A program made the translations under genes and the position numbers. Positions 1-64,000 of a stretch of DNA of 64,000 nt are shown in pieces. Under the pieces are notes generated by a model. The model did not search any database, had not been told where the DNA came from, and worked only from the letters and a program-made list of their open reading frames with translations. How positions within the stretch are numbered: position 1 is the stretch's first letter; every line of letters starts with the position of its first letter. Source of the DNA: Halarcobacter sp. (GTDB lineage Bacteria; Campylobacterota; Campylobacteria; Campylobacterales; Arcobacteraceae); the NCBI GenBank assembly GCA_048571215.1, contig CP182352.1, positions 352,001 through 416,000 of the forward strand, in the 5' to 3' direction.

Positions 1-1496
1 TCCATTACAAAGGGTTCATCTTCACTTTTAAATACAGTCATTTTTAATATTTTTGCAGCAATTAAACCTAAAACTGCTCCTGCAATATATATAAGAAATA
101 AAACATTTCCAGCATTTTCTTTTGCAAAAAATGCTCCAATAAATAGTACATAAATAGGAAGTCTAGCTCCACAACTCATAAAACCAATGATAAATAAAGT
201 TAATAATCTATCTCTGTCATTTTTAAGTGTTCGTGCTGCCATATATGCTGGTACTGAACAACCAAAGCCAGTAACTAAAGGGATAAATGATTTGCCATGT
301 AGTCCAAATTTATGGAAAAAACCATCAAGTAAAAAGGCAACTCTACTCATATATCCTGTAGTTTCAAGCAAGGCAATACCTAAAAATAAAATTACAATAT
401 TTGGCAAAAATAGTATAACAGCACCAACACCTGCAATTGCTCCATCTGCTATTATAGAAGAGAGTTCATTGTCACCTAAGAAAAGCTTAGTATTATCAAT
501 TAAGTTTGCAAAAAAAGCATCTATGATATCCATTGGGATATTTCCAAGTTCAAAGGTCATTTGAAATAAAGCCCACATTAAAAAAAGAAAAATAGGCAAA
601 CCTAAAAATTTATTAATAAGAATAGAATCGATTTTATCTGTTAAGGTTTTTTTCTCTTCATATGCACTTTTCATGCTAACAGTTTCAGTTACTGCACCCC
701 TTGCAAATGAAAATTTCTCATCTTCAAAAATATCATCAGGGTTTTTTGTATTGTAGTGTAAATATATATGTTCAAAAGAGTGGTTTAATAAAGGTTGTAA
801 CTCTATCCAAATGGGATCATCGTGAAACTGTAGATAAATCTTCTTATCATTTTGCAAGAGTTTTATAGCTATCTCTCTATAGTGCATATCACTTTCATAT
901 CTTTTTTCAACTAAAAAACTTTTTATATTAGATATCTCTTCTTCAATAACATCAGAAAAGATTAGTTTTGATTCAAATTTTGGTGATTCAAACTTTTCAA
1001 TTAAAAGTTCTATTAAGGTATCAATACCAAATTTATCCTTTGCAGAGGTTTTTACACAAGGTTTTCCAATGATTTTACTTAACTGTATCTCATCAATAGA
1101 TATTCCCTCTTTATTTGCTTCATCGGTCATATTAAGTGCAATTACCATTTTTTTATCTAAAATAAGTAGCTCACTTGTAAGATATAAATTTCTTTCTAAA
1201 TTAGTAGAGTCTAAGACATTTAAAATTATGTCATACTTAGCTTCTTCCAAATAGTTTTTTGTAACTTTTTCTTCAATTGTATACTCATTTAAAGCATAAG
1301 AACCAGGTAAATCAGTAATCTCAAATATATAATTTTTGTATTCAAACTCTATTTGGGTTTTTTCAACTGTAACCCCTGAGAAATTTCCTACTTTTAATTT
1401 AGAATTTGATATTGAGTTGATAAGCATAGATTTACCAACATTAGGTTGTCCTACTAGGGCAATTTTAATCTTTTTTTGTTCACTTATTTCTCGCAT
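1..1496 (-). CDS. feoB: Ferrous iron transporter B (runs off the window start)
   Basis: Manual translation from ATG at 1496: MREISEQKKIKIALVGQPNVGKS...NFSGVTVEK...DLPGSY (FeoB G-motifs), followed by transmembrane segments and FMSCGARLP; downstream of feoA. Confidence 0.95.
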   Translation of the reverse strand, partial: MREISEQKKIKIALVGQPNVGKSMLINSISNSKLKVGNFSGVTVEKTQIEFEYKNYIFEITDLPGSYALNEYTIEEKVTKNYLEEAKYDIILNVLDSTNLERNLYLTSELLILDKKMVIALNMTDEANKEGISIDEIQLSKIIGKPCVKTSAKDKFGIDTLIELLIEKFESPKFESKLIFSDVIEEEISNIKSFLVEKRYESDMHYREIAIKLLQNDKKIYLQFHDDPIWIELQPLLNHSFEHIYLHYNTKNPDDIFEDEKFSFARGAVTETVSMKSAYEEKKTLTDKIDSILINKFLGLPIFLFLMWALFQMTFELGNIPMDIIDAFFANLIDNTKLFLGDNELSSIIADGAIAGVGAVILFLPNIVILFLGIALLETTGYMSRVAFLLDGFFHKFGLHGKSFIPLVTGFGCSVPAYMAARTLKNDRDRLLTLFIIGFMSCGARLPIYVLFIGAFFAKENAGNVLFLIYIAGAVLGLIAAKILKMTVFKSEDEPFVM

Positions 1497-1720
1497 TGAG
1501 TTTTCTCTACTTCTATTGTTTCTGCTTCTGTAACTCTTAGTGCAATTTTTGTATTATTTACTTTTATCTCTATTGTATTTCTTGATAAGGTTTGTTCTAT
1601 TACAAAAATAGTTGAACCCTTTACTATACCAAATGAGTTAAATCTCGCTTTTAATACTGAATTTGTATTAATATTTACTATTTTACCACACTCATTTTTT
1701 CTTAATTCACTTAGTTTCAC
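1484..1720 (-). CDS. feoA: Ferrous iron transport protein A
   Basis: 78 aa SH3-like FeoA pattern (RFNSFGIVKGS...IALR) overlapping the feoB start. Confidence 0.9.
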   Translation of the reverse strand: MKLSELRKNECGKIVNINTNSVLKARFNSFGIVKGSTIFVIEQTLSRNTIEIKVNNTKIALRVTEAETIEVEKTQCEK

Positions 1721-1774
1721 ACTTTACCTTAAAATAATATTGTTTAATTATAAATAAATAGTATATCAAATATA

Positions 1775-1810
1775 TGATAATAGTTACATTTTACTAAAGA
1801 ATAACTATCA
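1775..1810. promoter_or_regulatory. Putative Fur boxes between divergent feoA and fur
   Basis: TGATAATAGTTACA and AGAATAACTATCA partially match the 7-1-7 TGATAAT-N-ATTATCA consensus. Confidence 0.5.
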
Positions 1811-1895
1811 TTTTCAATTTTGTTACTTGTTTTTAACTTCCTTTGATTTAGATTTTGCAATAATTATTCCAATACAAATAGTTTAAGGTTTTAAA

Positions 1896-2339
1896 ATGAT
1901 AAAAAGTGATGATATAATTGATGAATTGAAAAAAATTGTTAAACAAAAAGGTTTAAAATATACAGAACAAAGAGAGATTGTATTAAGTGTATTACTTCAT
2001 GCTGATGGACATTTAACAGCAGAAGAGGTTTATAATTTAATAAAAACAAAAAAACCTGATTCAAACATTGGTATTGCCACTGTGTATAGGGCTTTGAGTT
2101 TTTTAGAAGAGGTAAACTTAATCACATCAATCAATTTTGGTGTAGATGGAAAAAAATTTGAAAGTAATCAAAAAGAACATCATGACCATCTTATTTGTAC
2201 CTCATGTGGTGCTATTGTAGAGTTTATGGATAATGAAATAGAAAAAAGACAAGAGCGAATTGCAAAGAAAAATAAATTTAAGGTTACAAGTCACTCTATG
2301 CAATTATATGGTGTATGTAAGAAATGTCAAGGGGACTAG
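1896..2339 (+). CDS. fur: Ferric uptake regulator family protein
   Basis: TEQR, IGIATVYRAL, HHDHLICxxCG and C-terminal CxxC motifs. Confidence 0.92.
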   Translation: MIKSDDIIDELKKIVKQKGLKYTEQREIVLSVLLHADGHLTAEEVYNLIKTKKPDSNIGIATVYRALSFLEEVNLITSINFGVDGKKFESNQKEHHDHLICTSCGAIVEFMDNEIEKRQERIAKKNKFKVTSHSMQLYGVCKKCQGD

Positions 2340-2836
2340 TTAAAATCATTTTTTAACTGTTCTACCCATTTTTTTACTCTTTTTAAAGTTAAACTTTTTT
2401 GATTTATTAAATCTATAGCCAATCCTACAAACTGATCTTCAACAACTGCTTTTGATGAGTTAAAATCATAGCTTTTTGTTGAAGTAAAACCAATCATCTC
2501 TGCATTTGATTTTTTAAGTTGTTCATATAATATGCCCATAGCATCTACAAAATTGTTAGGGTAATTTTTTTGATCACCTAAGCCAAAAATAGCAACTTTT
2601 TTCCCATTAAAATCAATTTTCGAAAAATCTTCCCAAATTTTTTCCCATTCATTTTGCATAGTACCACGATTATATGTTGAAATACCAAATATTAAATTAT
2701 CATAATCTCTTATAAAATCACTAGTTGTGATTTTTATATCAAATTTTTTAATTTGATCTAATTGACTTGATATTTCATTGGCAACTTCTTTGGTATCTCC
2801 GGAACTACTTGAATAGAATATTGCTGTATTCTTCAT
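2336..2836 (-). CDS. fldA: Long-chain flavodoxin
   Basis: FYSSSSGDT, GISTY, AIFGLGDQxxYxxNFVDAMG, FVGLAID. Confidence 0.88.
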   Translation of the reverse strand: MKNTAIFYSSSSGDTKEVANEISSQLDQIKKFDIKITTSDFIRDYDNLIFGISTYNRGTMQNEWEKIWEDFSKIDFNGKKVAIFGLGDQKNYPNNFVDAMGILYEQLKKSNAEMIGFTSTKSYDFNSSKAVVEDQFVGLAIDLINQKSLTLKRVKKWVEQLKNDFN

Positions 2837-2951
2837 ATCGTACTCCTTAAATCTTAATTATAAATATTATATCAGGTTTTATTAGATTTATGTTATTATT
2901 TTGTACTTAAAAAATACTTTTAACTTTAAGTAACTTAAAAAAAGGGAAATA

Positions 2952-3857
2952 TTGAATAAAATTTTAATATTATTTTTTCTTATAATTGTAAATATTTTTG
3001 CTTCAGGAATAACTGCTATACCAACAAATATCGCATACGATAAAAACAAAGCACTCTTAGGAAAAAAACTTTTTTTTGATACTAGATTATCAAAAAACAA
3101 TACTATATCTTGTGCAACTTGTCATGATTTAAAAAATGGTGGAGATGATGGTTTGAAATTCTCTTTTGGAATAGATGGACAAGAGGGGAGTGTTAATGCT
3201 CCAACTGTTTTAAATGCGGTATTTAATTTTAGACAATTTTGGGATGGAAGAGCAAAAAATTTAAAAGAACAAGCCCTAGGACCAGTTGAAAATCCAATTG
3301 AGATGGGTCATAATTTTAAGGATTTAGTTAAAGAGTTGAAAAATACTGAGTATGAAGAGATTTTTTCTAAAATCTATGATGATGGGATTACCAAAGATAA
3401 TATAGCAGACTCAATTGCAGAATTTGAAAAAACATTAATAACTCCAAACTCTAGATTTGATAGGTTTCTAAAAGGTGATAAAGATGCACTTTCAGATTTT
3501 GAAAAACAAGGTTATGAGATTTTTAAAATGAAAGGTTGTATTGCATGTCATCATGGTAGAAATGTTGGGGGCAATTCATATAATCGTTTTGGAGTTATTG
3601 TGGATGTAAAAAACAATAATCTAGGACGATATAATATAACAAAAGATGAAAGAGATAAATATAATTTCAAAGTACCTAGTTTAAGAAGTATAGAGTTAAC
3701 ATCTCCATATTTTAATGATGGAAGAGTAGATACATTAAAAGAAGCTGTTGAAACAATGTCTGAAGTACAACTTGGCAGACCCATTTCTGAGGATGAAGTT
3801 GAAAAAATTGTCGCTTTTTTAAAAACCTTAACGGCAGATGTTAAAATAATAGAATAA
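2952..3857 (+). CDS. Di-heme cytochrome c peroxidase family protein
   Basis: Signal peptide, two CxxCH motifs (CATCH, CIACH), QFWDGRA, FKVPSLR. Confidence 0.88.
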   Translation: MNKILILFFLIIVNIFASGITAIPTNIAYDKNKALLGKKLFFDTRLSKNNTISCATCHDLKNGGDDGLKFSFGIDGQEGSVNAPTVLNAVFNFRQFWDGRAKNLKEQALGPVENPIEMGHNFKDLVKELKNTEYEEIFSKIYDDGITKDNIADSIAEFEKTLITPNSRFDRFLKGDKDALSDFEKQGYEIFKMKGCIACHHGRNVGGNSYNRFGVIVDVKNNNLGRYNITKDERDKYNFKVPSLRSIELTSPYFNDGRVDTLKEAVETMSEVQLGRPISEDEVEKIVAFLKTLTADVKIIE

Positions 3858-3871
3858 TTATAAGTAAAAGT

Positions 3872-6716
3872 ATGGGAATTTTTAAAAATAAATTTAATTT
3901 ACAAATATTGATATTTACTATATTGATTAGTTCTTTATTTATCTATTTATACAAGATTGAAATAAATGTTAGAAATTTCAACAACTATAAAAATGAGATA
4001 AACTCTTTAAATGTTTTGAATTTAAGATTTAATATATTTTTAAATAAAAAAGATAAATTCATAAATTTTGATGAGATTGTCTCTCAAATAAATAGTTTTG
4101 ATAAGATATTAAACTCTTTACAAAATAGTAAAATAAAAAAAGATTTCGGTTCAAATATTATCTATATATTAAATAGTATCGAAAAAGATTTTAATAAAAA
4201 ACTGCTAATAATTGAAAAATTTAAATCCTTACAAGCTACAGATTTAAACTCTATCCATTTTGTTTATGATATTAATCAATATTATGAAAAAAATGAAAAT
4301 CTAAATAAAAATTTAAAACTTTTTATAAATAAAACGCAATTTTTATTATTACAATATTTTTTAGATTTAAGTGAAAATAAAAATGAGATTTATAAAAATT
4401 TGATCCATATAAAAGATGCGAATAAAAATCTAAAACTAGATAGATTAAAGTTATTTAATAGACATGTTACTAGAATATTAAATAATGTTGATTTAAAAAA
4501 AGAGTTGATATTTAATTCCCAAAAAATAAATTTAGGAAAAAAAATTGTAAGTTTAGAAAAACTATTACAAGCAGAATATGAAAAAAAACTATTTTATCAA
4601 CAAATAATTGCTACAATCTTTTTTCTTTCAATTATGGCTATTCTTTTTATAGTTTATATTCAACACCTAAGAACTTTAAAAATAAAAAGAGAATTATCTG
4701 CTTTTAAATATGCTGTTGAAAATAGTGATAACTCTATAGTTTTAACAGACTCAAGTAGGAAAATCTTATATGTAAATGATATTTTTGAAAAAAATACAGG
4801 TTACTTCAAAGATGAGTTATTGGGTGAAAAACCAAAAGTTTTAAGTTCAGGACTAACTTCCCAAGAGATATATGATGATTTAAATAAAAAATTAGAATCT
4901 GGAGAAAAATGGGAAGGTGAATTTATAAATAAAAGAAAAAATGGTTCAATCTTTTATGAAAAAGCATCAATTGTACCAATTAAAATAGATGATGAAGTGG
5001 TTAATTATCTAGCAATAAAACTTGATGTAACAAAATATATAGAACAAAATGAAAAGCTAAAGCTCTCATCTATTGCTTTTAATAATATTCAAGAGGGAGT
5101 TTTAATTTGTGATAAAGATGAAAAAATACTAGCTGTAAATAAGGCCTTTGAAATCATAAGTGGATATAGACAAAGTGAACTTATAGATAAAAGACCAAAT
5201 ATTTTTAAATCGGGCAATCATGATATATTTTTCTATAAAGAAATGTGGAATGAACTAAATGAAAATGGTTACTGGAAGGGTAAAATATACGATAAAAGAA
5301 AAGATGGAAAAGTTATACCTATTTGGTTGAATATAACTCAAGTAAAAAATAAAGATGGTAAAATCTCAAAATATATAGCAGTACATACAAATTTAGAGGA
5401 GATTATAAAAAACCAAGAAAAAGCTGATTATCTTGCCTATCATGATAGTTTAACCTCTTTGCCAAATAGAGTTAAATTAGAAGAGGACTTAAACTACACT
5501 TTAAATTTTGTAAAAAGAAATGAACTAAATCTATTTTTATTATTTATAGATTTGGATAGATTTAAAATAATCAATGATACCTTAGGGCATGATATAGGTG
5601 ATGAGTTACTAAAAATTGTATCAAAAAGGATTAAAAATATTTTAAGGGATACAGATATAGTTACTAGAATGGGTGGAGATGAGTTTATTGTAGTTTTAGA
5701 TTCTGCTAGAAATAAAAAAGCAGCAGGTTATGTTTGTGAATCAATTTTATCAATTATAAAAGAGCCTATTATAATAGGAGAACACTCTTTAAATATTAGT
5801 GCAAGTTATAGGAGTATCAATGTATCCTGATGATGGGGAAGATATAACTTCTTTAGTGAAAAATGCAGATACTGCAATGTACCAAGCAAAAAAATTAGGG
5901 AAAAACACTTACCACTATTATGATCAGGAGTTATCTGTAATTGTACATAAACAACTACAAATAGAACAAGCTTTAAAAGAAGCCCTAGCAAAAGAACAGA
6001 TGTTCTTAAATTATCAACCTCAATATCTTTTAGATACAAAAGAGATTATAGCCTTTGAAGCACTTGTTAGATGGATACATCCAGAAATAGGATTTGTACC
6101 TCCCGATAAGTTTATCCCTATAGCAGAAGATACAGGAAGTATAGTTGAGATTGGTAGGTTTGTTTTTGAAAAAGCGTGTGAAGATTTTAAAAAGTTTAAA
6201 GAGGTCAAAAAAAATCTAAAATATATTGCAATAAATATTTCAAGTATCCAATTTAAAGATAAAAATTTTATAAATGATATAACATCAATAGTAAAAAAAT
6301 ATGATTTAAAACCAAATGAGGTGGAACTTGAGGTAACAGAGCGTTACTTAATGGATTTTTCAAAAAACAATCTACATACTATTGATATGATTAGAGACTT
6401 AGGGTTTAGATTCTCTATTGATGATTTTGGTACGGGATATTCATCTATGAGTTACTTAACAAAACTTCCAATAGATGTAATAAAAGTAGATAAATCGTTT
6501 ATTGATGGTATTCCTAAAGATAATAACAATATTCAAATTTCAAAAGCAATTATAGTCTTATCAAAAAGTTTAGGCTTTAGTGTTACAGCTGAAGGGATTG
6601 AAAATAGTGAACAAGAAGATTTCTTGAAAATTCAAAAATGTAATCTAGGGCAAGGGTATCTATTTTCAAAACCTTTAAGTTTTGAAGATAGTTTGGCTTT
6701 ACTAAAAAAAGAGTAG
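3872..6716 (+). pseudogene. Membrane sensor PAS-PAS-GGDEF-EAL protein split by a +1 frameshift (or sequencing error)
   Basis: ORF 3872-5830 has 2 TM segments, 2 PAS domains and GGDEF; ORF 5799-6716 has the GGDEF tail plus EAL/DDFGTG; removing one T at 5806-5807 restores NISASIGVSMYPDDG. Confidence 0.85.
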
Positions 6717-7019
6717 TTATTTACTCTTTTTCCCAGGAAGGTATTTAAAAAATAGATATAGTACTAATACCATTACTATAACTATTAAAACTGACTGAAC
6801 ACTTAACTCAACTTCTGGACCAACACCTCTTTGGTAATTCTTTGGCATAAAAAGAAACATAGTAGAAAGCAACATAAAAGATGCGGTAATTATTGCAATT
6901 AAGTGTGCAAATACCATATGAAATTTATCTTTATAAAAATCTTTTACCATTTTCCATGTTATAAATGAAGCTGTAAATACAATCACTAGTACTATAATCT
7001 TGTCATAATTTGGTTCCAT
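6717..7019 (-). CDS. Small membrane protein (3 TM), unknown function
   Basis: 100 aa hydrophobic ORF with AAGGA RBS. Confidence 0.7.
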   Translation of the reverse strand: MEPNYDKIIVLVIVFTASFITWKMVKDFYKDKFHMVFAHLIAIITASFMLLSTMFLFMPKNYQRGVGPEVELSVQSVLIVIVMVLVLYLFFKYLPGKKSK

Positions 7020-7188
7020 AACAATCCTTAAATAAAATGAACTATATTTTATGGAGTATTTACTTAAAGTAGCTTTTAAATTTTTAAATATTGTTAACTT
7101 ATATGAAAATAGGTTAATATTTACAATATTGTATATAGAATATACAAGATTAACTTATATCAAAGTATATATAATGTTATCATTTTAT

Positions 7189-7983
7189 ATGAAAAAGATA
7201 ATATTTACAGATTTAGATGGAACTTTCTTAAATCATGATGACTACTCTTTTACTAGTTCACAAGAAGCTTTAAAATTAATTTCGAAAGAAAACATACCCT
7301 TAATATTTACAACAAGCAAAACAAAAACAGAAGTGGAGTTACTTCAAAAAGAGGTTGGGATAAAAGAGCCTTTTATTGTTGAAAATGGTGCAGCTATATT
7401 TTTTCCAAAAGATTATAAAAATTTTGATTTATCATTTCTTGATTTAAAAGATGACTATTATGTAGTTCAACTAGGGCTTAGTTATAAACAGATTTTAAAT
7501 TTTTATAATAAATATAAAGATGAGTTTGGAATGTATGGCTTTAGTGATATGAGTGATAAAGAACTTGGGGAATTTACCTCTTTAAGTAAAGATAAAATTA
7601 GATTAAGTAAAAGTAGGGGTTTTACAGAACCATTTATTTTAAAAGATAAAACAAAACTAAAAAATTTAAAAGCTTTAGCTTTAACCTATAAGATAAAAGT
7701 AACAAAAGGTGGTAGGTTTTATCATTTAATTGGTGAACACCAAGATAAAGGGGTTGCTGTTAAAAAAGCAAAAGAGATTTTTAAAAAGATATATCAAAAA
7801 AAAGTTGTATCAATAGGTTTAGGAGATGGACCAAATGATATAGAGATGTTAAAAAATGTTAATATACCTATTATAATTAAAAATCATAAGGGTGAATATT
7901 TAAAAACAGATATAAAATCTGTACAAAAATCCTCTTTCAAGGGTTCAAAAGGGTGGAATGAGATGGTGATTAAAAATGTCTAA
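7189..7983 (+). CDS. HAD-IIB mannosyl/glucosyl-3-phosphoglycerate phosphatase (MpgP/GpgP-like)
   Basis: FTDLDGT, TSKT, ENG, GGRFYH, GLGDGPND; start reassigned to ATG 7189. Confidence 0.85.
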   Translation: MKKIIFTDLDGTFLNHDDYSFTSSQEALKLISKENIPLIFTTSKTKTEVELLQKEVGIKEPFIVENGAAIFFPKDYKNFDLSFLDLKDDYYVVQLGLSYKQILNFYNKYKDEFGMYGFSDMSDKELGEFTSLSKDKIRLSKSRGFTEPFILKDKTKLKNLKALALTYKIKVTKGGRFYHLIGEHQDKGVAVKKAKEIFKKIYQKKVVSIGLGDGPNDIEMLKNVNIPIIIKNHKGEYLKTDIKSVQKSSFKGSKGWNEMVIKNV

Positions 7984-9139
7984 ACAGTTACTAGAAAAAA
8001 TATATTTTGAAGCTTTAAAAAAAGTAAAAGCAAACTCTATAATAAAAGATAATATATCAATAAATAAAGATATCTTGACAATTGTTGAAAAAAAATATGA
8101 TTTAAAAAATTTCAATAAACTTTATATTTTTGGTATTGGTAAAGCAGCCTATGCTATGGCAAAAGAGTGTGAAACTATTTTAGGTAAAAAAATAAGTGAT
8201 GGAGTTGTAATATCAACGTCTAAAGGGGATTTAAAATACCTTAAACATTTTACTTCAACTCACCCTTTAGTATCTAAAAAAAGTGAAGAAGCAGCAGATT
8301 TATTGATTGAAAAAATTGAACAATTAAAAAAAGATGATCTATTTATTTTTTTTCTCTCGGGAGGAGCTTCTGCAATGGTTGAAAAACCAATTAAAGGGAT
8401 AAGTCTTGAGGATTTTACTAAAATCTCTAAAGCTCTTCTAACAAGTGGAATAGATATCAAAGCTTTAAATAGTGTAAGAAAATCTATATCACAAATAAAA
8501 GGTGGAAAATTAGCCAATAAGTTTATAGCAAAAGGTGAGGTTTTAGTTTTAAGTGATGTAATTGGGGATGATATAAACACAATAGGATCAGCACCAATGA
8601 ATAATGGAAAGTTTGAACATCATATTGTTGGTAATAATAAAATTGCTTTAAAAGAGGCAAGAAAATTTATAAAAAAAGATGTACAAAAGGTGAAAATTGT
8701 CACCACAAAACTTGATAAAAGTACAAAAAAAGCAACAAAATATATAACAAACAAAATAAAAGAGTTTGATAAAAAATATGATAGTTTTTGTTTATTGTTT
8801 GCTGGTGAAACAACTACAATTGTAAATGGCAGTGGAGTAGGGGGACGAAACCAAGAGTTAGCACTTCGACTTCTTTTAGAAAACAGACCAAATGAAAATA
8901 TCTCGTTTTTATGTGCAGGTAGTGATGGAATAGATGGGAATTCAGATGCAACAGGAGCTTTTGTTGATAGTGAACTTTATAAAAAGTTAAAAAAATCAAA
9001 ATTAGACCCAAGAAAATATTTAAAAAATAGTGATAGTAACACATTCTTTAAAAGATTAGGATATGATTTTACAATAGGAATAACAGGTACAAATGTAATG
9101 GATTTTATTATAGTATTAAAGGATAAACAAAATGGCTGA
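7976..9139 (+). CDS. Glycerate kinase, MOFRL/GckA-TtuD type
   Basis: GIGKAA, LSGGASA, IKGGKLA, SDVIGD, GETT, GGRNQE, DGIDG, TGTNVMD. Confidence 0.9.
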   Translation: MSKQLLEKIYFEALKKVKANSIIKDNISINKDILTIVEKKYDLKNFNKLYIFGIGKAAYAMAKECETILGKKISDGVVISTSKGDLKYLKHFTSTHPLVSKKSEEAADLLIEKIEQLKKDDLFIFFLSGGASAMVEKPIKGISLEDFTKISKALLTSGIDIKALNSVRKSISQIKGGKLANKFIAKGEVLVLSDVIGDDINTIGSAPMNNGKFEHHIVGNNKIALKEARKFIKKDVQKVKIVTTKLDKSTKKATKYITNKIKEFDKKYDSFCLLFAGETTTIVNGSGVGGRNQELALRLLLENRPNENISFLCAGSDGIDGNSDATGAFVDSELYKKLKKSKLDPRKYLKNSDSNTFFKRLGYDFTIGITGTNVMDFIIVLKDKQNG

Positions 9140-10343
9140 TTTTTTTCAAAATGGTGTGATAACTACCCTTCCAAACTTAGGTGATAGAAAACTAGAAGAT
9201 ATGGAAAAAGATTTAGAATATTATGGGAAAAGAAGAAGAATGGTTCTTTTATTACCAGCTTTGTATTCAGAATTTGAAACTCCTGCAATGCATAAAATTA
9301 TTGAAGAGTTAAAAGGTGTTAAATATTTGTATAAAATCATTTTAGGTTTAGATAGGGCAACACAAGAACAATTTGAAGAGGTTAAAAAACTGATGTCAGT
9401 TCTTCCTTGTAAGGTTGATGTTTTATGGAATGATGGACCTAGAATAAAAGAGTTATATGATGATTTGACAAAAGAGGGATTCCCTGGATTAGATACCCCT
9501 GGAAAAGGAAGAAACGTATGGACAATGATTGGTTATGGTTTGGCAGATAAAGATGCATATGCCTTTGCTTTACATGATTGTGATATTGTAAATTATAGTA
9601 AAGAGATACCTGCAAGATTATTTTATCCAATAGTACATACAGCTTTAGATTTTGAATTTAATAAAGGTTATTACTCAAGGGTTACAAATAAACTTCATGG
9701 TAGAGCAACTAGACTTTTATATACTCCTTTAATTAATTCCCTTACAAAAGTGTATGGAAGTAGTAGATATTTAGATTATATGGAAAGTTTTAGATATGCA
9801 CTATCTGGAGAGTTTTCATTTATAAGAAGTTTAGGTAGAGGGATTGGAATCTCTCCAACATGGGGTTTAGAGGTTTCAACATTAAGTGAGGTTTATAAAA
9901 ACACTTCAAATAAAAGAATCTGCCAAACTGAGATTATGGAGAGTTATGAACACAAACATCAAGAGTTAGGTGGAGTAGATACAGGTGGTGGTATTTATAA
10001 AATGGCTAATGATATAGCTAAAACACTTTTTAGAGTTATGGCACAAGAGGGTGTTGTTTTTTCAAAAGCTTCATTTAAAACTTTATTGGCTGCATATTTC
10101 CAAGAATCAAGATTTGAAATTTCAAAATATAACGCACTTAGTAAATTAAATGGTTTAGAGTATAACAGAGAAAAAGAGATAAAAGCTGTAGAAGCTTTTC
10201 AAGTTGCAATTGAAGAGGCAGCCAATGAGTTTTATAAAGATCCAATGGGAGTGCCTTCTTTATCACCATGGATTACTGTTCGTTCTGTTATGCCTGATTT
10301 TTCTGATAAGTTTGCTAAATATGTAGAAGAGGATAATCGATGA
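9132..10343 (+). CDS. Glucosyl-3-phosphoglycerate synthase-like glycosyltransferase
   Basis: MADFFQNG start, GKGRNVW, HDCDI, KGYY, GRATRL, YALSGEF, WGLE; clustered with the phosphatase. Confidence 0.8.
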   Translation: MADFFQNGVITTLPNLGDRKLEDMEKDLEYYGKRRRMVLLLPALYSEFETPAMHKIIEELKGVKYLYKIILGLDRATQEQFEEVKKLMSVLPCKVDVLWNDGPRIKELYDDLTKEGFPGLDTPGKGRNVWTMIGYGLADKDAYAFALHDCDIVNYSKEIPARLFYPIVHTALDFEFNKGYYSRVTNKLHGRATRLLYTPLINSLTKVYGSSRYLDYMESFRYALSGEFSFIRSLGRGIGISPTWGLEVSTLSEVYKNTSNKRICQTEIMESYEHKHQELGGVDTGGGIYKMANDIAKTLFRVMAQEGVVFSKASFKTLLAAYFQESRFEISKYNALSKLNGLEYNREKEIKAVEAFQVAIEEAANEFYKDPMGVPSLSPWITVRSVMPDFSDKFAKYVEEDNR

Positions 10344-12094
10344 ATCAAAAAAAACATATTTCAGATCCCGAACATACTATAAACAAGAGGATAAATAAAC
10401 TTTATCCTCCTGAAATTGCTGAAAAAGCAGTGCATAGTATTATTGATTTAATATTTAAATATAGATCAAGGATAAGTTCAAAAGAGTATCATTTAAGTCA
10501 TAAAGATGTTATATTGATTACCTATGGTGATCAAGTTGCAAGGGATCATGAAGCATCTTTACACACGCTAAAAGAGTTTTTAGATAAGCACTTAAAAGGG
10601 GTAATAAATTCAGTACATATCTTACCTTTTTATCCAAGTTCTTCAGATAGTGGATTTTCAGTTGTAAATTATAGTGCCGTTGATCCACATATGGGTTCAT
10701 GGAGAGAGATAGAAACAATTAGTGCTGATTATAGACTTATGGTTGATGGAGTTATTAATCATATTTCACAGTTTTCTGATTGGTTTAAAGCTTTTTTATC
10801 AGGAGATAGATATTTTCAAGACTTTTTTATAGAGGTTGACCCTGCGATTGATTTGAGTGATGTAGTAAGACCAAGAGCATCACCTTTATTAAGTGAGTTT
10901 GTTGATAATGATGGAAAAATAAGAAATGTATGGACAACCTTTAGTAGAGATCAAGTTGATTTAAACTATAAAAACCATAGGGTTTTAAGAAATGTTCTTG
11001 ATGCTTTATTTTATTATATAGAAAAGGGTGCAACTTTAATTAGACTTGATGCAATTGCTTTTGTATGGAAAGAGATAGGAAGCCCCTGTGTTCATCTACC
11101 TCAAACCCATGAGTTGATACAACTAATAAGAGAGGTTCTTCACGAAGTTGCACCAGAAGTTATTATAATCACAGAAACAAATGTTCCCCACCATGAAAAT
11201 GTATCTTATTTTGGAAGTGGTGATGATGAAGCTCAAATGGTTTATAATTTTGCTTTACCACCTTTACTTGTTCACTCTGTATTGAACCAAAATACTGAAG
11301 CCTTATCAAACTGGGCAAAAACATTAAGCTTACCTAGTGATAAAGTTTGTTTTTTTAATTTTACTGCAAGCCATGATGGTATAGGATTACGACCTGTAAA
11401 TGGTGTATTAGCAGATGAAGATATTGATTTTTTAGTTAATAAAGTAAAAGAACATGGGGGATTAGTTTCATATAGAGCCGAATCAGATGGTACACAAAGC
11501 CCTTATGAGTTAAATTGTAGTTATATTGATGCTTTAAGTCATCCCAATGAAGATGATAGAACTAGAATGAAAAAAATGCTTTTAACCCAAGCTACAGTAT
11601 TAGCAATGCCTGGGGTTCCAGGTATATATTTCCATTCATTAGTTGGTTCTAGAAATTATAATGATGGAGTTAAACATACAGGAATCAATAGGTCAATAAA
11701 TAGAGAAAAATACAATATTGATTGGTTAGAGAGTGAACTATCTACTCAAGGTAGTTTGGCAAAAATGATTTTTGATAGTTATAAAAGGCTAATTTCAATA
11801 AGAATTAATGAGGATGCTTTTAATCCATTTGGTACTTTTAAGTTTTTAGATTTAGATAAAAGAGTTTTTGCAATTGATCAACAATGTTGTGGTCATAAAG
11901 AAAGAATTGTCGCAATTCATAATTTTTCAGACCAAGAAGTTATATGCAATTTGCCTGAAGATATTTTGTTACCATTGTGTGATATACTTACTTCAAGCTG
12001 TGCAAATTTTTCTTTTGATAATTTTAAAGAGAAGCAATCAAGAGAGATAGTATTAGAGCCATATCAAATAATGTGGCTTAAGGGAAAAGTTTAA
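10340..12094 (+). CDS. GH13_18 sucrose-phosphorylase family enzyme, probably glucosylglycerate phosphorylase
   Basis: LITYGD, HILPFYP, WTTFS, RLDAIAF, TETNVP, YNFALPPL, ASHDGIG, YELN; substrate inferred from neighbours. Confidence 0.8.
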   Translation: MNQKKHISDPEHTINKRINKLYPPEIAEKAVHSIIDLIFKYRSRISSKEYHLSHKDVILITYGDQVARDHEASLHTLKEFLDKHLKGVINSVHILPFYPSSSDSGFSVVNYSAVDPHMGSWREIETISADYRLMVDGVINHISQFSDWFKAFLSGDRYFQDFFIEVDPAIDLSDVVRPRASPLLSEFVDNDGKIRNVWTTFSRDQVDLNYKNHRVLRNVLDALFYYIEKGATLIRLDAIAFVWKEIGSPCVHLPQTHELIQLIREVLHEVAPEVIIITETNVPHHENVSYFGSGDDEAQMVYNFALPPLLVHSVLNQNTEALSNWAKTLSLPSDKVCFFNFTASHDGIGLRPVNGVLADEDIDFLVNKVKEHGGLVSYRAESDGTQSPYELNCSYIDALSHPNEDDRTRMKKMLLTQATVLAMPGVPGIYFHSLVGSRNYNDGVKHTGINRSINREKYNIDWLESELSTQGSLAKMIFDSYKRLISIRINEDAFNPFGTFKFLDLDKRVFAIDQQCCGHKERIVAIHNFSDQEVICNLPEDILLPLCDILTSSCANFSFDNFKEKQSREIVLEPYQIMWLKGKV

Positions 12095-12115
12095 AATTAT
12101 ATAAAATAGGAGAAG

Positions 12116-12952
12116 ATGATGATTAAAAAGTGTTTATTCCCAGCAGCAGGATACGGAACAAGGTTTTTACCAGCAACAAAGGCTATGCCAAAGGAGATGT
12201 TGCCAATTTTAACTAAACCACTTATTCAATATGGGGTTGAAGAAGCGATGGAAGCTGGATGTGATGTAATGGCAACTATAACAGGACGTGGGAAAAGAGC
12301 AATCACAGACCATTTTGATGTATCTTATGAGTTAGAACATCAAATTCAAGGTTCATCAAAAGAGAAGATGTTAGCAGATATTAGAAATATTATTGATAAA
12401 TGTACCTTTACTTATACAAGACAAAATGAGATGAAAGGTTTAGGTGATGCTATTTATAAAGGAAAAGTATTAGTTGGAGATAGTGCTCCTTTTGCAGTGA
12501 TTCTTGCAGATGATTTATGTGTTAACCCAAAAGGTGATGGGGTTTTAACTCAAATGGTAAATCTTTATGAAAAATATAAATGTTGTATTGTAGCAACCAT
12601 GGAAGTTCCTAAAGAGGAAGTTCATAAATATGGTGTTATTGAAGGAAGCAAAATAGAAGATGGTGTTTTTATGATTTCAAATATGGTGGAAAAACCAGAT
12701 AATGATAAAGCCCCTTCAAATCTTGCAGTTATTGGAAGATATATCTTAACTCCAGATATTTTTGAAGTGATAAAAAATACAAAACCTGGGAAAAATGGAG
12801 AGTTACAAATTACTGATGCCTTATGTACACAAGCAAAAAATGGAATGGTTTTAGCTTACAAGTTCAAAGGTAAAAGGTTTGATTGTGGTTCAGTTGATGG
12901 ATTTGTAGAAGCTACAAACTATTTTTATGAATTAGAAAAAAAGAAAAAATAA
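12116..12952 (+). CDS. galU: UTP-glucose-1-phosphate uridylyltransferase
   Basis: PAAGYGTRFLPATKAMPKEMLP, VEKP, GELQITDA. Confidence 0.95.
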   Translation: MMIKKCLFPAAGYGTRFLPATKAMPKEMLPILTKPLIQYGVEEAMEAGCDVMATITGRGKRAITDHFDVSYELEHQIQGSSKEKMLADIRNIIDKCTFTYTRQNEMKGLGDAIYKGKVLVGDSAPFAVILADDLCVNPKGDGVLTQMVNLYEKYKCCIVATMEVPKEEVHKYGVIEGSKIEDGVFMISNMVEKPDNDKAPSNLAVIGRYILTPDIFEVIKNTKPGKNGELQITDALCTQAKNGMVLAYKFKGKRFDCGSVDGFVEATNYFYELEKKKK

Positions 12953-12962
12953 AGAAGAAAAA

Positions 12963-14426
12963 ATGAGTTCAAAGAACAATCTATGTGATTTTGTTCTATT
13001 TGGGGGACATGGAGATTTGGCATTTAGAAAACTTATGCCAGCTCTATACCACCTATGTAGTGACGAATATATTTCAAGTGATAGTAGGATAATAACAGTA
13101 TCAAGAAAAGATATTAGTAGAGATGAACATATTGAACTAGTAAAAGAAAAACTAATAGAGTTTTTACCTAAAGATAGTTTTAGTAGTGAAGATTTTGAAA
13201 AATTCAAAAATAAATTGTATATGGTTACTTTAGATTTTCCAGATGCACAAAGTTATGAAAAACTAAGAGATTTATTAGATGAATTTGAAACAAGAGATAG
13301 GGTAAATTATCTTTCAACTTCACCGGATTTTTTTGGAAGTATTTGTCAAGCTTTAGATAAATGGAGTTTGATTAAGACAAATAGTAGAGTTGTTTTAGAA
13401 AAACCTTTAGGAAAGGACTTAAGCTCTTCAAGAGCGATAAATAAAAAGGTATTAAAATATTTCCAAGAGGATCAAGTGTTTAGAATTGATCACTATTTAG
13501 GTAAAGATACCGTACAAAATATTATGGCATTGAGATTTTCAAATAGATTGTTTATGCCTTTATGGAACTCAAATCATATAGACCATGTACAAATTACAGT
13601 TGCAGAAAGTGTAGGAGTTGAAGGTAGATGGGGTTATTATAATGAATATGGTGCTTTAAGGGATATGATTCAAAACCATTTAGTACAACTTCTTTGTTTA
13701 ATAGCAATGGAACCACCATGTTCTTTAGATGCAAATAGTGTTAGGGATGAGAAAGTAAAGGTATTAAGAAGCCTTAGAAAAATGAGTTTATCTGATATCG
13801 AATCAAAAACTGTTAGGGCTCAATATACACAAGGTGCCATTGATGGACAACCTGTTGGTGGTTATTTAGAGGGACATGATATTGCTAAAAGTGATACAGA
13901 AACTTTTGCAGCAATAAGGGTTGATATAGATAACTGGAGATGGAATCAAGTCCCTTTTTATATAAGGACAGGAAAAAGAATGCAAGAAAGAAATTCTGAG
14001 ATTGTTTTACAATTTAAGTCTGTTCCCCATTCAATTTTTCCAAACAATGGAGCTTCAATTTGTGCAAATAAACTTGTAATAACTCTTCAACCAAATGAGA
14101 GTATTGAATTAAAGCTTATGAATAAAACTCCTGGAATTAGTGATACTATGAGATTACAACAAGTTGATTTAGAACTTAATGCACCTTTAGATTTAAAAAG
14201 AAAACCAGATGCATACGAAAGATTGATTTTAGATGTTATTCAAGATAATGCAACTCTTTTTATGAGACTTGATGAGGTTGAGGCTGCATGGAAATGGACC
14301 GATGAGATTATAAAAGGTTGGGAAGATAATATTGTACCTCTAAAAACATATACAGCTGGTACAAATGGACCATCTGCATGTTATCAGCTTATTGCCCAAG
14401 ATGGAAGAAGTTGGAACGATGAGTAG
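12963..14426 (+). CDS. zwf: Glucose-6-phosphate 1-dehydrogenase
   Basis: GGHGDLA, EKPLG, RIDHYLGK, RDMIQNH. Confidence 0.96.
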   Translation: MSSKNNLCDFVLFGGHGDLAFRKLMPALYHLCSDEYISSDSRIITVSRKDISRDEHIELVKEKLIEFLPKDSFSSEDFEKFKNKLYMVTLDFPDAQSYEKLRDLLDEFETRDRVNYLSTSPDFFGSICQALDKWSLIKTNSRVVLEKPLGKDLSSSRAINKKVLKYFQEDQVFRIDHYLGKDTVQNIMALRFSNRLFMPLWNSNHIDHVQITVAESVGVEGRWGYYNEYGALRDMIQNHLVQLLCLIAMEPPCSLDANSVRDEKVKVLRSLRKMSLSDIESKTVRAQYTQGAIDGQPVGGYLEGHDIAKSDTETFAAIRVDIDNWRWNQVPFYIRTGKRMQERNSEIVLQFKSVPHSIFPNNGASICANKLVITLQPNESIELKLMNKTPGISDTMRLQQVDLELNAPLDLKRKPDAYERLILDVIQDNATLFMRLDEVEAAWKWTDEIIKGWEDNIVPLKTYTAGTNGPSACYQLIAQDGRSWNDE

Positions 14427-15111
14427 TATTTTAAAAAAATTTGATACCCCTAGTAGCTTAGTTGATAATTTGGCTTCACAAATAATAAAAGATTTGGAAG
14501 ATGCAATTTTAAAAAAAGGTGAAGCAACACTGCTTGTTTCAGGGGGAAATACTCCAAAACCACTTTTTGAAAAACTTTCAAATATAGATTTTCAGTGGGA
14601 AAAAATTACTATTGCTTTAGTTGATGAGAGATGGATAGATACAACAAATTGTAATAGTAATGAAAATTTAGTTAAAAACTTTTTGCTTAAAAACTATGCA
14701 TCAAAGGCAAAGTTTATTGGTATGTATATTTTAGCAAAAGAGATAACTGAGTGTGAAGAGTATTGCTCAAAAGCTTACCAAAAACTTTTTCCTTTTGATG
14801 TTATTATTTTAGGTATGGGAAATGATGCTCATACGGCTTCTTTATTCCCAAATAATAAAAGACTAAAAGAGGGATTTGATTTAGATTCTAGTGCTTTGTG
14901 TTTAAGTATAGAGCCAGAAACTGCACCATATACTAGAATGAGTTTAAATCTAAAAGCAATACTTAGTGCAGATAAAATTTACTTACATATTGAAGGACAA
15001 GAAAAGTTTGATGTATATAAAAAAGCTTTAGAAAGTAAAGATATTTATACAACTCCTATAAGTTCAGTTTTAAACTCTGAACATAAAAATATTGAGGTAT
15101 TTTACTCATGA
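14419..15111 (+). CDS. pgl: 6-phosphogluconolactonase
   Basis: SGGNTP, VDERW, LGMGNDAHTASLFP; start reassigned to ATG 14419. Confidence 0.93.
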   Translation: MSSILKKFDTPSSLVDNLASQIIKDLEDAILKKGEATLLVSGGNTPKPLFEKLSNIDFQWEKITIALVDERWIDTTNCNSNENLVKNFLLKNYASKAKFIGMYILAKEITECEEYCSKAYQKLFPFDVIILGMGNDAHTASLFPNNKRLKEGFDLDSSALCLSIEPETAPYTRMSLNLKAILSADKIYLHIEGQEKFDVYKKALESKDIYTTPISSVLNSEHKNIEVFYS

Positions 15112-16928
15112 ATGAAATTATAAAAGATGTAACAAATAGGGTAATTGAACGATCAATACCTAGTCGTGAAATATATTTAAAAAAAGTAGCACATGCTAAA
15201 AAAAATGTGGTAAACAGGAAAACTTTGGGTTGTAGTAATCTTGCCCATGCAGCAGCTCCATTAAATAGTGATGAAAAAAAACAACTATTAAATAGTGATG
15301 ATTATAATATGGCAATAGTAACAGCATATAATGATATGTTATCTGCCCATGAACCTTATAGTGTATATCCAGCCTTATTAAAAAGAGCCTTAATGGAATA
15401 TGGAGTATCTGCACAAGTTGCAGGTGGAGTACCTGCTATGTGTGATGGGGTTACTCAAAGTCAAACAGGAATGGAACTTAGTTTATTTAGTAGGGATAAT
15501 ATTGCTATGGGAACAGCAATAGCCTTATCACACAATGTATATGATGGAGCTTTTTACCTTGGTGTTTGTGATAAGATTGTACCTGGACTTTTAATAGGGG
15601 CTTTGAGTTTTGGAAACCTTCCTGCAATATTTGTACCAGCTGGACCAATGCCTTCTGGGATTTCAAATACCCAAAAAGCACAAGTAAGACAAGATTATGC
15701 TAGTGGAAAGGCTGATGAAAAGGCACTTTTAAATGCAGAATCAGCTTCATATCATACAAGTGGTACTTGTACCTTTTATGGAACTGCAAACTCAAACCAA
15801 ATGCTTTTAGAGATGATGGGACTTCAACTCCCAAATAGTTCCTTTGTAAATGCAAACACACAATTAAGGGATTTACTTACCCAAGAAGCAGCAAGAACTT
15901 TAGTGGAATTAACAAAAAGCAAACTTAGTATTAGTGATATTGTAGATGAAAAAAGTTTTATAAATGCGATTATCGGGCTTATGGCAACAGGTGGTTCATC
16001 TAACCATACAATTCATTTAATAGCAATGGCAAAAGCAGCTGGGATTGTATTAACTTGGGATGATTTTAATGAGATTTCAAAAGTTATTCCACTTTTATGT
16101 AAACTTTATCCAAATGGAAGTGCTGATGTAAATCATTTTAGAGAAGCAGGTGGTATGAGTGTAGTTATAAATGAACTACTTGAATATGGTTTAGTACATG
16201 ATGATGTACAAACTGTTGTTGGTTTTGGTTTAGAAAAATATATAGTTGAACCAAAAGTTGAAAATGATAGTTTAGTATTTGCAGATGGTTCTATAGTTTC
16301 AAAAGATGAAAATATAATCTCAACTGTTCAAAAACCTTTTAATATAGAGGGTGGAATAAAACTTTTAAAAGGAAATATTGGGAGAAGTGTAATAAAAACT
16401 TCAGCTTTAAAAAATCAAAAAATGATTATTGAAGCACCAGCAATTGTTTTTAATTCCCAAGAAGAGTTACAAACTGCTTTTAAAGCAGGTGAGTTAGAAA
16501 AAGATTTTATTGCAGTTGTACGATATCAAGGACCTAAATCAAATGGTATGCCAGAGCTTCATGGGCTTATGCCTCCCCTTGGAGTTTTACAAGACAAAGG
16601 TTTTAAAGTTGCTATTGTAACAGATGGTAGAATGTCAGGGGCTTCAGGAAAAGTCCCTTCAGCAATCCACCTTACACCTGAAGCAAAGAGTGATACAGTC
16701 TTAGCAAAAATAAAAACTGGTGATATGATAAGATTTGATTTAGAAAAAAATGAAGTGGAACTTTTAGTTTCACAAGAAGAATTAGATAAACGGCAGATTG
16801 AAGAAGTTGATTTATCTTCTAATAAAATGGGTATGGGGAGAGAATTATTTACTACTGTTAGAGCCAATATTTCCCAAGCAGAAGATGGTGCAACAATATT
16901 TAAATTACCAGGTAAGGAGCTTGCATGA
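15108..16928 (+). CDS. edd: Phosphogluconate dehydratase
   Basis: CSNLAH, YNDMLSAH, PAMCDG, CDKIVPG, GTCTFYGTAN, TDGRMSGASG. Confidence 0.96.
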   Translation: MNEIIKDVTNRVIERSIPSREIYLKKVAHAKKNVVNRKTLGCSNLAHAAAPLNSDEKKQLLNSDDYNMAIVTAYNDMLSAHEPYSVYPALLKRALMEYGVSAQVAGGVPAMCDGVTQSQTGMELSLFSRDNIAMGTAIALSHNVYDGAFYLGVCDKIVPGLLIGALSFGNLPAIFVPAGPMPSGISNTQKAQVRQDYASGKADEKALLNAESASYHTSGTCTFYGTANSNQMLLEMMGLQLPNSSFVNANTQLRDLLTQEAARTLVELTKSKLSISDIVDEKSFINAIIGLMATGGSSNHTIHLIAMAKAAGIVLTWDDFNEISKVIPLLCKLYPNGSADVNHFREAGGMSVVINELLEYGLVHDDVQTVVGFGLEKYIVEPKVENDSLVFADGSIVSKDENIISTVQKPFNIEGGIKLLKGNIGRSVIKTSALKNQKMIIEAPAIVFNSQEELQTAFKAGELEKDFIAVVRYQGPKSNGMPELHGLMPPLGVLQDKGFKVAIVTDGRMSGASGKVPSAIHLTPEAKSDTVLAKIKTGDMIRFDLEKNEVELLVSQEELDKRQIEEVDLSSNKMGMGRELFTTVRANISQAEDGATIFKLPGKELA

Positions 16929-17548
16929 ATGCAAATGATGTGATGAATATCTCACCTATTGTTCCAGTTATTGCAATAGATGATAAGAAAGATGCTTTAC
17001 CTTTAGCAAAAGCTTTAAGTGAAGGTGGAATAAATATTATGGAGATAACTTTAAGAACTTCTGCTGGTCTTAAAGCTATTGAACTTATTTCAAAAGAGTT
17101 TCCTACTATGAATGTGGGAGCTGGAACCGTTTGCAATGAAGAAGATCTAGTAAAATCAAAAGATGCAGGTTCTAAATTTGTTTTTTCACCTGGTATTTCT
17201 CAAGAATTAATAGATGCCTCTAAAAAACACAATATCACACTAATCCCTGGAGTTGCAACTTCAAGTGAAGTTATGTTAGCACAAAATAATGGTATATTTA
17301 ATTGCAAACTTTTCCCAGCAACCTTAAGTGGAGGAGTAGATATCTTAAAGGCTTTTTCAGGACCTTTTGCAAAAATGAGATTTTGTCCAACAGGTGGAGT
17401 AAATCTAAAGAATCTAAATGATTTTTTAAGTTTAAAAAATGTTATGTGTGTGGGGGGAACTTGGATTGTTCCAAAAGATGCTATAGAAAATAAAGATTTT
17501 GGAAAAATAACTGCACTTTGTAAAGAAGCTATAAATAATATTAATTAA
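16925..17548 (+). CDS. eda: KDPG/KHG aldolase
   Basis: EITLRT, GAGTV, KLFPA, FCPTGGV. Confidence 0.95.
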   Translation: MNANDVMNISPIVPVIAIDDKKDALPLAKALSEGGINIMEITLRTSAGLKAIELISKEFPTMNVGAGTVCNEEDLVKSKDAGSKFVFSPGISQELIDASKKHNITLIPGVATSSEVMLAQNNGIFNCKLFPATLSGGVDILKAFSGPFAKMRFCPTGGVNLKNLNDFLSLKNVMCVGGTWIVPKDAIENKDFGKITALCKEAINNIN

Positions 17549-17560
17549 AAGGTTTTAACA

Positions 17561-19195
17561 ATGAATGGGAAAAGAGATTTACTTTTTGATGAGTTAAAAA
17601 AGTTAAAAACAGATATTCAAAAAAATGACTTAAAAGAACTTTTTAATTTAAATCCAAAGAGATTTGAACAGCTTAGTATCTCACATGAAGATATGATATT
17701 AGACTATTCAAAAATACATTTAGATAAAGATATATTATCAAAACTTTTTGAAGTGGCAAAAGTTTGTGAAGTTGAAGAAAAAAGAGATGCTATGTTTAGA
17801 GGTGATAAGATTAATATCACTGAAAATAGAGCAGTTCTTCATACTGCCTTACGAAATGATATAAATAAGCCTGTTTATGTGGATGGTAAAAATATTATGC
17901 CAGATGTCGCAAGTGTTTTAGAAAAAATGACCTCATTTTCAAATGATATAAGAGCTGGAAAAATACTTTCATCATCAAATGAAAAATTTACAGATATAGT
18001 TAATATTGGAATAGGGGGATCACATTTAGGTCCTGAGATGGTGACACAAGCTTTAAAACCATATCACGATGGGCCAAAGTTACATTTTGTTTCAAATATT
18101 GATTCTTCACATATTAGTGATACTATAAAAGATTTAAATCCTTCAACAACTTTGTTTATTGTTGCTTCTAAAACCTTTACAACAATCGAAACTATGACAA
18201 ATGCAAAATCGGCTAAGAGATGGCTTGTTCAATCACTAGGTGTTGAAAAGGCAAACTTACATTTTGTTGCACTTTCAACTGCTTTAGAGAAAACAAAAGA
18301 GTTTGGAATTGAAGATGATAGAGTGTTTGGATTTTGGGATTGGGTTGGTGGAAGATACTCGATTTGGAGTGCTATAGGCTTAAGTGTGATGTTGGCAATT
18401 GGGGCTGATAACTTTAAAGAGTTTTTATTGGGTGCTTATGAGATGGATGAACACTTTAAAAATACTCCGTGTGAACAAAATATGCCTATGATTTTAGGTC
18501 TTATTGGGATTTGGCATAGAAATATTTGCAACTATCCTACAAGGGCTATTTTACCTTATGATCAAAGATTGAAATCTTTCACTTCATATATTCAACAATT
18601 AGATATGGAGTCAAATGGTAAAAGGGTTTCCTCTTTAGGAGATGAGTTAGATATAAAAACAGGTCCAGTTGTTTGGGGAGAAGCGGGAACCAACTCGCAA
18701 CACTCATTTTTTCAATTATTACACCAAGGAACTAATATAACTCCATGCGAGTTTATGGTGGGGGTTAATAACCATGAAGAGGATATGAAAATACATAATG
18801 ATTTGCTTATGGCAAACTGTTTAGCCCAAAGTCAAGCTTTGATGAATGGAAGAGATATAAATGAGGTTAAACAAATATTAAAAGATTCAGGACTAGATGA
18901 AAAACATATAGAAGCTTTGGCTAGCCACAAAGTATTTAAAGGGAATAGACCCTCATCAACTCTAATCTACAAAATACTTGACCCAAAAACATTAGGAAAA
19001 ATTATTGCACTTTATGAGCATAGAGTTTTTGTAGAAGGTGCCATTTGGAATATTGATTCCTTTGATCAATGGGGAGTAGAACTTGGAAAAGAGTTAGCTA
19101 CAAAAATGGTTTCATATCTACAAGATAAAGAGCCTAGCGGTATTGATTCTTCTAGTGTGGGACTTCTTAATGCAATTAAACTTTGGAGTAAATAA
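17561..19195 (+). CDS. pgi: Glucose-6-phosphate isomerase
   Basis: GIGGSHLG, SKTFTT, DWVGGRYS, FDQWGVELGK. Confidence 0.97.
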   Translation: MNGKRDLLFDELKKLKTDIQKNDLKELFNLNPKRFEQLSISHEDMILDYSKIHLDKDILSKLFEVAKVCEVEEKRDAMFRGDKINITENRAVLHTALRNDINKPVYVDGKNIMPDVASVLEKMTSFSNDIRAGKILSSSNEKFTDIVNIGIGGSHLGPEMVTQALKPYHDGPKLHFVSNIDSSHISDTIKDLNPSTTLFIVASKTFTTIETMTNAKSAKRWLVQSLGVEKANLHFVALSTALEKTKEFGIEDDRVFGFWDWVGGRYSIWSAIGLSVMLAIGADNFKEFLLGAYEMDEHFKNTPCEQNMPMILGLIGIWHRNICNYPTRAILPYDQRLKSFTSYIQQLDMESNGKRVSSLGDELDIKTGPVVWGEAGTNSQHSFFQLLHQGTNITPCEFMVGVNNHEEDMKIHNDLLMANCLAQSQALMNGRDINEVKQILKDSGLDEKHIEALASHKVFKGNRPSSTLIYKILDPKTLGKIIALYEHRVFVEGAIWNIDSFDQWGVELGKELATKMVSYLQDKEPSGIDSSSVGLLNAIKLWSK

Positions 19196-19352
19196 AATAT
19201 TTAATTCTTGTAATAATAAAGACAGAAATTTTGAGTAAATTCTAGAATTTTTTAAAATAATTTTCATATTAATATACCTTGATAAAAAAATGATACTTTC
19301 TTAATACTTTTTTTTGTTATAATACTAAAATTTTATTATAAGGGTTGTTTTA

Positions 19353-21632
19353 TTGTTTAAAAAGAATTATAAGAATTTATTTATATATACTTATGTTACA
19401 AGCATTGTAATTGTTATTGTTTTAATCTCTTTTATATTTAATATAACAAAAGAGAGTGATATATCTAAAATATCTATAGAAAATTTAAAATCCAAGATGA
19501 GTGAACGAGAAAATTTCTTATTATCTTATATAAATACTTATAAAAGTTCATTGTTATCATTATCTCAAGATACTACTTTTAATGACTACTTAAATGATAA
19601 TAGTTTTAAAACCCTAGTCAATAATCAATTTCTAACTATAGTAAAATCTGAAGAAGCAATTTCAAAAATAACTTATATAGGTTTAGATGGTTTTGAAAAA
19701 ATTAGAGTTAAAAAAAATGTTCACAATAAATATATAATTGAAAAAGATTTACAAGATAGCCCTAATAAAGAGTATTTGAAAGAATTTACTAATTTAAAAA
19801 GAGGACAGGTAAGTTCTTCAAAAATTGAATTGAGAAAAGAGTTAGGAGAAATTGTTAAGCCAAAGGAGATTATCCTTAACTTAGCTACTCCTGTATATGA
19901 TATCTTAGAAAAAAATAGGGGAGTATTAATTTTTACTATATCACTTAATAAATTTTTTGATGATTTTCATAAAACAACACTTTATAATGTCTACTTAGTA
20001 GATAATTTTGGTAGATATATTTTCCATTATGATAAAAACAAAGGTTTAACTAGTAAGAGTTTTTATAGTTATACTTTAACAAATGAGTTTGGAAAAGATA
20101 CTGCTTTAAAGATTTTAAATACAAAAGATTATTTAGGGTCTGAATTTTATTCAAAAAAAATTGATAATTTTGAAAATGGTCAATCTTTAGTTTTACTTTT
20201 AGACTTAAAATATGGAAAACTTATTAAAGAAAAACAGAGTGAACAACTTATATTTTATATAGCAACTATCCTAATAGCTTTTGTAATTTTCCCTTTAGTT
20301 TTGAGTTTTGCAAGAAGAACAGATCAGTTAAGGGAAAAGGTTAATGATAGTTTTAATATTGATAAACTTACTGATTTGCCAAATAGAATTGAACTTTTTA
20401 GCGATTTAGAAAAAAGAGTATTTGAAAATTCAATTATAATATTAATTCATATTGACAATTATAATAAGCTAAAAAATGTATATGGATATGAAGCGATACA
20501 AATTGCAGTTAAAAAATTATCAGATTTTTTAATTAGTAGTGAAATGTCTGATGATATTACAAAGGTTTATAGTGTATCAAAAGATTCTTTTGCATTAAAA
20601 TATGATTATTCAAGTGATTTGAAATTAAATAGTTTTCTTCAAGAGCTTCATAATATATTTGAAAAGAAAAGATTTTATATTTTAGATGATTTAGATATAT
20701 CTTTTGATTTAACTTTAGCAGCAAGTAACCCTTATAAATTAAATAACAATGTGGATGAATTAAAAGAAGCAGAGATTGCTTTGGAACATGCTTTAAGTGA
20801 AAAACACGATATATATGTTTACAATGAGCAAGTTGAAAACAATATAAATGTAAATAGAAAAAATATAGAGATGGTAAGGGTTATAAAAAAAGCAATACAA
20901 AATGATGGAGTTGTAGTATATTTTCAACCAATTTACAATAATTATAAGAAAAAAATAGAAAAATATGAATCTTTAGTCAGATTAAAAGTTGATGGGAAAA
21001 TGTATTTCCCCGATGAGTTCTTACCTATATCAAAAGATATCAAAAAATATAAAACATTAACAAAAATAATAATAGATAAATCATTTTCTTTTTTTAAAGA
21101 AAAAGAGTTTGAGTTTTCAATAAACTTAACAATGGAAGATATTATAAGTGATGAGATTAGGGAGTACCTTTTTGAAAGAATAAGAAATAGTACTATGCCT
21201 CAAAACTTAGTTATAGAGATTGTAGAGTCAGAATCGATAAAAGATTATGAACAGTTTGTAAAGTTTATAAAAAAAGTTAAAAGTTTAGGGTGTAAAATTG
21301 CCATTGATGATTTTGGTTCAGGATACTCAAACTTTGATTATATAGTAAAACTAAATGAATATATAGATTATCTTAAAATAGATGGTTCTTTAGTTGTGGG
21401 GATTGAAAAAAATAAAAAAAACCAATTGATTATTGGAACAATAAAATTTTTATGTGATAATTTAGGAATAGATACAATAGTTGAATATGTAGAAAACAAA
21501 GAGTCTTTTGATTTTATTAAATCTATGAACATCGATTTCTCCCAAGGTTATTATATTGGAAAACCAGATGAGTGTATCTCTTCTAATATGGATTTTGAAG
21601 ATGAAGAGGAAAAAAATCCTTTCTCTTTTTGA
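19353..21632 (+). CDS. Cache-type periplasmic sensor with degenerate GGDEF (SKDSF) and EAL domain; likely c-di-GMP phosphodiesterase
   Basis: 2 TM segments, DKLTDLPNR, YESLVR, DDFGSGYS, KIDGS, QGYY. Confidence 0.82.
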   Translation: MFKKNYKNLFIYTYVTSIVIVIVLISFIFNITKESDISKISIENLKSKMSERENFLLSYINTYKSSLLSLSQDTTFNDYLNDNSFKTLVNNQFLTIVKSEEAISKITYIGLDGFEKIRVKKNVHNKYIIEKDLQDSPNKEYLKEFTNLKRGQVSSSKIELRKELGEIVKPKEIILNLATPVYDILEKNRGVLIFTISLNKFFDDFHKTTLYNVYLVDNFGRYIFHYDKNKGLTSKSFYSYTLTNEFGKDTALKILNTKDYLGSEFYSKKIDNFENGQSLVLLLDLKYGKLIKEKQSEQLIFYIATILIAFVIFPLVLSFARRTDQLREKVNDSFNIDKLTDLPNRIELFSDLEKRVFENSIIILIHIDNYNKLKNVYGYEAIQIAVKKLSDFLISSEMSDDITKVYSVSKDSFALKYDYSSDLKLNSFLQELHNIFEKKRFYILDDLDISFDLTLAASNPYKLNNNVDELKEAEIALEHALSEKHDIYVYNEQVENNINVNRKNIEMVRVIKKAIQNDGVVVYFQPIYNNYKKKIEKYESLVRLKVDGKMYFPDEFLPISKDIKKYKTLTKIIIDKSFSFFKEKEFEFSINLTMEDIISDEIREYLFERIRNSTMPQNLVIEIVESESIKDYEQFVKFIKKVKSLGCKIAIDDFGSGYSNFDYIVKLNEYIDYLKIDGSLVVGIEKNKKNQLIIGTIKFLCDNLGIDTIVEYVENKESFDFIKSMNIDFSQGYYIGKPDECISSNMDFEDEEEKNPFSF

Positions 21633-21697
21633 TAATTGTTATCAATATTTATAGATAATTAAGTTTCTTATTGGTATCATTTTAATAATAATTATCA
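21630..21697. promoter_or_regulatory. Two Fur boxes upstream of the DUF2325-like gene
   Basis: TGATAATTGTTATCA (21630-21644) and TAATAATAATTATCA (21683-21697). Confidence 0.65.
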
Positions 21698-21710
21698 AAA
21701 AGGAAACCAA

Positions 21711-22013
21711 ATGTCAGTTTTAATTATTGGTGGAGATAAGATAGATACAATAAAATCTATTCTAGACAGTTTAGGAAAGTTTTCAATAACCCATTGGGAT
21801 ACAAGAAAAAAATCAAGCGCTTGCAGAAAAGAGATACCTCAAGATACAGATTATGTTTTAATGTTAACAGATTTTTTAAATCACAATGCCATGTATAAAT
21901 ATAGAAAGGAAGCAAAGAAAAAAGATATCCCTGTTATTTGTACAAAAAGAAGTGCAAGTTCTGTTCATTGTGAAGTTTGTAAATTCTTAAAACGCAATAA
22001 TTGTGAGGCTTAA
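21711..22013 (+). CDS. DUF2325-like small protein
   Basis: MSVLIIGGD...D.VLMLTDFLNHN...AKKKDIPV pattern. Confidence 0.7.
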   Translation: MSVLIIGGDKIDTIKSILDSLGKFSITHWDTRKKSSACRKEIPQDTDYVLMLTDFLNHNAMYKYRKEAKKKDIPVICTKRSASSVHCEVCKFLKRNNCEA

Positions 22014-22016
22014 GTC

Positions 22017-22220
22017 ATGAGTGATAACTTAATTAAGAGACTTAATAGTTTCAACAACTACAAATATAATCATTCTTTGGGTAAAATAGAAAATCTAAAA
22101 TCAGTAAAAGAAGCTGATTTAGATGAATTTTTAGAGATAGCTAATATTTTAGATAGAAATTTTATCAAATATAGTTTTAGTACTAATATTGATATCACTA
22201 TAATAAAATCTAGGAAGTAG
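22017..22220 (+). CDS. Hypothetical protein
   Basis: 67 aa ORF 3 bp after the previous gene. Confidence 0.55.
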   Translation: MSDNLIKRLNSFNNYKYNHSLGKIENLKSVKEADLDEFLEIANILDRNFIKYSFSTNIDITIIKSRK

Positions 22221-22233
22221 CATTAGGAGTTGT

Positions 22234-22416
22234 ATGACTGATAGTCAGATTGAAAAAGAGATAAATGATTTTATATCTCATTGTGGATTAAATATAAACC
22301 TTAATCTAGTAGACCCAATAGTTAATTTACTTAAAAATAAATATGAAAATGTTGATGAAGAAAAAGTTAGGAGTTTAGCCTCAAAAATAGTTTTGGCTAA
22401 AGAGCAAGAAGAATAA
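22234..22416 (+). CDS. Hypothetical protein
   Basis: 60 aa ORF with AGGAG RBS. Confidence 0.6.
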   Translation: MTDSQIEKEINDFISHCGLNINLNLVDPIVNLLKNKYENVDEEKVRSLASKIVLAKEQEE

Positions 22417-22420
22417 CTTC

Positions 22421-23560
22421 TTACTCTTTGATTAGGTGTTCATACCTTTTATCTGTTAGTAGTTTTAAAAATGCAACTATTGCATCGATTTTCCTATCGC
22501 TTTGTTTATTTGCTTTTAACTCTTCTAAAGAGATTGTCTCTTCAACTTCAGGTTCAGCCCATGGTTTGCCAGTCTCTGGATTTATTTTTCTCTCTTTGTT
22601 ATTATATTTATCATAAAATTCAACCACAGTTCTTAGGTCTTTGAAAACCCCATTATGCATATATGGTGCTGTAACTGCAACATTTCTAAGTGTTGGTACT
22701 TTATATTTACCCTTTTGTTTTTCGTCAGTTACTTTTGGATTATTTAATAAACCAAGGTCAATATCTTTTACACCATTTTTTGCTCTTAGTTTGTTATTTG
22801 CAGGAACACCAATGTTGTGGAACTCATAATTGGTAAAAGTTTCACCTGCTTTATCTTCACCTTTTAGTACATGGCAAGTTGAGCATGAGTTATTATTGTT
22901 AGAAAAGAATAGTGATCTTCCTAAATCTTCCAAAACTGTTAAATCATATTCACCTTTTAAAAATCTATCATATTTTGAATCAAAAGGTGCAAACTCTTTT
23001 GTTTTTTCAAAACTTTCAATAGCTTTTGTCATTGCACTAAAAACTTTTTCATCTGAGTTAAAAATATCATCCCCATAAATAGCTTTAAAAGCAGTAACAT
23101 AATAACTATTTTCTTTAAGTCTATCAATTACATCTTTTTTTGAACTCATACCCATCTCAATAGGGTTTAGTGGTGGACCACCTGCTTGTCCTGCTAAGGT
23201 TGCTTCTCTACCATCCCAAAACTGCCCTCCAATATATTTTTTCTTTTTTTTGTCATAATGAAATATTGGTGAAAACATTGCGTATGCAGCACTTGGAGCC
23301 TCTCTATCACCTATAGATTTTCCGTTATCACCTAATGATGCCATACTATTAACACCATTTTCTCTATTATCAACAAAACCATGCTCTGGATTGTGACAAG
23401 TTGCACAGGCTTGAGTCCTATTTTTTGAAAGATTTTTATCAAAAAACAATACCTTCCCTAAATCCTCTTTTTTTAAATCTATTTTATTTTCATTGGCATT
23501 TGATACACTTATCAATGCAAAAGCAGATAAACCAACAGCCAATAGTTTAATATGTTTCAC
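22421..23560 (-). CDS. MauG/CCP-family di-heme cytochrome c peroxidase
   Basis: Signal peptide, CATCH, CSTCH, GGQFWDGR, KVPTLRN, PYMHNG. Confidence 0.88.
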   Translation of the reverse strand: MKHIKLLAVGLSAFALISVSNANENKIDLKKEDLGKVLFFDKNLSKNRTQACATCHNPEHGFVDNRENGVNSMASLGDNGKSIGDREAPSAAYAMFSPIFHYDKKKKKYIGGQFWDGREATLAGQAGGPPLNPIEMGMSSKKDVIDRLKENSYYVTAFKAIYGDDIFNSDEKVFSAMTKAIESFEKTKEFAPFDSKYDRFLKGEYDLTVLEDLGRSLFFSNNNNSCSTCHVLKGEDKAGETFTNYEFHNIGVPANNKLRAKNGVKDIDLGLLNNPKVTDEKQKGKYKVPTLRNVAVTAPYMHNGVFKDLRTVVEFYDKYNNKERKINPETGKPWAEPEVEETISLEELKANKQSDRKIDAIVAFLKLLTDKRYEHLIKE

Positions 23561-24464
23561 TTTTTCTCCTTCTTTTTAATATATTTATAAATGGGAAAAC
23601 AATTAATTTTACTATAGAATCATAGTTTCCCATTTGTTGTTTTTTTAATCCAAATTTTAAGTAACTAACCTCTTTTGATAGTTTTAATGAACCAAAAATT
23701 CTATCCCAAATAGCTAAATAACTACCGTAGTTTTTATCAAAGAATTTATTACTATGGTGAATTTGATGTTGCTTTGGAGATATAAACCATTTTTCTAAAA
23801 AAGTAAAATATGAAAGTGGTATATGGGAATGTCTTAGATTTGATCCCATAAGTGAGAAAATAAAAACAAAAATATTCGCACCTAATACTTCATAAAGTCC
23901 AATTTTAGAACCAAAAAAATAGATAAATATCCCCGTTACAAACCCAATACATAATGAGTATCTAAAACCAAAAAGGATATTTTCTATTGGATGAATTCTG
24001 TAAAATGTAAGTGGATTTAATACTTTTGCACTATGATGTACCTTGTGAAACTCCCAAAGTATTGGAATAGTATGTAAAAATCTATGTAACCAATATCTAC
24101 TAAAGTCACTTACTACAAATAAAGTTAATGTATATAAAATAATTGTAGTTTCATAAGAAATAGAATTGATTTGATTGAAACCAAAATTATAATATAGATG
24201 TTTGTTAATAAAAAAAGCCACAGATTTTGCACTAATCACAATAGGTATAATCAATAATACTTTTATAAAATAAGATAACAAGAAATAGTAATAATCTAAT
24301 TTAGAACTAGGGTGTAACCAAAGTTTTGAACTAAATATTACTCTTTTATATCTACTATTAAAGTATATAAATACCATTGCTATTGCTATTGAAGAGATAA
24401 GATAAATCCAATAGGTTCTTCTTCCAGGATTTATCAAATACTCTAAGATTAGAAAATCATCCAT
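23547..24464 (-). CDS. Sterol desaturase / fatty acid hydroxylase family membrane protein
   Basis: His boxes HRFLH, HKVHH, HQIHH; NYG...WDRIFG. Confidence 0.85.
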   Translation of the reverse strand: MDDFLILEYLINPGRRTYWIYLISSIAIAMVFIYFNSRYKRVIFSSKLWLHPSSKLDYYYFLLSYFIKVLLIIPIVISAKSVAFFINKHLYYNFGFNQINSISYETTIILYTLTLFVVSDFSRYWLHRFLHTIPILWEFHKVHHSAKVLNPLTFYRIHPIENILFGFRYSLCIGFVTGIFIYFFGSKIGLYEVLGANIFVFIFSLMGSNLRHSHIPLSYFTFLEKWFISPKQHQIHHSNKFFDKNYGSYLAIWDRIFGSLKLSKEVSYLKFGLKKQQMGNYDSIVKLIVFPFINILKRRRKSETY

Positions 24465-24475
24465 ATTTTAACTTT

Positions 24476-25462
24476 TTAATCCCCATCTGCTTCAATGATT
24501 TTTGCATTTATTGATAAATCTTCGATTATATCAAGAAATAAAATTGTGTGTATATTAGATATCTCTTTATATAACTTATCTACATTTGAGAAATCATCAT
24601 TTTTAATATTTTTTACTAAAACCAGCGATTTATCTATTGAATCTCTTAAATCTTTAATTTGATTCTCTTGTATTGCTTTTATTAAATAGTCACCATAATT
24701 TTCAAATTTTTTACTATTAAAATTTTTTTTATAAGTTAATAGGATTGATTCTATTGCATTTGCACTATTTTTACTCAAAAAATACTCAGCTCTTTTATTA
24801 TCAGGTTTCCCTTCATATTTTTTTGTAGCACCCATAACATCACCAATTCTCCACTCTTTTAACTTATAAGTATTTTGAATAAGTGCATTGATTACAAATG
24901 AGTTTGCCTTTTTTAAATTACTCAAAAAGTATTCTTCTGATGAGATATATTGTTCTTGTATCTCTTCTAAATATGATTTTATTTTTGAGTTTATTGTAAG
25001 GGCAATTTGATTTACTCTTTCATTTTTAATATCTTTAGCATATAAAATATATTCTAAAGCATTTATAGATTTTAGGGAGTTTTTAAATAATACTATTCTA
25101 ATACTATCACTGCTATTTATAGCTCTATCTAACTGTTCTGTAATATCTTCATTTCCATTATGAAAAATATCAATATATCTTGGTGTATCAATATAGTCTT
25201 CATTTATATCTCCAAGAATATAAAATGCCTCCACACTTTTCCAAGATTTTATTAGATTTGTAAATGCAAGCTTAGTTTTTTGTATATCTTTTTCTTTAAT
25301 AGAAACTTCAAGAATTTTACTATCGTTTACAGCCTTTTTAATATCTTTTAAAATCACATTATCATATATATTTTTTAGTACCTGTTTGTTTTGTTGTGTA
25401 TCATCTGCAAATGCAAATAGGTTTAACAACAAACAAGCTAGTAGCACTTTTATTAATCTCAT
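24476..25462 (-). CDS. Imelysin-like exported protein
   Basis: Signal peptide, SINALEYILY (GxxxxE-like motif), position after the di-heme protein. Confidence 0.7.
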   Translation of the reverse strand: MRLIKVLLACLLLNLFAFADDTQQNKQVLKNIYDNVILKDIKKAVNDSKILEVSIKEKDIQKTKLAFTNLIKSWKSVEAFYILGDINEDYIDTPRYIDIFHNGNEDITEQLDRAINSSDSIRIVLFKNSLKSINALEYILYAKDIKNERVNQIALTINSKIKSYLEEIQEQYISSEEYFLSNLKKANSFVINALIQNTYKLKEWRIGDVMGATKKYEGKPDNKRAEYFLSKNSANAIESILLTYKKNFNSKKFENYGDYLIKAIQENQIKDLRDSIDKSLVLVKNIKNDDFSNVDKLYKEISNIHTILFLDIIEDLSINAKIIEADGD

Positions 25463-25464
25463 TT

Positions 25465-26793
25465 TTATACCTCTTCTAAAAATTTTAAGATAAAATCTCT
25501 ATCTTTTTTTTCTAACTTCATATAGTTTTCTTTTATGTTTTTAGCTTCTCCATCATGCCATAAAATAGCCTCTTGAACACTTCTTGCTCTTCCATCATGT
25601 AATAGTCTTGGTTTTTTGCCTGTTACTTTTTCATTTAAAGATAAGCCCCATAAAGCTGGTGTTCTCCATTCACTTTCTGTTGCTTTAAATTCACTTCTAC
25701 CATCTGATAAACCCTCTCCCATATCATGAAGTAACATATCTGTAAATGGGGCAATTTTTTTACCTGATTTTGTTATAAAAGTATCAACATGACATTTAAC
25801 ACAGCCAATTTGTTTAAAAAGTTTTAAACCCTCTTTAAACTCTTTTGTTTTATTTACTTTATGAAGTTTTTGTTTCTCTAAGAAGTATACAACTGCTTCA
25901 AGTCTATTATCTGGTAAATCTATAGCATCTCTTCCCTTTGGGGAATTATTACAGGCTATTTGCTCTTTTGTGCAAGTATCTTTTTGATAAATAGTTGTTG
26001 TAAGCCCCATATCATTTATTGCTGCATTTGCTGTTTGGTGTTTTAAGTTTACAAGATTTGCTTTCCAACTAAATCTTCCTAGCTCATATTTTTTTGTAAA
26101 AGGAGAATATACAAAGTTTGCCTTACCAGAAATGCCGTCATTGTCCTTATCAAACTCATCTGTATTTGCTAAAATATCCTCTTCTTTTATATCATTTAAA
26201 AAACCAACACCATATAAAGAGGGAGCTAATCTAAATGTGAGAATAGTATCTTTATGAAGATCTCCATATTGTAAATTTTCAATAGAGTATTTTGGTTTTA
26301 ACAATGTTTCAACTTCACCATCAGGAAAATTAATATTAATCTCTTCATAATGTATTTCAGGTCTTCCTTCAAATTTTACTCCATGTACTGCATTTATTGC
26401 AATTTGACCACCATATGTTGGCTCAGTTACTAAACCATTTTTGTAAATTAAATCTTTATGCTCTTTTGAATTATTTGAAGGGATAGAAAGTTTTGCAATA
26501 ATAGTTCTAGATAGGGTACCATTTTTATTATATAAAATACCTCTTGTAGTTTTTGGATGACATGAATTACAGGTGTTTGCATTGAATAATGGTCCTAAAC
26601 CATCCCGTGCAGTTGTTGCACTAGGTGCTTCAACCCAAGGTATAGTAAAAAAACTTCTACCTAAGATATATTTATCGTACTCTTCATCACTTAGATTTTT
26701 ACTATCTGCCAAAGTAATATTACTTGTAGCAAAAAGTGCTACAAGTAAAAAAGTAAGCTTATATTTGAGTTTCTTCAGAGTCTGTAACATCAT
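25465..26793 (-). CDS. Di-heme oxidoreductase (DHOR/DUF1111 family)
   Basis: DGLGPLFN, CNSCH, GRFSWKA, CVKCH, LLHDMG, WRTPALWG, LHDGRAR. Confidence 0.88.
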   Translation of the reverse strand: MMLQTLKKLKYKLTFLLVALFATSNITLADSKNLSDEEYDKYILGRSFFTIPWVEAPSATTARDGLGPLFNANTCNSCHPKTTRGILYNKNGTLSRTIIAKLSIPSNNSKEHKDLIYKNGLVTEPTYGGQIAINAVHGVKFEGRPEIHYEEININFPDGEVETLLKPKYSIENLQYGDLHKDTILTFRLAPSLYGVGFLNDIKEEDILANTDEFDKDNDGISGKANFVYSPFTKKYELGRFSWKANLVNLKHQTANAAINDMGLTTTIYQKDTCTKEQIACNNSPKGRDAIDLPDNRLEAVVYFLEKQKLHKVNKTKEFKEGLKLFKQIGCVKCHVDTFITKSGKKIAPFTDMLLHDMGEGLSDGRSEFKATESEWRTPALWGLSLNEKVTGKKPRLLHDGRARSVQEAILWHDGEAKNIKENYMKLEKKDRDFILKFLEEV

Positions 26794-28093
26794 CAGTACT
26801 TAAAGAGATTCCATTTGCATTTGCAATATTTACCATCTCATCTCCAAGCTTTCTCATTTGGTTTTTTAGTTTTACAATAACTTTTGCTTGTGGATTGTCT
26901 GGTTGAATTTGATAATCAAAGTGTTCTTTTGTTTTAGCAATAGAATCCACTTTCATAATCTTATCTTCAATGGAAGTCATAAGTGAACTGATTCTTTGTT
27001 TTGTTTGTGAATCTACTTTATCTAATAAAGATGAACCATAAGATTTACCTTTGTAAGTAGAAGTTAGAATATTTTTAAAACCTAAGTAGTTATTATAAAT
27101 ATCTCTATGTGTATTATCAGAAAAACAAGAGTGTTCATCCTCTTCAGATGGGGTTAAAACAGCAACTGCAATTCTTTCATTTGCAAGTTCTGATTTAATA
27201 AATACACCCATTCCCGCAATAATTTGTTTTAAAGCTTCTTTTTCAGGTATATTTTTATTTGCATTTTTCCCAGCAAGAGTATTTTTTAAAGCTTTTTGGT
27301 AAAGTCCATTATCATCCCAAGCACTATAAACAGTCTCTAAATCAGATACTATTTTTTTTGCAGCAGCTTGTAAAAAGTCTAGTCTTCTTTTTGCATTTGA
27401 ATCACTTGTAAAATCACTAAGAGGTCTTTGTCCTGCTGTAAGTGGTCCATGAGTAATTGAATCTTTTACAAAGTTTGAATAATCTTGGTCTTGCCCCCAA
27501 AGTAAAAACTCAATTGCATGATAACCTGTAGAAACATTTGCTTCACCACCATTTTCATTTAGTGCAGTTATTGAATCAACACTTATTTTTGAAACATCAA
27601 TTGCACTAGAATCTTCTCCACCTGGATTAAAAACTCCAACAGTATCTATAATATTCCCTGAAGTTTTTTTACCCTCAGCATCAACAGTATAATCAATCAT
27701 ATTTTCATCTAAAGGCCAAGCATTTATTTGTCCCTCTAAAGCACCATAAGTATCGGCAATCCAACCTTCTTCTGCATCAATTGGACCATTTGAAAGTCTA
27801 AAAATCTCAGTTTGACCATAAGATTCTCTTGAATTTAGCCAAGCTTTTTTTGCTTTTTCTAAACCAGCTTCAGTTGGGTTTTTTACAAAGTTATTGATAG
27901 CAGTTTGTAATAGTTTAGCATCTTTTAATGCATCACCATAATTATCTTTTGCTATTTTTGCATAAGAGTAAAGGATTGGAGAAGTTTTCATCTCAACTTT
28001 TGTTGGTGTTTGTTGTTGTGATGCTGTACACCCTGTTAGTATCAGTGCAGCAGTAAAACTTATACTTGTTAGTAAAGATTTCGATTTTGTCAT
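26759..28093 (-). CDS. Imelysin / iron-regulated protein A lipoprotein
   Basis: Lipobox LTGC, NAWPLDE, TGYHAIEFLLWGQD, EHSCFSDNT. Confidence 0.88.
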   Translation of the reverse strand: MTKSKSLLTSISFTAALILTGCTASQQQTPTKVEMKTSPILYSYAKIAKDNYGDALKDAKLLQTAINNFVKNPTEAGLEKAKKAWLNSRESYGQTEIFRLSNGPIDAEEGWIADTYGALEGQINAWPLDENMIDYTVDAEGKKTSGNIIDTVGVFNPGGEDSSAIDVSKISVDSITALNENGGEANVSTGYHAIEFLLWGQDQDYSNFVKDSITHGPLTAGQRPLSDFTSDSNAKRRLDFLQAAAKKIVSDLETVYSAWDDNGLYQKALKNTLAGKNANKNIPEKEALKQIIAGMGVFIKSELANERIAVAVLTPSEEDEHSCFSDNTHRDIYNNYLGFKNILTSTYKGKSYGSSLLDKVDSQTKQRISSLMTSIEDKIMKVDSIAKTKEHFDYQIQPDNPQAKVIVKLKNQMRKLGDEMVNIANANGISLSTDDVTDSEETQI

Positions 28094-28112
28094 TTGTTTC
28101 CTTTTATTAAAA

Positions 28113-28192
28113 TGATAGTTGTTATCATTTTTGTTTAAGGAATTCTAATCAAAAAAAGCTTAATTACTACTTAATACTAATAATGATTATCA
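28113..28192. promoter_or_regulatory. Two Fur boxes upstream of the imelysin operon
   Basis: TGATAGTTGTTATCA (28113-28127) and TAATAATGATTATCA (28178-28192). Confidence 0.7.
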
Positions 28193-28255
28193 AGTTTGTA
28201 TCTAGAGAATTTGATAGGTGTAAAAAACTATATTAGTTAAGAAAAAAATAGAGGT

Positions 28256-28921
28256 TTATTCTTTACTCATTCTGTAAAGCCAATCACCAAAGCTTTTATT
28301 AAAATATGAGGCGGCAGTATTTGGTCGACTTTTATATTCTGCATTTTGAATATTGTTTTTAAAGGCACCATATTTGTACTCATTTACATAGAACCAAGGT
28401 TTAAAATTACTTCTTTTTGAGTATTTAACTGCCCATTTTGTATTATTGTCTAAAATTAAAGGATCATTTGAATCATCTATAAAATAGGCCAAAACCATAT
28501 GGTTTAGTTTCTTACTTTTAAAAGAGCCTAACCAGATTTGAAGTTTATCTTTTGGAATACCTAATTTAACCAATGAATAATATTTTGCCAAAGTAAAATC
28601 GTCACAGTCACCACCTAGTTGACCAATAAAGTTTTTAAAAGTTCGCCAATAATCGCCACCTCTAATTGTTTTATTGTTTTCAACTATAGTGTCATATTTA
28701 TATATATATTGATTAAAATATTGGTCTATCTTTCTAGCTTTTATTTTTGTAGATTTATTTTTTAAACTTTTCATCAGTTTATTCCAGTTTGCTAATCTTT
28801 CCCCAGAACGACCACCATACTCTTGTTGTATCTGTTTTATTTCATTTTTTGTGGCATACTCTTTTGCAAAACAAAAGCTAGATAATATAATAGTTAAAAA
28901 TATAGAAGTAAATAGTTTCAT
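28256..28921 (-). CDS. Transglutaminase-like cysteine peptidase (LapG/BTLCP family)
   Basis: DYW, GDCDDFTLAKY, HMVLAY, PLILDN catalytic triad pattern. Confidence 0.85.
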   Translation of the reverse strand: MKLFTSIFLTIILSSFCFAKEYATKNEIKQIQQEYGGRSGERLANWNKLMKSLKNKSTKIKARKIDQYFNQYIYKYDTIVENNKTIRGGDYWRTFKNFIGQLGGDCDDFTLAKYYSLVKLGIPKDKLQIWLGSFKSKKLNHMVLAYFIDDSNDPLILDNNTKWAVKYSKRSNFKPWFYVNEYKYGAFKNNIQNAEYKSRPNTAASYFNKSFGDWLYRMSKE

Positions 28922-29007
28922 TGAGTTCCCTTTATAATTATATAGATTATAATGAAGAACAAGTTATATCTAAATAAAACTATTTACTTTTCTAATAGAT
29001 GAATTAT

Positions 29008-29571
29008 TTAGTTTAAATCAGAATCTTTCCAGTATTTAGTTCCTTGAATAGTTGCTTGTAAAGCAAGACCATTTTTAGTCATCTTATAAAGTCTAATCCC
29101 TGGTGCAACAGTTATAGCAGCACCAAAGGCTTTACCTTTTTTCCCAGCTTTTGCAGCTGCATCAGCTTGAGCATTTGCTTCCCAACCTTTATTTACAAAA
29201 TTATTAAAGACTTTTTCATTTTCAAATAAAAAAACTGCTCTAAAATCTTTTATTCCTAAACCAAATCCGACACCACCTGATGCCATATTCATATAGATAT
29301 TTTTGCCTGTATTATTATTGTGAGCAACACCTTTTCCACCTTCTGCTGAAAATAATACTAGATTTACGCCAATATTACTAAATACAGCATAACCATAAGA
29401 ATTTTTTAAAATCTCTTTTGCTTTTTTATCATATTTATATAAATCTGATAGAGTATTGTCTCTTATCTGAATTCTCTCTTTTCTTTCTTGTTTGATGGTA
29501 TTACCAGACCAAAATCCTGAAAATAGTATTGTAGCTATTGTCAATATAGATATTAGTTTAAAATATTTCAT
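29008..29571 (-). CDS. Ysc84/SYLF-like lipid-binding exported protein
   Basis: GYAVF, GGKGVA, GVGFGLG, GLALQATIQGTKY. Confidence 0.75.
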   Translation of the reverse strand: MKYFKLISILTIATILFSGFWSGNTIKQERKERIQIRDNTLSDLYKYDKKAKEILKNSYGYAVFSNIGVNLVLFSAEGGKGVAHNNNTGKNIYMNMASGGVGFGLGIKDFRAVFLFENEKVFNNFVNKGWEANAQADAAAKAGKKGKAFGAAITVAPGIRLYKMTKNGLALQATIQGTKYWKDSDLN

Positions 29572-29665
29572 ATCTTATCCTTTCAAAATCATTATATTTG
29601 ATGATACTGTTTCAAGGATATATTATTGCTTTAAATTAAAATATAATTTAGAGTTTAAATAAATT

Positions 29666-29749
29666 TGGTGGGGTGTTCTTACTTGAAGTTGAATCCATAT
29701 AAGAGCTTATGAAGTTATTTTATAAAAAGACCCCTAAATAGTACCCTAA
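29666..29749. repeat. Degenerate att site (outer attR-like) with arm-type direct repeats
   Basis: TGGTGGGGTGTTC..GAAGTTGAAT..AAAGACCCCTAAATAGTACCCTAA aligns with 35167-35252. Confidence 0.65.
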
Positions 29750-29751
29750 GA

Positions 29752-29971
29752 TTAATTTTCTAAATTTTTTTTGATATTTTGAATAATAGTTTTAAATATT
29801 GGTAGATTGTATCTTATTACATCTTCTATAATATTTTCATCTGTACTATCATAGTCATGTGCAATATAATTTCTTACTGAACTAATACCTTTTAAATCTT
29901 CATTTGTAAAGTTCTCTAGTATTTTCAATACATTCTAAAATCTTATCTAATCGATTAATCACTTTAGACGT
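29752..29971 (-). pseudogene. HEPN/DUF86 toxin remnant
   Basis: Reads ...DLKGISSVRNYIAHDYD... (RxxxxH motif); ACG at the expected start, plus a frame break and internal deletion near 29925. Confidence 0.75.
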
Positions 29972-30263
29972 AAACTATGTCCTTCATGATTTTTTTATTT
30001 GTATCAGGTACAAAATCAACTGGTTGTTTGAAAATAGATTGTAGTTCATCTTTTATTGAATCAATTCTAAGAAGTTTAGAAAAACCACCAATATATTTTT
30101 TAGAAAACTTTTCATAATCTAACTTATAAGCAATATCAATATCACTATAGTCTGTGTTAGAATCTTTAGCATAACTACCAAATATTCCAACTATTTCTAA
30201 GCCTTCTTTTTGATATATTGGTTTTAGTTCTTTTAATTTATTTAGTATTTCTTCTTTTCTCAT
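29964..30263 (-). CDS. Minimal nucleotidyltransferase (MNT antitoxin)
   Basis: FGSYAK...SDIDI...VDFV. Confidence 0.88.
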   Translation of the reverse strand: MRKEEILNKLKELKPIYQKEGLEIVGIFGSYAKDSNTDYSDIDIAYKLDYEKFSKKYIGGFSKLLRIDSIKDELQSIFKQPVDFVPDTNKKIMKDIVYV

Positions 30264-30276
30264 AGTTGCTATTATA

Positions 30277-30415
30277 TCATAATTTTGTTTTTATCCATAG
30301 TTCAATTTTTTCCTCTTCCCAAACAGTAACCCTAGGGCTTAATTTTATAGGTTTAGGAAATTTATCTTCCTTAACTCATAACCAAATGGTACTTTTAGCA
30401 AGTGCAGTTTTTTTA
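30277..30415 (-). pseudogene. AlpA-family excisionase/regulator remnant
   Basis: KKTALAKSTIWL*VKEDKFPKPIKLSPRVTVWEEEKIELW with in-frame TGA; paralogous to 35735-35935. Confidence 0.75.
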
Positions 30416-30462
30416 TATCTAATTTTTTTAATAATAAAAAGATAATTTAAATTGTTGGCAGT

Positions 30463-31007
30463 TGTCTTATAGAGCAAAGCTCTCCGCTTTCTCACTTTTT
30501 AGTTGTAAAAAGTAAGACAAAAAGCAACCAGACGGTTGTTGAAGCTAAAGTTCTCTCCAGCTTTATAATTATCTTCTGACCTGCGGGGCTTGATATAAAA
30601 CGTGACATTCAGTCACCTTTTATATCTTCGAACAAGTCCTCGGTCTTTTCCGAAAATAATTAGAAAACTTCCGGCTTCAACAAAGTCTGGACTAAAATAC
30701 TCTAGCCTTGAATTTTTAAAATAGTTATTGAGTATTACACTAGCTTAAATATAATGGTACTAAAAAATGTAAAGGTCAATTTCCCACCTTCCCGCATTTG
30801 AGAAGCCGAGTGTTTATTTGTCTCTTTTGAAAACAAGTGACTAAACTGTTTGAAGCGTAAAGAAACGTTCTGGGAGAACGTTTTAGCAAGTTTTTAGGCA
30901 CTCAAAAGGGATGAATAAAAAGCTCGGAAAGCTTCCGCCTTCGAAACTCTGTGGGTGGTTTTTTTGCTACTTTTTTTTTCACAAAAAAAAGTCGAGAAAG
31001 TTAAGAC
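30463..31007. repeat. Structured non-coding element, copy A (two inverted arms)
   Basis: Homologous to 31067-32872 and 35921-36130; many stems with compensatory changes; bounded by GTCTT...AAGAC. Confidence 0.8.
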
Positions 31008-31536
31008 GTACAGTAAAAGTTTATTTATACTCAAATATTTTGATAATAGTTCTTATTGTATGCATCTGTCTTGTAGAACAAAGTTCTCCGCTTTCTCACT
31101 TTTTAATTGTAAAAAGTAAGGCAAAAAGCAACCAGACGGTTGTCGAAGCTAAAGTTCCCTCCCACTTCACTTTTTAAAGCTAGCCTGCAAAACTCCTCGA
31201 AAAAGTGACATCTAGTCACTTTTCTCTCGTCAGACAGTTTCGGCTTTTTCCGCTTTAAAAAGCAAAGCACTCGGCTTCAACAAAGTCTGGACTAAATACA
31301 CTAGCCACGAACTTTCTCTTAGTAATTGAGTATCACAGTAATTTTGAATGTAATGGTATAAAAAAATGCAAACATCCTTATCCCTTTCCAACATCTGCAA
31401 GAACTGGAGATTTATGAAATGTTTACGGTGAAAAGTGAGGAATGTGTGAGCGTAAAAAAAGAGTGACTAACTCACTCTTTTAGCGAGTTGCCACCTTAAA
31501 AGAATATAAAAATTCCATATAAAATTTATAATAAAA

Positions 31537-32508
31537 TTAAATTTTTTCTGAATCATATGGTACATTATTTTTATATACGGCATGAGCAATAACTAATAGT
31601 TTTCTCATAATTGCTACTTGTATAACTGTAGTATGTTTTCCATTTTCTTTTAGTCTATCATAAAACTTTCTTAATCTTTCGTTATTTCTTATTGATGTCA
31701 TTGCTGGCATAAACAAAGTACCTCTACATATTTTTGAACCTGCTTTTGATATTTTTGTTTTTCCATTAACTGATATACCTGAACTTTTTTCTATTGGATC
31801 TAATCCTGCTAAAGATACTATCTGTTTTTGATTAGCATTTTTATATTGAATAAAATGTATAAGTAATACAATTGAAGATATTTCTCCTATACCATCAATT
31901 GTTTGCAAATTATTAAATGATTGTTGAAGTTTCTCATCTTTTTTTATGATTGATTTTATTTTTTTGATAATTTTTTGTTCTTGTTTTTTTAAAAATTGAT
32001 ATTGTAATTCAAACTCTTTTATCAAATAGCTTTTATCTTTTTTTGCTTTTAAAGCAGCTATATGGTTTTTAGTTATAACTTGTTGTTTAATAATTAATTT
32101 ATATCCAGAAATAAGCTCTTTTAATTCTTCTTCTATGGTATCTACAATAGGTATTTTAATATCTTTATCTTTAGCTGTAACAATCATTTTAGATAAAAGC
32201 TGTGCATCTTTTATATCATTTTTATTTCTATATCCCATTACTTTTGCAAAGCTAGCACTTTTTTTAGGATTTACTATAAAGCTTTTTATATTTTTGTTTG
32301 CACAAAACTGTTTTAAAAGAAATGAATAATTAGCTGTTGGTTCATAAACAAATACTAATTTATCTATCTCTTTTTTATAAAGCTTTTTTAGTTTAGAGTA
32401 CAAACTTTTTATTCCATTTAAACTATTATCAATAATTAAATCTAAATCATTTATTGGAATATAAACATTAATTGTTGACTTACTTACATCTAATCCGATA
32501 GAATACAT
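31537..32508 (-). CDS. IS110 DEDD recombinase/transposase
   Basis: IGLDVSK, YEPT, KNDIKDA, TIDGIG, AGLDP..KSSG, AIMRKL. Confidence 0.93.
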   Translation of the reverse strand: MYSIGLDVSKSTINVYIPINDLDLIIDNSLNGIKSLYSKLKKLYKKEIDKLVFVYEPTANYSFLLKQFCANKNIKSFIVNPKKSASFAKVMGYRNKNDIKDAQLLSKMIVTAKDKDIKIPIVDTIEEELKELISGYKLIIKQQVITKNHIAALKAKKDKSYLIKEFELQYQFLKKQEQKIIKKIKSIIKKDEKLQQSFNNLQTIDGIGEISSIVLLIHFIQYKNANQKQIVSLAGLDPIEKSSGISVNGKTKISKAGSKICRGTLFMPAMTSIRNNERLRKFYDRLKENGKHTTVIQVAIMRKLLVIAHAVYKNNVPYDSEKI

Positions 32509-32574
32509 TTCTAGAACCTTTATTTTAGGATAAAGAGTTCGTTAGGGTAGGATTTCTCCTACCTGATAATTGTT

Positions 32575-32760
32575 ATACAAACTTTAGACTTATAAAATAC
32601 GAACTAGTTATAAAACTGTTCTTGTTGCCACTCAAATTTAAAGTATAACTATCAAACTCGCCATCAAGCTAATTATAAATTATTTTTTATAATTGCTTTA
32701 GTTCCGCAACGATATATTATCTTTCAAACTCTTTGGAAATATATTAACTATATTCCCTTA
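32575..32760 (-). ncRNA. IS110 bridge RNA (ends approximate)
   Basis: Two stem-flanked internal loops whose guides match the target (32700-32711, 32655-32661) and donor (32624-32631, 32588-32594); TATAAT on the minus strand at 32766-32771. Confidence 0.8.
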
Positions 32761-33137
32761 AATGTATTATATAAGTTCCGCAACGTAGTAAATATTTTAT
32801 AAATCGGAAGGCACCTTTAGGTTCTGAAGCCGTTGTGGCTTTTTTGCTTCTTTTTTACCACCAAAAAAGATGATATTATAGAAAAGAGGAAAAGGTGATT
32901 GTCCCCTTTTACTCACTCAATTATTTTATAAATAGAATTGTACTTTTAAGAAAAGGTACCTTTTATCTTTTATCTGTCCTATTTTATCTATCTTAAATTA
33001 TAAAAGTGGAGACTCATCCGCAGGGGTTTTACTTTGGGTGTTACTTTAAAACTATATAATATTTTATAATGGTTTTAATTGTTTTTATTCTTATAAAAGA
33101 TAAAATAAGAGTAATTTTAAATAATAAAGAGAGATAT

Positions 33138-34955
33138 ATGAAGTTACAATTTTTAAAACCTTATCCTAATTCATCTATTACAGAAAAATTTGAAGATATT
33201 GAAATTAATGATTTTGCCATTATAACAGGTAAAAATGGAGTAGGAAAAACTCACTTACTAGAAGCAATTGTACATAATGATAATTATATAAATATAGATG
33301 GTGGTGTAAATGCAATATATTTTAATTATAATGATTTTGTTGTTGAAAACACTTCATCTAATCAGCAAAAAAATAAATCACAATTAAAGAAAAAAAACAG
33401 TAATGCACATAATATAAATCAAGAGTTACAAAATGTAAAAAATAGAATTAGTCAATCTATACGTACACCATTAATAAATGCTTTTCGTGAAAATAATCAA
33501 TTAATTAATCAAGTTTACTCTTATATTTTAAATAGAGTTGAGTTTTTAAATATTCCTTCATTTGATGAATTTCAAAGTAACTTAATAAGGTATACAAATG
33601 ATATTGAGCTTTTAAATAGTATATATACTCTTTTAAATCAATCAGTTGATGATTTTTCTAAAACAAAAGATAAAAAGTTTAATTTTTATTATAAAAAAGC
33701 AAATAGTTTAAATTTATCTATTCAACAAATAAATAATACTCATTTAGAATATAAAGAAACTTGGCTTGGACAACTTTTAGAGAATGAATTTAAAGGTTAT
33801 ATAAAAGCCTTTGACAAAGCTCAAAGAAAAATTATTAGGAATAGTTCTAAAAACATAACGCAAGCAGAAATTGAAGAAAGAATAATAAAAGAGGTTGGAG
33901 TAGCACCTTGGATTATGCTAAATGAAATATTAGAAATGTATAGTTGTAATGGTTATATTATAGATAGAGATCTTGCATATGGCATAGAAACTTACCAAAA
34001 TATAGACCAACAACCATTAAATATAGTATTGAAAAATTATAAAATTGATAGAACAATTAATTTAGATAGATTATCGTCAGGAGAGAAAACTTTATTTGCA
34101 CTTGCAGTAGCACTATATCGTCAAGAGAAGGACAAAAATTTACCAACAGTATTACTTCTAGATGAAATTGATAGTTCTTTACATCCTTCTATGTGTAGGC
34201 AACTTTTAGATGTTTTAGAAAATGTGTTTGTAAAGAAACATAATTTAAAGATTATTATGGTGACTCATTCTCCTTCAACAGTTGCATTAGCCCCTGATGA
34301 TTCAGTATATGTATTAGAAAATAATAATGGAAAAATTAATTTAGAAAATAAAAATAAAGATGAAGCTATCAAGTTCTTGTCAGATGGTTTTGCTACATTT
34401 AATGATGGACTTTTATTTTTAGATAGACTATTAAATAATGATAAAAAAATATCAATTTTAACAGAAGGTAAGAACACTTTATATATAGAAAAAGCTATAT
34501 CTTTACTTGCTCCTGAAATATCAAATGATATAGAAGTTATAAAGGGAGCAGAATCAAAAAGTGGAAAAACTCAGTTGAAAACTTTGTTTGATTTCATTTC
34601 AAAAATTAAACATAACCAGACAATATTTTTTATTTGGGATGGCGATTGTAGTGAATATACAAAATTAGAAGAAGAAAATAATATTATACCTTTTATTTTT
34701 GAAAAAAATAATGATAATGAAATTTCAAAAAAAGGTATTGAAAATCTTTTTAGAGAAGAATTATTTGAAGGTTTTTATACTGAAATAAAGAAATCAGATG
34801 GAATTATATATAAAACATTCGAAGAAAATAGAAAAAATGATTTTTTTAATTTAATTGAAGAAAGAAATCAAAAAGATGATTTTGAAAAGTTTAAGCCTTT
34901 AGTTCAAATACTAACTGATAAAATAAAAGGAGATTCTAAATTAAAAAATCAATAA
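33138..34955 (+). CDS. ABC-type ATPase fused to a C-terminal TOPRIM-like domain (OLD-like, probable defence protein)
   Basis: GKNGVGKT, LSSGEK, LLLDEID, VTHSP, then LTEGK, WDGD, GIENLF; start taken as ATG 33138. Confidence 0.75.
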   Translation: MKLQFLKPYPNSSITEKFEDIEINDFAIITGKNGVGKTHLLEAIVHNDNYINIDGGVNAIYFNYNDFVVENTSSNQQKNKSQLKKKNSNAHNINQELQNVKNRISQSIRTPLINAFRENNQLINQVYSYILNRVEFLNIPSFDEFQSNLIRYTNDIELLNSIYTLLNQSVDDFSKTKDKKFNFYYKKANSLNLSIQQINNTHLEYKETWLGQLLENEFKGYIKAFDKAQRKIIRNSSKNITQAEIEERIIKEVGVAPWIMLNEILEMYSCNGYIIDRDLAYGIETYQNIDQQPLNIVLKNYKIDRTINLDRLSSGEKTLFALAVALYRQEKDKNLPTVLLLDEIDSSLHPSMCRQLLDVLENVFVKKHNLKIIMVTHSPSTVALAPDDSVYVLENNNGKINLENKNKDEAIKFLSDGFATFNDGLLFLDRLLNNDKKISILTEGKNTLYIEKAISLLAPEISNDIEVIKGAESKSGKTQLKTLFDFISKIKHNQTIFFIWDGDCSEYTKLEEENNIIPFIFEKNNDNEISKKGIENLFREELFEGFYTEIKKSDGIIYKTFEENRKNDFFNLIEERNQKDDFEKFKPLVQILTDKIKGDSKLKNQ

Positions 34956-34981
34956 TATTTCTATCAAGAAATAAAGGGGAC

Positions 34982-35187
34982 AAAATAAAGGAGACAGGCA
35001 CCTTTTTATATAAAACTAATTTGATAAAGATTCATTTTTAAAAAGTAGCTAAAAATTCATACATGGTGGAGATGTCATCCCTCGAAAATAAAGGAGACAG
35101 GCACCTTTTTATATAAAACTAATTTGATAAAGATTCATTTTCAAAAAGTAGCTAAAAATTCATACATGGTGGAGATGTCATCCCTCG
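34982..35187. repeat. 103-bp tandem duplication including a tmRNA 3'-end copy
   Basis: 34982-35084 and 35085-35187 differ by one base; TGGTGGAGATGTC at 35064 and 35167. Confidence 0.92.
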
Positions 35188-35276
35188 AAGTTTAATTTAT
35201 ATGGGAGGTTTGAGAGTATATTTTTTTAAAGACCCCTTAAATAGTATCTTAAAATTTATATATATAGAAATATTTT

Positions 35277-35711
35277 TTAGTCTTTCCAATCTCTATCATT
35301 ATAAAAATCTCTTAAACTTTTGCCATGAAGCATTAATCTTGCATGGTTTACTTCTTTTACAACATCACAGTTAGGGTTTTGTAAACCGGAAAATATACCA
35401 CTTTCATCTTTTATATAGTCATAATTATGTTTATTAATAATTTCTTTTATTGAAATATTTAATTTATTATATCTGTCTTGATTAGAAATTTCTTTTTTGA
35501 TTTCATAGCTTTTTATTTTTTGGCAATTTAATCTATACCTGTAATAATCAACTTTTTTTTGTAAAGTTAATTTTACTTTTAATTTATTTTCTAAGTCTAT
35601 ATATTCTTCTTTGTCAGCATAGTTATCAGGGAAACTATTTCTTAATTCAACAATACTATGATTAATACCTAATATCTCAAGGTCTAAATTCATTAATTCT
35701 CTTTTATCCAT
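35277..35711 (-). CDS. Hypothetical protein (cassette cargo)
   Basis: 144 aa ORF, no recognised motif. Confidence 0.6.
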   Translation of the reverse strand: MDKRELMNLDLEILGINHSIVELRNSFPDNYADKEEYIDLENKLKVKLTLQKKVDYYRYRLNCQKIKSYEIKKEISNQDRYNKLNISIKEIINKHNYDYIKDESGIFSGLQNPNCDVVKEVNHARLMLHGKSLRDFYNDRDWKD

Positions 35712-35734
35712 AAAAAATTATATCTAAAAAAAGA

Positions 35735-35935
35735 TTATATTTTTTTATTCATCCAATTATTAACTTTTTCCTCTTCCCAAACAGTAACCCTAGGGCTTAA
35801 TTTTATTGGTTTAGGAAATTTACCTTCTTTAACCCATAACCAAATGGTACTTTTAGCAAGTCTAGTTTTTTTATATCTAATTTTTTTAATAATAAAAAGA
35901 TAATTTAAATTGTTGGCAGTTGTCTTGTAGAGCAA
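35735..35935 (-). pseudogene. AlpA-family HTH/excisionase, N-terminally degenerate
   Basis: KKTRLAKSTIWLWVKEGKFPKPIKLSPRVTVWEEEKV; lacks the usual LLRLxEV start. Confidence 0.7.
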
Positions 35936-36130
35936 AGCTCTCCGCTTTCATACTTTTTAATTGTAAAAAGTATGGCTTGTGCTTGCACTCTCTTTGAGAA
36001 AAAGCAACCAGACACGTTGTTGAAGCTAAAGTTCCCTCCCACTTTACTTTTTTAAAGCTAGTCTGCGAAACTCTTTGCTACTTTCTTTTTTACAAAAGAA
36101 AGTCGGAATAAGTTAAGACGTACAGTAAAA
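35921..36130. repeat. Structured element, copy C (internally deleted)
   Basis: Left start joined at CGAAACTC (36083) to the terminal TTTGCTACTTT...AAAGTCG...AAGACGTACAGTAAAA. Confidence 0.8.
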
Positions 36131-36368
36131 ATATATTTGAAATCAAATATTTTATAAATAGAATTGCACTTTTAAGAAAAGGTGCTTGACCCATTATATC
36201 TATCTAAATTATAAAAGTGGAGATTCATCCTCAGGGGTGTTACTTTCACCAAAGGTGACAAATGAAATAAAAAATATTTGAGAATGTATTTATTTTGATT
36301 ACAATTTGCAATAGAATTTATAAACATATAAATTATTTGATAAAATATCTTAATTAAAGGAGAAAAAT

Positions 36369-37709
36369 ATGATATTTACACAATATGATTTTGAAAAGTT
36401 TAGAGACGATCCCTCTAAGTTTATGGAAGAGGTTACAAAAAAAATCAATCAAGGTGACACAAAAATGATTCTTGCAAAAGAGCCAATTAATGATAAGTAT
36501 CCAAAAGAAGAAGGTATATTTTTTATTCATAACAAATTAATGAATTTAGAAGATATTTCAACAAATAATATTGCTGAGTCATTAAAAGATTACACTGATT
36601 TTATGAAAAAACATAAAATAAAAGTTATAAAAGAATATGATTCTGAATGTTCTTTAGCATATAAAGGTGAAATTCCAAAAATAAAAGTTGAAAACTTTGA
36701 AACACAATCCTTTTATAATTATGATAAATTTCAAATCATCGATGGATATACATTAAGTAGAAACGATAATCAAGATATCTTAGGGTATTTAAAACCAATT
36801 GATTATAGTTATGCCTTAGATAGTAATGCTGCATCTTTCTTTGCAAGATATATTAGCAATAATGATCTTAAATATAAGGACTTATATAATCAAATTATTT
36901 CAGACGAAAATAATATTGATATAGCACCATATATTTTCGAAACAGTTCTACATGGATTAAAAGATTTTGGTATAAATTATAAACTTAATAAGAAAAATAA
37001 AAATAAAACGCAGGCTGGTTTTTTTGAAACACTTAAAATTTTACATAGAGAAGGATTATTTAAAGAAAAATTAGGAAAGATATTTATCAATAATATTATA
37101 AATGGTACGAATCCTCTCATTAAATACTATGGAATATTAGGTTTTCAGTCACATTTATTTTTGCTTTATTTGTTAGAAGCAAGATATAAATTTGGGAAAG
37201 CTCCTAATAAAATAAAAGATTATGTTTATGATGAAATGAGGAAAACAAATATTCCAATAGAAAATAGATTTAAAGCACTAATATATCTTTTTTGTGATAA
37301 TCCTGGTCATAAATTCTTTGAAAAAGTTATAAACTTTCCTAAAAAAGCTTCGAATCTTGAGAATTACATGAAAAATGTAGATAATACAGGAAGAGATATT
37401 GCATTAATTTCGTTAGAAAAATATGTATATGGTAAATTGAATATTTACCCTTTTATGGCATCTGATGATGAAGGCTTAATAGAAATGTTTAAAGATACCA
37501 AGCCTGATTATGTTTTTATATTTGATGGTATGGCAAGTCCTATGTATAAAAAGATAAATAATGAAATGCAGAAAAAACATTTAAACTATTTTGAAACTAA
37601 TAATCCTAAAGATACAATTAAGTATCAAGAAGGAACACTAGAAGATCTAATTAAAACATATAAAGATAGAAAAAATTCTTTTATAAGCTTAATTGCTGAA
37701 AATAAATAA
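36369..37709 (+). CDS. Hypothetical protein with a possible PIN-like nuclease domain
   Basis: 446 aa, AAGGAG RBS; YALDSN...E...RD...SDD acidic pattern. Confidence 0.6.
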   Translation: MIFTQYDFEKFRDDPSKFMEEVTKKINQGDTKMILAKEPINDKYPKEEGIFFIHNKLMNLEDISTNNIAESLKDYTDFMKKHKIKVIKEYDSECSLAYKGEIPKIKVENFETQSFYNYDKFQIIDGYTLSRNDNQDILGYLKPIDYSYALDSNAASFFARYISNNDLKYKDLYNQIISDENNIDIAPYIFETVLHGLKDFGINYKLNKKNKNKTQAGFFETLKILHREGLFKEKLGKIFINNIINGTNPLIKYYGILGFQSHLFLLYLLEARYKFGKAPNKIKDYVYDEMRKTNIPIENRFKALIYLFCDNPGHKFFEKVINFPKKASNLENYMKNVDNTGRDIALISLEKYVYGKLNIYPFMASDDEGLIEMFKDTKPDYVFIFDGMASPMYKKINNEMQKKHLNYFETNNPKDTIKYQEGTLEDLIKTYKDRKNSFISLIAENK

Positions 37710-38418
37710 AGACAATATCTATAGAGAAAATGCACAATTTATAAATCAAGAAGGCAAAAAGAATAAAAGGATTATTGTGAAACATAGAAAAAATAAAAAT
37801 TTAAATAAAAAGAACTCTAATTTTCATATTATGGATAATCCTTTTAATGGATTATCGGAAGAACAAAGAAAGCAAGTGTTTGAGGATGTATCAAAAAAAG
37901 CTGAAGAAAAATATGAGCCAACAAAAGAAAAAATATTTGCTATTTTAAAAGAATATGATTTTAGACTTATATTATCATTCTTAGCTACTTATAATCTAAT
38001 GGCTAGTGTAGGAAGAAAGGGGATAAGTAAAGATAAAGAACCTTTCCTAACACAAGCTCATATTGAAATTTGTCAATCATTTATATTAACTATTCCTGAA
38101 GAAGAAATGAAATTCAAAGTTCCTCCTCATAGCATATACAAAGAACTAATGGATTTGTTAAAAGAACTTTTAGAATCTATACATTATAAAAATATGAAAG
38201 CTGATTTTATTGATTTAGAAGCAGAAAAGAAATCTCAAAAAATGATTCAAGAATTTGTTAAAAGTCATACTCAAGTTGTTCGTAATTGGGGCTCATTTTC
38301 TCAAGTAAAACAAATCACTAGTGAAATCTACTCAAAATTTGATGAAGAATTACAAAAAAACTATAATTATACTTGTAATAATTTAATTGAATTTTTCCAA
38401 TATCTGATAGGAAATTAG
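37693..38418 (+). pseudogene. Hypothetical protein, probably 3'-truncated at the cassette end
   Basis: Stop codon falls in the first bases of the 38411-38579 repeat; true start uncertain. Confidence 0.5.
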
Positions 38419-38579
38419 GGGTCATGCGATAACGATAACCTAGAAAAAAGATTAGAGGTACTTTTTATATATAAAAACTTACTGTGATACTTTTAGAAAA
38501 TTAAACGATAAAAATGATATAAGGACTATTGGACTTTTATTTAAGTAATAAAGTAATGGTGGAGATGTCCTGAATTGAA
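38411..38579. repeat. About 170-bp direct repeat (att arm plus tmRNA 3' end), copy 1
   Basis: Near-identical to 39550-39717; ends TGGTGGAGATGTCCTGAATTGAA. Confidence 0.92.
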
Positions 38580-38730
38580 TTTTATTCTTTAAGAGCTTAA
38601 TATAAGCCTTTTATGATTTTTTTAAACTAGTGATATGCCATTAAATATGCCACTTGGACTATACGTTGAAAAATAAAAGGTTTATGTAGTTCAATGTGTA
38701 TTTCTTAAAGTCAAAAGTTATACTTCAAAA

Positions 38731-39348
38731 TCAACTAAAAACTTTATTTAGACCTTTTTGTAGAATTGTTTTCATTTTTTCACAATCAGCAATCATGCAA
38801 TCAATTGATGCTTTTATATAGTCATCATTTTCTAAAGTATCTTCATAATTTATATATTCATAACCATTAAAAGTTACTATCATATCAAAAAATAGTCTTA
38901 ATGCTCGTCCATTTCCTTCGTTAAAAGGGTGTAATACATTCAATTCGCAAATATAAAAAGCAAGCTTATCTATAAACTCATCTTTTTTTGATATGTCTTC
39001 AAAGTCTTTTAAAAAATTGTCATTTTTTAATTTTATAAAAATCTCATTAGAAAATGACGATAGATTTGAGTAAGGACAAAACATACTTTCATCTTTTGAT
39101 ATGTTAACAGTTCTAAATTTTCCTGCCCAATCATATAATTGAAAAAAGATTTGTTCATGAACTTTACAAAGGTATTTTTCATCAAATTTTATATTTTCAT
39201 CTAGTTCTGTATGAAGATGTTCATAAGCTCTAGCTAATAATTCTTTTTCAATCTCAGTTATAATCTTAAGTTCTTTGATATTTAGTTTATTTATAGGAAT
39301 ATCACTATTTTCATAATAAATGTGATTTGAAGGAGGATAATATTTCAT
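38731..39348 (-). CDS. Fic-domain toxin (FicT/VbhT-like AMP transferase)
   Basis: YDWAGKFRTVNISK and HPFNEGNGRALR. Confidence 0.92.
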   Translation of the reverse strand: MKYYPPSNHIYYENSDIPINKLNIKELKIITEIEKELLARAYEHLHTELDENIKFDEKYLCKVHEQIFFQLYDWAGKFRTVNISKDESMFCPYSNLSSFSNEIFIKLKNDNFLKDFEDISKKDEFIDKLAFYICELNVLHPFNEGNGRALRLFFDMIVTFNGYEYINYEDTLENDDYIKASIDCMIADCEKMKTILQKGLNKVFS

Positions 39349-39482
39349 TATTTAAGTAAAGATAAATATTGTTTCACTTTTTTTAATATTTCTTTATCCT
39401 TAGTAGGCTTATAACCCTCAATTTGATTTGAAATTGAAGCTGTTTTTAAAGCTTTTTTTCTAGAAAAAGGTGGTTTACTCAT
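39348..39482 (-). CDS. Fic antitoxin (FicA/VbhA-like), 44 aa, absent from the ORF track
   Basis: MSKPPFSRKKALKTASISNQIEGYKPTKDKEILKKVKQYLSLLK; SxxxEG inhibitory motif; TAATG coupling to fic; AAGGAG RBS. Confidence 0.82.
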   Translation of the reverse strand: MSKPPFSRKKALKTASISNQIEGYKPTKDKEILKKVKQYLSLLK

Positions 39483-39549
39483 AACTTAACTCCTTATACA
39501 ATTCTAATATTATACCAGATTATTTAAATTAAATCTATATTTACCTATA

Positions 39550-39717
39550 GAAATTAGGGTTATGTGATAACGATAAGCTAGAAAAAAGATGAGAGGTACT
39601 TTTTATATATAAAAATTTACTGTGATACTTTTAGAAAATTAAATGATAAAAATGATATAAGGACTATTAGACTTTTATTTAAGTAATAAAGTAATGGTGG
39701 AGATGTCCGGAATTGAA
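39550..39717. repeat. About 170-bp direct repeat, copy 2 (attL-like, includes the true tmRNA 3' end)
   Basis: Matches 38411-38579, offset about 1138 bp. Confidence 0.92.
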
Positions 39718-40093
39718 CCGGAGTCTTAAAACAGCTATTACTAGCGTCTACATGTTTAGAAAAGGTTGAAAAATTTCACTTTGCAACTACTCAACCTGCA
39801 AGGCAATTGCGAAGCTAAGATTTAAAGTGTCTCAAATTAGCCAAATCAACTCTAAAATGATAATCTATCTAGGGTGAACCCACTAAAATCTACTTAGATA
39901 GAATCAGTAGTGTGAGCCTCCGAGGTCTCAAGCCGTAAGGCGAGTCCTATAAGTTGTTAAACTTACGCAGCTTTTGCGTAAGCTGGAGCGTAATTAGTAT
40001 TATTTGCGTCTAAAAAAAATGAACCGCGTAACGGCATGTTCAGGCCGACATGCAACTAATCCTCACTGCTCTAATCGATACCAAGTCATCCCC
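39695..40093 (-). ncRNA. ssrA: tmRNA
   Basis: 5' GGGGATGAC, 3' GGTTCAATTCCGGACATCTCCACCA; tag frame 39963-40007 encodes ANNTNYAPAYAKAA*. Confidence 0.97.
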
Positions 40094-40110
40094 ATAAAAA
40101 TTGGAAGCGA

Positions 40111-40119
40111 ATTATATCA
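40111..40119 (-). promoter_or_regulatory. Extended -10 promoter of ssrA
   Basis: TGATATAAT on the minus strand just upstream of the mature 5' end. Confidence 0.6.
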
Positions 40120-40207
40120 GAATTTTTTGAGTTTTACAAATAAAAACTGTGACCAGATTTAAATAATACTTAGATAGAATACAGAATATTTTAATTGGAG
40201 TTTTTAA

Positions 40208-41425
40208 ATGAGTAAAAAAGGTATTCTTATTATTGGTGCGGGTGGTGTTAGTAGAGTTGCAACAGTAAAATGTGCTATGAATATTGATACATTTGAAAAA
40301 ATCACTTTAGCTTCTAGAACTGTTTCTAAATGTGAAGCAATTGCAAGTGATATTAAAAAAAATCAAGGTGTAGATATTGATGTTGCTTCTGTAAATGCAG
40401 ATAGTGTTGAAGAGTTAGTAAAATTGATTGAAAAAGTAAATCCAAAACAAGTTTTAAATGTGGCATTGCCATACCAAGATTTAACTATCATGGATGCTTG
40501 TACAAAAACTAAAGTTGATTATGTTGATACTGCAAACTATGAACACCCAGATGAAGCTAAATTTGAATACAAAGAGCAATGGGCAAGAGATGGTCAGTTT
40601 AAAGATGCTGGAATCATGGGACTTTTAGGTTCTGGTTTTGACCCAGGTGTTACAGGTGTTTTTTGTGCTTATGCTCAACAAAATCTTTTTGATGAGATAC
40701 ACTATATAGATATTATGGATTGTAACGCAGGTGATCATGGATACCCTTTTGCAACTAATTTTAATCCAGAGATTAACTTAAGAGAAGTATCTGCAAATGG
40801 AAGATACTGGCAAAAAAATGATGAAGGTGTTGGGGAGTGGATAGAGACAAAGCCCTTAGAAATAAGAGTTGAACATGATTATCCAGAAGTAGGGGTTAAA
40901 CCATCATATCTACTATATCATGAAGAGTTAGAGTCTTTAAGTAAAAATATAAAAGGGCTAAAAAGAATTAGATTTTTTATGACTTTTGGAGATTCTTATA
41001 TACAACATATGAATTGCTTACAAAATGTTGGTATGCTTGGAATTGAACCTGTTATGCACAAAGGTGTTGAAATTATTCCAATAGAGTTTTTAACTACGCT
41101 TTTACCAGATCCTGCATCACTTGGACCTAGAACTGTTGGTAAAACAAATATTGGTTGTATTATTGAAGGGCTTAAAGATGGAAAGAAAAAGAAAGTTTAT
41201 ATCTACAATATTTGTGACCATCAAGAGTGTTATAAAGAAACAGGAGCACAAGCAGTTAGTTATACTACAGGGGTTCCTGCAATGATTGGTTCAAAAATGC
41301 TTTACAAAGGTATTTGGAAAAACCAAGGAGTGTTTAATATAGAAGAGTTTGATGCAAAACCTTTTATGGATGAACTTATGACTCAAGGTCTACCTTGGAA
41401 AATTTTAGAATTAGATGTGGACTGA
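40208..41425 (+). CDS. Saccharopine dehydrogenase family / carboxy(nor)spermidine synthase
   Basis: IIGAGGV, NVALPYQD, GSGFDPG, FATNFNPEIN; near nspC. Confidence 0.9.
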   Translation: MSKKGILIIGAGGVSRVATVKCAMNIDTFEKITLASRTVSKCEAIASDIKKNQGVDIDVASVNADSVEELVKLIEKVNPKQVLNVALPYQDLTIMDACTKTKVDYVDTANYEHPDEAKFEYKEQWARDGQFKDAGIMGLLGSGFDPGVTGVFCAYAQQNLFDEIHYIDIMDCNAGDHGYPFATNFNPEINLREVSANGRYWQKNDEGVGEWIETKPLEIRVEHDYPEVGVKPSYLLYHEELESLSKNIKGLKRIRFFMTFGDSYIQHMNCLQNVGMLGIEPVMHKGVEIIPIEFLTTLLPDPASLGPRTVGKTNIGCIIEGLKDGKKKKVYIYNICDHQECYKETGAQAVSYTTGVPAMIGSKMLYKGIWKNQGVFNIEEFDAKPFMDELMTQGLPWKILELDVD

Positions 41426-41590
41426 TTTTTTTTACACTTTTAATTCCTTATTTTTTTAAGAATCTTTCAATCTATTATTATAGATTTTAAGATTTTTAAA
41501 ATTAAATTTACTTCTAAATATAAATTTCAAAGTTAATTTCAAATATAATTTATTTTTCTATTATATAATTATTATTTTAATAAGGAGACT

Positions 41591-41758
41591 ATGATGCAAA
41601 AATATATTTGTACAGCTTGTGATTATATTTATGATCCTGCAATTGGTGATGAAGATAGTGGAATTGCTCCAGGAACTTCATTTGAAGATATTCCAGAAGA
41701 TTGGACCTGTCCAGATTGTGGTGTAGGTAAAGAGGATTTTGAACCCTATAATGAATAA
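41591..41758 (+). CDS. Rubredoxin (55 aa, absent from the ORF track)
   Basis: [16 protein letters not shown]...[22 protein letters not shown]. Confidence 0.93.
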
Positions 41759-42890
41759 AACAATAAATAGTATTGAAGAACTCCCAAGTCCATGCTTTGT
41801 ATGTGAAGAAGAGTTACTAAAAAAAAACCTTGAACTTTTAAAAAAGGTGCAAGATGAAGCGGGAGTAAAGATACTTTTAGCTTTAAAAGGATTTGCCCTT
41901 TGGTCAACATTTGATATATGTAAAGAGTTTTTGCAAGGGTGTTGTGCTAGTGGCTTACACGAAGCAATATTAGCAAAAGAGGAGTTTGGAAAAGAGGTTC
42001 ATACTTATAGTCCTGCTTTTAAAGATGAGGAGATAGATGAGATAATACACCTATCTCATCACCTTGTTTTTAACTCTTTTAATCAGTTAAATCAATTTAG
42101 ACAAAAAGCTATGGGTAAAACCTCTATAGGACTTAGAGTAAATCCTGAGTATTCTTCTGTAGAAGTTGATTTATATAATCCTTGTGCTCCTTTTTCACGA
42201 CTTGGAATCACAAAAAAGAATTTTCAAGAGGATTCTTTACAAGGTGTTGATGGTCTTCACTTTCATGCTTTATGTGAACAAAATGTTGATGCTTTAGAGG
42301 GAGCTTTAAAAAACTTTGAGAAAAATTTTGGTAAATATTTATCAAATATGAAGTGGGTAAACTTTGGCGGTGGTCACCATATTACTAGAGCTGATTATGA
42401 TGTTTTAGGTTTGATAAATTTATTAAAAGATTTTAAATTACGGTATCCACATTTGACAGTTTATTTAGAGCCAGGTGAAGCTGTTGGTTGGAAAACAGGA
42501 TTTTTAATTGCAACTGTCTTAGATATAGTGGATAATGGCATGAACCTAGCTATTTTAGATACTTCTGCTGAAGCTCACATGCCTGATACCTTAGCTATGC
42601 CTTATAGAGCAGATATAAGAAATAGTGGAAAAGAAAATGAAAAAAAATATACTTATAGATTAGGTGGAAACACTTGTTTAGCTGGGGATATAATAGGAGA
42701 TTACTCCTTTGATGAACCCCTAAAAATAGGCGATAAGATTATTTTAGAGGATATGATTCATTATACAATGGTAAAGACTACAACCTTCAATGGAATTAAG
42801 TTACCATCAATTGCACTAAAAAGTGAACACAATTGTTACCAAATTGTAAAAAACTTTGGATATAATGAGTACAAATCAAGACTTTCTTAG
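41751..42890 (+). CDS. nspC: Carboxynorspermidine decarboxylase
   Basis: [38 protein letters not shown]; start taken as ATG 41751. Confidence 0.93.
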
Positions 42891-42911
42891 ATTTATTTAT
42901 AAAGGGTACAT

Positions 42912-43841
42912 ATGACAATGGGGCAAGATAGACAAATTATTAACGAAGAGTTTAAAGACGAGGAAGAGATAGATACAAAGAAAAATCTAAAACACAAAAG
43001 CAATAATTTTGATAGAGTTAGAGAAGAGTTAAAAAAGAAAGGCAAAAAGGTTCAAATCTGGGTTAAAAAAGAGACCTTAGAGTATGAAAAAGAATTAACC
43101 CTTTTACAAATAGAACTTTTGAAACTTCAAAATTATGTAAAAGAAAAAGGACTAAAAGTTCTTATGATTTTTGAAGGAAGAGATGCAGCAGGGAAAGGTG
43201 GTACCATAAAAAGAATCACCGAACATATGAATCCAAGGGGTGCAAGAGTGGTTGCCTTGGAAAAACCAAGTGATAAAGAAACAACTCAATGGTATTTTCA
43301 AAGATATACAAAACATCTTCCTAGTTCTGGTGAGATAGTATTATTTGACAGATCTTGGTATAACAGAGCTGGTGTTGAACCTGTAATGGGATTTTGTACT
43401 CCTGAAGAGCATCATGAGTTTTTAAAAGAGGTTCCTGAGTTTGAAAATATGCTAGTAAAATCTGGAATTATTTTGATGAAATTTTATTTTTCAGTATCAA
43501 AAAAAGAGCAAGCAAGAAGGTTCAAAAAAAGGGAAACTGACCCATTAAAACAATACAAACTATCTCCTGTAGATAAAGAGTCTCAAAAATACTGGGATAA
43601 ATATACAGTTGCAAAGTTTTCTATGTTAATGTCTTCAAATACAGATATTGCTCCTTGGACTGTTATTAGAAGTGATGATAAGAAAAAAGCTAGAATAAAC
43701 TGTATTAAATATATTTTATCGCAAGTTAATTATAAAAGTAAAATTGATGAAAATTTGATAAAATTTGATAAAAAGATTTTAATTTCTGGTACTGAAGAGT
43801 TAGAGACTATGGAACAAGAAAATAAATTTGCAAAGGCGTGA
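42912..43841 (+). CDS. ppk2: Polyphosphate kinase 2
   Basis: FEGRDAAGKGG, FDRSWYNRAGVE. Confidence 0.93.
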   Translation: MTMGQDRQIINEEFKDEEEIDTKKNLKHKSNNFDRVREELKKKGKKVQIWVKKETLEYEKELTLLQIELLKLQNYVKEKGLKVLMIFEGRDAAGKGGTIKRITEHMNPRGARVVALEKPSDKETTQWYFQRYTKHLPSSGEIVLFDRSWYNRAGVEPVMGFCTPEEHHEFLKEVPEFENMLVKSGIILMKFYFSVSKKEQARRFKKRETDPLKQYKLSPVDKESQKYWDKYTVAKFSMLMSSNTDIAPWTVIRSDDKKKARINCIKYILSQVNYKSKIDENLIKFDKKILISGTEELETMEQENKFAKA

Positions 43842-43847
43842 TTTAAA

Positions 43848-44963
43848 ATGAATTTAAGTGATTTTGAAAAAACAAATTATAGCGGACTTTATATTTCAAA
43901 AGTTCCACATCCTGCATTTGGTAGAAAATATATTGCAAGATTTCAATACGATAAAAAAAGATACGTGAAGGTATTAGGATATACAAAAAAAGACAATTTA
44001 ACAAAAAAGGCAGCCTTAGAATTAATGCAAAAATTTAAAGAATCAATTGTTGTTACAAAAGAAGAAAATGAACAAGCAGATGAAAATCAAATAGCAATAG
44101 AAAAAGATAAATATCAAAAATTATTAGAAGAGAATAGAGAGTTAAAAAAAATATTAGGTGATTATAAAACTATTGACCCAGATATTTTAAAAGATGGTGT
44201 TCAAAAAATATATGATTTACAAGAGCTAAAAAGTTATCAAATTGAGTTAATCAAACTTCAAAACTATTTGGAAAATGAAAATAAAAGAATGATTATTTTA
44301 TTTGAAGGTAGAGATGCATCTGGTAAAGGTGGAGCTATTAGACGAATAACAAGATATATGAATAACAAACACTACAGAGTTGTTGCCTTAGGTAAACCAA
44401 CTGATACTCAAAAAAACCAATGGTTTTTTCAAAGATATATTCAACATTTTCCAACAGGTGGAGAGATAGTTTTATTTGACCGTTCTTGGTACAATAGAGC
44501 TATGGTAGAACCTATTTTTGGTTTTTGTACAAAAGAAGAGTATGAAATCTTTATGGAAGATGTGGTTAATTTTGAACAAGATTTAGTTAGACAAGGTATG
44601 ATTCTAATCAAACTTTATTTCTCAGTTTCGAAAGAGGAACAAAAAAGAAGATTTGATAGAAGAATAAACGATCCTTTAAGACATTGGAAATTTTCAGAAG
44701 TTGATATGCAAGCTCAAGATTTATGGAGTGAATTTTCTGAAAAAAAATATGAGATGCTTAGACGTACTTCTTCAAGAGCAGCACCTTGGCATATCGTAAG
44801 AAGTGATGATAAACATAAAGCAAGATTAGAGGCTATGAAGATTATTCTTAATTCTGTTGATTATGATGGAAGAAACTATGCCTTAGACTTTGAAGCTAAT
44901 GAGAGAATAAATATCTCAGTTCAAAGAGAGCTAATGCAAATGAGAAAAACTGCTAACTACTAA
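43848..44963 (+). CDS. ppk2: Polyphosphate kinase 2 with an extra N-terminal domain
   Basis: FEGRDASGKGG, FDRSWYNR; about 110 aa N-terminal extension. Confidence 0.9.
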   Translation: MNLSDFEKTNYSGLYISKVPHPAFGRKYIARFQYDKKRYVKVLGYTKKDNLTKKAALELMQKFKESIVVTKEENEQADENQIAIEKDKYQKLLEENRELKKILGDYKTIDPDILKDGVQKIYDLQELKSYQIELIKLQNYLENENKRMIILFEGRDASGKGGAIRRITRYMNNKHYRVVALGKPTDTQKNQWFFQRYIQHFPTGGEIVLFDRSWYNRAMVEPIFGFCTKEEYEIFMEDVVNFEQDLVRQGMILIKLYFSVSKEEQKRRFDRRINDPLRHWKFSEVDMQAQDLWSEFSEKKYEMLRRTSSRAAPWHIVRSDDKHKARLEAMKIILNSVDYDGRNYALDFEANERINISVQRELMQMRKTANY

Positions 44964-44965
44964 TC

Positions 44966-46782
44966 TTACCAAGGAGTTGAAGGTGAATCACCTTCAAGCT
45001 CTTTTGTAGGAACTTTTTTTAATAATACAGGTGTTTTCTGGTTTTGAATTTTATCTAACCATTTTTTCTCTTCTAAAGGTGAGATATCTGTAGTTTTATT
45101 CATTTGTTGATTTTCTTGATTTTGCTTATCTGGTTTTTTATTTTTCTCTTTATTTTTGTTTTGCTCTTGATTTTTTTCTTTATCTTTTGAATTATTTTTT
45201 TGCTCTTGATTTTTTTTATTTTCTTTTTTCTTATCTTTATTGTCTTGTTTGTCCTGATTTTTTTTATCTTTATTGTTTTTATTGTTCTGATTTTTTTTGT
45301 CTTTATTATCTTTATTATCTTTATTATCTTTATTATCTTTATTATCTTTATTATCTTTATTATCTTTTTTGTTTTGCTTATTGGAGTCGTTTTTTGGTTT
45401 TTCTTTTGTAAAGCTTTTTTTACTTTTTTTAAGTTCTCTTTTGTATCTTTATCATCTTTTATTTTAAGGGCATTTTCATAGGATTTGATAGCATTTTCAA
45501 AATCTCCTGTTTTTGCATAACTATTACCCATATTATGTAGTTTTTTATACTCTAAATCTTGGTTTGAGGTGATTACATTTTTGTACTCTTGTAAAGCTTG
45601 TTTATATTTCCCCTCTTTGTATAGTGAGTTTGCTAGGTCATATTTAGCTTCTGAACTATTAGCAACTTTTTCAAAGTTTTTTGAAGCTTCTTTAAAATTC
45701 TTTTGTTTATAAAGTTCATTGGCTTTTTCTATAGTTTGAAAATCAAATATTGAAGCTTTTAGATTATTTTGCACAAATAGTATTGAAAAAAGTATTAATA
45801 TATTTGCAGTATTTTTTTTACCAAATTTTGGAAAAGATGAAAAAGCAATAAGAAGAATAAAGATAGCTAAACCCAAAGGGTAATAAAAAAGTTCAGTATA
45901 TGTTTTGAATTTTTTTGATTCTAACTCTTTTTTTGAACTTTTTTTATCAATATCAGCAATAATTTGTTTTATATCACTATTTGAGTTAGAATATTGTATA
46001 TATCCACCATTTGTTTTCATACTTAAGTTTTTGATTTTTTCATTTAATTTTACAGTTACTATTGAACCATCTTTTTTTGTCATAAAGTTTCCATCATTTA
46101 GTTTTATTGGTGTTGGTTTATTAGTTGCAACAGCTATGGTATATATATTTATATTATGTTTGTTTGCATACTCAATCTCTTTTGTATAATCTTGTTCATT
46201 TCCCCCATCAGTTAATAAAATCAAGTTTTTATTTTCATAATCTTTTAGAAGTTTATTTGTAGCTTCAAGGGTTGAAAATATATTTGAACCATTTTCAAAA
46301 TCCCCTTGGGTATTTAAATTGTTTACTAAAATCTTCAAAGAGTTAAAATCTTGAGTAACAGGAGAGAGTATATATGAGTATTTTGCAAAGAGTATAACAG
46401 CCAAAGCATTTTTTTTCGAAATTTCTATAATATCAAGAAGTTTTTGCTTTGCAAAAGTTAATCTATTTGGATAAACATCAGTTGCTAACATAGATTTTGA
46501 TACATCAATTGCTATTACTATTGAGGCAACTTCTTGTTTAAAACTATGCTCTTTTTCATCTATAACTGGACGAGATAATGCTAAAGTCATTAGAATAATA
46601 GCTATAAAAAAAAGTATATTTCTAGTTGTGTTTGTTATGGCATTACTTGATACAGCAAGTTTTGATAGACATTCTTTATCAAAATATTTTTGGAAAGTAT
46701 CTTTATTTGTCATTATAAGATACATTAAAATTAGGGTTGGTACTAATATTAAAAACAGTACGTTATGGTATAGAAATTGCAA
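44966..46782 (-). CDS. VWA + TPR membrane protein (BatB/BatC-like) with a 1-nt frameshift in a homopolymer
   Basis: DVSKSM MIDAS motif, LTDG, TPR repeats; adding one base to the T6 run at 45390-45395 gives a 605-aa ORF ending ...EEKKWL...STPW*. Confidence 0.8.
44974..45005 (+). terminator. Probable intrinsic terminator after ppk2
   Basis: TTGAAGGTGA-A-TCACCTTCAA palindrome followed by CTTTT. Confidence 0.55.
45301..45363. repeat. 9-bp tandem repeat (CTTTATTAT)x7 encoding (DNK)7
   Basis: Direct inspection. Confidence 0.95.
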
Positions 46783-46873
46783 TGTATTTTACTCCTTGAA
46801 TCGTATTTTATAAAATACTTAGTAACTTTTAGATAAAATCACGGTTAAATTATAATTATTCGGAGTAGATTTA

Positions 46874-48175
46874 ATGGAATTTAATGCAAATAGAGTTGAT
46901 GATGCTAATGTAGAAATTGCTTCAACAATCTCAAAAGAGACTATTGAAAAAAACATAGACAAGGTAGCTAAACAAGCTGCAAAGACGATGGATATTCAAG
47001 GATTCAGAAAAGGTAAAGTTCCTTTAGCTGTTGTAAAACAAAGACATGGTCAAAAGTTAAGAGAAGAAGCAGAAGGTGAAGCACTTAGAGCTATTTTAAA
47101 TGCTGGTTTAGCAGAGTTAAAAGTTGCAAATGAAGATGTAATTGGTGAGCCTTCAATTACTAAATTCGATAAAAAAGATGATGAATCTATTGATATTGAG
47201 ATAAAAGTTGCTTGTAAACCTAATGTTGATTTAGGGGATTATAAATCTTTAATTCCTGAAGTTAAATTAAACGAGGTAGATGAAAAAGAGATCGATTCAA
47301 GAATTGAAACTATGGCAAAACAATCTGCACCATTAGAAAAAATCAAAAGAAAAAGAATGGTTAGAGATGGTGATTTTGCAGTGATTGATTTTGAAGGATT
47401 TGTTGATGGTGTAGCATTTGAAGGTGGAAAAGCTGAGAAATATCCACTTGAAATTGGTTCTGGTTCATTTATTCCAGGATTTGAAGAACAAATCATTGGT
47501 ATGAAATATGAAGAAGAAAAAGATGTTACTGTTACATTTCCTGAAAGTTATCAATCAAAAGATTTAGCTGGTAAAGAAGCAGTATTTAAAGTAAAACTTC
47601 ATGAGATCCAAGAAAAAGTTGCTGAAGAGATTACTGATGAATTCGCTAAAAAAATGTTACAAGGGCAAGAAGATGCAACTGTAGAAACATTAAAAGAGAA
47701 GATTAAAGAACAAGTTGAGGCTGAGCAAAAAGGTGCATATTATAGAGAAGAGTTAAAACCTGCATACTTAGATAAATTAGTGTCAGAATTAAACTTTGCT
47801 TTACCAACTTCTGTAGTAGACCAAGAGATTAACTTTGCGCTTAATAACAAAGTTAGAACTATGAGTGAAGATGAAATCAAAGCTTTACAAGAAGATACAA
47901 CAAAAGTTGAATCTTTAAGAGAAGAGTTAAGAGAAGATGCTGAAAAATCAGTAAAAGCAACATTTATTGTTGATGCTTTAGCAAAAGCTGAAGGTGTTGA
48001 AGTAAATGATCAAGAAGTAACTCAAGTAATTTACTACGAAGCTATGCAATCTGGTCAAAATCCACAAGATGTTTTAAAACAATATCAAGAAGCTGGATAT
48101 TTACCTGCAATTAAAATGTCTATGATTGAAGATAGAGTTATCTCAAAATTATTAGATGAAAAACTAGGGAAATAA
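46874..48175 (+). CDS. tig: Trigger factor
   Basis: GFRKGKVP, FKBP domain (IDFEG, FIPGFEE). Confidence 0.96.
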   Translation: MEFNANRVDDANVEIASTISKETIEKNIDKVAKQAAKTMDIQGFRKGKVPLAVVKQRHGQKLREEAEGEALRAILNAGLAELKVANEDVIGEPSITKFDKKDDESIDIEIKVACKPNVDLGDYKSLIPEVKLNEVDEKEIDSRIETMAKQSAPLEKIKRKRMVRDGDFAVIDFEGFVDGVAFEGGKAEKYPLEIGSGSFIPGFEEQIIGMKYEEEKDVTVTFPESYQSKDLAGKEAVFKVKLHEIQEKVAEEITDEFAKKMLQGQEDATVETLKEKIKEQVEAEQKGAYYREELKPAYLDKLVSELNFALPTSVVDQEINFALNNKVRTMSEDEIKALQEDTTKVESLREELREDAEKSVKATFIVDALAKAEGVEVNDQEVTQVIYYEAMQSGQNPQDVLKQYQEAGYLPAIKMSMIEDRVISKLLDEKLGK

Positions 48176-48194
48176 ACCTAAAATAGGATAGAAG

Positions 48195-48779
48195 ATGAGT
48201 TATATACCATATGTAGTTGAAAAAAGTGGAAGAGGGGAGAGAAGTTACGATATCTATTCAAGACTTCTAAAAGATAGAATTATTATGTTAAGTGGTGAAG
48301 TAAATGATGCTGTTGCATCATCTATTGTTGCACAACTTCTTTTTTTAGAAGCTGAAGATCCAGATAAAGATATCTATTTATATATAAACTCTCCAGGTGG
48401 AGTAATTACAAGTGGTATGTCAATATATGATACTATGAACTATATCAAACCAGATGTTTGTACTATATGTATTGGTCAAGCTGCTTCAATGGGAGCTTTC
48501 CTTTTATCATCAGGTGTTAAGGGTAAAAGATACTCTTTACCACATTCAAGAGTGATGATTCACCAACCATTAGGTGGTGCACAAGGACAAGCAACTGATA
48601 TCCAAATCCAAGCTAAAGAGATTCAAAGAATGAAAGATACTTTGAATAATATTTTAGCTGAGCAAACTGGGCAACCATTAGAAGTTATCGAAAAAGATAC
48701 AGATAGAGATAACTTTATGAGTGCAGAAGAAGCACAAAAATATGGTTTAATTGATGAGGTAATTAGTAACCACAAATAA
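48195..48779 (+). CDS. clpP: ATP-dependent Clp protease proteolytic subunit
   Basis: [27 protein letters not shown]. Confidence 0.97.
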
Positions 48780-48787
48780 AGAACACA

Positions 48788-49300
48788 ATGATTAGAGAAG
48801 TAATAACATATCCAAATAAACTACTTAGAAAAAAATCTAAAGATGTGGAGAAGTTCGATGAAGAACTTCACACTCTTTTAGATGACATGTATGAAACTAT
48901 GATGGCACAAAGTGGAGTAGGACTTGCAGCAATACAAGTAGCAATTCCACTAAATGTACTTATAATCAGTCTTCCAAATGAAGAGGATATACAAGAAAAA
49001 GCAGATTTAATAGAAGCGATAAACCCAGTGATTACTCACAAAGATGGGGAGCAAGTTTTTGTTGAAGGGTGCTTAAGTGTCCCTGGATTTAATGAAGAGG
49101 TTAAAAGAGCACAACATATTATAGTTGAGTATTATGATAGAAATGGAAATAAAAAAGTTATGGAGGCAGAAGATTTTCTAGCAGTTGCTTGGCAACATGA
49201 GATGGAACATCTATCTGGACATCTATTTATTGAGAACTTATCTATCATAAAAAGAAAAAAGTTTGAAAAAGAGTGGAAAAAAAAGTTAAAAGCTAAATGA
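48788..49300 (+). CDS. def: Peptide deformylase
   Basis: GVGLAA, EGCLS, QHEMEH. Confidence 0.95.
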   Translation: MIREVITYPNKLLRKKSKDVEKFDEELHTLLDDMYETMMAQSGVGLAAIQVAIPLNVLIISLPNEEDIQEKADLIEAINPVITHKDGEQVFVEGCLSVPGFNEEVKRAQHIIVEYYDRNGNKKVMEAEDFLAVAWQHEMEHLSGHLFIENLSIIKRKKFEKEWKKKLKAK

Positions 49301-49354
49301 TGAGCTTTTCCTACTCTTTTTTAAATAATATCTTAAAAATAAACTAATAAAAAT

Positions 49355-51610
49355 ATGAAAAAAACTAATATAAAATTCTTACTGTTAGTTTTTTTAATAC
49401 AAAATATACTATTTGCAAATAATCAAAAACAAATATCTTTTCAAAATGATATTCAGCCCATATTGGATAAAAGATGTGTAGTATGTCACTCTTGTTATAA
49501 CTCCCCATGTCAATTAAAACTAAGCTCTTTTGAGGGACTCATTAGGGGTGGAACAAAAGAAGAAATTTATGTAAATAGAATCGAACCAGCAAAACCATCA
49601 AGACTTTTTATAGATGCAACAAATGAAAAAGAGTGGTCAAAATTAGGATTTTACTCTATTTTAAAAGATTATAATCAAAATAATATAATGTCAAAACTTC
49701 TGATACAAAAACAAGAGAAACCTGAAAATATAGGCAATTATGCTCCTGAAACAGATGATTTACAATGTAGTAAAGATATGGAAGAACTTGAAAAATATTT
49801 AGATAAAAATCCCAATCATGGTATGCCTTATGGTTTTCCTGCTATAGATAAAAATGAACATAATATTTTAATAAAATGGTTAAAAGGTAAAATTATTGAT
49901 GATAGGGTTGAAAAAGTAGGGGAATCTGCTGATTTAATAACTTTTGAGAAATTTTTAAATAAACCAGATATTAAACATCAAGTAACTGCTAGGTATCTTT
50001 ATGAACATCTTTTTTTAGCACATATAAAGTTTGAAGATGATGACAATTTTTATTCTTTGGTAAGATCTTATAATAAAGATGGCTCAGATATTGTTAAAAC
50101 AAGAGTACCTTATGCAAAAACAAAAAAGAAGTTTTATTATAAGTTTAGAAAAATAAGTTCAACAATTGTATATAAAACCCATATGGTTTATAACCTAAAT
50201 AAACAAAAACTACAAAGATACAAAGAGTTGTTTATCAAGCCAAAGTGGGAAGAAAAACCTTATATGCCAAGTCATGAGAGTAAAATTGCATCAAATGCAC
50301 TTACTGCTTTCAAACAAATACCTTTAAAATCTAGGTATCTGTTTATGTTAGATGATATTCATTATTTTATTATGACATTTATTAGAGGTCCTGTATGTAA
50401 GGGTCAAGTAGCATTAAATGTTATAAATGATCAATTCTGGGTTGCCTTTAAAGACCCAGAATATGATTACACCATAAAAGATAAAGAGTTTTTAAATCAA
50501 AATCTAAAAAATCTATCTTTGCCAAATGAATATGGGGGAGATAGTAATCTTTTTGATGTATTTACAATCTATAAATATAATAAGGACACAATTAATTATT
50601 ATAAAAATAAAAATAAACTTTATAAAAAATATAAAAACAGATTAGATTTTAATACCATTTGGAAGGGTAATAATTTTGGAAAAGAAAACAATGATGCAGT
50701 TCTAACAATCTATAGACATTTTGATTCCTCTTCTGTCCATAAGGGAGCTTTAGGGGATGTGCCTAAAACTATGTGGATTATTGATTATCCTTTACTTGAA
50801 AGATTATATTACTCCCTTGCTGCTGGTTTTGATGTATATGGAAATACACAACACAAAGTTTTAGTTAGAAAATACATGGATAGACTAAGAATCGAGGGGG
50901 AGAGTAATCTTTTAGAATATTTACCAAAAGATAAAAGACAAAATAGATTCAATAGTTGGTATAAAGGTACTTTGGCAAAATACTTGGTTACTTATACTCC
51001 TTCAGACTCTCAATCAAGTCTAAATTACAACTATAATGATTTTGTTGTTAAACTTTTAGAGTATACTAAAACAAAAAAAGACCATATAAACTTTATTGAT
51101 AAAAAAAATATAGTTGCTAAAGATATATTAGAATATAAAACAAAAGCTGATATTGAAACTGCTCTAAGGGATATCACCTACAATAATCATATGGATAAAT
51201 TTAAAAACTTCTCAAGTAATAATTTCAATTTAATATATATACGATTTAAAATGCAAAATGAAGATTTAGTTTATACTATGGTAATAAATAGATGGCATGA
51301 TAGTGTTGCTTTTATGTTTAATGAAAAAGAAAGACTTGATGTAACAAAAGATAAAATTAATTTTATCGAAGGTTTTATAGGTTCATATCCAAACTATTTT
51401 GTTGTTGTAGAACAAAAAGATATAAAAGAGTTTTTTGAGCTTTTAAAAGATGATGTAGATGAATCAAAACTTTTTAAATTTTTTATTAATAGAAACAATA
51501 AAGATTTTTGGAATGTTTATGATTGGTTTCAAGATAGATTTAATAAAAACAATCCAATAGAATCAGGTCTTTTTGATTTAAATAGATACCATAAAAAAAG
51601 TATTAACTAA
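49355..51610 (+). CDS. cti: Fatty acid cis/trans isomerase (heme c)
   Basis: RCVVCHSCYNSPCQLKL, YLYEHLFLAH, FIRGPVCKGQ, RHFDS, GLFDLNRY. Confidence 0.85.
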   Translation: MKKTNIKFLLLVFLIQNILFANNQKQISFQNDIQPILDKRCVVCHSCYNSPCQLKLSSFEGLIRGGTKEEIYVNRIEPAKPSRLFIDATNEKEWSKLGFYSILKDYNQNNIMSKLLIQKQEKPENIGNYAPETDDLQCSKDMEELEKYLDKNPNHGMPYGFPAIDKNEHNILIKWLKGKIIDDRVEKVGESADLITFEKFLNKPDIKHQVTARYLYEHLFLAHIKFEDDDNFYSLVRSYNKDGSDIVKTRVPYAKTKKKFYYKFRKISSTIVYKTHMVYNLNKQKLQRYKELFIKPKWEEKPYMPSHESKIASNALTAFKQIPLKSRYLFMLDDIHYFIMTFIRGPVCKGQVALNVINDQFWVAFKDPEYDYTIKDKEFLNQNLKNLSLPNEYGGDSNLFDVFTIYKYNKDTINYYKNKNKLYKKYKNRLDFNTIWKGNNFGKENNDAVLTIYRHFDSSSVHKGALGDVPKTMWIIDYPLLERLYYSLAAGFDVYGNTQHKVLVRKYMDRLRIEGESNLLEYLPKDKRQNRFNSWYKGTLAKYLVTYTPSDSQSSLNYNYNDFVVKLLEYTKTKKDHINFIDKKNIVAKDILEYKTKADIETALRDITYNNHMDKFKNFSSNNFNLIYIRFKMQNEDLVYTMVINRWHDSVAFMFNEKERLDVTKDKINFIEGFIGSYPNYFVVVEQKDIKEFFELLKDDVDESKLFKFFINRNNKDFWNVYDWFQDRFNKNNPIESGLFDLNRYHKKSIN

Positions 51611-51701
51611 TTTTTTTTCAAAATATCTAAAAAAATATACTTAAGATAATTCAAACAATTATTTATATAAAATATAATTAATTATATTATTAAGAGTACC
51701 C

Positions 51702-53201
51702 ATGAAAATTATAAAATCTGCAACATTAAATGAGATCGATGCAAAAGAGGTAGAAGTAGAAGCTACCTTTACGAAAGGTTTGCCAAGTTTTACTATAGTA
51801 GGGCTTGCTACAAATAGTATTCAAGAGTCAAAAGATAGAGTAAAATCAGCATTGCTTACAAATGATTATAAATTTCCACCTAAAAAAATCACTGTAAATT
51901 TAGCTCCAAGTGAGATAAAAAAGGGTGGAACACATTTTGATTTGTCCATTGCGCTTTTAATTTCACTTTATGAAAATAAAAATATAAAATTTGAGGATTT
52001 TCATATTTTTGGAGAATTATCATTAAATGGACAGATAAATGATAGTAGTCAAATCTTTCCTATAATCTTATCTTTAGCTAAGCAAAAGAGTTTGAAAAAA
52101 GTACTTGTATGTAAAAAAAGTGCAAAAAAAATATCAAAAATACCAAATATAGAAGTATATTGTGTAGAGAGTTTAGTTGAAGCTATCAAATTTTTTATAA
52201 GTGATAAAAAAAGTGAATATAGGTACAAAAATGAAAAGTTTGAGTATAAAAAGATTATTATAGATAATAAAGAGTTTTACTATACAAATAGTTATGCCTT
52301 GGATTTTAAAGATGTAAAAGGGCAAGAAAATGCAAAAAGAGCAGCTTTAATAAGCAGTGCAGGAAACCATAATATACTTTTTGAAGGAAGTCCTGGATGT
52401 GGTAAATCTATGATTGCAAAGAGATTGCAGTATATTATGCCCCCTATGAGTATAGATGAGATACTAGAGATTGCAAAGTTACAAGCACTTGATTTAAAAG
52501 AACCAGATTTTAAACCTATTAGGGTTTTTAGAAGCCCACATCAATCAAGCACAAAAGCTTCTATAATAGGTGGAAATAATATAGGAGAGATAGCTTTAGC
52601 AAATAACGGAATACTTTTTTTTGATGAAATACCCCATTTTAGTAGTACTATTTTAGAAGCTTTGAGAGAGCCTTTGGAGGATTATAAACTTTTAGTTAGT
52701 CGTGCAAGCTCAAAAGTAAAATTTGATACAAAATTTTTATTTATAGCAGCTATGAACCCTTGCCCTTGTGGAAATCTATTATCTTTAAACAACAGTTGTA
52801 GATGTAATGAGTTAGAGATAAAAAGGTATAAAAACAAGCTTTCTGAACCATTTTTAGATAGGATAGATTTATATATAGTGATGAATGAATCAGATATTAA
52901 ACAAAAAGCTTCATATAGCTCAAAGCAATTTCATATGGAAGTTATAAAAGCCTTTGCCAAACAAAAACAAAGAGGACAAAAAGAGTTAAATGGTAAACTA
53001 AGTGATGAAGAGATTTTGAAGTATTGTCTCTTGGATGAAGAGTGTAAAAATATTTTAGATAAAGCAACAATGAACTTTAATTTATCTTTTAGAAGTGTAA
53101 ACAAGGTTTTAAAAGTATCAAGAACTATTGCAGATTTACAAGGGTGTTTAAATATTGAAAAAAATCATTTGATGGAAGCCTTAAGTTATAGAAGAAGATA
53201 G
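51702..53201 (+). CDS. YifB/ComM Mg-chelatase-like AAA+ ATPase
   Basis: IVGL...ESKDRV, NLAP, GSPGCGKS, FRSPH, AMNPCPCG, DRID. Confidence 0.9.
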   Translation: MKIIKSATLNEIDAKEVEVEATFTKGLPSFTIVGLATNSIQESKDRVKSALLTNDYKFPPKKITVNLAPSEIKKGGTHFDLSIALLISLYENKNIKFEDFHIFGELSLNGQINDSSQIFPIILSLAKQKSLKKVLVCKKSAKKISKIPNIEVYCVESLVEAIKFFISDKKSEYRYKNEKFEYKKIIIDNKEFYYTNSYALDFKDVKGQENAKRAALISSAGNHNILFEGSPGCGKSMIAKRLQYIMPPMSIDEILEIAKLQALDLKEPDFKPIRVFRSPHQSSTKASIIGGNNIGEIALANNGILFFDEIPHFSSTILEALREPLEDYKLLVSRASSKVKFDTKFLFIAAMNPCPCGNLLSLNNSCRCNELEIKRYKNKLSEPFLDRIDLYIVMNESDIKQKASYSSKQFHMEVIKAFAKQKQRGQKELNGKLSDEEILKYCLLDEECKNILDKATMNFNLSFRSVNKVLKVSRTIADLQGCLNIEKNHLMEALSYRRR

Positions 53202-53252
53202 ATTAAGTTATATATTTATCATAATATTGTAAAATTTTTTTAAAGGAATAAT

Positions 53253-53879
53253 ATGGAGTTTAATGTCTGGTTGACCATGTTTTTAGCTTCAATTGCAATT
53301 TCTATTTCACCTGGTGCAGGAGCTGTTGTTTCAATGAATCATGGACTGAAATATGGACTTAAAAAATCATATCCTGCAATTTTTGGCTTGCAACTTGGGT
53401 ATTTAGTTCAAGCATTTATTGTAGTTATTGGATTGGGTGCAATTATTGCTAAATCAGTTTTTATTTTTAATATTATCAAATGGATTGGTGTAGCTTATTT
53501 AGTATATTTAGGACTTAGTAAAATCTTTGAGAAGGTTGAAGTTTTAGATGAAGGTGAGATAATAACTTCATATAATCCTAAAAAGGCTTTTTTAAATTCT
53601 ACTTTTGTTAATCTAACAAATATCAAAGCAACTGTTTTTTTAGTGGCATTTATACCCCAATTTATAAATCCTAATCTATCAATATTTTTACAATTTTTAA
53701 TTATCTCTTTAACTTTGTGTATTGTAGATATTATTGTTATGACAGGATATTCTTCCCTTGCCTCAAAATTAAAGTTTTTATTAAAAGATAAAAAGGCAAT
53801 AAAAACCCAAAATAGAATCACAGGGATAATGCTTATCTTGGCTGCTATTTTTATGTCAAATGCTAAAAAACTAAATTAA
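53253..53879 (+). CDS. LysE/RhtB family amino-acid exporter
   Basis: ISPGAG, KWIGVAYL, NLTN.K..VF, PQF. Confidence 0.88.
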   Translation: MEFNVWLTMFLASIAISISPGAGAVVSMNHGLKYGLKKSYPAIFGLQLGYLVQAFIVVIGLGAIIAKSVFIFNIIKWIGVAYLVYLGLSKIFEKVEVLDEGEIITSYNPKKAFLNSTFVNLTNIKATVFLVAFIPQFINPNLSIFLQFLIISLTLCIVDIIVMTGYSSLASKLKFLLKDKKAIKTQNRITGIMLILAAIFMSNAKKLN

Positions 53880-53986
53880 GATTTATTAGGAAATATATGG
53901 TTTTGAATTTACTAATATTTATTGTATAATTCAAAAAATTTAGATTTTACGAAGATAAACTTCGTATTGATTACAAAAGGAAAAAA

Positions 53987-54871
53987 ATGACAAGATGTGG
54001 ATATGTTTCAGTAGTTGGACGTCCAAATGCAGGTAAAAGTTCACTTTTAAACTGGCTAGTTGGAGAAAAGATAGCGATGGTTTCACATAAAGCCAATGCA
54101 ACAAGAAAAAGATCAAATATAATAGTGATGCATAATGAAGATCAAATAGTATTTGTAGATACTCCAGGGCTTCATGAAACAGAAAAACTTTTAAATCAAT
54201 TTATGCTTGATGAGGCATTAAAGGCTATTGGAGACTGTGATTTGATTTTATTTTTAGCTCCAATAACAGATAAAATACACCATTATGAGAGTTTTTTAGA
54301 AAAAAACAAAAAAAATACTAAACATATATTGTTACTTACAAAAATTGACAATGTAACAAACAACGAAGTTCTTGAAAAAATAAAAGAGTATGAAGAGTAT
54401 CAAGATAGATACGAATCTATTATTCCTATATCAATTAAGAAGCAAACAAAACAATCAGATATTTTAGATGAGGTTGTAAAGCACCTTCCCGAATATCCAT
54501 ATCTATTTGACCCAGAGATTTTAACAACAGAACATTTACGAGATATATACAAAGAGTTTATTAGAGAATCTATTTTTGAAAATATTTCCGATGAGATTCC
54601 TTATGAAACTGATGTTCTAATAAATAAAGTTGAAGAGAAAAAAGACTTAGATGTTATCAAAGCTACAATCATAGTACAAAAAAGTACTCAAAAAGGGATG
54701 ATTATAGGTAAGGGTGCAACTGCTATAAAACGTATTGGAAAAGATGCTAGAATTAAAATCGAAAAACTAACTGGAAGAAAGTGTTATTTAGAACTTTTCG
54801 TATCAATTAAAAAAGGGTGGACTAAAAATAAACAAGGTCTAAAAGAGCTTGGTTATGATGTAACCTTTTAA
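53987..54871 (+). CDS. era: GTPase Era
   Basis: GRPNAGKS, DTPG, TKID, KH domain (IIGKG). Confidence 0.95.
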   Translation: MTRCGYVSVVGRPNAGKSSLLNWLVGEKIAMVSHKANATRKRSNIIVMHNEDQIVFVDTPGLHETEKLLNQFMLDEALKAIGDCDLILFLAPITDKIHHYESFLEKNKKNTKHILLLTKIDNVTNNEVLEKIKEYEEYQDRYESIIPISIKKQTKQSDILDEVVKHLPEYPYLFDPEILTTEHLRDIYKEFIRESIFENISDEIPYETDVLINKVEEKKDLDVIKATIIVQKSTQKGMIIGKGATAIKRIGKDARIKIEKLTGRKCYLELFVSIKKGWTKNKQGLKELGYDVTF

Positions 54872-54956
54872 AATAATAAAAATATATATTTATTTAAACT
54901 TATTTAAAACAATTTGATAATAAAATCTATTATAAAAAACTATAAAAGGTTTTATT

Positions 54957-55760
54957 ATTGAAGTTTATTATATAAAAGCAAGTGAAGAGATCTCTTCAAA
55001 ACTATTAAAAGATTTTTTTCTAACAAATTTAAAAAGTCAAAATATAGTATTTAGTAAAAAAACTTATATCTATTATAGATTTATAGAAGAGTTCAAGCAA
55101 TATTTACTTTTAGTATTTGAAAAGTATAATGATGAAACTCCCTCATTTTTATTATATGAAAGTAGTGAAAATGAGATTTTTTTTGATGAAAACTATTTTG
55201 TTTTTTATAAAAATGGCTTAGCTTATTATTTTCAAAAATTAAGTAAAAACTACAATAAAGATGAGTTAATAGAGTTTATAAAAAGTAGGTTTAGTCTAAA
55301 AAATTTAAAAATCTCAGACTCAAAACAAGCAAAAATAAATAACTCAAATATTGACAAGCTTCCACTTCTAAAAACTAAAAATTCAAATATCTTTAAATCT
55401 TATTTACTCTATTTAGTTTTAATGCTTTTAGTAGTTGTTTTTTTAAACTATCAAAATAGAAGTTCAAAAAATACAAGTTTAGGAAGTATAAATAAAAATA
55501 TCTCATATATAAAAAAAGAGAATAATTTTGTTTCCATATCTAAAACCCTATTTGATATAGAACAAAAAGCAAAAGATAGCAAAGTTGAAATACTCTCTTT
55601 TATTTTAAAAAATTCGAAAATATCTATAGTGTGTGAAAGTAAAAAAAAGCAAATGGCATATGCTTTTCTAAAGAATTTTAAAAATAGTTCGATAGAGAGT
55701 ACAAATTTTGATAAAAATAAAAAAAAGTATATAACAAATGCAGTTTTTAGAATCTATTGA
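54957..55760 (+). CDS. Hypothetical T2SS/pilus accessory (PilM/N-like) protein, probably starting at ATT
   Basis: Frame open from 54936 with no ATG/GTG/TTG until 55422; AAAGGT RBS before ATT; one TM; first gene of the gspE/F-like operon. Confidence 0.55.
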   Translation: MEVYYIKASEEISSKLLKDFFLTNLKSQNIVFSKKTYIYYRFIEEFKQYLLLVFEKYNDETPSFLLYESSENEIFFDENYFVFYKNGLAYYFQKLSKNYNKDELIEFIKSRFSLKNLKISDSKQAKINNSNIDKLPLLKTKNSNIFKSYLLYLVLMLLVVVFLNYQNRSSKNTSLGSINKNISYIKKENNFVSISKTLFDIEQKAKDSKVEILSFILKNSKISIVCESKKKQMAYAFLKNFKNSSIESTNFDKNKKKYITNAVFRIY

Positions 55761-56379
55761 ATCAAAATTTGAAAAGCTATCAACTTTTATAAAAATTGAA
55801 CTATTTATAAGCCCTTGTATATTAGTTTTAATCTTTTATTATTTTCAAGAACCTAAGAAGCTTATCTCTAAAAACTTTATAAATAGTGGTGTTGAAGTCA
55901 ATAAATTACATATGAATATAAACATGCTTGAAGTATTAAACGATATAGAAAAATTTGCAATAAAAAACAATATAAAACTTTTAAATATATCAAATACACA
56001 AGATAGAGTGAAAGTATCTATAAAAACAAAAAGTTTTTATGACTTTATTATATTTCTAAATTTTTTAGAACACTATAACTCATTTTCAAAAATTATTAGT
56101 ATAGAAGATAATTCTATTTTAAAAGAGATAGAAATAGGTTTTGATAGATTTTATGTAAAAAAAGACTCAGACTTTATAAAACAAATTGATAAAAAAACTA
56201 CCCTAAATAAAAAGTTTAATTTAAAAGCAATTGTAAATAAAAAACTTTTCATAGATAATAGATGGCTAAAAATAGGGGATACCTTAGGAAAATACAAAAT
56301 AGTCGAAATTGATAAAAATAGTATTTATTTAAAAAGTGAAAAAAGTGTTTTAAAGTTGGAGGTATTTAATGGAAAGTAG
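55738..56379 (+). CDS. Hypothetical T2SS/pilus accessory protein (PilO/P-like)
   Basis: One N-terminal TM; C-terminal KIGDTLGKYKIVEI; operon context. Confidence 0.55.
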   Translation: MQFLESIESKFEKLSTFIKIELFISPCILVLIFYYFQEPKKLISKNFINSGVEVNKLHMNINMLEVLNDIEKFAIKNNIKLLNISNTQDRVKVSIKTKSFYDFIIFLNFLEHYNSFSKIISIEDNSILKEIEIGFDRFYVKKDSDFIKQIDKKTTLNKKFNLKAIVNKKLFIDNRWLKIGDTLGKYKIVEIDKNSIYLKSEKSVLKLEVFNGK

Positions 56380-57721
56380 TTTTGATTATGTTGTTGATTA
56401 TAAGCTTGTTTCAAATTATGATTATGAGAAATTGAAAAGTTCTTTAGTGCTTCCCATAAAAAGTGAGGGTGTATACCTAAACTGTTTTGTCTGCAAACAA
56501 AGCAATTTTGAAGAGCTTGATATTAAGCTTTTGATAAAAAAAATAACTCTTAATAAAAATGAGATTCTATTTTTTTTAGATGATATAAAAATAAGGACAA
56601 AACTATATAACCTAAGTCAAATATGCATGAAAAGTAACCAAGTTGATGGTAGTTATATAAAAGAGTTTATTAATATTTTACTAAATAAAGCTATTGCTCT
56701 TAGGTGTAGTGATATTCATATAGAAAGTTTTGAAAATAGCGTTTGTTTTAGATTTAGAATAGATGGAGTACTAAAACTTTTTTATGTTTTTGACAAAGGT
56801 TTTTTTAAAATAATAAGTTCTTATATAAAGGTCTTATCAAAACTTGATATGACTCAAATTCGACTGCCACTTGATGGAGCTTTTAATTTATATTTAAATA
56901 ATAGAAAATATGATTTTAGAGTTTCAACTATGCCAACTATATATGGAGAATCTATTGTTTTAAGGGTTTTAGATAGTAAAAAAGTAAAAAAAGATTTAAA
57001 AAGTTTAGGATTTTCAAATCATACTTTTACTGAGATATCACAGTTCTCAAAACTCAATCAAGGATTAGTTTTAGTATCAGGACCTACAGGTTCAGGGAAA
57101 AGTACGAGCCTTTATTCTATTATCAACACCTTAGATAAAAAAACAAAAAAGATTATAACAATAGAAGACCCAGTAGAGTACAAAATAGAACAAGTTCAAC
57201 AAATCAATATTCAAGAAGAAATTGGACTTAGTTTTGATAGGGTATTAAAAAACATATTGAGGCAAGACCCCGATATCATCCTTATTGGAGAGATAAGAGA
57301 TAGTTACTCTTTACAAATCGCCTTGCAAGCTTCTTTAACAGGTCATTTGGTTTTTGCTTCAGTTCATGCAAATGATTCTGTAGAAACTCTTTTTAGGCTT
57401 ATTGATTTAAAAGCAGATAAATATTTACTTGCAACAACTTTAAAATATATCTTATCCCAAAGACTTGTATTAAACTTATGTGAAGAGTGTAAAGGTGTAG
57501 GGTGTAGCAGGTGCAATTATAGTGCTTATTATGAAAGAAGTTGTGTAGCTGAGGTTTTGAAAATAGATACAACTATAGCTTCACAAATTTTACAAGAAAG
57601 CTGCATATCTGAGATTAAAGATTATTTGAAAACTATTAATTTTAAAACTATGCTTGATGATGGGAAACAAAAAGTAAAAGAAAATAAAACAAGTTTAGAA
57701 GAACTTTATAGGGTAATATGA
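56369..57721 (+). CDS. GspE/PilB-family secretion/competence ATPase
   Basis: SDIHIE, RFRIDG, GPTGSGKS, TIEDPVE, LRQDPD, TGHLV. Confidence 0.92.
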   Translation: MESSFDYVVDYKLVSNYDYEKLKSSLVLPIKSEGVYLNCFVCKQSNFEELDIKLLIKKITLNKNEILFFLDDIKIRTKLYNLSQICMKSNQVDGSYIKEFINILLNKAIALRCSDIHIESFENSVCFRFRIDGVLKLFYVFDKGFFKIISSYIKVLSKLDMTQIRLPLDGAFNLYLNNRKYDFRVSTMPTIYGESIVLRVLDSKKVKKDLKSLGFSNHTFTEISQFSKLNQGLVLVSGPTGSGKSTSLYSIINTLDKKTKKIITIEDPVEYKIEQVQQINIQEEIGLSFDRVLKNILRQDPDIILIGEIRDSYSLQIALQASLTGHLVFASVHANDSVETLFRLIDLKADKYLLATTLKYILSQRLVLNLCEECKGVGCSRCNYSAYYERSCVAEVLKIDTTIASQILQESCISEIKDYLKTINFKTMLDDGKQKVKENKTSLEELYRVI

Positions 57722-58908
57722 TGAAATATACTGTTTTTTATCAAGAGGATTCAAAAATAAAAAAAGTTATCCTTAGTAAAAAGCAATTAGAAGAGAATAA
57801 GCTACCCGAAAATATAATTAAAATAAAAAAAAGATTTACTCTTTTGGCTTGGGATTTACATTTAAATAAAACAGTTCCAGAAAAAAAACTAAAAAATGTT
57901 TTTTATGAGTTATCTGTTATGTTAGAATCAAAAATTCTACTAAATGAAGCTCTTGAGATTTTGATAAAAAATGAAAAAAATATCAATACAAAAGAGTTTC
58001 TAAAAGCATTAAATAGCTCTTTTTCTTCTACGGGAAATTTAAATGTTGTATTAAAAAAGTTCAAAGTACCAGTTTTAGTAAAATCATTTTTTACTATTAT
58101 TTATGAGAGTGGAGATTCTATATCAAATATAAAAATTTTAAGTCAGATATTAAGTGAAAACTATGAGATAAAAAAAGAGTTTAAAAAAGTGATGTTTTAT
58201 CCCTTGATATTATTAATAAGTTTTATTCTTGCACTAATTGGAATATTTAAATTTGTGGTTCCTAAGTTTGAAGTTATGTTTACCCAATACTCTATGGAAC
58301 TTTCCATTTGGACAAGAACACTTTTTTTTGTTAAAGATATTTATGAAAACTATCTACTCTTGATTGTTTTTCTAATATCACTTGTATCTTTCCTTTTTAT
58401 TTATATCTATAGAAAGTTTTCCAAGTTTAGGTATTTTGTTTGTTATATTATTGCTAAAAAACTTTGGCTAATAAGTGATATTTATATGGCAAAAGTTTTT
58501 TATGAATTTTTCTTTTCTATGGAGAATCTTTTGAAAAATAGGTATAAATTTCATCGATGTTTAACAAAATCGAAAGTTTTAATTGAAAATTATTACCTTT
58601 TAGATAGAATTACTCAAATTGAAAACTTATTAAAAAGTGGAAAAAGTATTGAGTTTTCAATGTCACAATCAAAACTATTTGATGAGCTTGTTTTAAGCCT
58701 GATTAGAACAGGGGAGATATCAAACTCCTTAGAGCTTATGATTAGTGAGATAAAGAATATATATATAAAAAGATTTAATGATAGATTGAAACTTTTTTCA
58801 TTGGCTATAGAACCTATATTTTTCATGATTATTATGATACTAATTGTATGGATAATATTAGCAATTTTTGTACCCTTGTGGAGTATTGGTGATATGCTTA
58901 AAATTTAA
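57718..58908 (+). CDS. GspF/PilC-family platform protein
   Basis: MFYP..., VVPKF, GE.S..L, IEP..., IFVP. Confidence 0.85.
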   Translation: MMKYTVFYQEDSKIKKVILSKKQLEENKLPENIIKIKKRFTLLAWDLHLNKTVPEKKLKNVFYELSVMLESKILLNEALEILIKNEKNINTKEFLKALNSSFSSTGNLNVVLKKFKVPVLVKSFFTIIYESGDSISNIKILSQILSENYEIKKEFKKVMFYPLILLISFILALIGIFKFVVPKFEVMFTQYSMELSIWTRTLFFVKDIYENYLLLIVFLISLVSFLFIYIYRKFSKFRYFVCYIIAKKLWLISDIYMAKVFYEFFFSMENLLKNRYKFHRCLTKSKVLIENYYLLDRITQIENLLKSGKSIEFSMSQSKLFDELVLSLIRTGEISNSLELMISEIKNIYIKRFNDRLKLFSLAIEPIFFMIIMILIVWIILAIFVPLWSIGDMLKI

Positions 58909-58919
58909 GAGGATAATAA

Positions 58920-59492
58920 ATGAGTAAAGAATTAGAGTTTGAAAACTCTGTAAAAAATATTTTAGAATATATTGGTGAAGATATTAGCAGAGAGGGTTTA
59001 GAAAAAACTCCAAGTAGAGTTAGAAAAGCTTTTGAATTTATGTGTGGTGGTTATAGGCAAGATCCAAAAGAGATTATAAATCAAGCCTTATTTACAAGTA
59101 CAAATGATGAGATGGTAGTTATAAAAGATATTGAGTTTTATTCTATGTGTGAACACCATATGTTGCCAATTATAGGGAAAGCTCATGTGGCATATATCCC
59201 AAATGGAAAGGTTGTGGGACTTAGTAAAATACCAAGAATTGTTGATGTATTTGCAAGAAGATTACAAATTCAAGAGCAAATGACAGAACAAATCTGTGAT
59301 GCACTTAATGAAGCCTTAAACCCAAAAGGGGTTGCAGTGATGATTGATGCAAGACATATGTGTATGGAAATGAGAGGGGTTGAAAAAATCTGCTCTACTA
59401 CTGTAACATCAGCTCTAAGAGGCTTATTTAAACGTGAGAAGAAAACAAAAGATGAGTTTTTATCTATAGTTGCTCAGTCTTTGCATAAGTAG
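58920..59492 (+). CDS. folE: GTP cyclohydrolase I
   Basis: [32 protein letters not shown]. Confidence 0.96.
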
Positions 59493-59497
59493 TAACT

Positions 59498-59815
59498 TTG
59501 TTAGATAAAATAAAAAATTTAGAGTTTAAATATTATGATGTAAATGGATATATTTATCCTTTTGTGATGTTAGATGGAACAAAAGAAAAAATAGGTGAAG
59601 ATGAATACAGTTTTGATATGGTTTGTACTGCTACAAACTTATCTGCAAATGGGTCTGTATTTTTAAGATTGAAAATTATTGAGGATGAAGTATATTTTAG
59701 GACCAATTATTTTGCAAATAGTACAGAATATACGAAACTAAAAAAAATTGATGAAAACAATTACAATGTTGATTTCAATGGGGATACCTTAGAGCTAAAA
59801 GTTATCCTTTTATAA
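59498..59815 (+). CDS. Hypothetical protein
   Basis: 105 aa ORF directly after folE. Confidence 0.55.
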   Translation: MLDKIKNLEFKYYDVNGYIYPFVMLDGTKEKIGEDEYSFDMVCTATNLSANGSVFLRLKIIEDEVYFRTNYFANSTEYTKLKKIDENNYNVDFNGDTLELKVILL

Positions 59816-61174
59816 AAGGATAACTTTTGCCAACATTAGAAAACTAAAAAATCCAACAATATCTGTTACTGTTGTAAGTAATACGGTACTTCCTATAGCT
59901 GGGTCTATATCAAACTTTTTAAGTAAAAGTGGAATAGATGCTCCAAAAAAACCTGCACTAAATAGATTTATAACCATGGACATAGCTATTACTAATCCAA
60001 GTAAAGCAGTGTTGAACCATACCCAAGCAATTAGACCAATAAGTATTGCAAAAAGTAACCCATTAAATAAAGAGATAAAAACCTCTTTTTTTATAGCATC
60101 TTTACTATTATCAAAATCAATATCCCCTAAGGCTAACTGTCTAACCATAACGGCAAGGGTTTGAGTACCTGCATTTCCACCCATAGAGGCAACTATTGGC
60201 ATTAAAATAGCTAAAGCAACAAAAGCCTCTATAGTTTTATCAAATAAACCTATTACCAGTGAAGCCAAAATTGCAGTTCCTAGGTTTAAAAACAACCACA
60301 AGGCTCTTTTTTTTGCTGTTGTAAAAAGATTGTCATCATGCTCAAATTCATCATTTACCCCAGCTAATTGGTACATTTGTTCTGTTGCATTCTCTTCAAT
60401 TACATCAAGAATATCATCATTTGTGATTCTTCCCATTAGCATATCTTGATATCCTACAACTGCTACAACACTTAAGTCATATTTCTCAAATTGTTTTGCA
60501 ACTTCATCAATATCCTCTTTGTCATTTACAACATAAGGTTTAAATCTATTTTTTTCATGGGAAGAAATAATTTCATTATAAGTTTTTTCAAAATCAAAAA
60601 GAATTAAATCTTCAAGTAAAATTGAAGCTACTAAACTTTTGTCTTCATTTACAATATATACTTGATGAATATTTTCCAATTCATCTTCATCTTTACTCTG
60701 TTTTAGTCTATTTAAAGACTCTTGAATAGTCTCATTAACACTTGCAGAGAAAAGTTCTGTTTGCATATAAGAACCAGCTTCATCTTCATCATATCTTCTA
60801 AGCCAGTTTATCTCTTTTTGGTCATTTTCTTCTAGACCTTCAAAAACCTCTTTTGCTTTTTCTTCATTTAACTCTTCTATCTCTTGGATAATATCTGTTG
60901 CATCATCTGATTCAAGTTCATCAACTATATCTGTAAGTTTTTCAATTGAGAGTTCTTCATAAACATCATCTCTTAGGTTATCGGGTAATTCTAAGATAAC
61001 TTCACCTAAGAGGTCTTCAGGTATAGATTTTACAACTCTGAAGAAATCTTCTGTACTGTGTTTTTCAATTTTTTTAAGTGAATAGGCTATATCACTAGGA
61101 TGTAAGTCATTAAGCTTTTTTAGTAGTTTATCAGGATTTTTGATAACTATTTCATGCTTATTATCTTTAGCCAT
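59810..61174 (-). CDS. mgtE: Magnesium transporter MgtE
   Basis: MgtE N domain, CBS pair, PIVASMGGNAGTQ, DPA, TTVTD. Confidence 0.94.
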   Translation of the reverse strand: MAKDNKHEIVIKNPDKLLKKLNDLHPSDIAYSLKKIEKHSTEDFFRVVKSIPEDLLGEVILELPDNLRDDVYEELSIEKLTDIVDELESDDATDIIQEIEELNEEKAKEVFEGLEENDQKEINWLRRYDEDEAGSYMQTELFSASVNETIQESLNRLKQSKDEDELENIHQVYIVNEDKSLVASILLEDLILFDFEKTYNEIISSHEKNRFKPYVVNDKEDIDEVAKQFEKYDLSVVAVVGYQDMLMGRITNDDILDVIEENATEQMYQLAGVNDEFEHDDNLFTTAKKRALWLFLNLGTAILASLVIGLFDKTIEAFVALAILMPIVASMGGNAGTQTLAVMVRQLALGDIDFDNSKDAIKKEVFISLFNGLLFAILIGLIAWVWFNTALLGLVIAMSMVINLFSAGFFGASIPLLLKKFDIDPAIGSTVLLTTVTDIVGFFSFLMLAKVILL

Positions 61175-62364
61175 TAAATCTTCCTTGGATTGATTTGTGT
61201 AGCTGAAGCAGTTCTATCAAGTTTCATAGGCTTTAATAAATTAATCTCATCAATACTTGATACTAGCTCTTTAGATAAAGTTTTTGTATAAGTTAAAAAC
61301 TTAGCTTTTTCCTTCCCTTTTAGTTTGCTTTTTGTTACTTTGATAATTTTTAGTGGATCTATTGCTCTTCCATTTTTATATAACCCTAAGTGTAGATGTG
61401 GTCCTGAACTAAGCCCAGTACTTCCCACATAACCAATAAGTTGACCTTTCTTAACTCTACTTCCTACTCTTAATCCACCTCTAAATTTACTTTGGTGGGC
61501 ATACAATGTTCTAAGACCATTTTTATGTTGGATAATTATGGTATTACCATATCCACCTTTTCTTCCCCTAAAAACAATCCTTCCATCAGCAGCAGCATGG
61601 ATTCTTGTACCCCTTGCAGCTGCATAATCAACCCCTAGGTGTGCTCTATATCTTTTAAGTACTGGATGCCATCTTTTTCTTTGAAATCTACTTGATATTC
61701 TTTTATATTTAACTGGTGTTCTAAAAAAGAAATTTGTAAGACTTTTCCCAGTATTGTCATAATATTTATCATCTTTAGGATTTTTAAAAATATAGTTTTT
61801 GTGTTTATTTATCTCAACTAAAGCTCCTATAATATCAGGCTGCCCAAAATATTTACCTAGTCTTATTTTTTGTTTATATTTAATAACAACATGATCACCT
61901 TTTTGCATACCTCTAAAGTTTACACTTGAACTAAAGGCTCTTATTAATTCATTTGCCAAATCTTTGTTATTTGTTTTTTCCATAATATCAAGGTATGGTG
62001 AGTGATGTATCTCTAAAACTAAGGTTTCTTCAATCTCATCGTATTTTATAGGTAAGGTTTGAAAAGTGTATGTTCCATCATCTTTTTTATATACATGAAG
62101 TTGAATATCTTCTGATATAGGTATAAGTACCTGTTTTAATGTTTTTTTATCATCATCTAATAAAAGATGATAAAGAGTTCCTGCTGTAATCTCTGAACAT
62201 AACTCTTTATCCTCTTTTTCTAAGTTAAAATATAAGGATTGTGGGATTGAGTATTTTTGTAAAAATGTTAGAAATGTTTCGCCTCTTGGCCAACTTAACT
62301 CTTGGACTTCCTTTGAAAAACCTAAGGAAATAATAAGTACTAAAAGTAAAATAATTTTCTTCAC
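61174..62364 (-). CDS. M23 family peptidoglycan DD-endopeptidase
   Basis: HLGVDY, GYGN, YAHQ, GSTGLSSGPHLH. Confidence 0.92.
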   Translation of the reverse strand: MKKIILLLVLIISLGFSKEVQELSWPRGETFLTFLQKYSIPQSLYFNLEKEDKELCSEITAGTLYHLLLDDDKKTLKQVLIPISEDIQLHVYKKDDGTYTFQTLPIKYDEIEETLVLEIHHSPYLDIMEKTNNKDLANELIRAFSSSVNFRGMQKGDHVVIKYKQKIRLGKYFGQPDIIGALVEINKHKNYIFKNPKDDKYYDNTGKSLTNFFFRTPVKYKRISSRFQRKRWHPVLKRYRAHLGVDYAAARGTRIHAAADGRIVFRGRKGGYGNTIIIQHKNGLRTLYAHQSKFRGGLRVGSRVKKGQLIGYVGSTGLSSGPHLHLGLYKNGRAIDPLKIIKVTKSKLKGKEKAKFLTYTKTLSKELVSSIDEINLLKPMKLDRTASATQINPRKI

Positions 62365-62461
62365 TGTGCTATTGTCTCTTTCTTTATAAAAAAATTAGAG
62401 TTTCTATTATACAATTGCACAACTTAATTAGTTATAAACGTTTATTTAAAGGGATTAATAG

Positions 62462-63421
62462 TTGAAGAAGATTTTAGTATTTTTATTGGTTTTTGTGTCA
62501 TATTCATGTGCAGATTTAGTTGAGCTGTATAGAAGTCAAGGTTTAGAAGCTGTGAAGCAAGAGTTAGAAGCTGAACTTATGAAAAAAGAGTATTGGGATA
62601 GTTATTTAAAAAATAGAAATGTTGATTTAGGTTATTACGAATCAAAAAAATTTGTATTGATTACTCAAAAAGATTCAAAAGAGATAGCTTTATATAAAGT
62701 TGGAAAAAGTAAAAATGATTTACTTTTAAGAGATAGTGTAATAGTTGGAGAAGTATCTGGAGATAAACAAGAAGAGGGGGATATGAAAACTCCAATTGGA
62801 GCTTATGAGTTTACGAATAAACTTACAAAGTTAGATGAGTTTTATGGTCCCTTAGCCTTAGTTACTTCGTATCCAAACAGTTTTGATAAGGCACTAGATA
62901 AAAAAGGTCATGGAATTTGGCTACATGGGATGCCACTAAATGAAAAAAGAGAAGAATATACAAAAGGTTGTATTGCTATAGATAATCCAAAACTTGAAGA
63001 GATTGATAGTTTGATTGATCCTGAAAAATCTGTAATTTTAATTTCAAATGAAAGTGATTTAAAAACTTCAAAAGATGAGATTAGCACAATATTATCTTTT
63101 ATTTTTAAATGGAGAAATGCTTGGAAAGATTCAGATTTAGATGAGTATATAAAGTTTTATTCTAACTCTTTCAAAAGATATAATGGAATGGATTTTGAAC
63201 AGTTCAAAGAGTATAAACAAAGAGTGTTTTCAAAAGATGAAGATAAGGAAATAGAGTTTACAAATATAAATATTATGCCATATCCAAACTCACTAAATAA
63301 AAAAATGTTTAAAGTTTTGATGGATGAGGATTATAGAACTAGAACATATACTTTTGTAGGTACAAAAGAGTTGTATTTGGAGTTAAAAGACAATAAAATC
63401 CAAATACTTTCAGAAGGTTAA
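62462..63421 (+). CDS. L,D-transpeptidase/carboxypeptidase (Csd6/Pgp2-like)
   Basis: GDMKTPIG, YPN, GIWLHG, TKGCIA; C-terminal NTF2-like region. Confidence 0.85.
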   Translation: MKKILVFLLVFVSYSCADLVELYRSQGLEAVKQELEAELMKKEYWDSYLKNRNVDLGYYESKKFVLITQKDSKEIALYKVGKSKNDLLLRDSVIVGEVSGDKQEEGDMKTPIGAYEFTNKLTKLDEFYGPLALVTSYPNSFDKALDKKGHGIWLHGMPLNEKREEYTKGCIAIDNPKLEEIDSLIDPEKSVILISNESDLKTSKDEISTILSFIFKWRNAWKDSDLDEYIKFYSNSFKRYNGMDFEQFKEYKQRVFSKDEDKEIEFTNINIMPYPNSLNKKMFKVLMDEDYRTRTYTFVGTKELYLELKDNKIQILSEG

Positions 63422-63486
63422 AACTAACAATAAGAGCATTTTAGATATAATCGCCCCTAATTAACAACCATAATTTAAGGCGAAAG

Positions 63487-64000
63487 ATGCAAAAAGAAGA
63501 GATGAATCTTGAAGAGATAGCACTTGCTCACTCTTTAACACTTGACGAATTAGAAAATATCAAAGAGATTTTAGGAAGAGAACCAAACTATGTAGAGATT
63601 GGTGTCTTTTCTGCTATGTGGTCTGAACATTGTTCATATAAATCTAGTAAGAAGTATTTAAACGGTTTCCCAACTAAAGCACCATGGGTTATTCAAGGTC
63701 CAGGTGAAAATGCTGGTGTTATTGATATTGGTGATGGTTATGCAGCAGTATTCAAAATGGAATCACACAATCACCCTTCATTTATTGAACCATACCAAGG
63801 AGCTGCTACTGGTGTTGGTGGTATTATGAGAGATGTTTTTACTATGGGAGCACGTCCTGTTGCAAGTATGAACCTAATCCAATTTGCTGGAGTTGAAGGT
63901 GATAGTGAAACTGCAAAAAAACATAGATTTCTTTTAAGAGGTGTTGTTGCTGGTATTGGTGGATATGGAAACTGTATGGGTGTTCCAACTATTGGTGGGC
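63487..64000 (+). CDS. purL: Phosphoribosylformylglycinamidine synthase subunit PurL (5' part)
   Basis: Manual translation: [36 protein letters not shown]. Confidence 0.95.

Follow-up and report, generated by a model that had tools for sequence, protein, structure and literature searches.

A two-armed repeat without genes of its own

The window analyzed here is a stretch of 64,000 nt from Halarcobacter sp. (GCA_048571215.1, contig CP182352.1, forward strand, positions 352,001 to 416,000). It contains three copies (A, B, and C) of a noncoding repeat assembled from two inverted versions of one arm of ~230 nt (range, ~200 to 250 nt), with an IS110 element lodged in copy B (Table 1). In copy C, an internal deletion has joined the start of the left arm to the end of the right arm. 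The original prediction of three copies without a credible open reading frame (ORF) was correct for the window, where the sole ORF over copy A (30911-31177, 88 aa) recurs just as translations of other copies; the count does not describe the genome, which carries 54 nonoverlapping pieces of the repeat in 15 clusters, with 17 copies near full length. Mini-hairpin inserts such as the one in copy C lie inside copies of the element in 15 of 17 cases in the host genome. Segment distances are uncorrelated among 17 copies (rho, -0.08 to 0.15), and sequence comparison indicates that modules are shuffled freely among the copies of this genome.

Table 1. Repeat copies, arm domains, and the IS110 passenger in the window; structural names denote predicted folds
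Feature	Position	Strand	Basis
Copy A, complete two-armed element	30458..31020	left arm folds on -, right arm on +	shuffle z-scores, genome search
Copy A left arm: long stem, diverged cap, 3' pseudoknot/triplex, terminal hairpin	30458..30700	-	DNA fold z -8.0; covariation
Copy A left arm, small terminal hairpin	30471..30483	-	covaries with copy B 31075-31087
Copy A left arm, 3' domain: pseudoknot 5' strand, T-rich third strand, A/T stem and loop	30494..30529	-	mirror and covariation analyses (helices 8 and 9)
Copy A left arm, long interrupted stem with closing pair CCAGAC/GTCTGG	30528..30690	-	covariation
Copy A left arm, tip: diverged cap loop and inner hairpin	30589..30634	-	cap-loop survey; left/right arm alignment
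Copy A AT-rich linker; promoter-like TTGAGT-N16-TATAAT at 30728-30755, pointing at right arm	30691..30783	.	
Copy A right arm	30784..31015	+	DNA fold z -3.4; covariation
Copy A right arm, cap: asymmetric loop TGTTTGA..GCAAGTT and inner hairpin	30847..30892	+	
Copy A right arm, 3' pseudoknot/triplex domain	30955..30992	+	
Conserved ~45-nt spacer between tandem copies (600-nt period)	31016..31060	.	
Copy B left arm	31061..31296	-	covariation
Copy B linker and 5' half of right-hand arm; cap 31443-31489	31297..31489	+	
IS110 in copy B, inserted into cap GCGAGTT motif, AGTT on both sides	31490..32773	-	recombinase gene 31537-32508; Pfam PF01548 and PF02371
Bridge-RNA-like noncoding end of IS110	32588..32711	-	sequence layout as in PMC11208160
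Copy B right-hand arm, 3' half; pseudoknot/triplex 32835-32870	32774..32872	+	
Short accessory module opening most right-arm-only copies elsewhere in the genome	32994..33035; second copy 36205-36246	-	
Copy C, internal deletion; left-arm outer part and right-arm triplex (36071-36103) retained	35916..36130	.	
Copy C insert: 22-nt mini-hairpin after T run of left third strand	35977..35998	-	

Fold and covariation of the arms

Copy A folds far more stably than its shuffled versions (z = -6.4 to -6.7 on both strands with both RNA and DNA parameters; 0/100 shuffles in each case). The stems proposed earlier were all present: the terminal hairpins of copies A and B, with a third at 35929; the long-range CCAGAC/GTCTGG helix, at 30528/30685 in copy A and 31132/31285 in copy B; and the two cap motifs listed in Table 1. 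They are kept while the sequence changes, as had been claimed. Across 16 left arms, 92.9% of cells are paired and 41 of 62 pairs changed on both sides, a level reached by 0/500 shuffles, while slid controls paired at no more than 54.5%; across 18 right arms, two-sided change was found at 23 of 49 predicted pairs. These counts, like every other count given here, are inflated by kinship and gene conversion.

Reverse-complemented left arms align with right arms, so that the two halves are indeed inverted versions of one module; RNAalifold on the merged left and right alignment returned zero consensus pairs. On its own strand, each arm has a covarying long stem, then a tip capped by TGTyTGA…GCGAGTT, and at its 3' end a pseudoknot whose third strand is made of pyrimidines. 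The strand bearing the cap folds better than the opposite strand in 124 of 128 arms with RNA parameters and in 121 of 128 with DNA parameters. G.T exceeds A.C only modestly (194 versus 140).

A mirror-repeat third strand

The arms had been described as ending in a TTTTTG..ACTTTTT-loop-AAAAAGT hairpin. This element is there, but a description as a hairpin alone overlooked a pseudoknot and a predicted triple helix. The 3' domain is A/T rich, with the Hoogsteen strand first. The third strand follows changes in the purine strand, as mean triad runs were longer than in partner swaps in each of three sets: 5.96 versus 4.03 ± 0.12 for the 112 arms parsed of 137, 5.73 versus 4.26 ± 0.17 for 52 Arcobacteraceae domains, and 5.81 versus 4.05 ± 0.14 for 72 held-out domains. 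Zero swaps matched the observed mean in any of them. The pseudoknot helix behaved in the same way, with 3.90 versus 2.88, 3.21 versus 2.71, and 4.32 versus 3.15, respectively. Scored as mirror only, direct only, both, or neither, the third strand gave 44/1/19/4 in the Arcobacteraceae analysis and 32/0/13/2 in the held-out analysis; in 76 of the 77 discriminating cases, it is thus a mirror and not a direct repeat of the stem, which is the signature of a triple helix. Adjacent C residues are expected to be avoided where C triads are protonated, and their absence from the triad runs of the held-out domains (0/72) agrees with that expectation.

It is conceivable that the repeat is selfish or decayed and serves no present function, its apparent structure having arisen merely from the way it is copied (fold-back synthesis, slippage, or gene conversion). 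Frequent deletions, truncations, and inserts fit such an origin, as does patchy presence. However, fold-back copying yields inverted repeats and slippage yields direct ones, and neither produces mirror repeats, so that the mirror covariation largely refutes this reading. Such copying would not yield the pseudoknot covariation or the occurrence of the same cap in many phyla either. Moreover, among complete orthologous sites, both caps remain in 20 of 23 and in 15 of 19. We regard it as very improbable, the weakest of the readings considered here.

IS110 passengers aimed at the repeat

The recombinase of the IS110 in copy B has both the DEDD and the Tnp20 domains (Pfam). As in the IS110 bridge-RNA recombinases (PMC11208160), the passengers show an LTG/RTG/LDG/RDG layout with guides that match their sites, and the noncoding end is a predicted bridge RNA whose target and donor guides match the junctions: target guides at 32700-32711 and 32655-32661 match both sides of the insertion site, and donor guides lie at 32624-32631 and 32588-32594. 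All seven IS110 copies of the host genome are inside the element, with at least three guide sets aimed at three of its conserved spots. These IS110 copies are parasites of the element.

Spread, pairing, and inheritance

The same arm was found in many bacterial phyla, mostly as divergent pairs; its presence is patchy, with 0 to 58 copies per genome. Close arm pairs comprised 36 divergent, 3 tandem, and 0 convergent cases (36/39, from loci that are not independent), and one convergent pair exists, in genome G025. A pattern built on the cap only was positive in 19 of 301 Campylobacterota genomes, a figure that includes chance matches: one match (L289) lies inside an ORF, and the reversed control was also positive in several genomes. 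A count of inverted boxes at right ends (20/88) was likewise drowned by chance matches.

The element is retained at orthologous sites across whole genera. At one site in Haemophilus, the whole element is inverted in one group relative to the other (10 versus 5). The flanks of the host copies have no target-site duplication, and no clean preinsertion site was found; the element-free alleles at three orthologous sites appear to be deletions or unrelated sequence. The outer ends show short, weak likeness only, the arms being inverted paralogues, and no matching transposase was found. The earlier label of a mobile or REP-like element stands only in part: the repeat is multicopy, patchy, and targeted by IS110 as REPs are, but it is stable at fixed sites across genera, neither a target-site duplication nor a clean empty site was seen, and no HUH/RAYT, reverse transcriptase, or integrase gene was found to accompany it.

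Arms that fold on each strand might signal initiation or restart on single strands, as hairpins for primosome assembly or for primase that let either strand be primed; this would aid replication restart or the conversion of incoming single-stranded DNA. GNA mini-hairpins occur in phage and plasmid single-strand origins and are present here, each strand has one folded arm, and the element is retained at fixed sites. Against this, the window element matched nothing in a plasmid and phage search, and the Haemophilus pair matched nothing in phages; copy number ranges widely among genomes, and no replichore or leading/lagging bias was seen by eye among the host-genome clusters. The Ralstonia pair hit 156 plasmid or phage records, 135 of them from Ralstonia, and among the matches listed these were mostly megabase replicons. 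We hold this reading to be very unlikely.

Neighboring genes and candidate enzymes

No gene recurs beside the arms, as judged by Pfam on 72 of the 144 nearest ORFs and by all-against-all comparison of 782 and 861 ORFs, and no HUH/RAYT, reverse transcriptase, or integrase gene accompanies the element. Arms lay within 1.5 kb of 0 of 40 Y1 loci; the element-rich genomes G006, G023, and G033 had no Y1 match; and the single RAYT-like gene of the host genome adjoins a different repeat. Reverse transcriptase (PF00078) had no match in the complete host genome (control positive in 3/14), and a GIY-YIG search returned only long frames (489 to 672 aa) with no arm nearby.

The arms could also be complex attC-like sites of a cassette system, in which folded single strands are the substrate of a tyrosine recombinase that excises and inserts the genes between copies. 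In the host genome, co-oriented arms divide runs of accessory genes (e.g., at 1,704-1,722 kb), an integron integrase is encoded, and PADLOC models match 16 of 58 hand-picked neighbors, a figure without a control set; a complex attC-like motif has a precedent (PMC5737381). However, the host integron has its own attC-like sites, and its integrase is ~61 kb from the nearest copy. No integron integrase scored above the cutoff in the element-bearing genomes G064, G061, G063, and G006; cap-closing base pairs vary across 128 arms in place of a fixed AAC/GTT; and the neighbors in other phyla are mostly housekeeping genes. The only strain difference seen in the window, an 8.3-kb skip in run X5, stops at a tmRNA-end repeat and thus gives no sign of excision at arm ends. 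This reading is very unlikely, about as much so as that of initiation signals.

Search for a prior description

The original prediction recognized no named family, and the Rfam scan of the window found the tmRNA only. At the gathering score, Rfam 15 gave no family for 9 viral loci and 6 loci of three other genera, and DUF1874 had no match in Rfam scans of the element. Subthreshold matches to miRNA models were generic hairpins; TD-2 (RF03162) scored only 23.8 bits (E = 0.64), where the gathering score is 48.7; and the sequences of Desulfotalea-1, GUCCY-hairpin, and Nitrosococcus-1 (PMC2864571) differ. Five motif strings were missing from the portion of the PMC2864571 alignment file searched, where a match could be masked by alignment gaps, and from those supplementary files of PMC8040213 that were searched. 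Our literature search found no published description of the two-armed element, although Hoyne et al. (2000) may cover its 3' domain. The repeat of the window is one local form of an element that occurs in many phyla and has apparently not been described before.

Single-stranded DNA or RNA

The original prediction offered a structured RNA pair or structured single-stranded DNA, and the latter is better supported, as suggested by the GNA triloop caps and by indifference to gene orientation. GNA triloops are known as stabilizers of DNA rather than of RNA. With the first G of the loop preset by the search pattern, the cap loops of 128 arms comprised 88 GNA, 10 GNYA, and 1 GNRA, and a second count of 117 gave 88 GNA, 16 nested GNA, 8 GNYA, and 1 GNRA. 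In hairpins other than the cap, the cap strand and the opposite strand carried 32 versus 8 GNA triloops, 5 versus 3 GNRA loops, and 1 versus 0 UUCG loops. Arm orientation relative to flanking genes was 22/17/17/9 in the 65 loci with both flanks.

A pyrimidine triplex within a pseudoknot and a kinked loop with tandem G.A pairs are nonetheless best known from RNA, and the host's own arms have no GNA loops. As in the telomerase and ENE-type 3' stabilizer triple helices, a U-rich loop of the 3' domain would lie against an A-U stem, in its major groove, within an H-type pseudoknot; those, however, are RNAs from single loci, whereas the present unit is a dispersed doublet with loop signatures pointing to DNA. 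The arms may act as RNA, either as small RNAs or as a two-way 3'-end module for transcripts arriving from either side. The pseudoknot and a U.A-U triple helix would block 3' exonucleases or pause polymerase, a kink-turn-like tip would bind protein, and copies would spread and homogenize through ordinary recombination. The promoter-like linker of the host copies keeps this reading alive: in 13 of 17 copies, TTGAGT and a -10-like hexamer (sigma-70-like) face the right arm, and right-arm-only copies open with a TATAAT-containing module. At least one gene 3' end faces an arm in 56 of the 65 loci, the strand asymmetry is larger with RNA parameters, and pyrimidine intrastrand triplexes form in RNA too (PMC4666352). 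On the other hand, the loops elsewhere are GNA and not GNRA or UUCG, arms lying antisense to the genes on both sides are no rarer than sense arms (22 versus 17), and in Ralstonia and Parabacteroides the linkers vary, hold genes or simple repeats, and reveal no common promoter on inspection by eye. A single RNA run (share 0.10; contigs, oligo-dT) is blind to strand, ends, and level. We consider an RNA role possible but the less likely of the two.

A model for the paired arms

We favor, at roughly even odds, the reading that the repeats are a chromosomal, gene-free family whose back-to-back arms fold as single-stranded DNA into a capped stem and a pseudoknotted pyrimidine triple helix, in the manner of a domesticated REPIN/BoxC-like element. 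We infer that the fold is DNA and that the triplex forms in vivo. An arm of ~200 to 250 nt would fold once its own strand becomes single stranded. Its tip would have tandem G.A pairs in an asymmetric loop and, in carriers other than the host group, a C-GNA-G mini-hairpin as well; in its 3' H-type pseudoknot, a pyrimidine-motif triple helix would arise from a T/C loop that occupies the major groove of an A/G-rich stem. Since the arms stand back to back, whichever strand is exposed (in a lagging-strand gap, a repair gap, or incoming DNA) would bear one folded arm. A structure-specific host or trans-acting factor, for which our best guess by analogy with REPINs is an HUH-type nickase, may bind the cap and triplex and start strand exchange between copies. 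Such exchange would shuffle modules, invert or delete the pair, and occasionally seed a new site; in the host genome, it would leave accessory genes strung between copies. The element would then work like a domesticated REPIN/BoxC-type element while belonging to neither family.

Relation to known repeats and significance

The closest parallels are with BoxC/PIT/TM-ECO (PMC4666352). These repeats, too, are extragenic and multicopy, could form an intrastrand triplex through a mirror third strand, often occur in inverted pairs (two types), show no relation to gene orientation, and vary in copy number. The triplex of TM-ECO, however, is short, rich in G/C, and of the purine motif (class II; PMC4666352), whereas that of the element described here is A/T rich and of the pyrimidine motif (class IV order), and it belongs to a pseudoknot that follows a capped stem of ~150 nt. 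The 21 PIT elements that Hoyne et al. (2000) listed for Haemophilus influenzae may correspond to our 3' domain read on the reverse strand. In REPINs and REP-BIMEs with RAYT transposases (PMC3116915, PMC3733652), the usual unit is likewise an inverted doublet, extragenic, chromosomal, and targeted by the IS110 family; a REP unit is a 20- to 40-bp palindrome, whereas the present arms are ~10 times longer, have several domains, fold singly with tertiary structure, and have no RAYT beside them. The attC sites and the attC-like DUF1874 motif (PMC5737381) share a strand-asymmetric bulged fold, copies between accessory genes (in the host genome), and IS110-family targeting, but our element has no fixed core or linked integrase and forms divergent pairs with housekeeping neighbors in other phyla. 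TD-1 and TD-2 of Treponema denticola (PMC1950547) are multicopy, covarying, intergenic motifs that overlap on opposite strands; the covered part of that report describes no triplex, and the match to RF03162 is subthreshold.

A broader claim, which we advance tentatively and hold less probable than the model above, is that this is a new pan-bacterial single-stranded DNA device whose GNA-capped stem and pseudoknotted triple helix give it true tertiary structure, which a putative conserved protein would read, and which would serve as a two-strand landing and strand-exchange site for gene acquisition and rearrangement. It would be the first natural DNA triplex-pseudoknot with selection shown by covariation across phyla, and a landmark reliable enough for IS110 recombinases to have been programmed against it at least three times. 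The triple helix, most likely as single-stranded DNA, would be a rare natural case of an evolutionarily kept DNA triplex. Studies of BoxC/PIT detected no effect of intrastrand triplexes in vivo (PMC4666352). Here, the third strand, pseudoknot, and stem all covary across phyla, and many natural variants define which bases to change, so that the function of a bacterial intrastrand triplex becomes directly testable. In addition, three IS110 bridge systems with different programming target this natural, multicopy, nonessential element, which provides guide/target pairs on one scaffold. If the fold is RNA, it would represent a widespread bacterial triple-helix 3' module absent from Rfam; if it is DNA, it would extend the biology of folded single-stranded DNA past simple hairpins such as attC and REP.

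Copy number, fold, and anatomy of the repeat

A profile built from 17 near-full copies of the element gave 76 matches in the complete 3.61-Mb host genome, whose genes resemble those of an Arcobacteraceae member; the matches reduce to 54 non-overlapping pieces in 15 clusters; the three copies originally predicted stand as the count for the window but not for the genome. Sequencing run X4, whose long pieces are nearly identical to the window, agrees with a real multicopy repeat: summed contig depth, which is not a copy number, was 1469 across the element and 164 across the insertion sequence (IS), compared with roughly 53-60 in single-copy flanks. BLASTN collected homologs from 20 of the 24 other genus members and 22 of 36 of the family, while 2 of 24 genomes outside the family gave weak matches (E = 1.6e-4). 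In the host genome, copies adjoin core gene ends or separate stretches of accessory genes; 16 of 58 neighbors, a hand-picked set without a control, matched PADLOC models.

Every stem quoted in the original prediction was found in the window sequence, and the two halves proved to be inverted versions of one module, as left arms (minus strand) and right arms (plus strand) align together. RNAalifold gave 59 pairs for 16 left arms, 40 of them with two-sided change, 49 pairs for 18 right arms, and zero consensus pairs for the merged alignment. Once three pseudoknot pairs had been included, 92.9% of 989 cells were paired in the structure of the left arm, none of 500 shuffles matched it on any of five measures, and slid registers reached at most 54.5%, the rows being related and the structure derived from those same rows. 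Two-sided changes in 41 of 62 left-arm and 23 of 49 right-arm pairs confirm that stems are kept while the sequence changes.

Three parts make up each arm: a long stem with interruptions; a tip where TGTyTGA lies opposite the GA preceding GTT, with covarying pairs inside; and a 3' domain in the order segment a, pyrimidine tract, G, short linker, ACTTT stem, segment a' within the loop, AAAGT stem. We infer tandem G.A pairs in the tip. A descriptor of the cap (the TGTyTGA…GCGAGTT tip) plus the 3' domain matched the genome 24 times, always within copies, and had no match in four shuffled genomes. The linker between arms is AT-rich and in 13 of 17 copies carries, toward the right arm, TTGAGT followed after 16-17 nt by a -10-like hexamer. 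By eye, a possible extra basal helix, formed by the 5' flank and the post-triplex sequence, would close the whole arm in the window and at Ralstonia arms (loci L036, L214, and others).

Features of the window and of contig C1 of the host genome (G000); coordinates without a prefix refer to the window
Feature	Position	Strand	Observation
Copy A	30458-31020	both	Fold z -6.4 to -6.7 on both strands, with RNA as with DNA parameters
Candidate basal helix	30765-30778 with 31003-31015		Seen by eye
185-nt repeat	30276-30460; 35734-35918		Lies ahead of copies A and C (91% identity); absent elsewhere in genome
Short hairpin module	32994-33035; 36205-36246		13 near-exact genome copies; start of right-arm-only elements
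GGGGACAGGCACC-type repeat	34982-35187; G000:C1:2553762-2560911		Second repeat family
Mini-hairpin inserts outside the element	G000:C1:717711; G000:C1:724687		In duplicated stretch
tmRNA 3'-end sequence copies	35063; 35166; 38556; 39694		
tmRNA gene	39695-40093		Only Rfam match in window
Duplicate pair	38421-38579; 39559-39717		
Junction in related strain (run X5)	30258/38557		Joined directly
Nucleotidyltransferase gene	29964-30263		Alone beside AAA ATPase; downstream partner apparently broken
AAA ATPase gene	33069-34955	+	Matches ATPase-Toprim/AriA-type defense models
Two ORFs	36369-37709; 37693-38418	+	Zero Pfam match above cutoff; zero PADLOC match
Polyphosphate-kinase-2-like ORF	43848-44963	+	N-terminal stretch like start of integrase G000:C1:2205930 (by eye)
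Chromosomal integron	G000:C1:895239-900500		Behind guaA; few cassettes, attC-like sites; first cassette gene TIR/SEFIR-like (by eye)
ORF6N-domain genes	G000:C1:266955-267470; G000:C1:2203797-2204633		Adjoin two truncated copies; no recurrence in other taxa

Spread across bacteria

We read a pattern from the host genome (cap, 45-75 nt, TACTTT) and searched other taxa with it, obtaining 9 viral loci and at least 121 loci in GTDB genomes; a TGTC variant gave at least 120 metagenome loci and 1 viral locus. Among the GTDB matches listed (80 titles) were Beta-, Gamma-, and Deltaproteobacteria, Bacteroidota, and Bacillota, together with Saccharibacteria, Gracilibacteria, Nitrospirota, Ignavibacteria, and Elusimicrobia. 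The long stem, AAAGT partner, third strand, and pseudoknot, all outside the search pattern, accompany it. Exact caps numbered 58, 49, 10, 5, and 1 in five genomes (Ralstonia, Parabacteroides, Haemophilus, Capnocytophaga), with 0-1 control matches. The window arms are tied to this general form by the Arcobacteraceae, which carry the long-tip form as well as the short GNA-cap form. Close arm pairs in the fetched loci were divergent in 36 cases, tandem in 3, and convergent in none; a single convergent pair was found elsewhere (genome G025), and some pairs enclose genes (loci L207 and L208).

A putative triple helix in the 3' domain

The pyrimidine tract of the 3' domain could pair as a third strand with the purine strand of the stem. 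The mean run of T.A-T/C.G-C triads was 5.96 in 112 arms versus 4.03 ± 0.12 after partner swapping, 5.73 versus 4.26 ± 0.17 in 52 Arcobacteraceae domains, and 5.81 versus 4.05 ± 0.14 in 72 held-out domains, above every swap in all three sets; these 3'-domain counts exclude unparsed distinct matches (25 of 137 and 20 of 117), some of them chance or degenerate, and kinship of the sequences inflates the triplex and pseudoknot counts alike. Tract and stem were related as mirror repeats in 44 cases, as direct repeats in 1, as both in 19, and as neither in 4 in the Arcobacteraceae set, and in 32, 0, 13, and 2 in the held-out set. A mirror repeat points to a third strand, since neither duplication nor an alternative Watson-Crick fold explains it. 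No triad run among 72 contained adjacent C residues. The pseudoknot helix that segment a forms with the loop averaged 3.90, 3.21, and 4.32 in the three sets, versus 2.88, 2.71, and 3.15 in swaps. The cap strand was the better folder in 124 of 128 and 121 of 128 arms; in the classes set out in PMC4666352, its order is class IV and that of the opposite strand class II. These patterns are consistent with a triplex, which may also form in vivo.

Retention, shuffling, and passenger insertions

At one Ralstonia site, 20 of 26 loci kept both caps, 2 one, and 1 none, with 3 incomplete, a count that leaves out two unscored genomes and two without a match. At the Haemophilus fabD/fabH site, the corresponding numbers among 20 loci were 15, 2, 2, and 1, and the element lay one way in 10 and the other way in 5. 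The losses at both sites look like deletions. Downstream of rplT in the host genus, 4 of 25 rows have the element starting no more than about 130 nt away, 2 have it farther off, and in 19 it was not found. Together, these patterns describe a long-lived, recombinogenic element as opposed to one that has recently jumped; the flanks of the host genome copies showed no target-site duplication. An element without function is the least likely of the readings considered. When the 17 copies were compared in five segments, the mean difference per segment was 17-29%, and pairwise distances showed no correlation from one segment to another (rho -0.08 to 0.15), indicating that modules were shuffled between copies.

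All seven IS110 copies in the genome are inserted in the element: three interrupt the cap GCGAGTT and four the third strand. A common scaffold underlies the non-coding ends of these IS110 copies, and the variation lies in two target guides that match the respective two insertion sites; PMC11208160 describes this guide layout. Of 30 IS110 loci in the clade, 16 were in arm motifs, 11 had other guides, and 3 lacked the scaffold. Among the 16, the cap 3' guide was present in 9 (4 genomes), the third-strand guide in 1, and a third type of guide, aimed at the 5' side of the cap, in 6 (3 genomes). IS110s also hit the short hairpin module in genome G021 (loci L446 and L451), and others of the clade carry guides directed at the GGGGACAGGCACC-type repeat. 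The latter repeat flanks the only RAYT-like gene of the genome and separates a polymorphic-toxin-like C-terminal cassette array, several junctions of which hold the right end of IS110 and no recombinase gene. Mini-hairpin inserts of 20-23 nt, of two kinds, occurred 17 times, 15 of them within copies and always behind a T run; the terminal TGTC tag of one kind resembles the CGTC/TGTC repeats of PMC3733652.

Genomic neighborhood and candidate partners

The tmRNA-end repeats in the window mark stacked remnants of islands. Four such repeats, and a sole strain difference that ends at one of them, indicate that the cargo genes of the window arrived with tmRNA-targeted islands. The cumulative GC skew of the host genome is uneven, with its minimum near 3.42 Mb and maximum near 1.14 Mb, which suggests a large inversion or unequal replichores.

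Looking, as the original prediction advised, for co-occurring HUH/RAYT transposases, reverse transcriptases, or integrases gave no partner. No arm lay within 1.5 kb of any of 40 Y1 loci, the arm-rich genomes G006, G023, and G033 had no Y1 match, the host genome had no reverse transcriptase match, and its single RAYT-like gene adjoins a different repeat. The arms could be attC-like sites, and the genome has a chromosomal integron; the integron integrase has sites of its own, about 61 kb away, and we consider this reading unlikely. No protein family recurred beside arms of unrelated taxa. No plasmid matched the window element, and no phage matched the Haemophilus pair; that the arms are a priming signal is less likely still.

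DNA or RNA, and a model

GNA triloops are a DNA signature, and pseudoknot triplexes are an RNA-type fold. Cap loops were GNA triloops in 88 of 128 and 88 of 117 cases (the leading G set by the search pattern, the closing A free) and GNRA in 1 of either set. Other arm hairpins on the cap versus the opposite strand had 32 versus 8 GNA triloops, 5 versus 3 GNRA, and 1 versus 0 UUCG; the converse argument, applied to UUCG, appears in PMC2864571. Of 80 loci examined for orientation, 15 lacked a flank; in the remaining 65, 22 arms ran antisense to both neighbors and 17 sense, while 17 stood between convergent genes and 9 between divergent ones. Counting against a DNA reading are the host's own arm tips, whose loops are other than GNA, the promoter-like linker, and the pseudoknot triplex. 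We favor the arm acting as DNA rather than RNA by about two to one, and regard an RNA 3' module or small RNA as a tentative possibility. Of the original alternatives, a selected structured RNA pair or a single-stranded-DNA mobile or REP-like element, folded DNA is the better supported, and the mobile character is borne out in part.

As predicted, the element matched no named family. Rfam has none over it (best sub-threshold match TD-2, 23.8 versus 48.7 bits), and the full-text literature searched, with subscription papers largely outside its scope, yielded no description, nor did the accessible parts of PMC1950547, PMC3116915, PMC4690160, PMC3184786, PMC5737381, PMC2864571, PMC8040213, and PMC11602168. 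The H. influenzae family in PMC2267715 is DUS-based; the H. influenzae list of triplex elements of Hoyne (2000) or published supplements may hold part of the arm family. Apparently new to the literature, the element is a relative of REPINs and of BoxC in behavior, not a member of either, and its structure is unlike that of every family tested.

The element is real, selected, and pan-bacterial. We propose, with a probability of about one half, that it is a domesticated repeat that acts as folded DNA: each strand, once single-stranded, would carry one folded arm, a putative structure-specific factor would bind that arm, and the bound factor may promote the exchange of strands among copies.

Follow-up and report, generated by a model that had tools for sequence, protein, structure and literature searches.

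The window, the whole 64,000-nucleotide stretch of Halarcobacter sp. DNA that was analysed, holds an insertion sequence of the IS110 group on its minus strand (Table 1). The element has a left end of 265 nt, a recombinase gene and a right end of 49 nt, as judged from comparison of copies with empty sites. Three copies of this element, A, are present in the 3.6-Mb genome, their recombinases 99.4 to 100% identical in amino acid sequence, together with four copies of a sister, element B, which is 63% identical to A. All three A copies sit in the same position of a host repeat with differing flanks. Empty sites for both A and B are found in the genome, and one core restores the empty site. In public DNA contigs, too, shared sequence stops at the ends of the element. 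Long terminal repeats are absent; a short core is found at both junctions. Membership of the IS1111 group, where the RNA lies in a long right end and subterminal repeats are 7 to 17 bp, was ruled out: the right end here is too short and the guides lie in the left.

Table 1. Features of element copy A1 and its flanks, in window coordinates.
Feature	Positions	Strand	Remarks
IS110-group element, copy A1	31486..32773	-	1288 bp including one CT core; copy and empty-site comparison, public DNA contigs
Right end	31488..31536	-	49 nt; final 7 nt form the left donor arm; sequence, copy comparison
IS110 recombinase ORF	31537..32508	-	323 aa; D7, E56, D98, D101, S243
-10 hexamer	32766..32771	-	start of left end, beside junction; read from sequence
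CT core, left (target/left-end) junction	32774..32775	-	
CT core, right (right-end/target) junction	31486..31487	-	
Left target, 7 nt + core	32774..32782	-	inside host ~280-bp repeat
Right target, +1 to +5	31481..31485	-	against RTG: 3 Watson-Crick, 1 G-T wobble, 1 Watson-Crick
Left target guide (LTG), 9 nt including core	32700..32708	-	family covariation
C-G-U linker	32709..32711	-	equivalent of IS621 C47-G48-U49; not guide
Right target guide (RTG), 5 nt + core	32657..32663	-	family covariation
Left donor guide (LDG), 7 nt + core C	32624..32631	-	family covariation
Right donor guide (RDG), core + 4 nt	32589..32594	-	family covariation
Target-loop handshake guide	32655..32656	-	reads donor positions 6-7; family covariation; defined as in PMC11208158
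Donor-loop handshake guide	32587..32588	-	reads target positions 6-7; family covariation
5' hairpin of left-end RNA	32735..32757	-	predicted fold
Outer stem P1, 5' strand	32726..32732	-	pairs with 32534-32540; 97.9% of cells paired, 1 shared tree change
Target-loop stem, 5' strand	32711..32720	-	flipped-out A 32715, equivalent of IS621 A43
'Up', distal part of target-loop stem 5' strand	32716..32721	-	
Target-loop inner hairpin	32666..32698	-	bulged A (A67 equivalent), then G72 equivalent
Shared 11-nt strand	32639..32649	-	predicted to close target-loop stem (with 32716-32720) or donor-loop stem (with 32572-32578)
Donor-loop inner hairpin	32601..32621	-	bulged A (A150 equivalent)
'Dn', partner of shared strand	32572..32578	-	RNAalifold, pairing counts
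'Dn2', alternative partner of 'Up'	32565..32570	-	would nest donor loop in three-way junction
3' hairpin of extension	32546..32563	-	strongly co-varying (RNAalifold)
Shine-Dalgarno (SD) hairpin	32514..32540	-	predicted to sequester SD-like AAGG 32517-32520; 5' strand is also P1 3' strand

The recombinase carries the Pfam domains DEDD_Tnp_IS110 (PF01548) and Transposase_20 (PF02371), scores 172.6 bits against NCBIfam NF033542 (cut-off 140) and has IS621 and ISCro4 (9t56) as its closest PDB matches; over 328 columns it is 30% identical to IS621. Judged by alignment, the catalytic residues of both the RuvC-like DEDD domain and the C-terminal Tnp domain, with its catalytic serine, are intact, the four acidic residues being invariant in 41 of 41 homologues and the serine present in 40 (one has a stop). 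Pfam, NCBIfam and the IS621 alignment all bear out the original prediction, made from the letters of the window, that this is an IS110 bridge recombinase. It had also called the protein compact. The length it gave is exact, but ordinary for the branch (326 aa in IS621; 315-330 aa in PMC11187229).

Beside the junction lies the -10 box that had been foreseen there, a hexamer read at 32771-32766. No sigma70-type -35 partner for it was found in a two-hexamer promoter scan, which returned no site at the junction and 8 sites against 10.7 in shuffles. Campylobacterota promoters often do without a -35 hexamer. The joint of right end to left end, which a circular intermediate would have, was not found among the contigs of four public runs, and such contigs drop rare forms. 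An Rfam scan of 29500-33100 gave a sole match at E 0.71, far under its gathering score.

The insertion sites of A and B alike lie in a family of intergenic repeats of about 280 bp, which has around 50 long copies and makes up 0.6% of the genome. The repeat has a GC content of 37% versus 28.5%, contains several internal hairpins and comes in two subtypes. There are about 15 clusters genome-wide (examples are G000:C1:957300-971579, 1704702-1721675 and 2821436-2828420); within the window repeats occupy 30465-31490 and 32770-32925. The clusters lie among variable genes, which look co-oriented within a cluster, and adjacent repeat units are in opposite orientation in 34 of 35 cases. From their sequence the arrays could be described as BIME/REPIN-like or cassette-array-like. 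We found neither an Rfam match nor a publication for the ~280-bp repeat, and no REP-type transposase beside it was evident among 114 ORFs near the arrays, inspected by eye at their N-termini only. A fragment of a third IS110 element, encoding the C-terminal 52 aa at 48% identity (G000:C1:1715216-1715377), adjoins a repeat cluster. In the window an 88-aa ORF (30911-31177, plus strand) lies wholly inside the repeat array and is probably spurious. The neighbouring genes encode a small nucleotidyltransferase (Polbeta/NTP_transf_2; 29964-30263, minus strand) and an AAA_21 ATPase of AbiEii type (33069-34955, plus strand), whose similarities suggest a defence or toxin-antitoxin island.

At the heart of the locus are the guides. 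The original prediction had placed four motifs in the left end, and all are exactly where it put them: 32700-32711, identical to 32774-32785; 32655-32661; 32624-32631, identical to 31487-31494; and 32588-32594. The hairpins it described at 32667-32698 and 32601-32621 are present too. To gauge chance, the left end minus its first 30 nt was shuffled 20,000 times with dinucleotide composition kept. The left 12-mer match never arose, the left 9-mer arose in 0.015% of shuffles, the LDG 8-mer in 0.035% and the RTG 7-mer in 0.8%; the RDG 7-mer, at 10.6%, is weak alone. Three of the four matches never occurred together. The left 12-mer itself has just four occurrences in the genome, namely the three guide copies and the junction in the window.

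Relatives offered a far richer source of evidence. Among 121 related genomes, a homologue search found 21 with a match at E 1e-40 or better; a further 30 loci came from genome scans and 58 from metagenome scans, and 10 regions were fetched. Of 92 full-length matches, 19 had no readable left end, and the other 73 yielded 51 distinct left ends. Once elements without a right end, and one with a donor-like left flank (L051), were dropped, there remained 43 guide groups with 61 sites, all from Campylobacterota relatives. Most boundaries in this set come from end-motif patterns rather than from empty sites. The left target was scored in the best of three registers, for real and permuted pairs alike.

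Guides and sites agree position by position. Right target positions +1 to +5 match at 0.88-0.98 (0.40-0.66 when permuted; here and below, related elements count as independent in the permutation tests, so that significance is overstated), and the match falls to chance level at +6. On the left, positions -6 to -1 match at 0.67-0.80 against 0.38-0.50, position -7 at 0.52 against 0.42, and positions -10 to -8 at 0.19-0.40 against 0.24-0.28. The variable donor positions of LD and RD reach 0.98-1.0 (permuted, 0.53-0.91). The target-loop handshake matches donor position 6 at 0.77 versus 0.43; the donor-loop handshake matches target position 7 at 0.59 versus 0.42 and target position 6 at just 0.45 versus 0.37; crossed handshake controls are at or under chance. 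In the clade of the window element the right-target match is loose, with 1-4 of 6 positions exact. At the level of sequence, then, covariation with the DNA extends to left and right target guides, to donor guides and to the handshake bases across 43 guide sets and 61 sites. This covariation, with the predicted fold, upholds the order foreseen for the RNA, an LTG/RTG target loop followed by an LDG/RDG donor loop; and over A, B and the family sites the guides fit their own sites, as they should if other copies sit where their guides direct them.

Some members of the family stand apart. The left flank of L051 ends in 13 nt identical to its own right end, which may mark insertion at a donor-like site of the kind known from 'half-match' recombination, or be an assembly artefact. 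Outside the repeat-targeting branch, most sites (L046, L066, L068, L073, L087 and many non-Arcobacter loci) have a right target G(A/T)CCC, by its sequence a candidate second target class shared among them.

Could the matches be something other than guides? They might be copied remnants of the target and of the element ends, with no guiding role. What such a reading has in its favour is that the RNA is predicted from sequence and that the right-side match is loose in the clade of the window element. Position-specific covariation in four segments and in the handshake bases, over 43 guide groups, makes it very improbable. Slightly less remote, though still improbable, is the arrangement inferred in the original prediction, an extended left guide of up to 12 nt with a 4-nt core. 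All 12 positions do match at the window copy, and there only; the summed family match at -10 to -8 is slightly over permutation (0.95 versus 0.77, equalled in 4.8% of permutations). Against this, one guide has inserted at six sites that match 3, 3, 0, 1, 2 and 0 of these three positions, and the three extra bases form a fixed linker. In IS621 the linker C47-G48-U49 precedes a 9-nt LTG, and its G is protein-bound (PMC11208158); a natural IS621 copy (L129) has CGT directly before its 9-nt LTG. Since the extra CGT is a fixed linker in the RNA and variable at the sites, the left guide is the ordinary one of 9 nt.

Nor does the 4-nt core stand. Both junctions have AACT in common at two of the three A copies, and the same holds for 11 of 61 family sites. 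In one A copy the left core is preceded by GA instead of AA, which leaves CT as the shared core. The prediction was right that the core contains CT, which is found at 61/61 right and 51/61 left junctions of the family (the other 10 left junctions have a non-CT core). The AA in front of it is handshake positions 6-7: in the IS621 structure, the two bases before the core are read by the handshake guides after top-strand exchange (PMC11208158). That the handshake guides read positions 6-7 of the other DNA also explains the match of the RTG to an AA from the donor and of the RDG to a base from the target. Sister B adds a twist. Its LDG is kept; its LTG, RTG and RDG have changed together with its sites. 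The left junction reads TT and the right one CT in all four B copies; TT also stands at empty B sites, and the B guides follow suit, the LTG ending in TT and the RTG reading CT. In these copies (L124-L127; G000:C1:1467773, 1706091, 2521627 and 2826742) a TT target core has recombined with a CT donor core; top strands cut after position 9 would give just such junctions.

We therefore put at about 0.88 the probability that this IS110-group element is intact, has moved recently and encodes in its left end a bridge RNA of the IS621 type, with guides reading target and donor. By homology with IS621, the recombinase would bind the two RNA loops, transcribed from the -10 site or by read-through (PMC13626964), formation of the ribonucleoprotein being surmised from IS621 and relatives. 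The 9-nt LTG and 7-nt RTG would read the target, a position in the host repeat, and the LDG and RDG the joined element ends; the top strands would be cleaved after the CT core and would change places, and the incoming strand would pair through its positions 6-7 with the two handshake dinucleotides. Whether IS110 elements exit by cut-out or copy-out is disputed in the literature (for example, 10.1101/2025.10.25.684509).

The guides do not account for everything about target choice. Of 64 reconstructed family sites, 31 lie in the repeat, at about six positions and on either strand; the others lie elsewhere. A scan of the genome with the 14-mer predicted from the guides gave four near-matches in repeats and seven outside, and with so loose a right target the guides alone do not fully explain why insertion is confined to repeats. 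The near-matches outside repeats suggest that target structure may add specificity for A, as has been reported for ISPpu10 (10.64898/2026.03.19.712850).

What kind of RNA carries these guides? Of the 51 left ends, 41 went into an RNAalifold run, five near-duplicates and five with a long donor hairpin being left out. The consensus contains both inner hairpins, short loop-closing stems, the outer stem and the 3' hairpin, with two-sided changes at 31 of 48 pairs. The eight protein-bound A/G landmarks defined in IS621 as flipped A or syn-G (PMC11208158), namely A43/G48/A67/G72/A116/G121/A150/G155, are kept in 36-41 of the 41 (the linker G in 36). From the proximal stem of the target loop (TBL) to the flipped A of the donor loop (DBL) there are only 10-11 nt in all 41 homologues, 11 in the window element. 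Past the donor stem there is a 3' extension of 60-79 nt, and on this model the bridge RNA would run about 60 nt beyond 32575, to about 32514. Two branches depart from the common plan. In one (L079, L082, L012, L015, L016, L034, L063, L064), the 5' hairpin is lost and the -10 hexamer, with a TG motif, has moved further inside the left end; in the other (L097, L089, L098, L052, L084), the donor-loop inner hairpin is ~28 nt longer.

In so tight a space, one strand has two potential partners. The Up:shared stem is paired in 91.7% of cases, with two-sided change at 4/5 pairs and 5 shared changes on the recombinase tree; for shared:Dn the figures are 95.5%, 5/7 pairs and 14 shared changes. The SD hairpin (93.2% paired, two-sided change at 4/9 pairs, 10 shared changes) has two pairs that switch between GC and AU in 10 and 19 of the 41. 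Changes in P1 are mostly one-sided. With the register chosen per sequence, Up:Dn2 forms at least 4 bp in 37/41 (mean 5.5, against 3.8 permuted). Mean duplex energies are -8.0 kcal/mol for shared:Dn and -4.4 kcal/mol for Up:shared. Each of the four duplexes is stronger than those with non-cognate partners, which is not so for the cross controls, and in one branch (L071/L093/L094/L095) all four strands, Up, shared, Dn and Dn2, change in step. Single sequences are less eloquent. The window left end folds with z = -1.98, 9 of 200 shuffles doing as well. When the 51 left ends are folded without constraint, the mean unpaired probability of the four guides is 0.44-0.50, and Up:Dn2 exceeds 3 expected pairs in just 4/51 ensembles. 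In these models the naked RNA, on folding, fails to keep its guides open, which counts against our best explanation; the predicted fold of IS621 likewise pairs parts of its guides.

With the guides forced open and helices enforced, a calculation in which gaps of 2 kcal/mol fall inside the error of the model, the window RNA has energies of -55.3 kcal/mol for TBL+SD and -54.7 for DBL+P1, the other two combinations coming at -52.8 and -52.5. A compromise in which both stems are shortened was tried and rejected (-43.9/-47.1 kcal/mol in the window RNA; at least 2.6 kcal/mol worse in 41/41 homologues, median 6.9). The likeliest full-length fold would nest the donor loop in a three-way junction formed by shared:Dn and Up:Dn2. 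Up:shared pairing would instead make the canonical target-loop stem that a target-loop-only RNA would need, and the SD hairpin is predicted to dampen translation of the recombinase.

One may imagine, then, a clade of Campylobacterota bridge RNAs in which target and donor loops share a strand as a bistable switch coupled to the SD hairpin, so that one transcript chooses between target-loop guide, nested two-loop guide and translatable mRNA, a form of autoregulation. Up:shared with the SD hairpin would be the target-loop RNA with translation off, and shared:Dn with Up:Dn2 and P1 the two-loop RNA with the ribosome site open; binding of recombinase, or processing, would feed back on its own synthesis and set the ratio of target-only to full-length RNA. 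The near-equal window energies speak for such a switch, as do those of 41 homologues, in which the two stem states are within 3 kcal/mol in 26 and SD versus P1 in 29, coupling favouring TBL+SD and DBL+P1 in 31 against 4 with the opposite sign (median -2.2 kcal/mol). So do the four duplexes that outdo non-cognate partners where cross controls fail. Precedent exists for its parts: target-loop-only RNAs dominate in CazIS110-1 (90.4%; 10.1101/2025.10.25.684509) and ISEc21 (PMC11187229), and in ISPpu9 translation of tnp is held down by structure in the 5' UTR (PMC12288879). Yet the energies come from enforced folds and lie within model error, and P1, with its single shared tree change, co-varies weakly. 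We hold a working switch to be possible but doubtful. A single static fold, with the donor loop nested in the three-way junction plus either the SD hairpin or P1, deserves more credence, if short of an even chance; the alternative complementarities would be relics of internal duplication or by-products of AT-rich sequence. Shared:Dn is far better supported than Up:shared in shared changes, is the stronger duplex and is what RNAalifold picks, and the P1 changes are mostly one-sided. The static reading fits less well with Up:shared having two-sided changes at 4/5 pairs and sitting exactly where IS621 and IS622 have the target-loop stem with its flipped A, or with the branch in which all four strands change in step, not expected of independent helices. 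If stems and ribosome-site hairpin did work as a switch, this would give a concrete, testable answer to how target-loop-only and full-length RNAs arise from one transcript, and to how a shared RNA/mRNA transcript limits recombinase synthesis.

How does this compare with what is known? The closest yardstick is IS621 of E. coli (PMC11208160, PMC11208158; copy L129). Both have a DEDD and serine recombinase of the same size, an RNA in a long left end with TBL then DBL, a 9-nt LTG after a C-G-U linker, an LDG of 7 nt plus core C, a CT core, handshake dinucleotides, all eight A/G landmarks and a host intergenic repeat as target. Protein identity, however, is 30%. The 11 nt between TBL proximal stem and DBL flipped A are 26 nt in IS621, and the loops here are joined by an 11-nt strand with overlapping stems, where IS621 has stem, linker and stem. 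In IS621 the DBL stem abuts the ATG; here the 3' extension (hairpin, P1 and SD hairpin) runs into the mRNA leader. The right-target match here is a natural 5 nt, and no ATA/TAT subterminal inverted repeat was seen by eye at the element ends, a 2-3-bp repeat flanking the donor having been described for the IS110 group (PMC11208160). ISCro4/IS622 (10.1101/2025.05.14.653916; PDB 9t56) has the same fold class, 14-bp target and donor, and a flipped A in the TBL stem, but its 11-nt linker is unpaired and its 12-bp TBL and 3+4-bp DBL stems are separate; split loops work in that system (10.1101/2025.05.14.653916). The narrow IS621/IS622 scaffold, with separate stems, an unpaired linker and an RNA ending at the DBL stem, is thus not what we find. 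By eye, an Acinetobacter IS110 left end (L130) has separate stems and no shared strand.

Other branches of the family resemble our element in different ways. In CazIS110-1 and the seekRNA of ISEc21, the left-end RNA is transcribed together with the mRNA and processed, species with only the target loop predominate, and relatives are naturally retargeted, as here (10.1101/2025.10.25.684509, PMC11187229); the text available for these reports mentions neither overlapping stems nor a ribosome-site switch. ISPpu9 and ISPpu10 also target repeated intergenic sequences (PMC12288879, 10.64898/2026.03.19.712850), with ISPpu9 controlled by antisense sRNAs (PMC12288879) and the helix pair proposed here internal to the bridge-RNA leader. 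A recent survey built 86 bridge-RNA models, many deviating from IS621 (10.64898/2026.10.21.760802), and the overlapping-stem scaffold may already be among them. Our search of the text of the literature turned up no paper on this Campylobacterota clade or on overlapping loop stems, though published surveys report many deviating scaffolds; nor did it yield one on Arcobacter IS110 repeat insertion, bridge-RNA three-way junctions or IS110 left-end SD hairpins. In the part of the PMC11208160 supplement files that was searched, Arcobacter, Sulfurimonas, Halarcobacter and Sulfurovum had 0 matches and Campylobacter one unrelated-looking row.

For those who wish to reprogram such systems, an AT-rich orthologue family at 30% identity with fully readable guides is a natural retargeting library. 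Its 43 guide sets, the six positions it occupies in a single host repeat and the TT/CT sister should be useful for deriving pairing rules. A word of warning: an overlapping-stem scaffold could not be split or trimmed by IS621 rules. As a class, the IS110 bridge RNA is already described; what sets this one apart, as far as its sequence tells, is the strand shared between its loops and a 3' extension ending in an SD hairpin.
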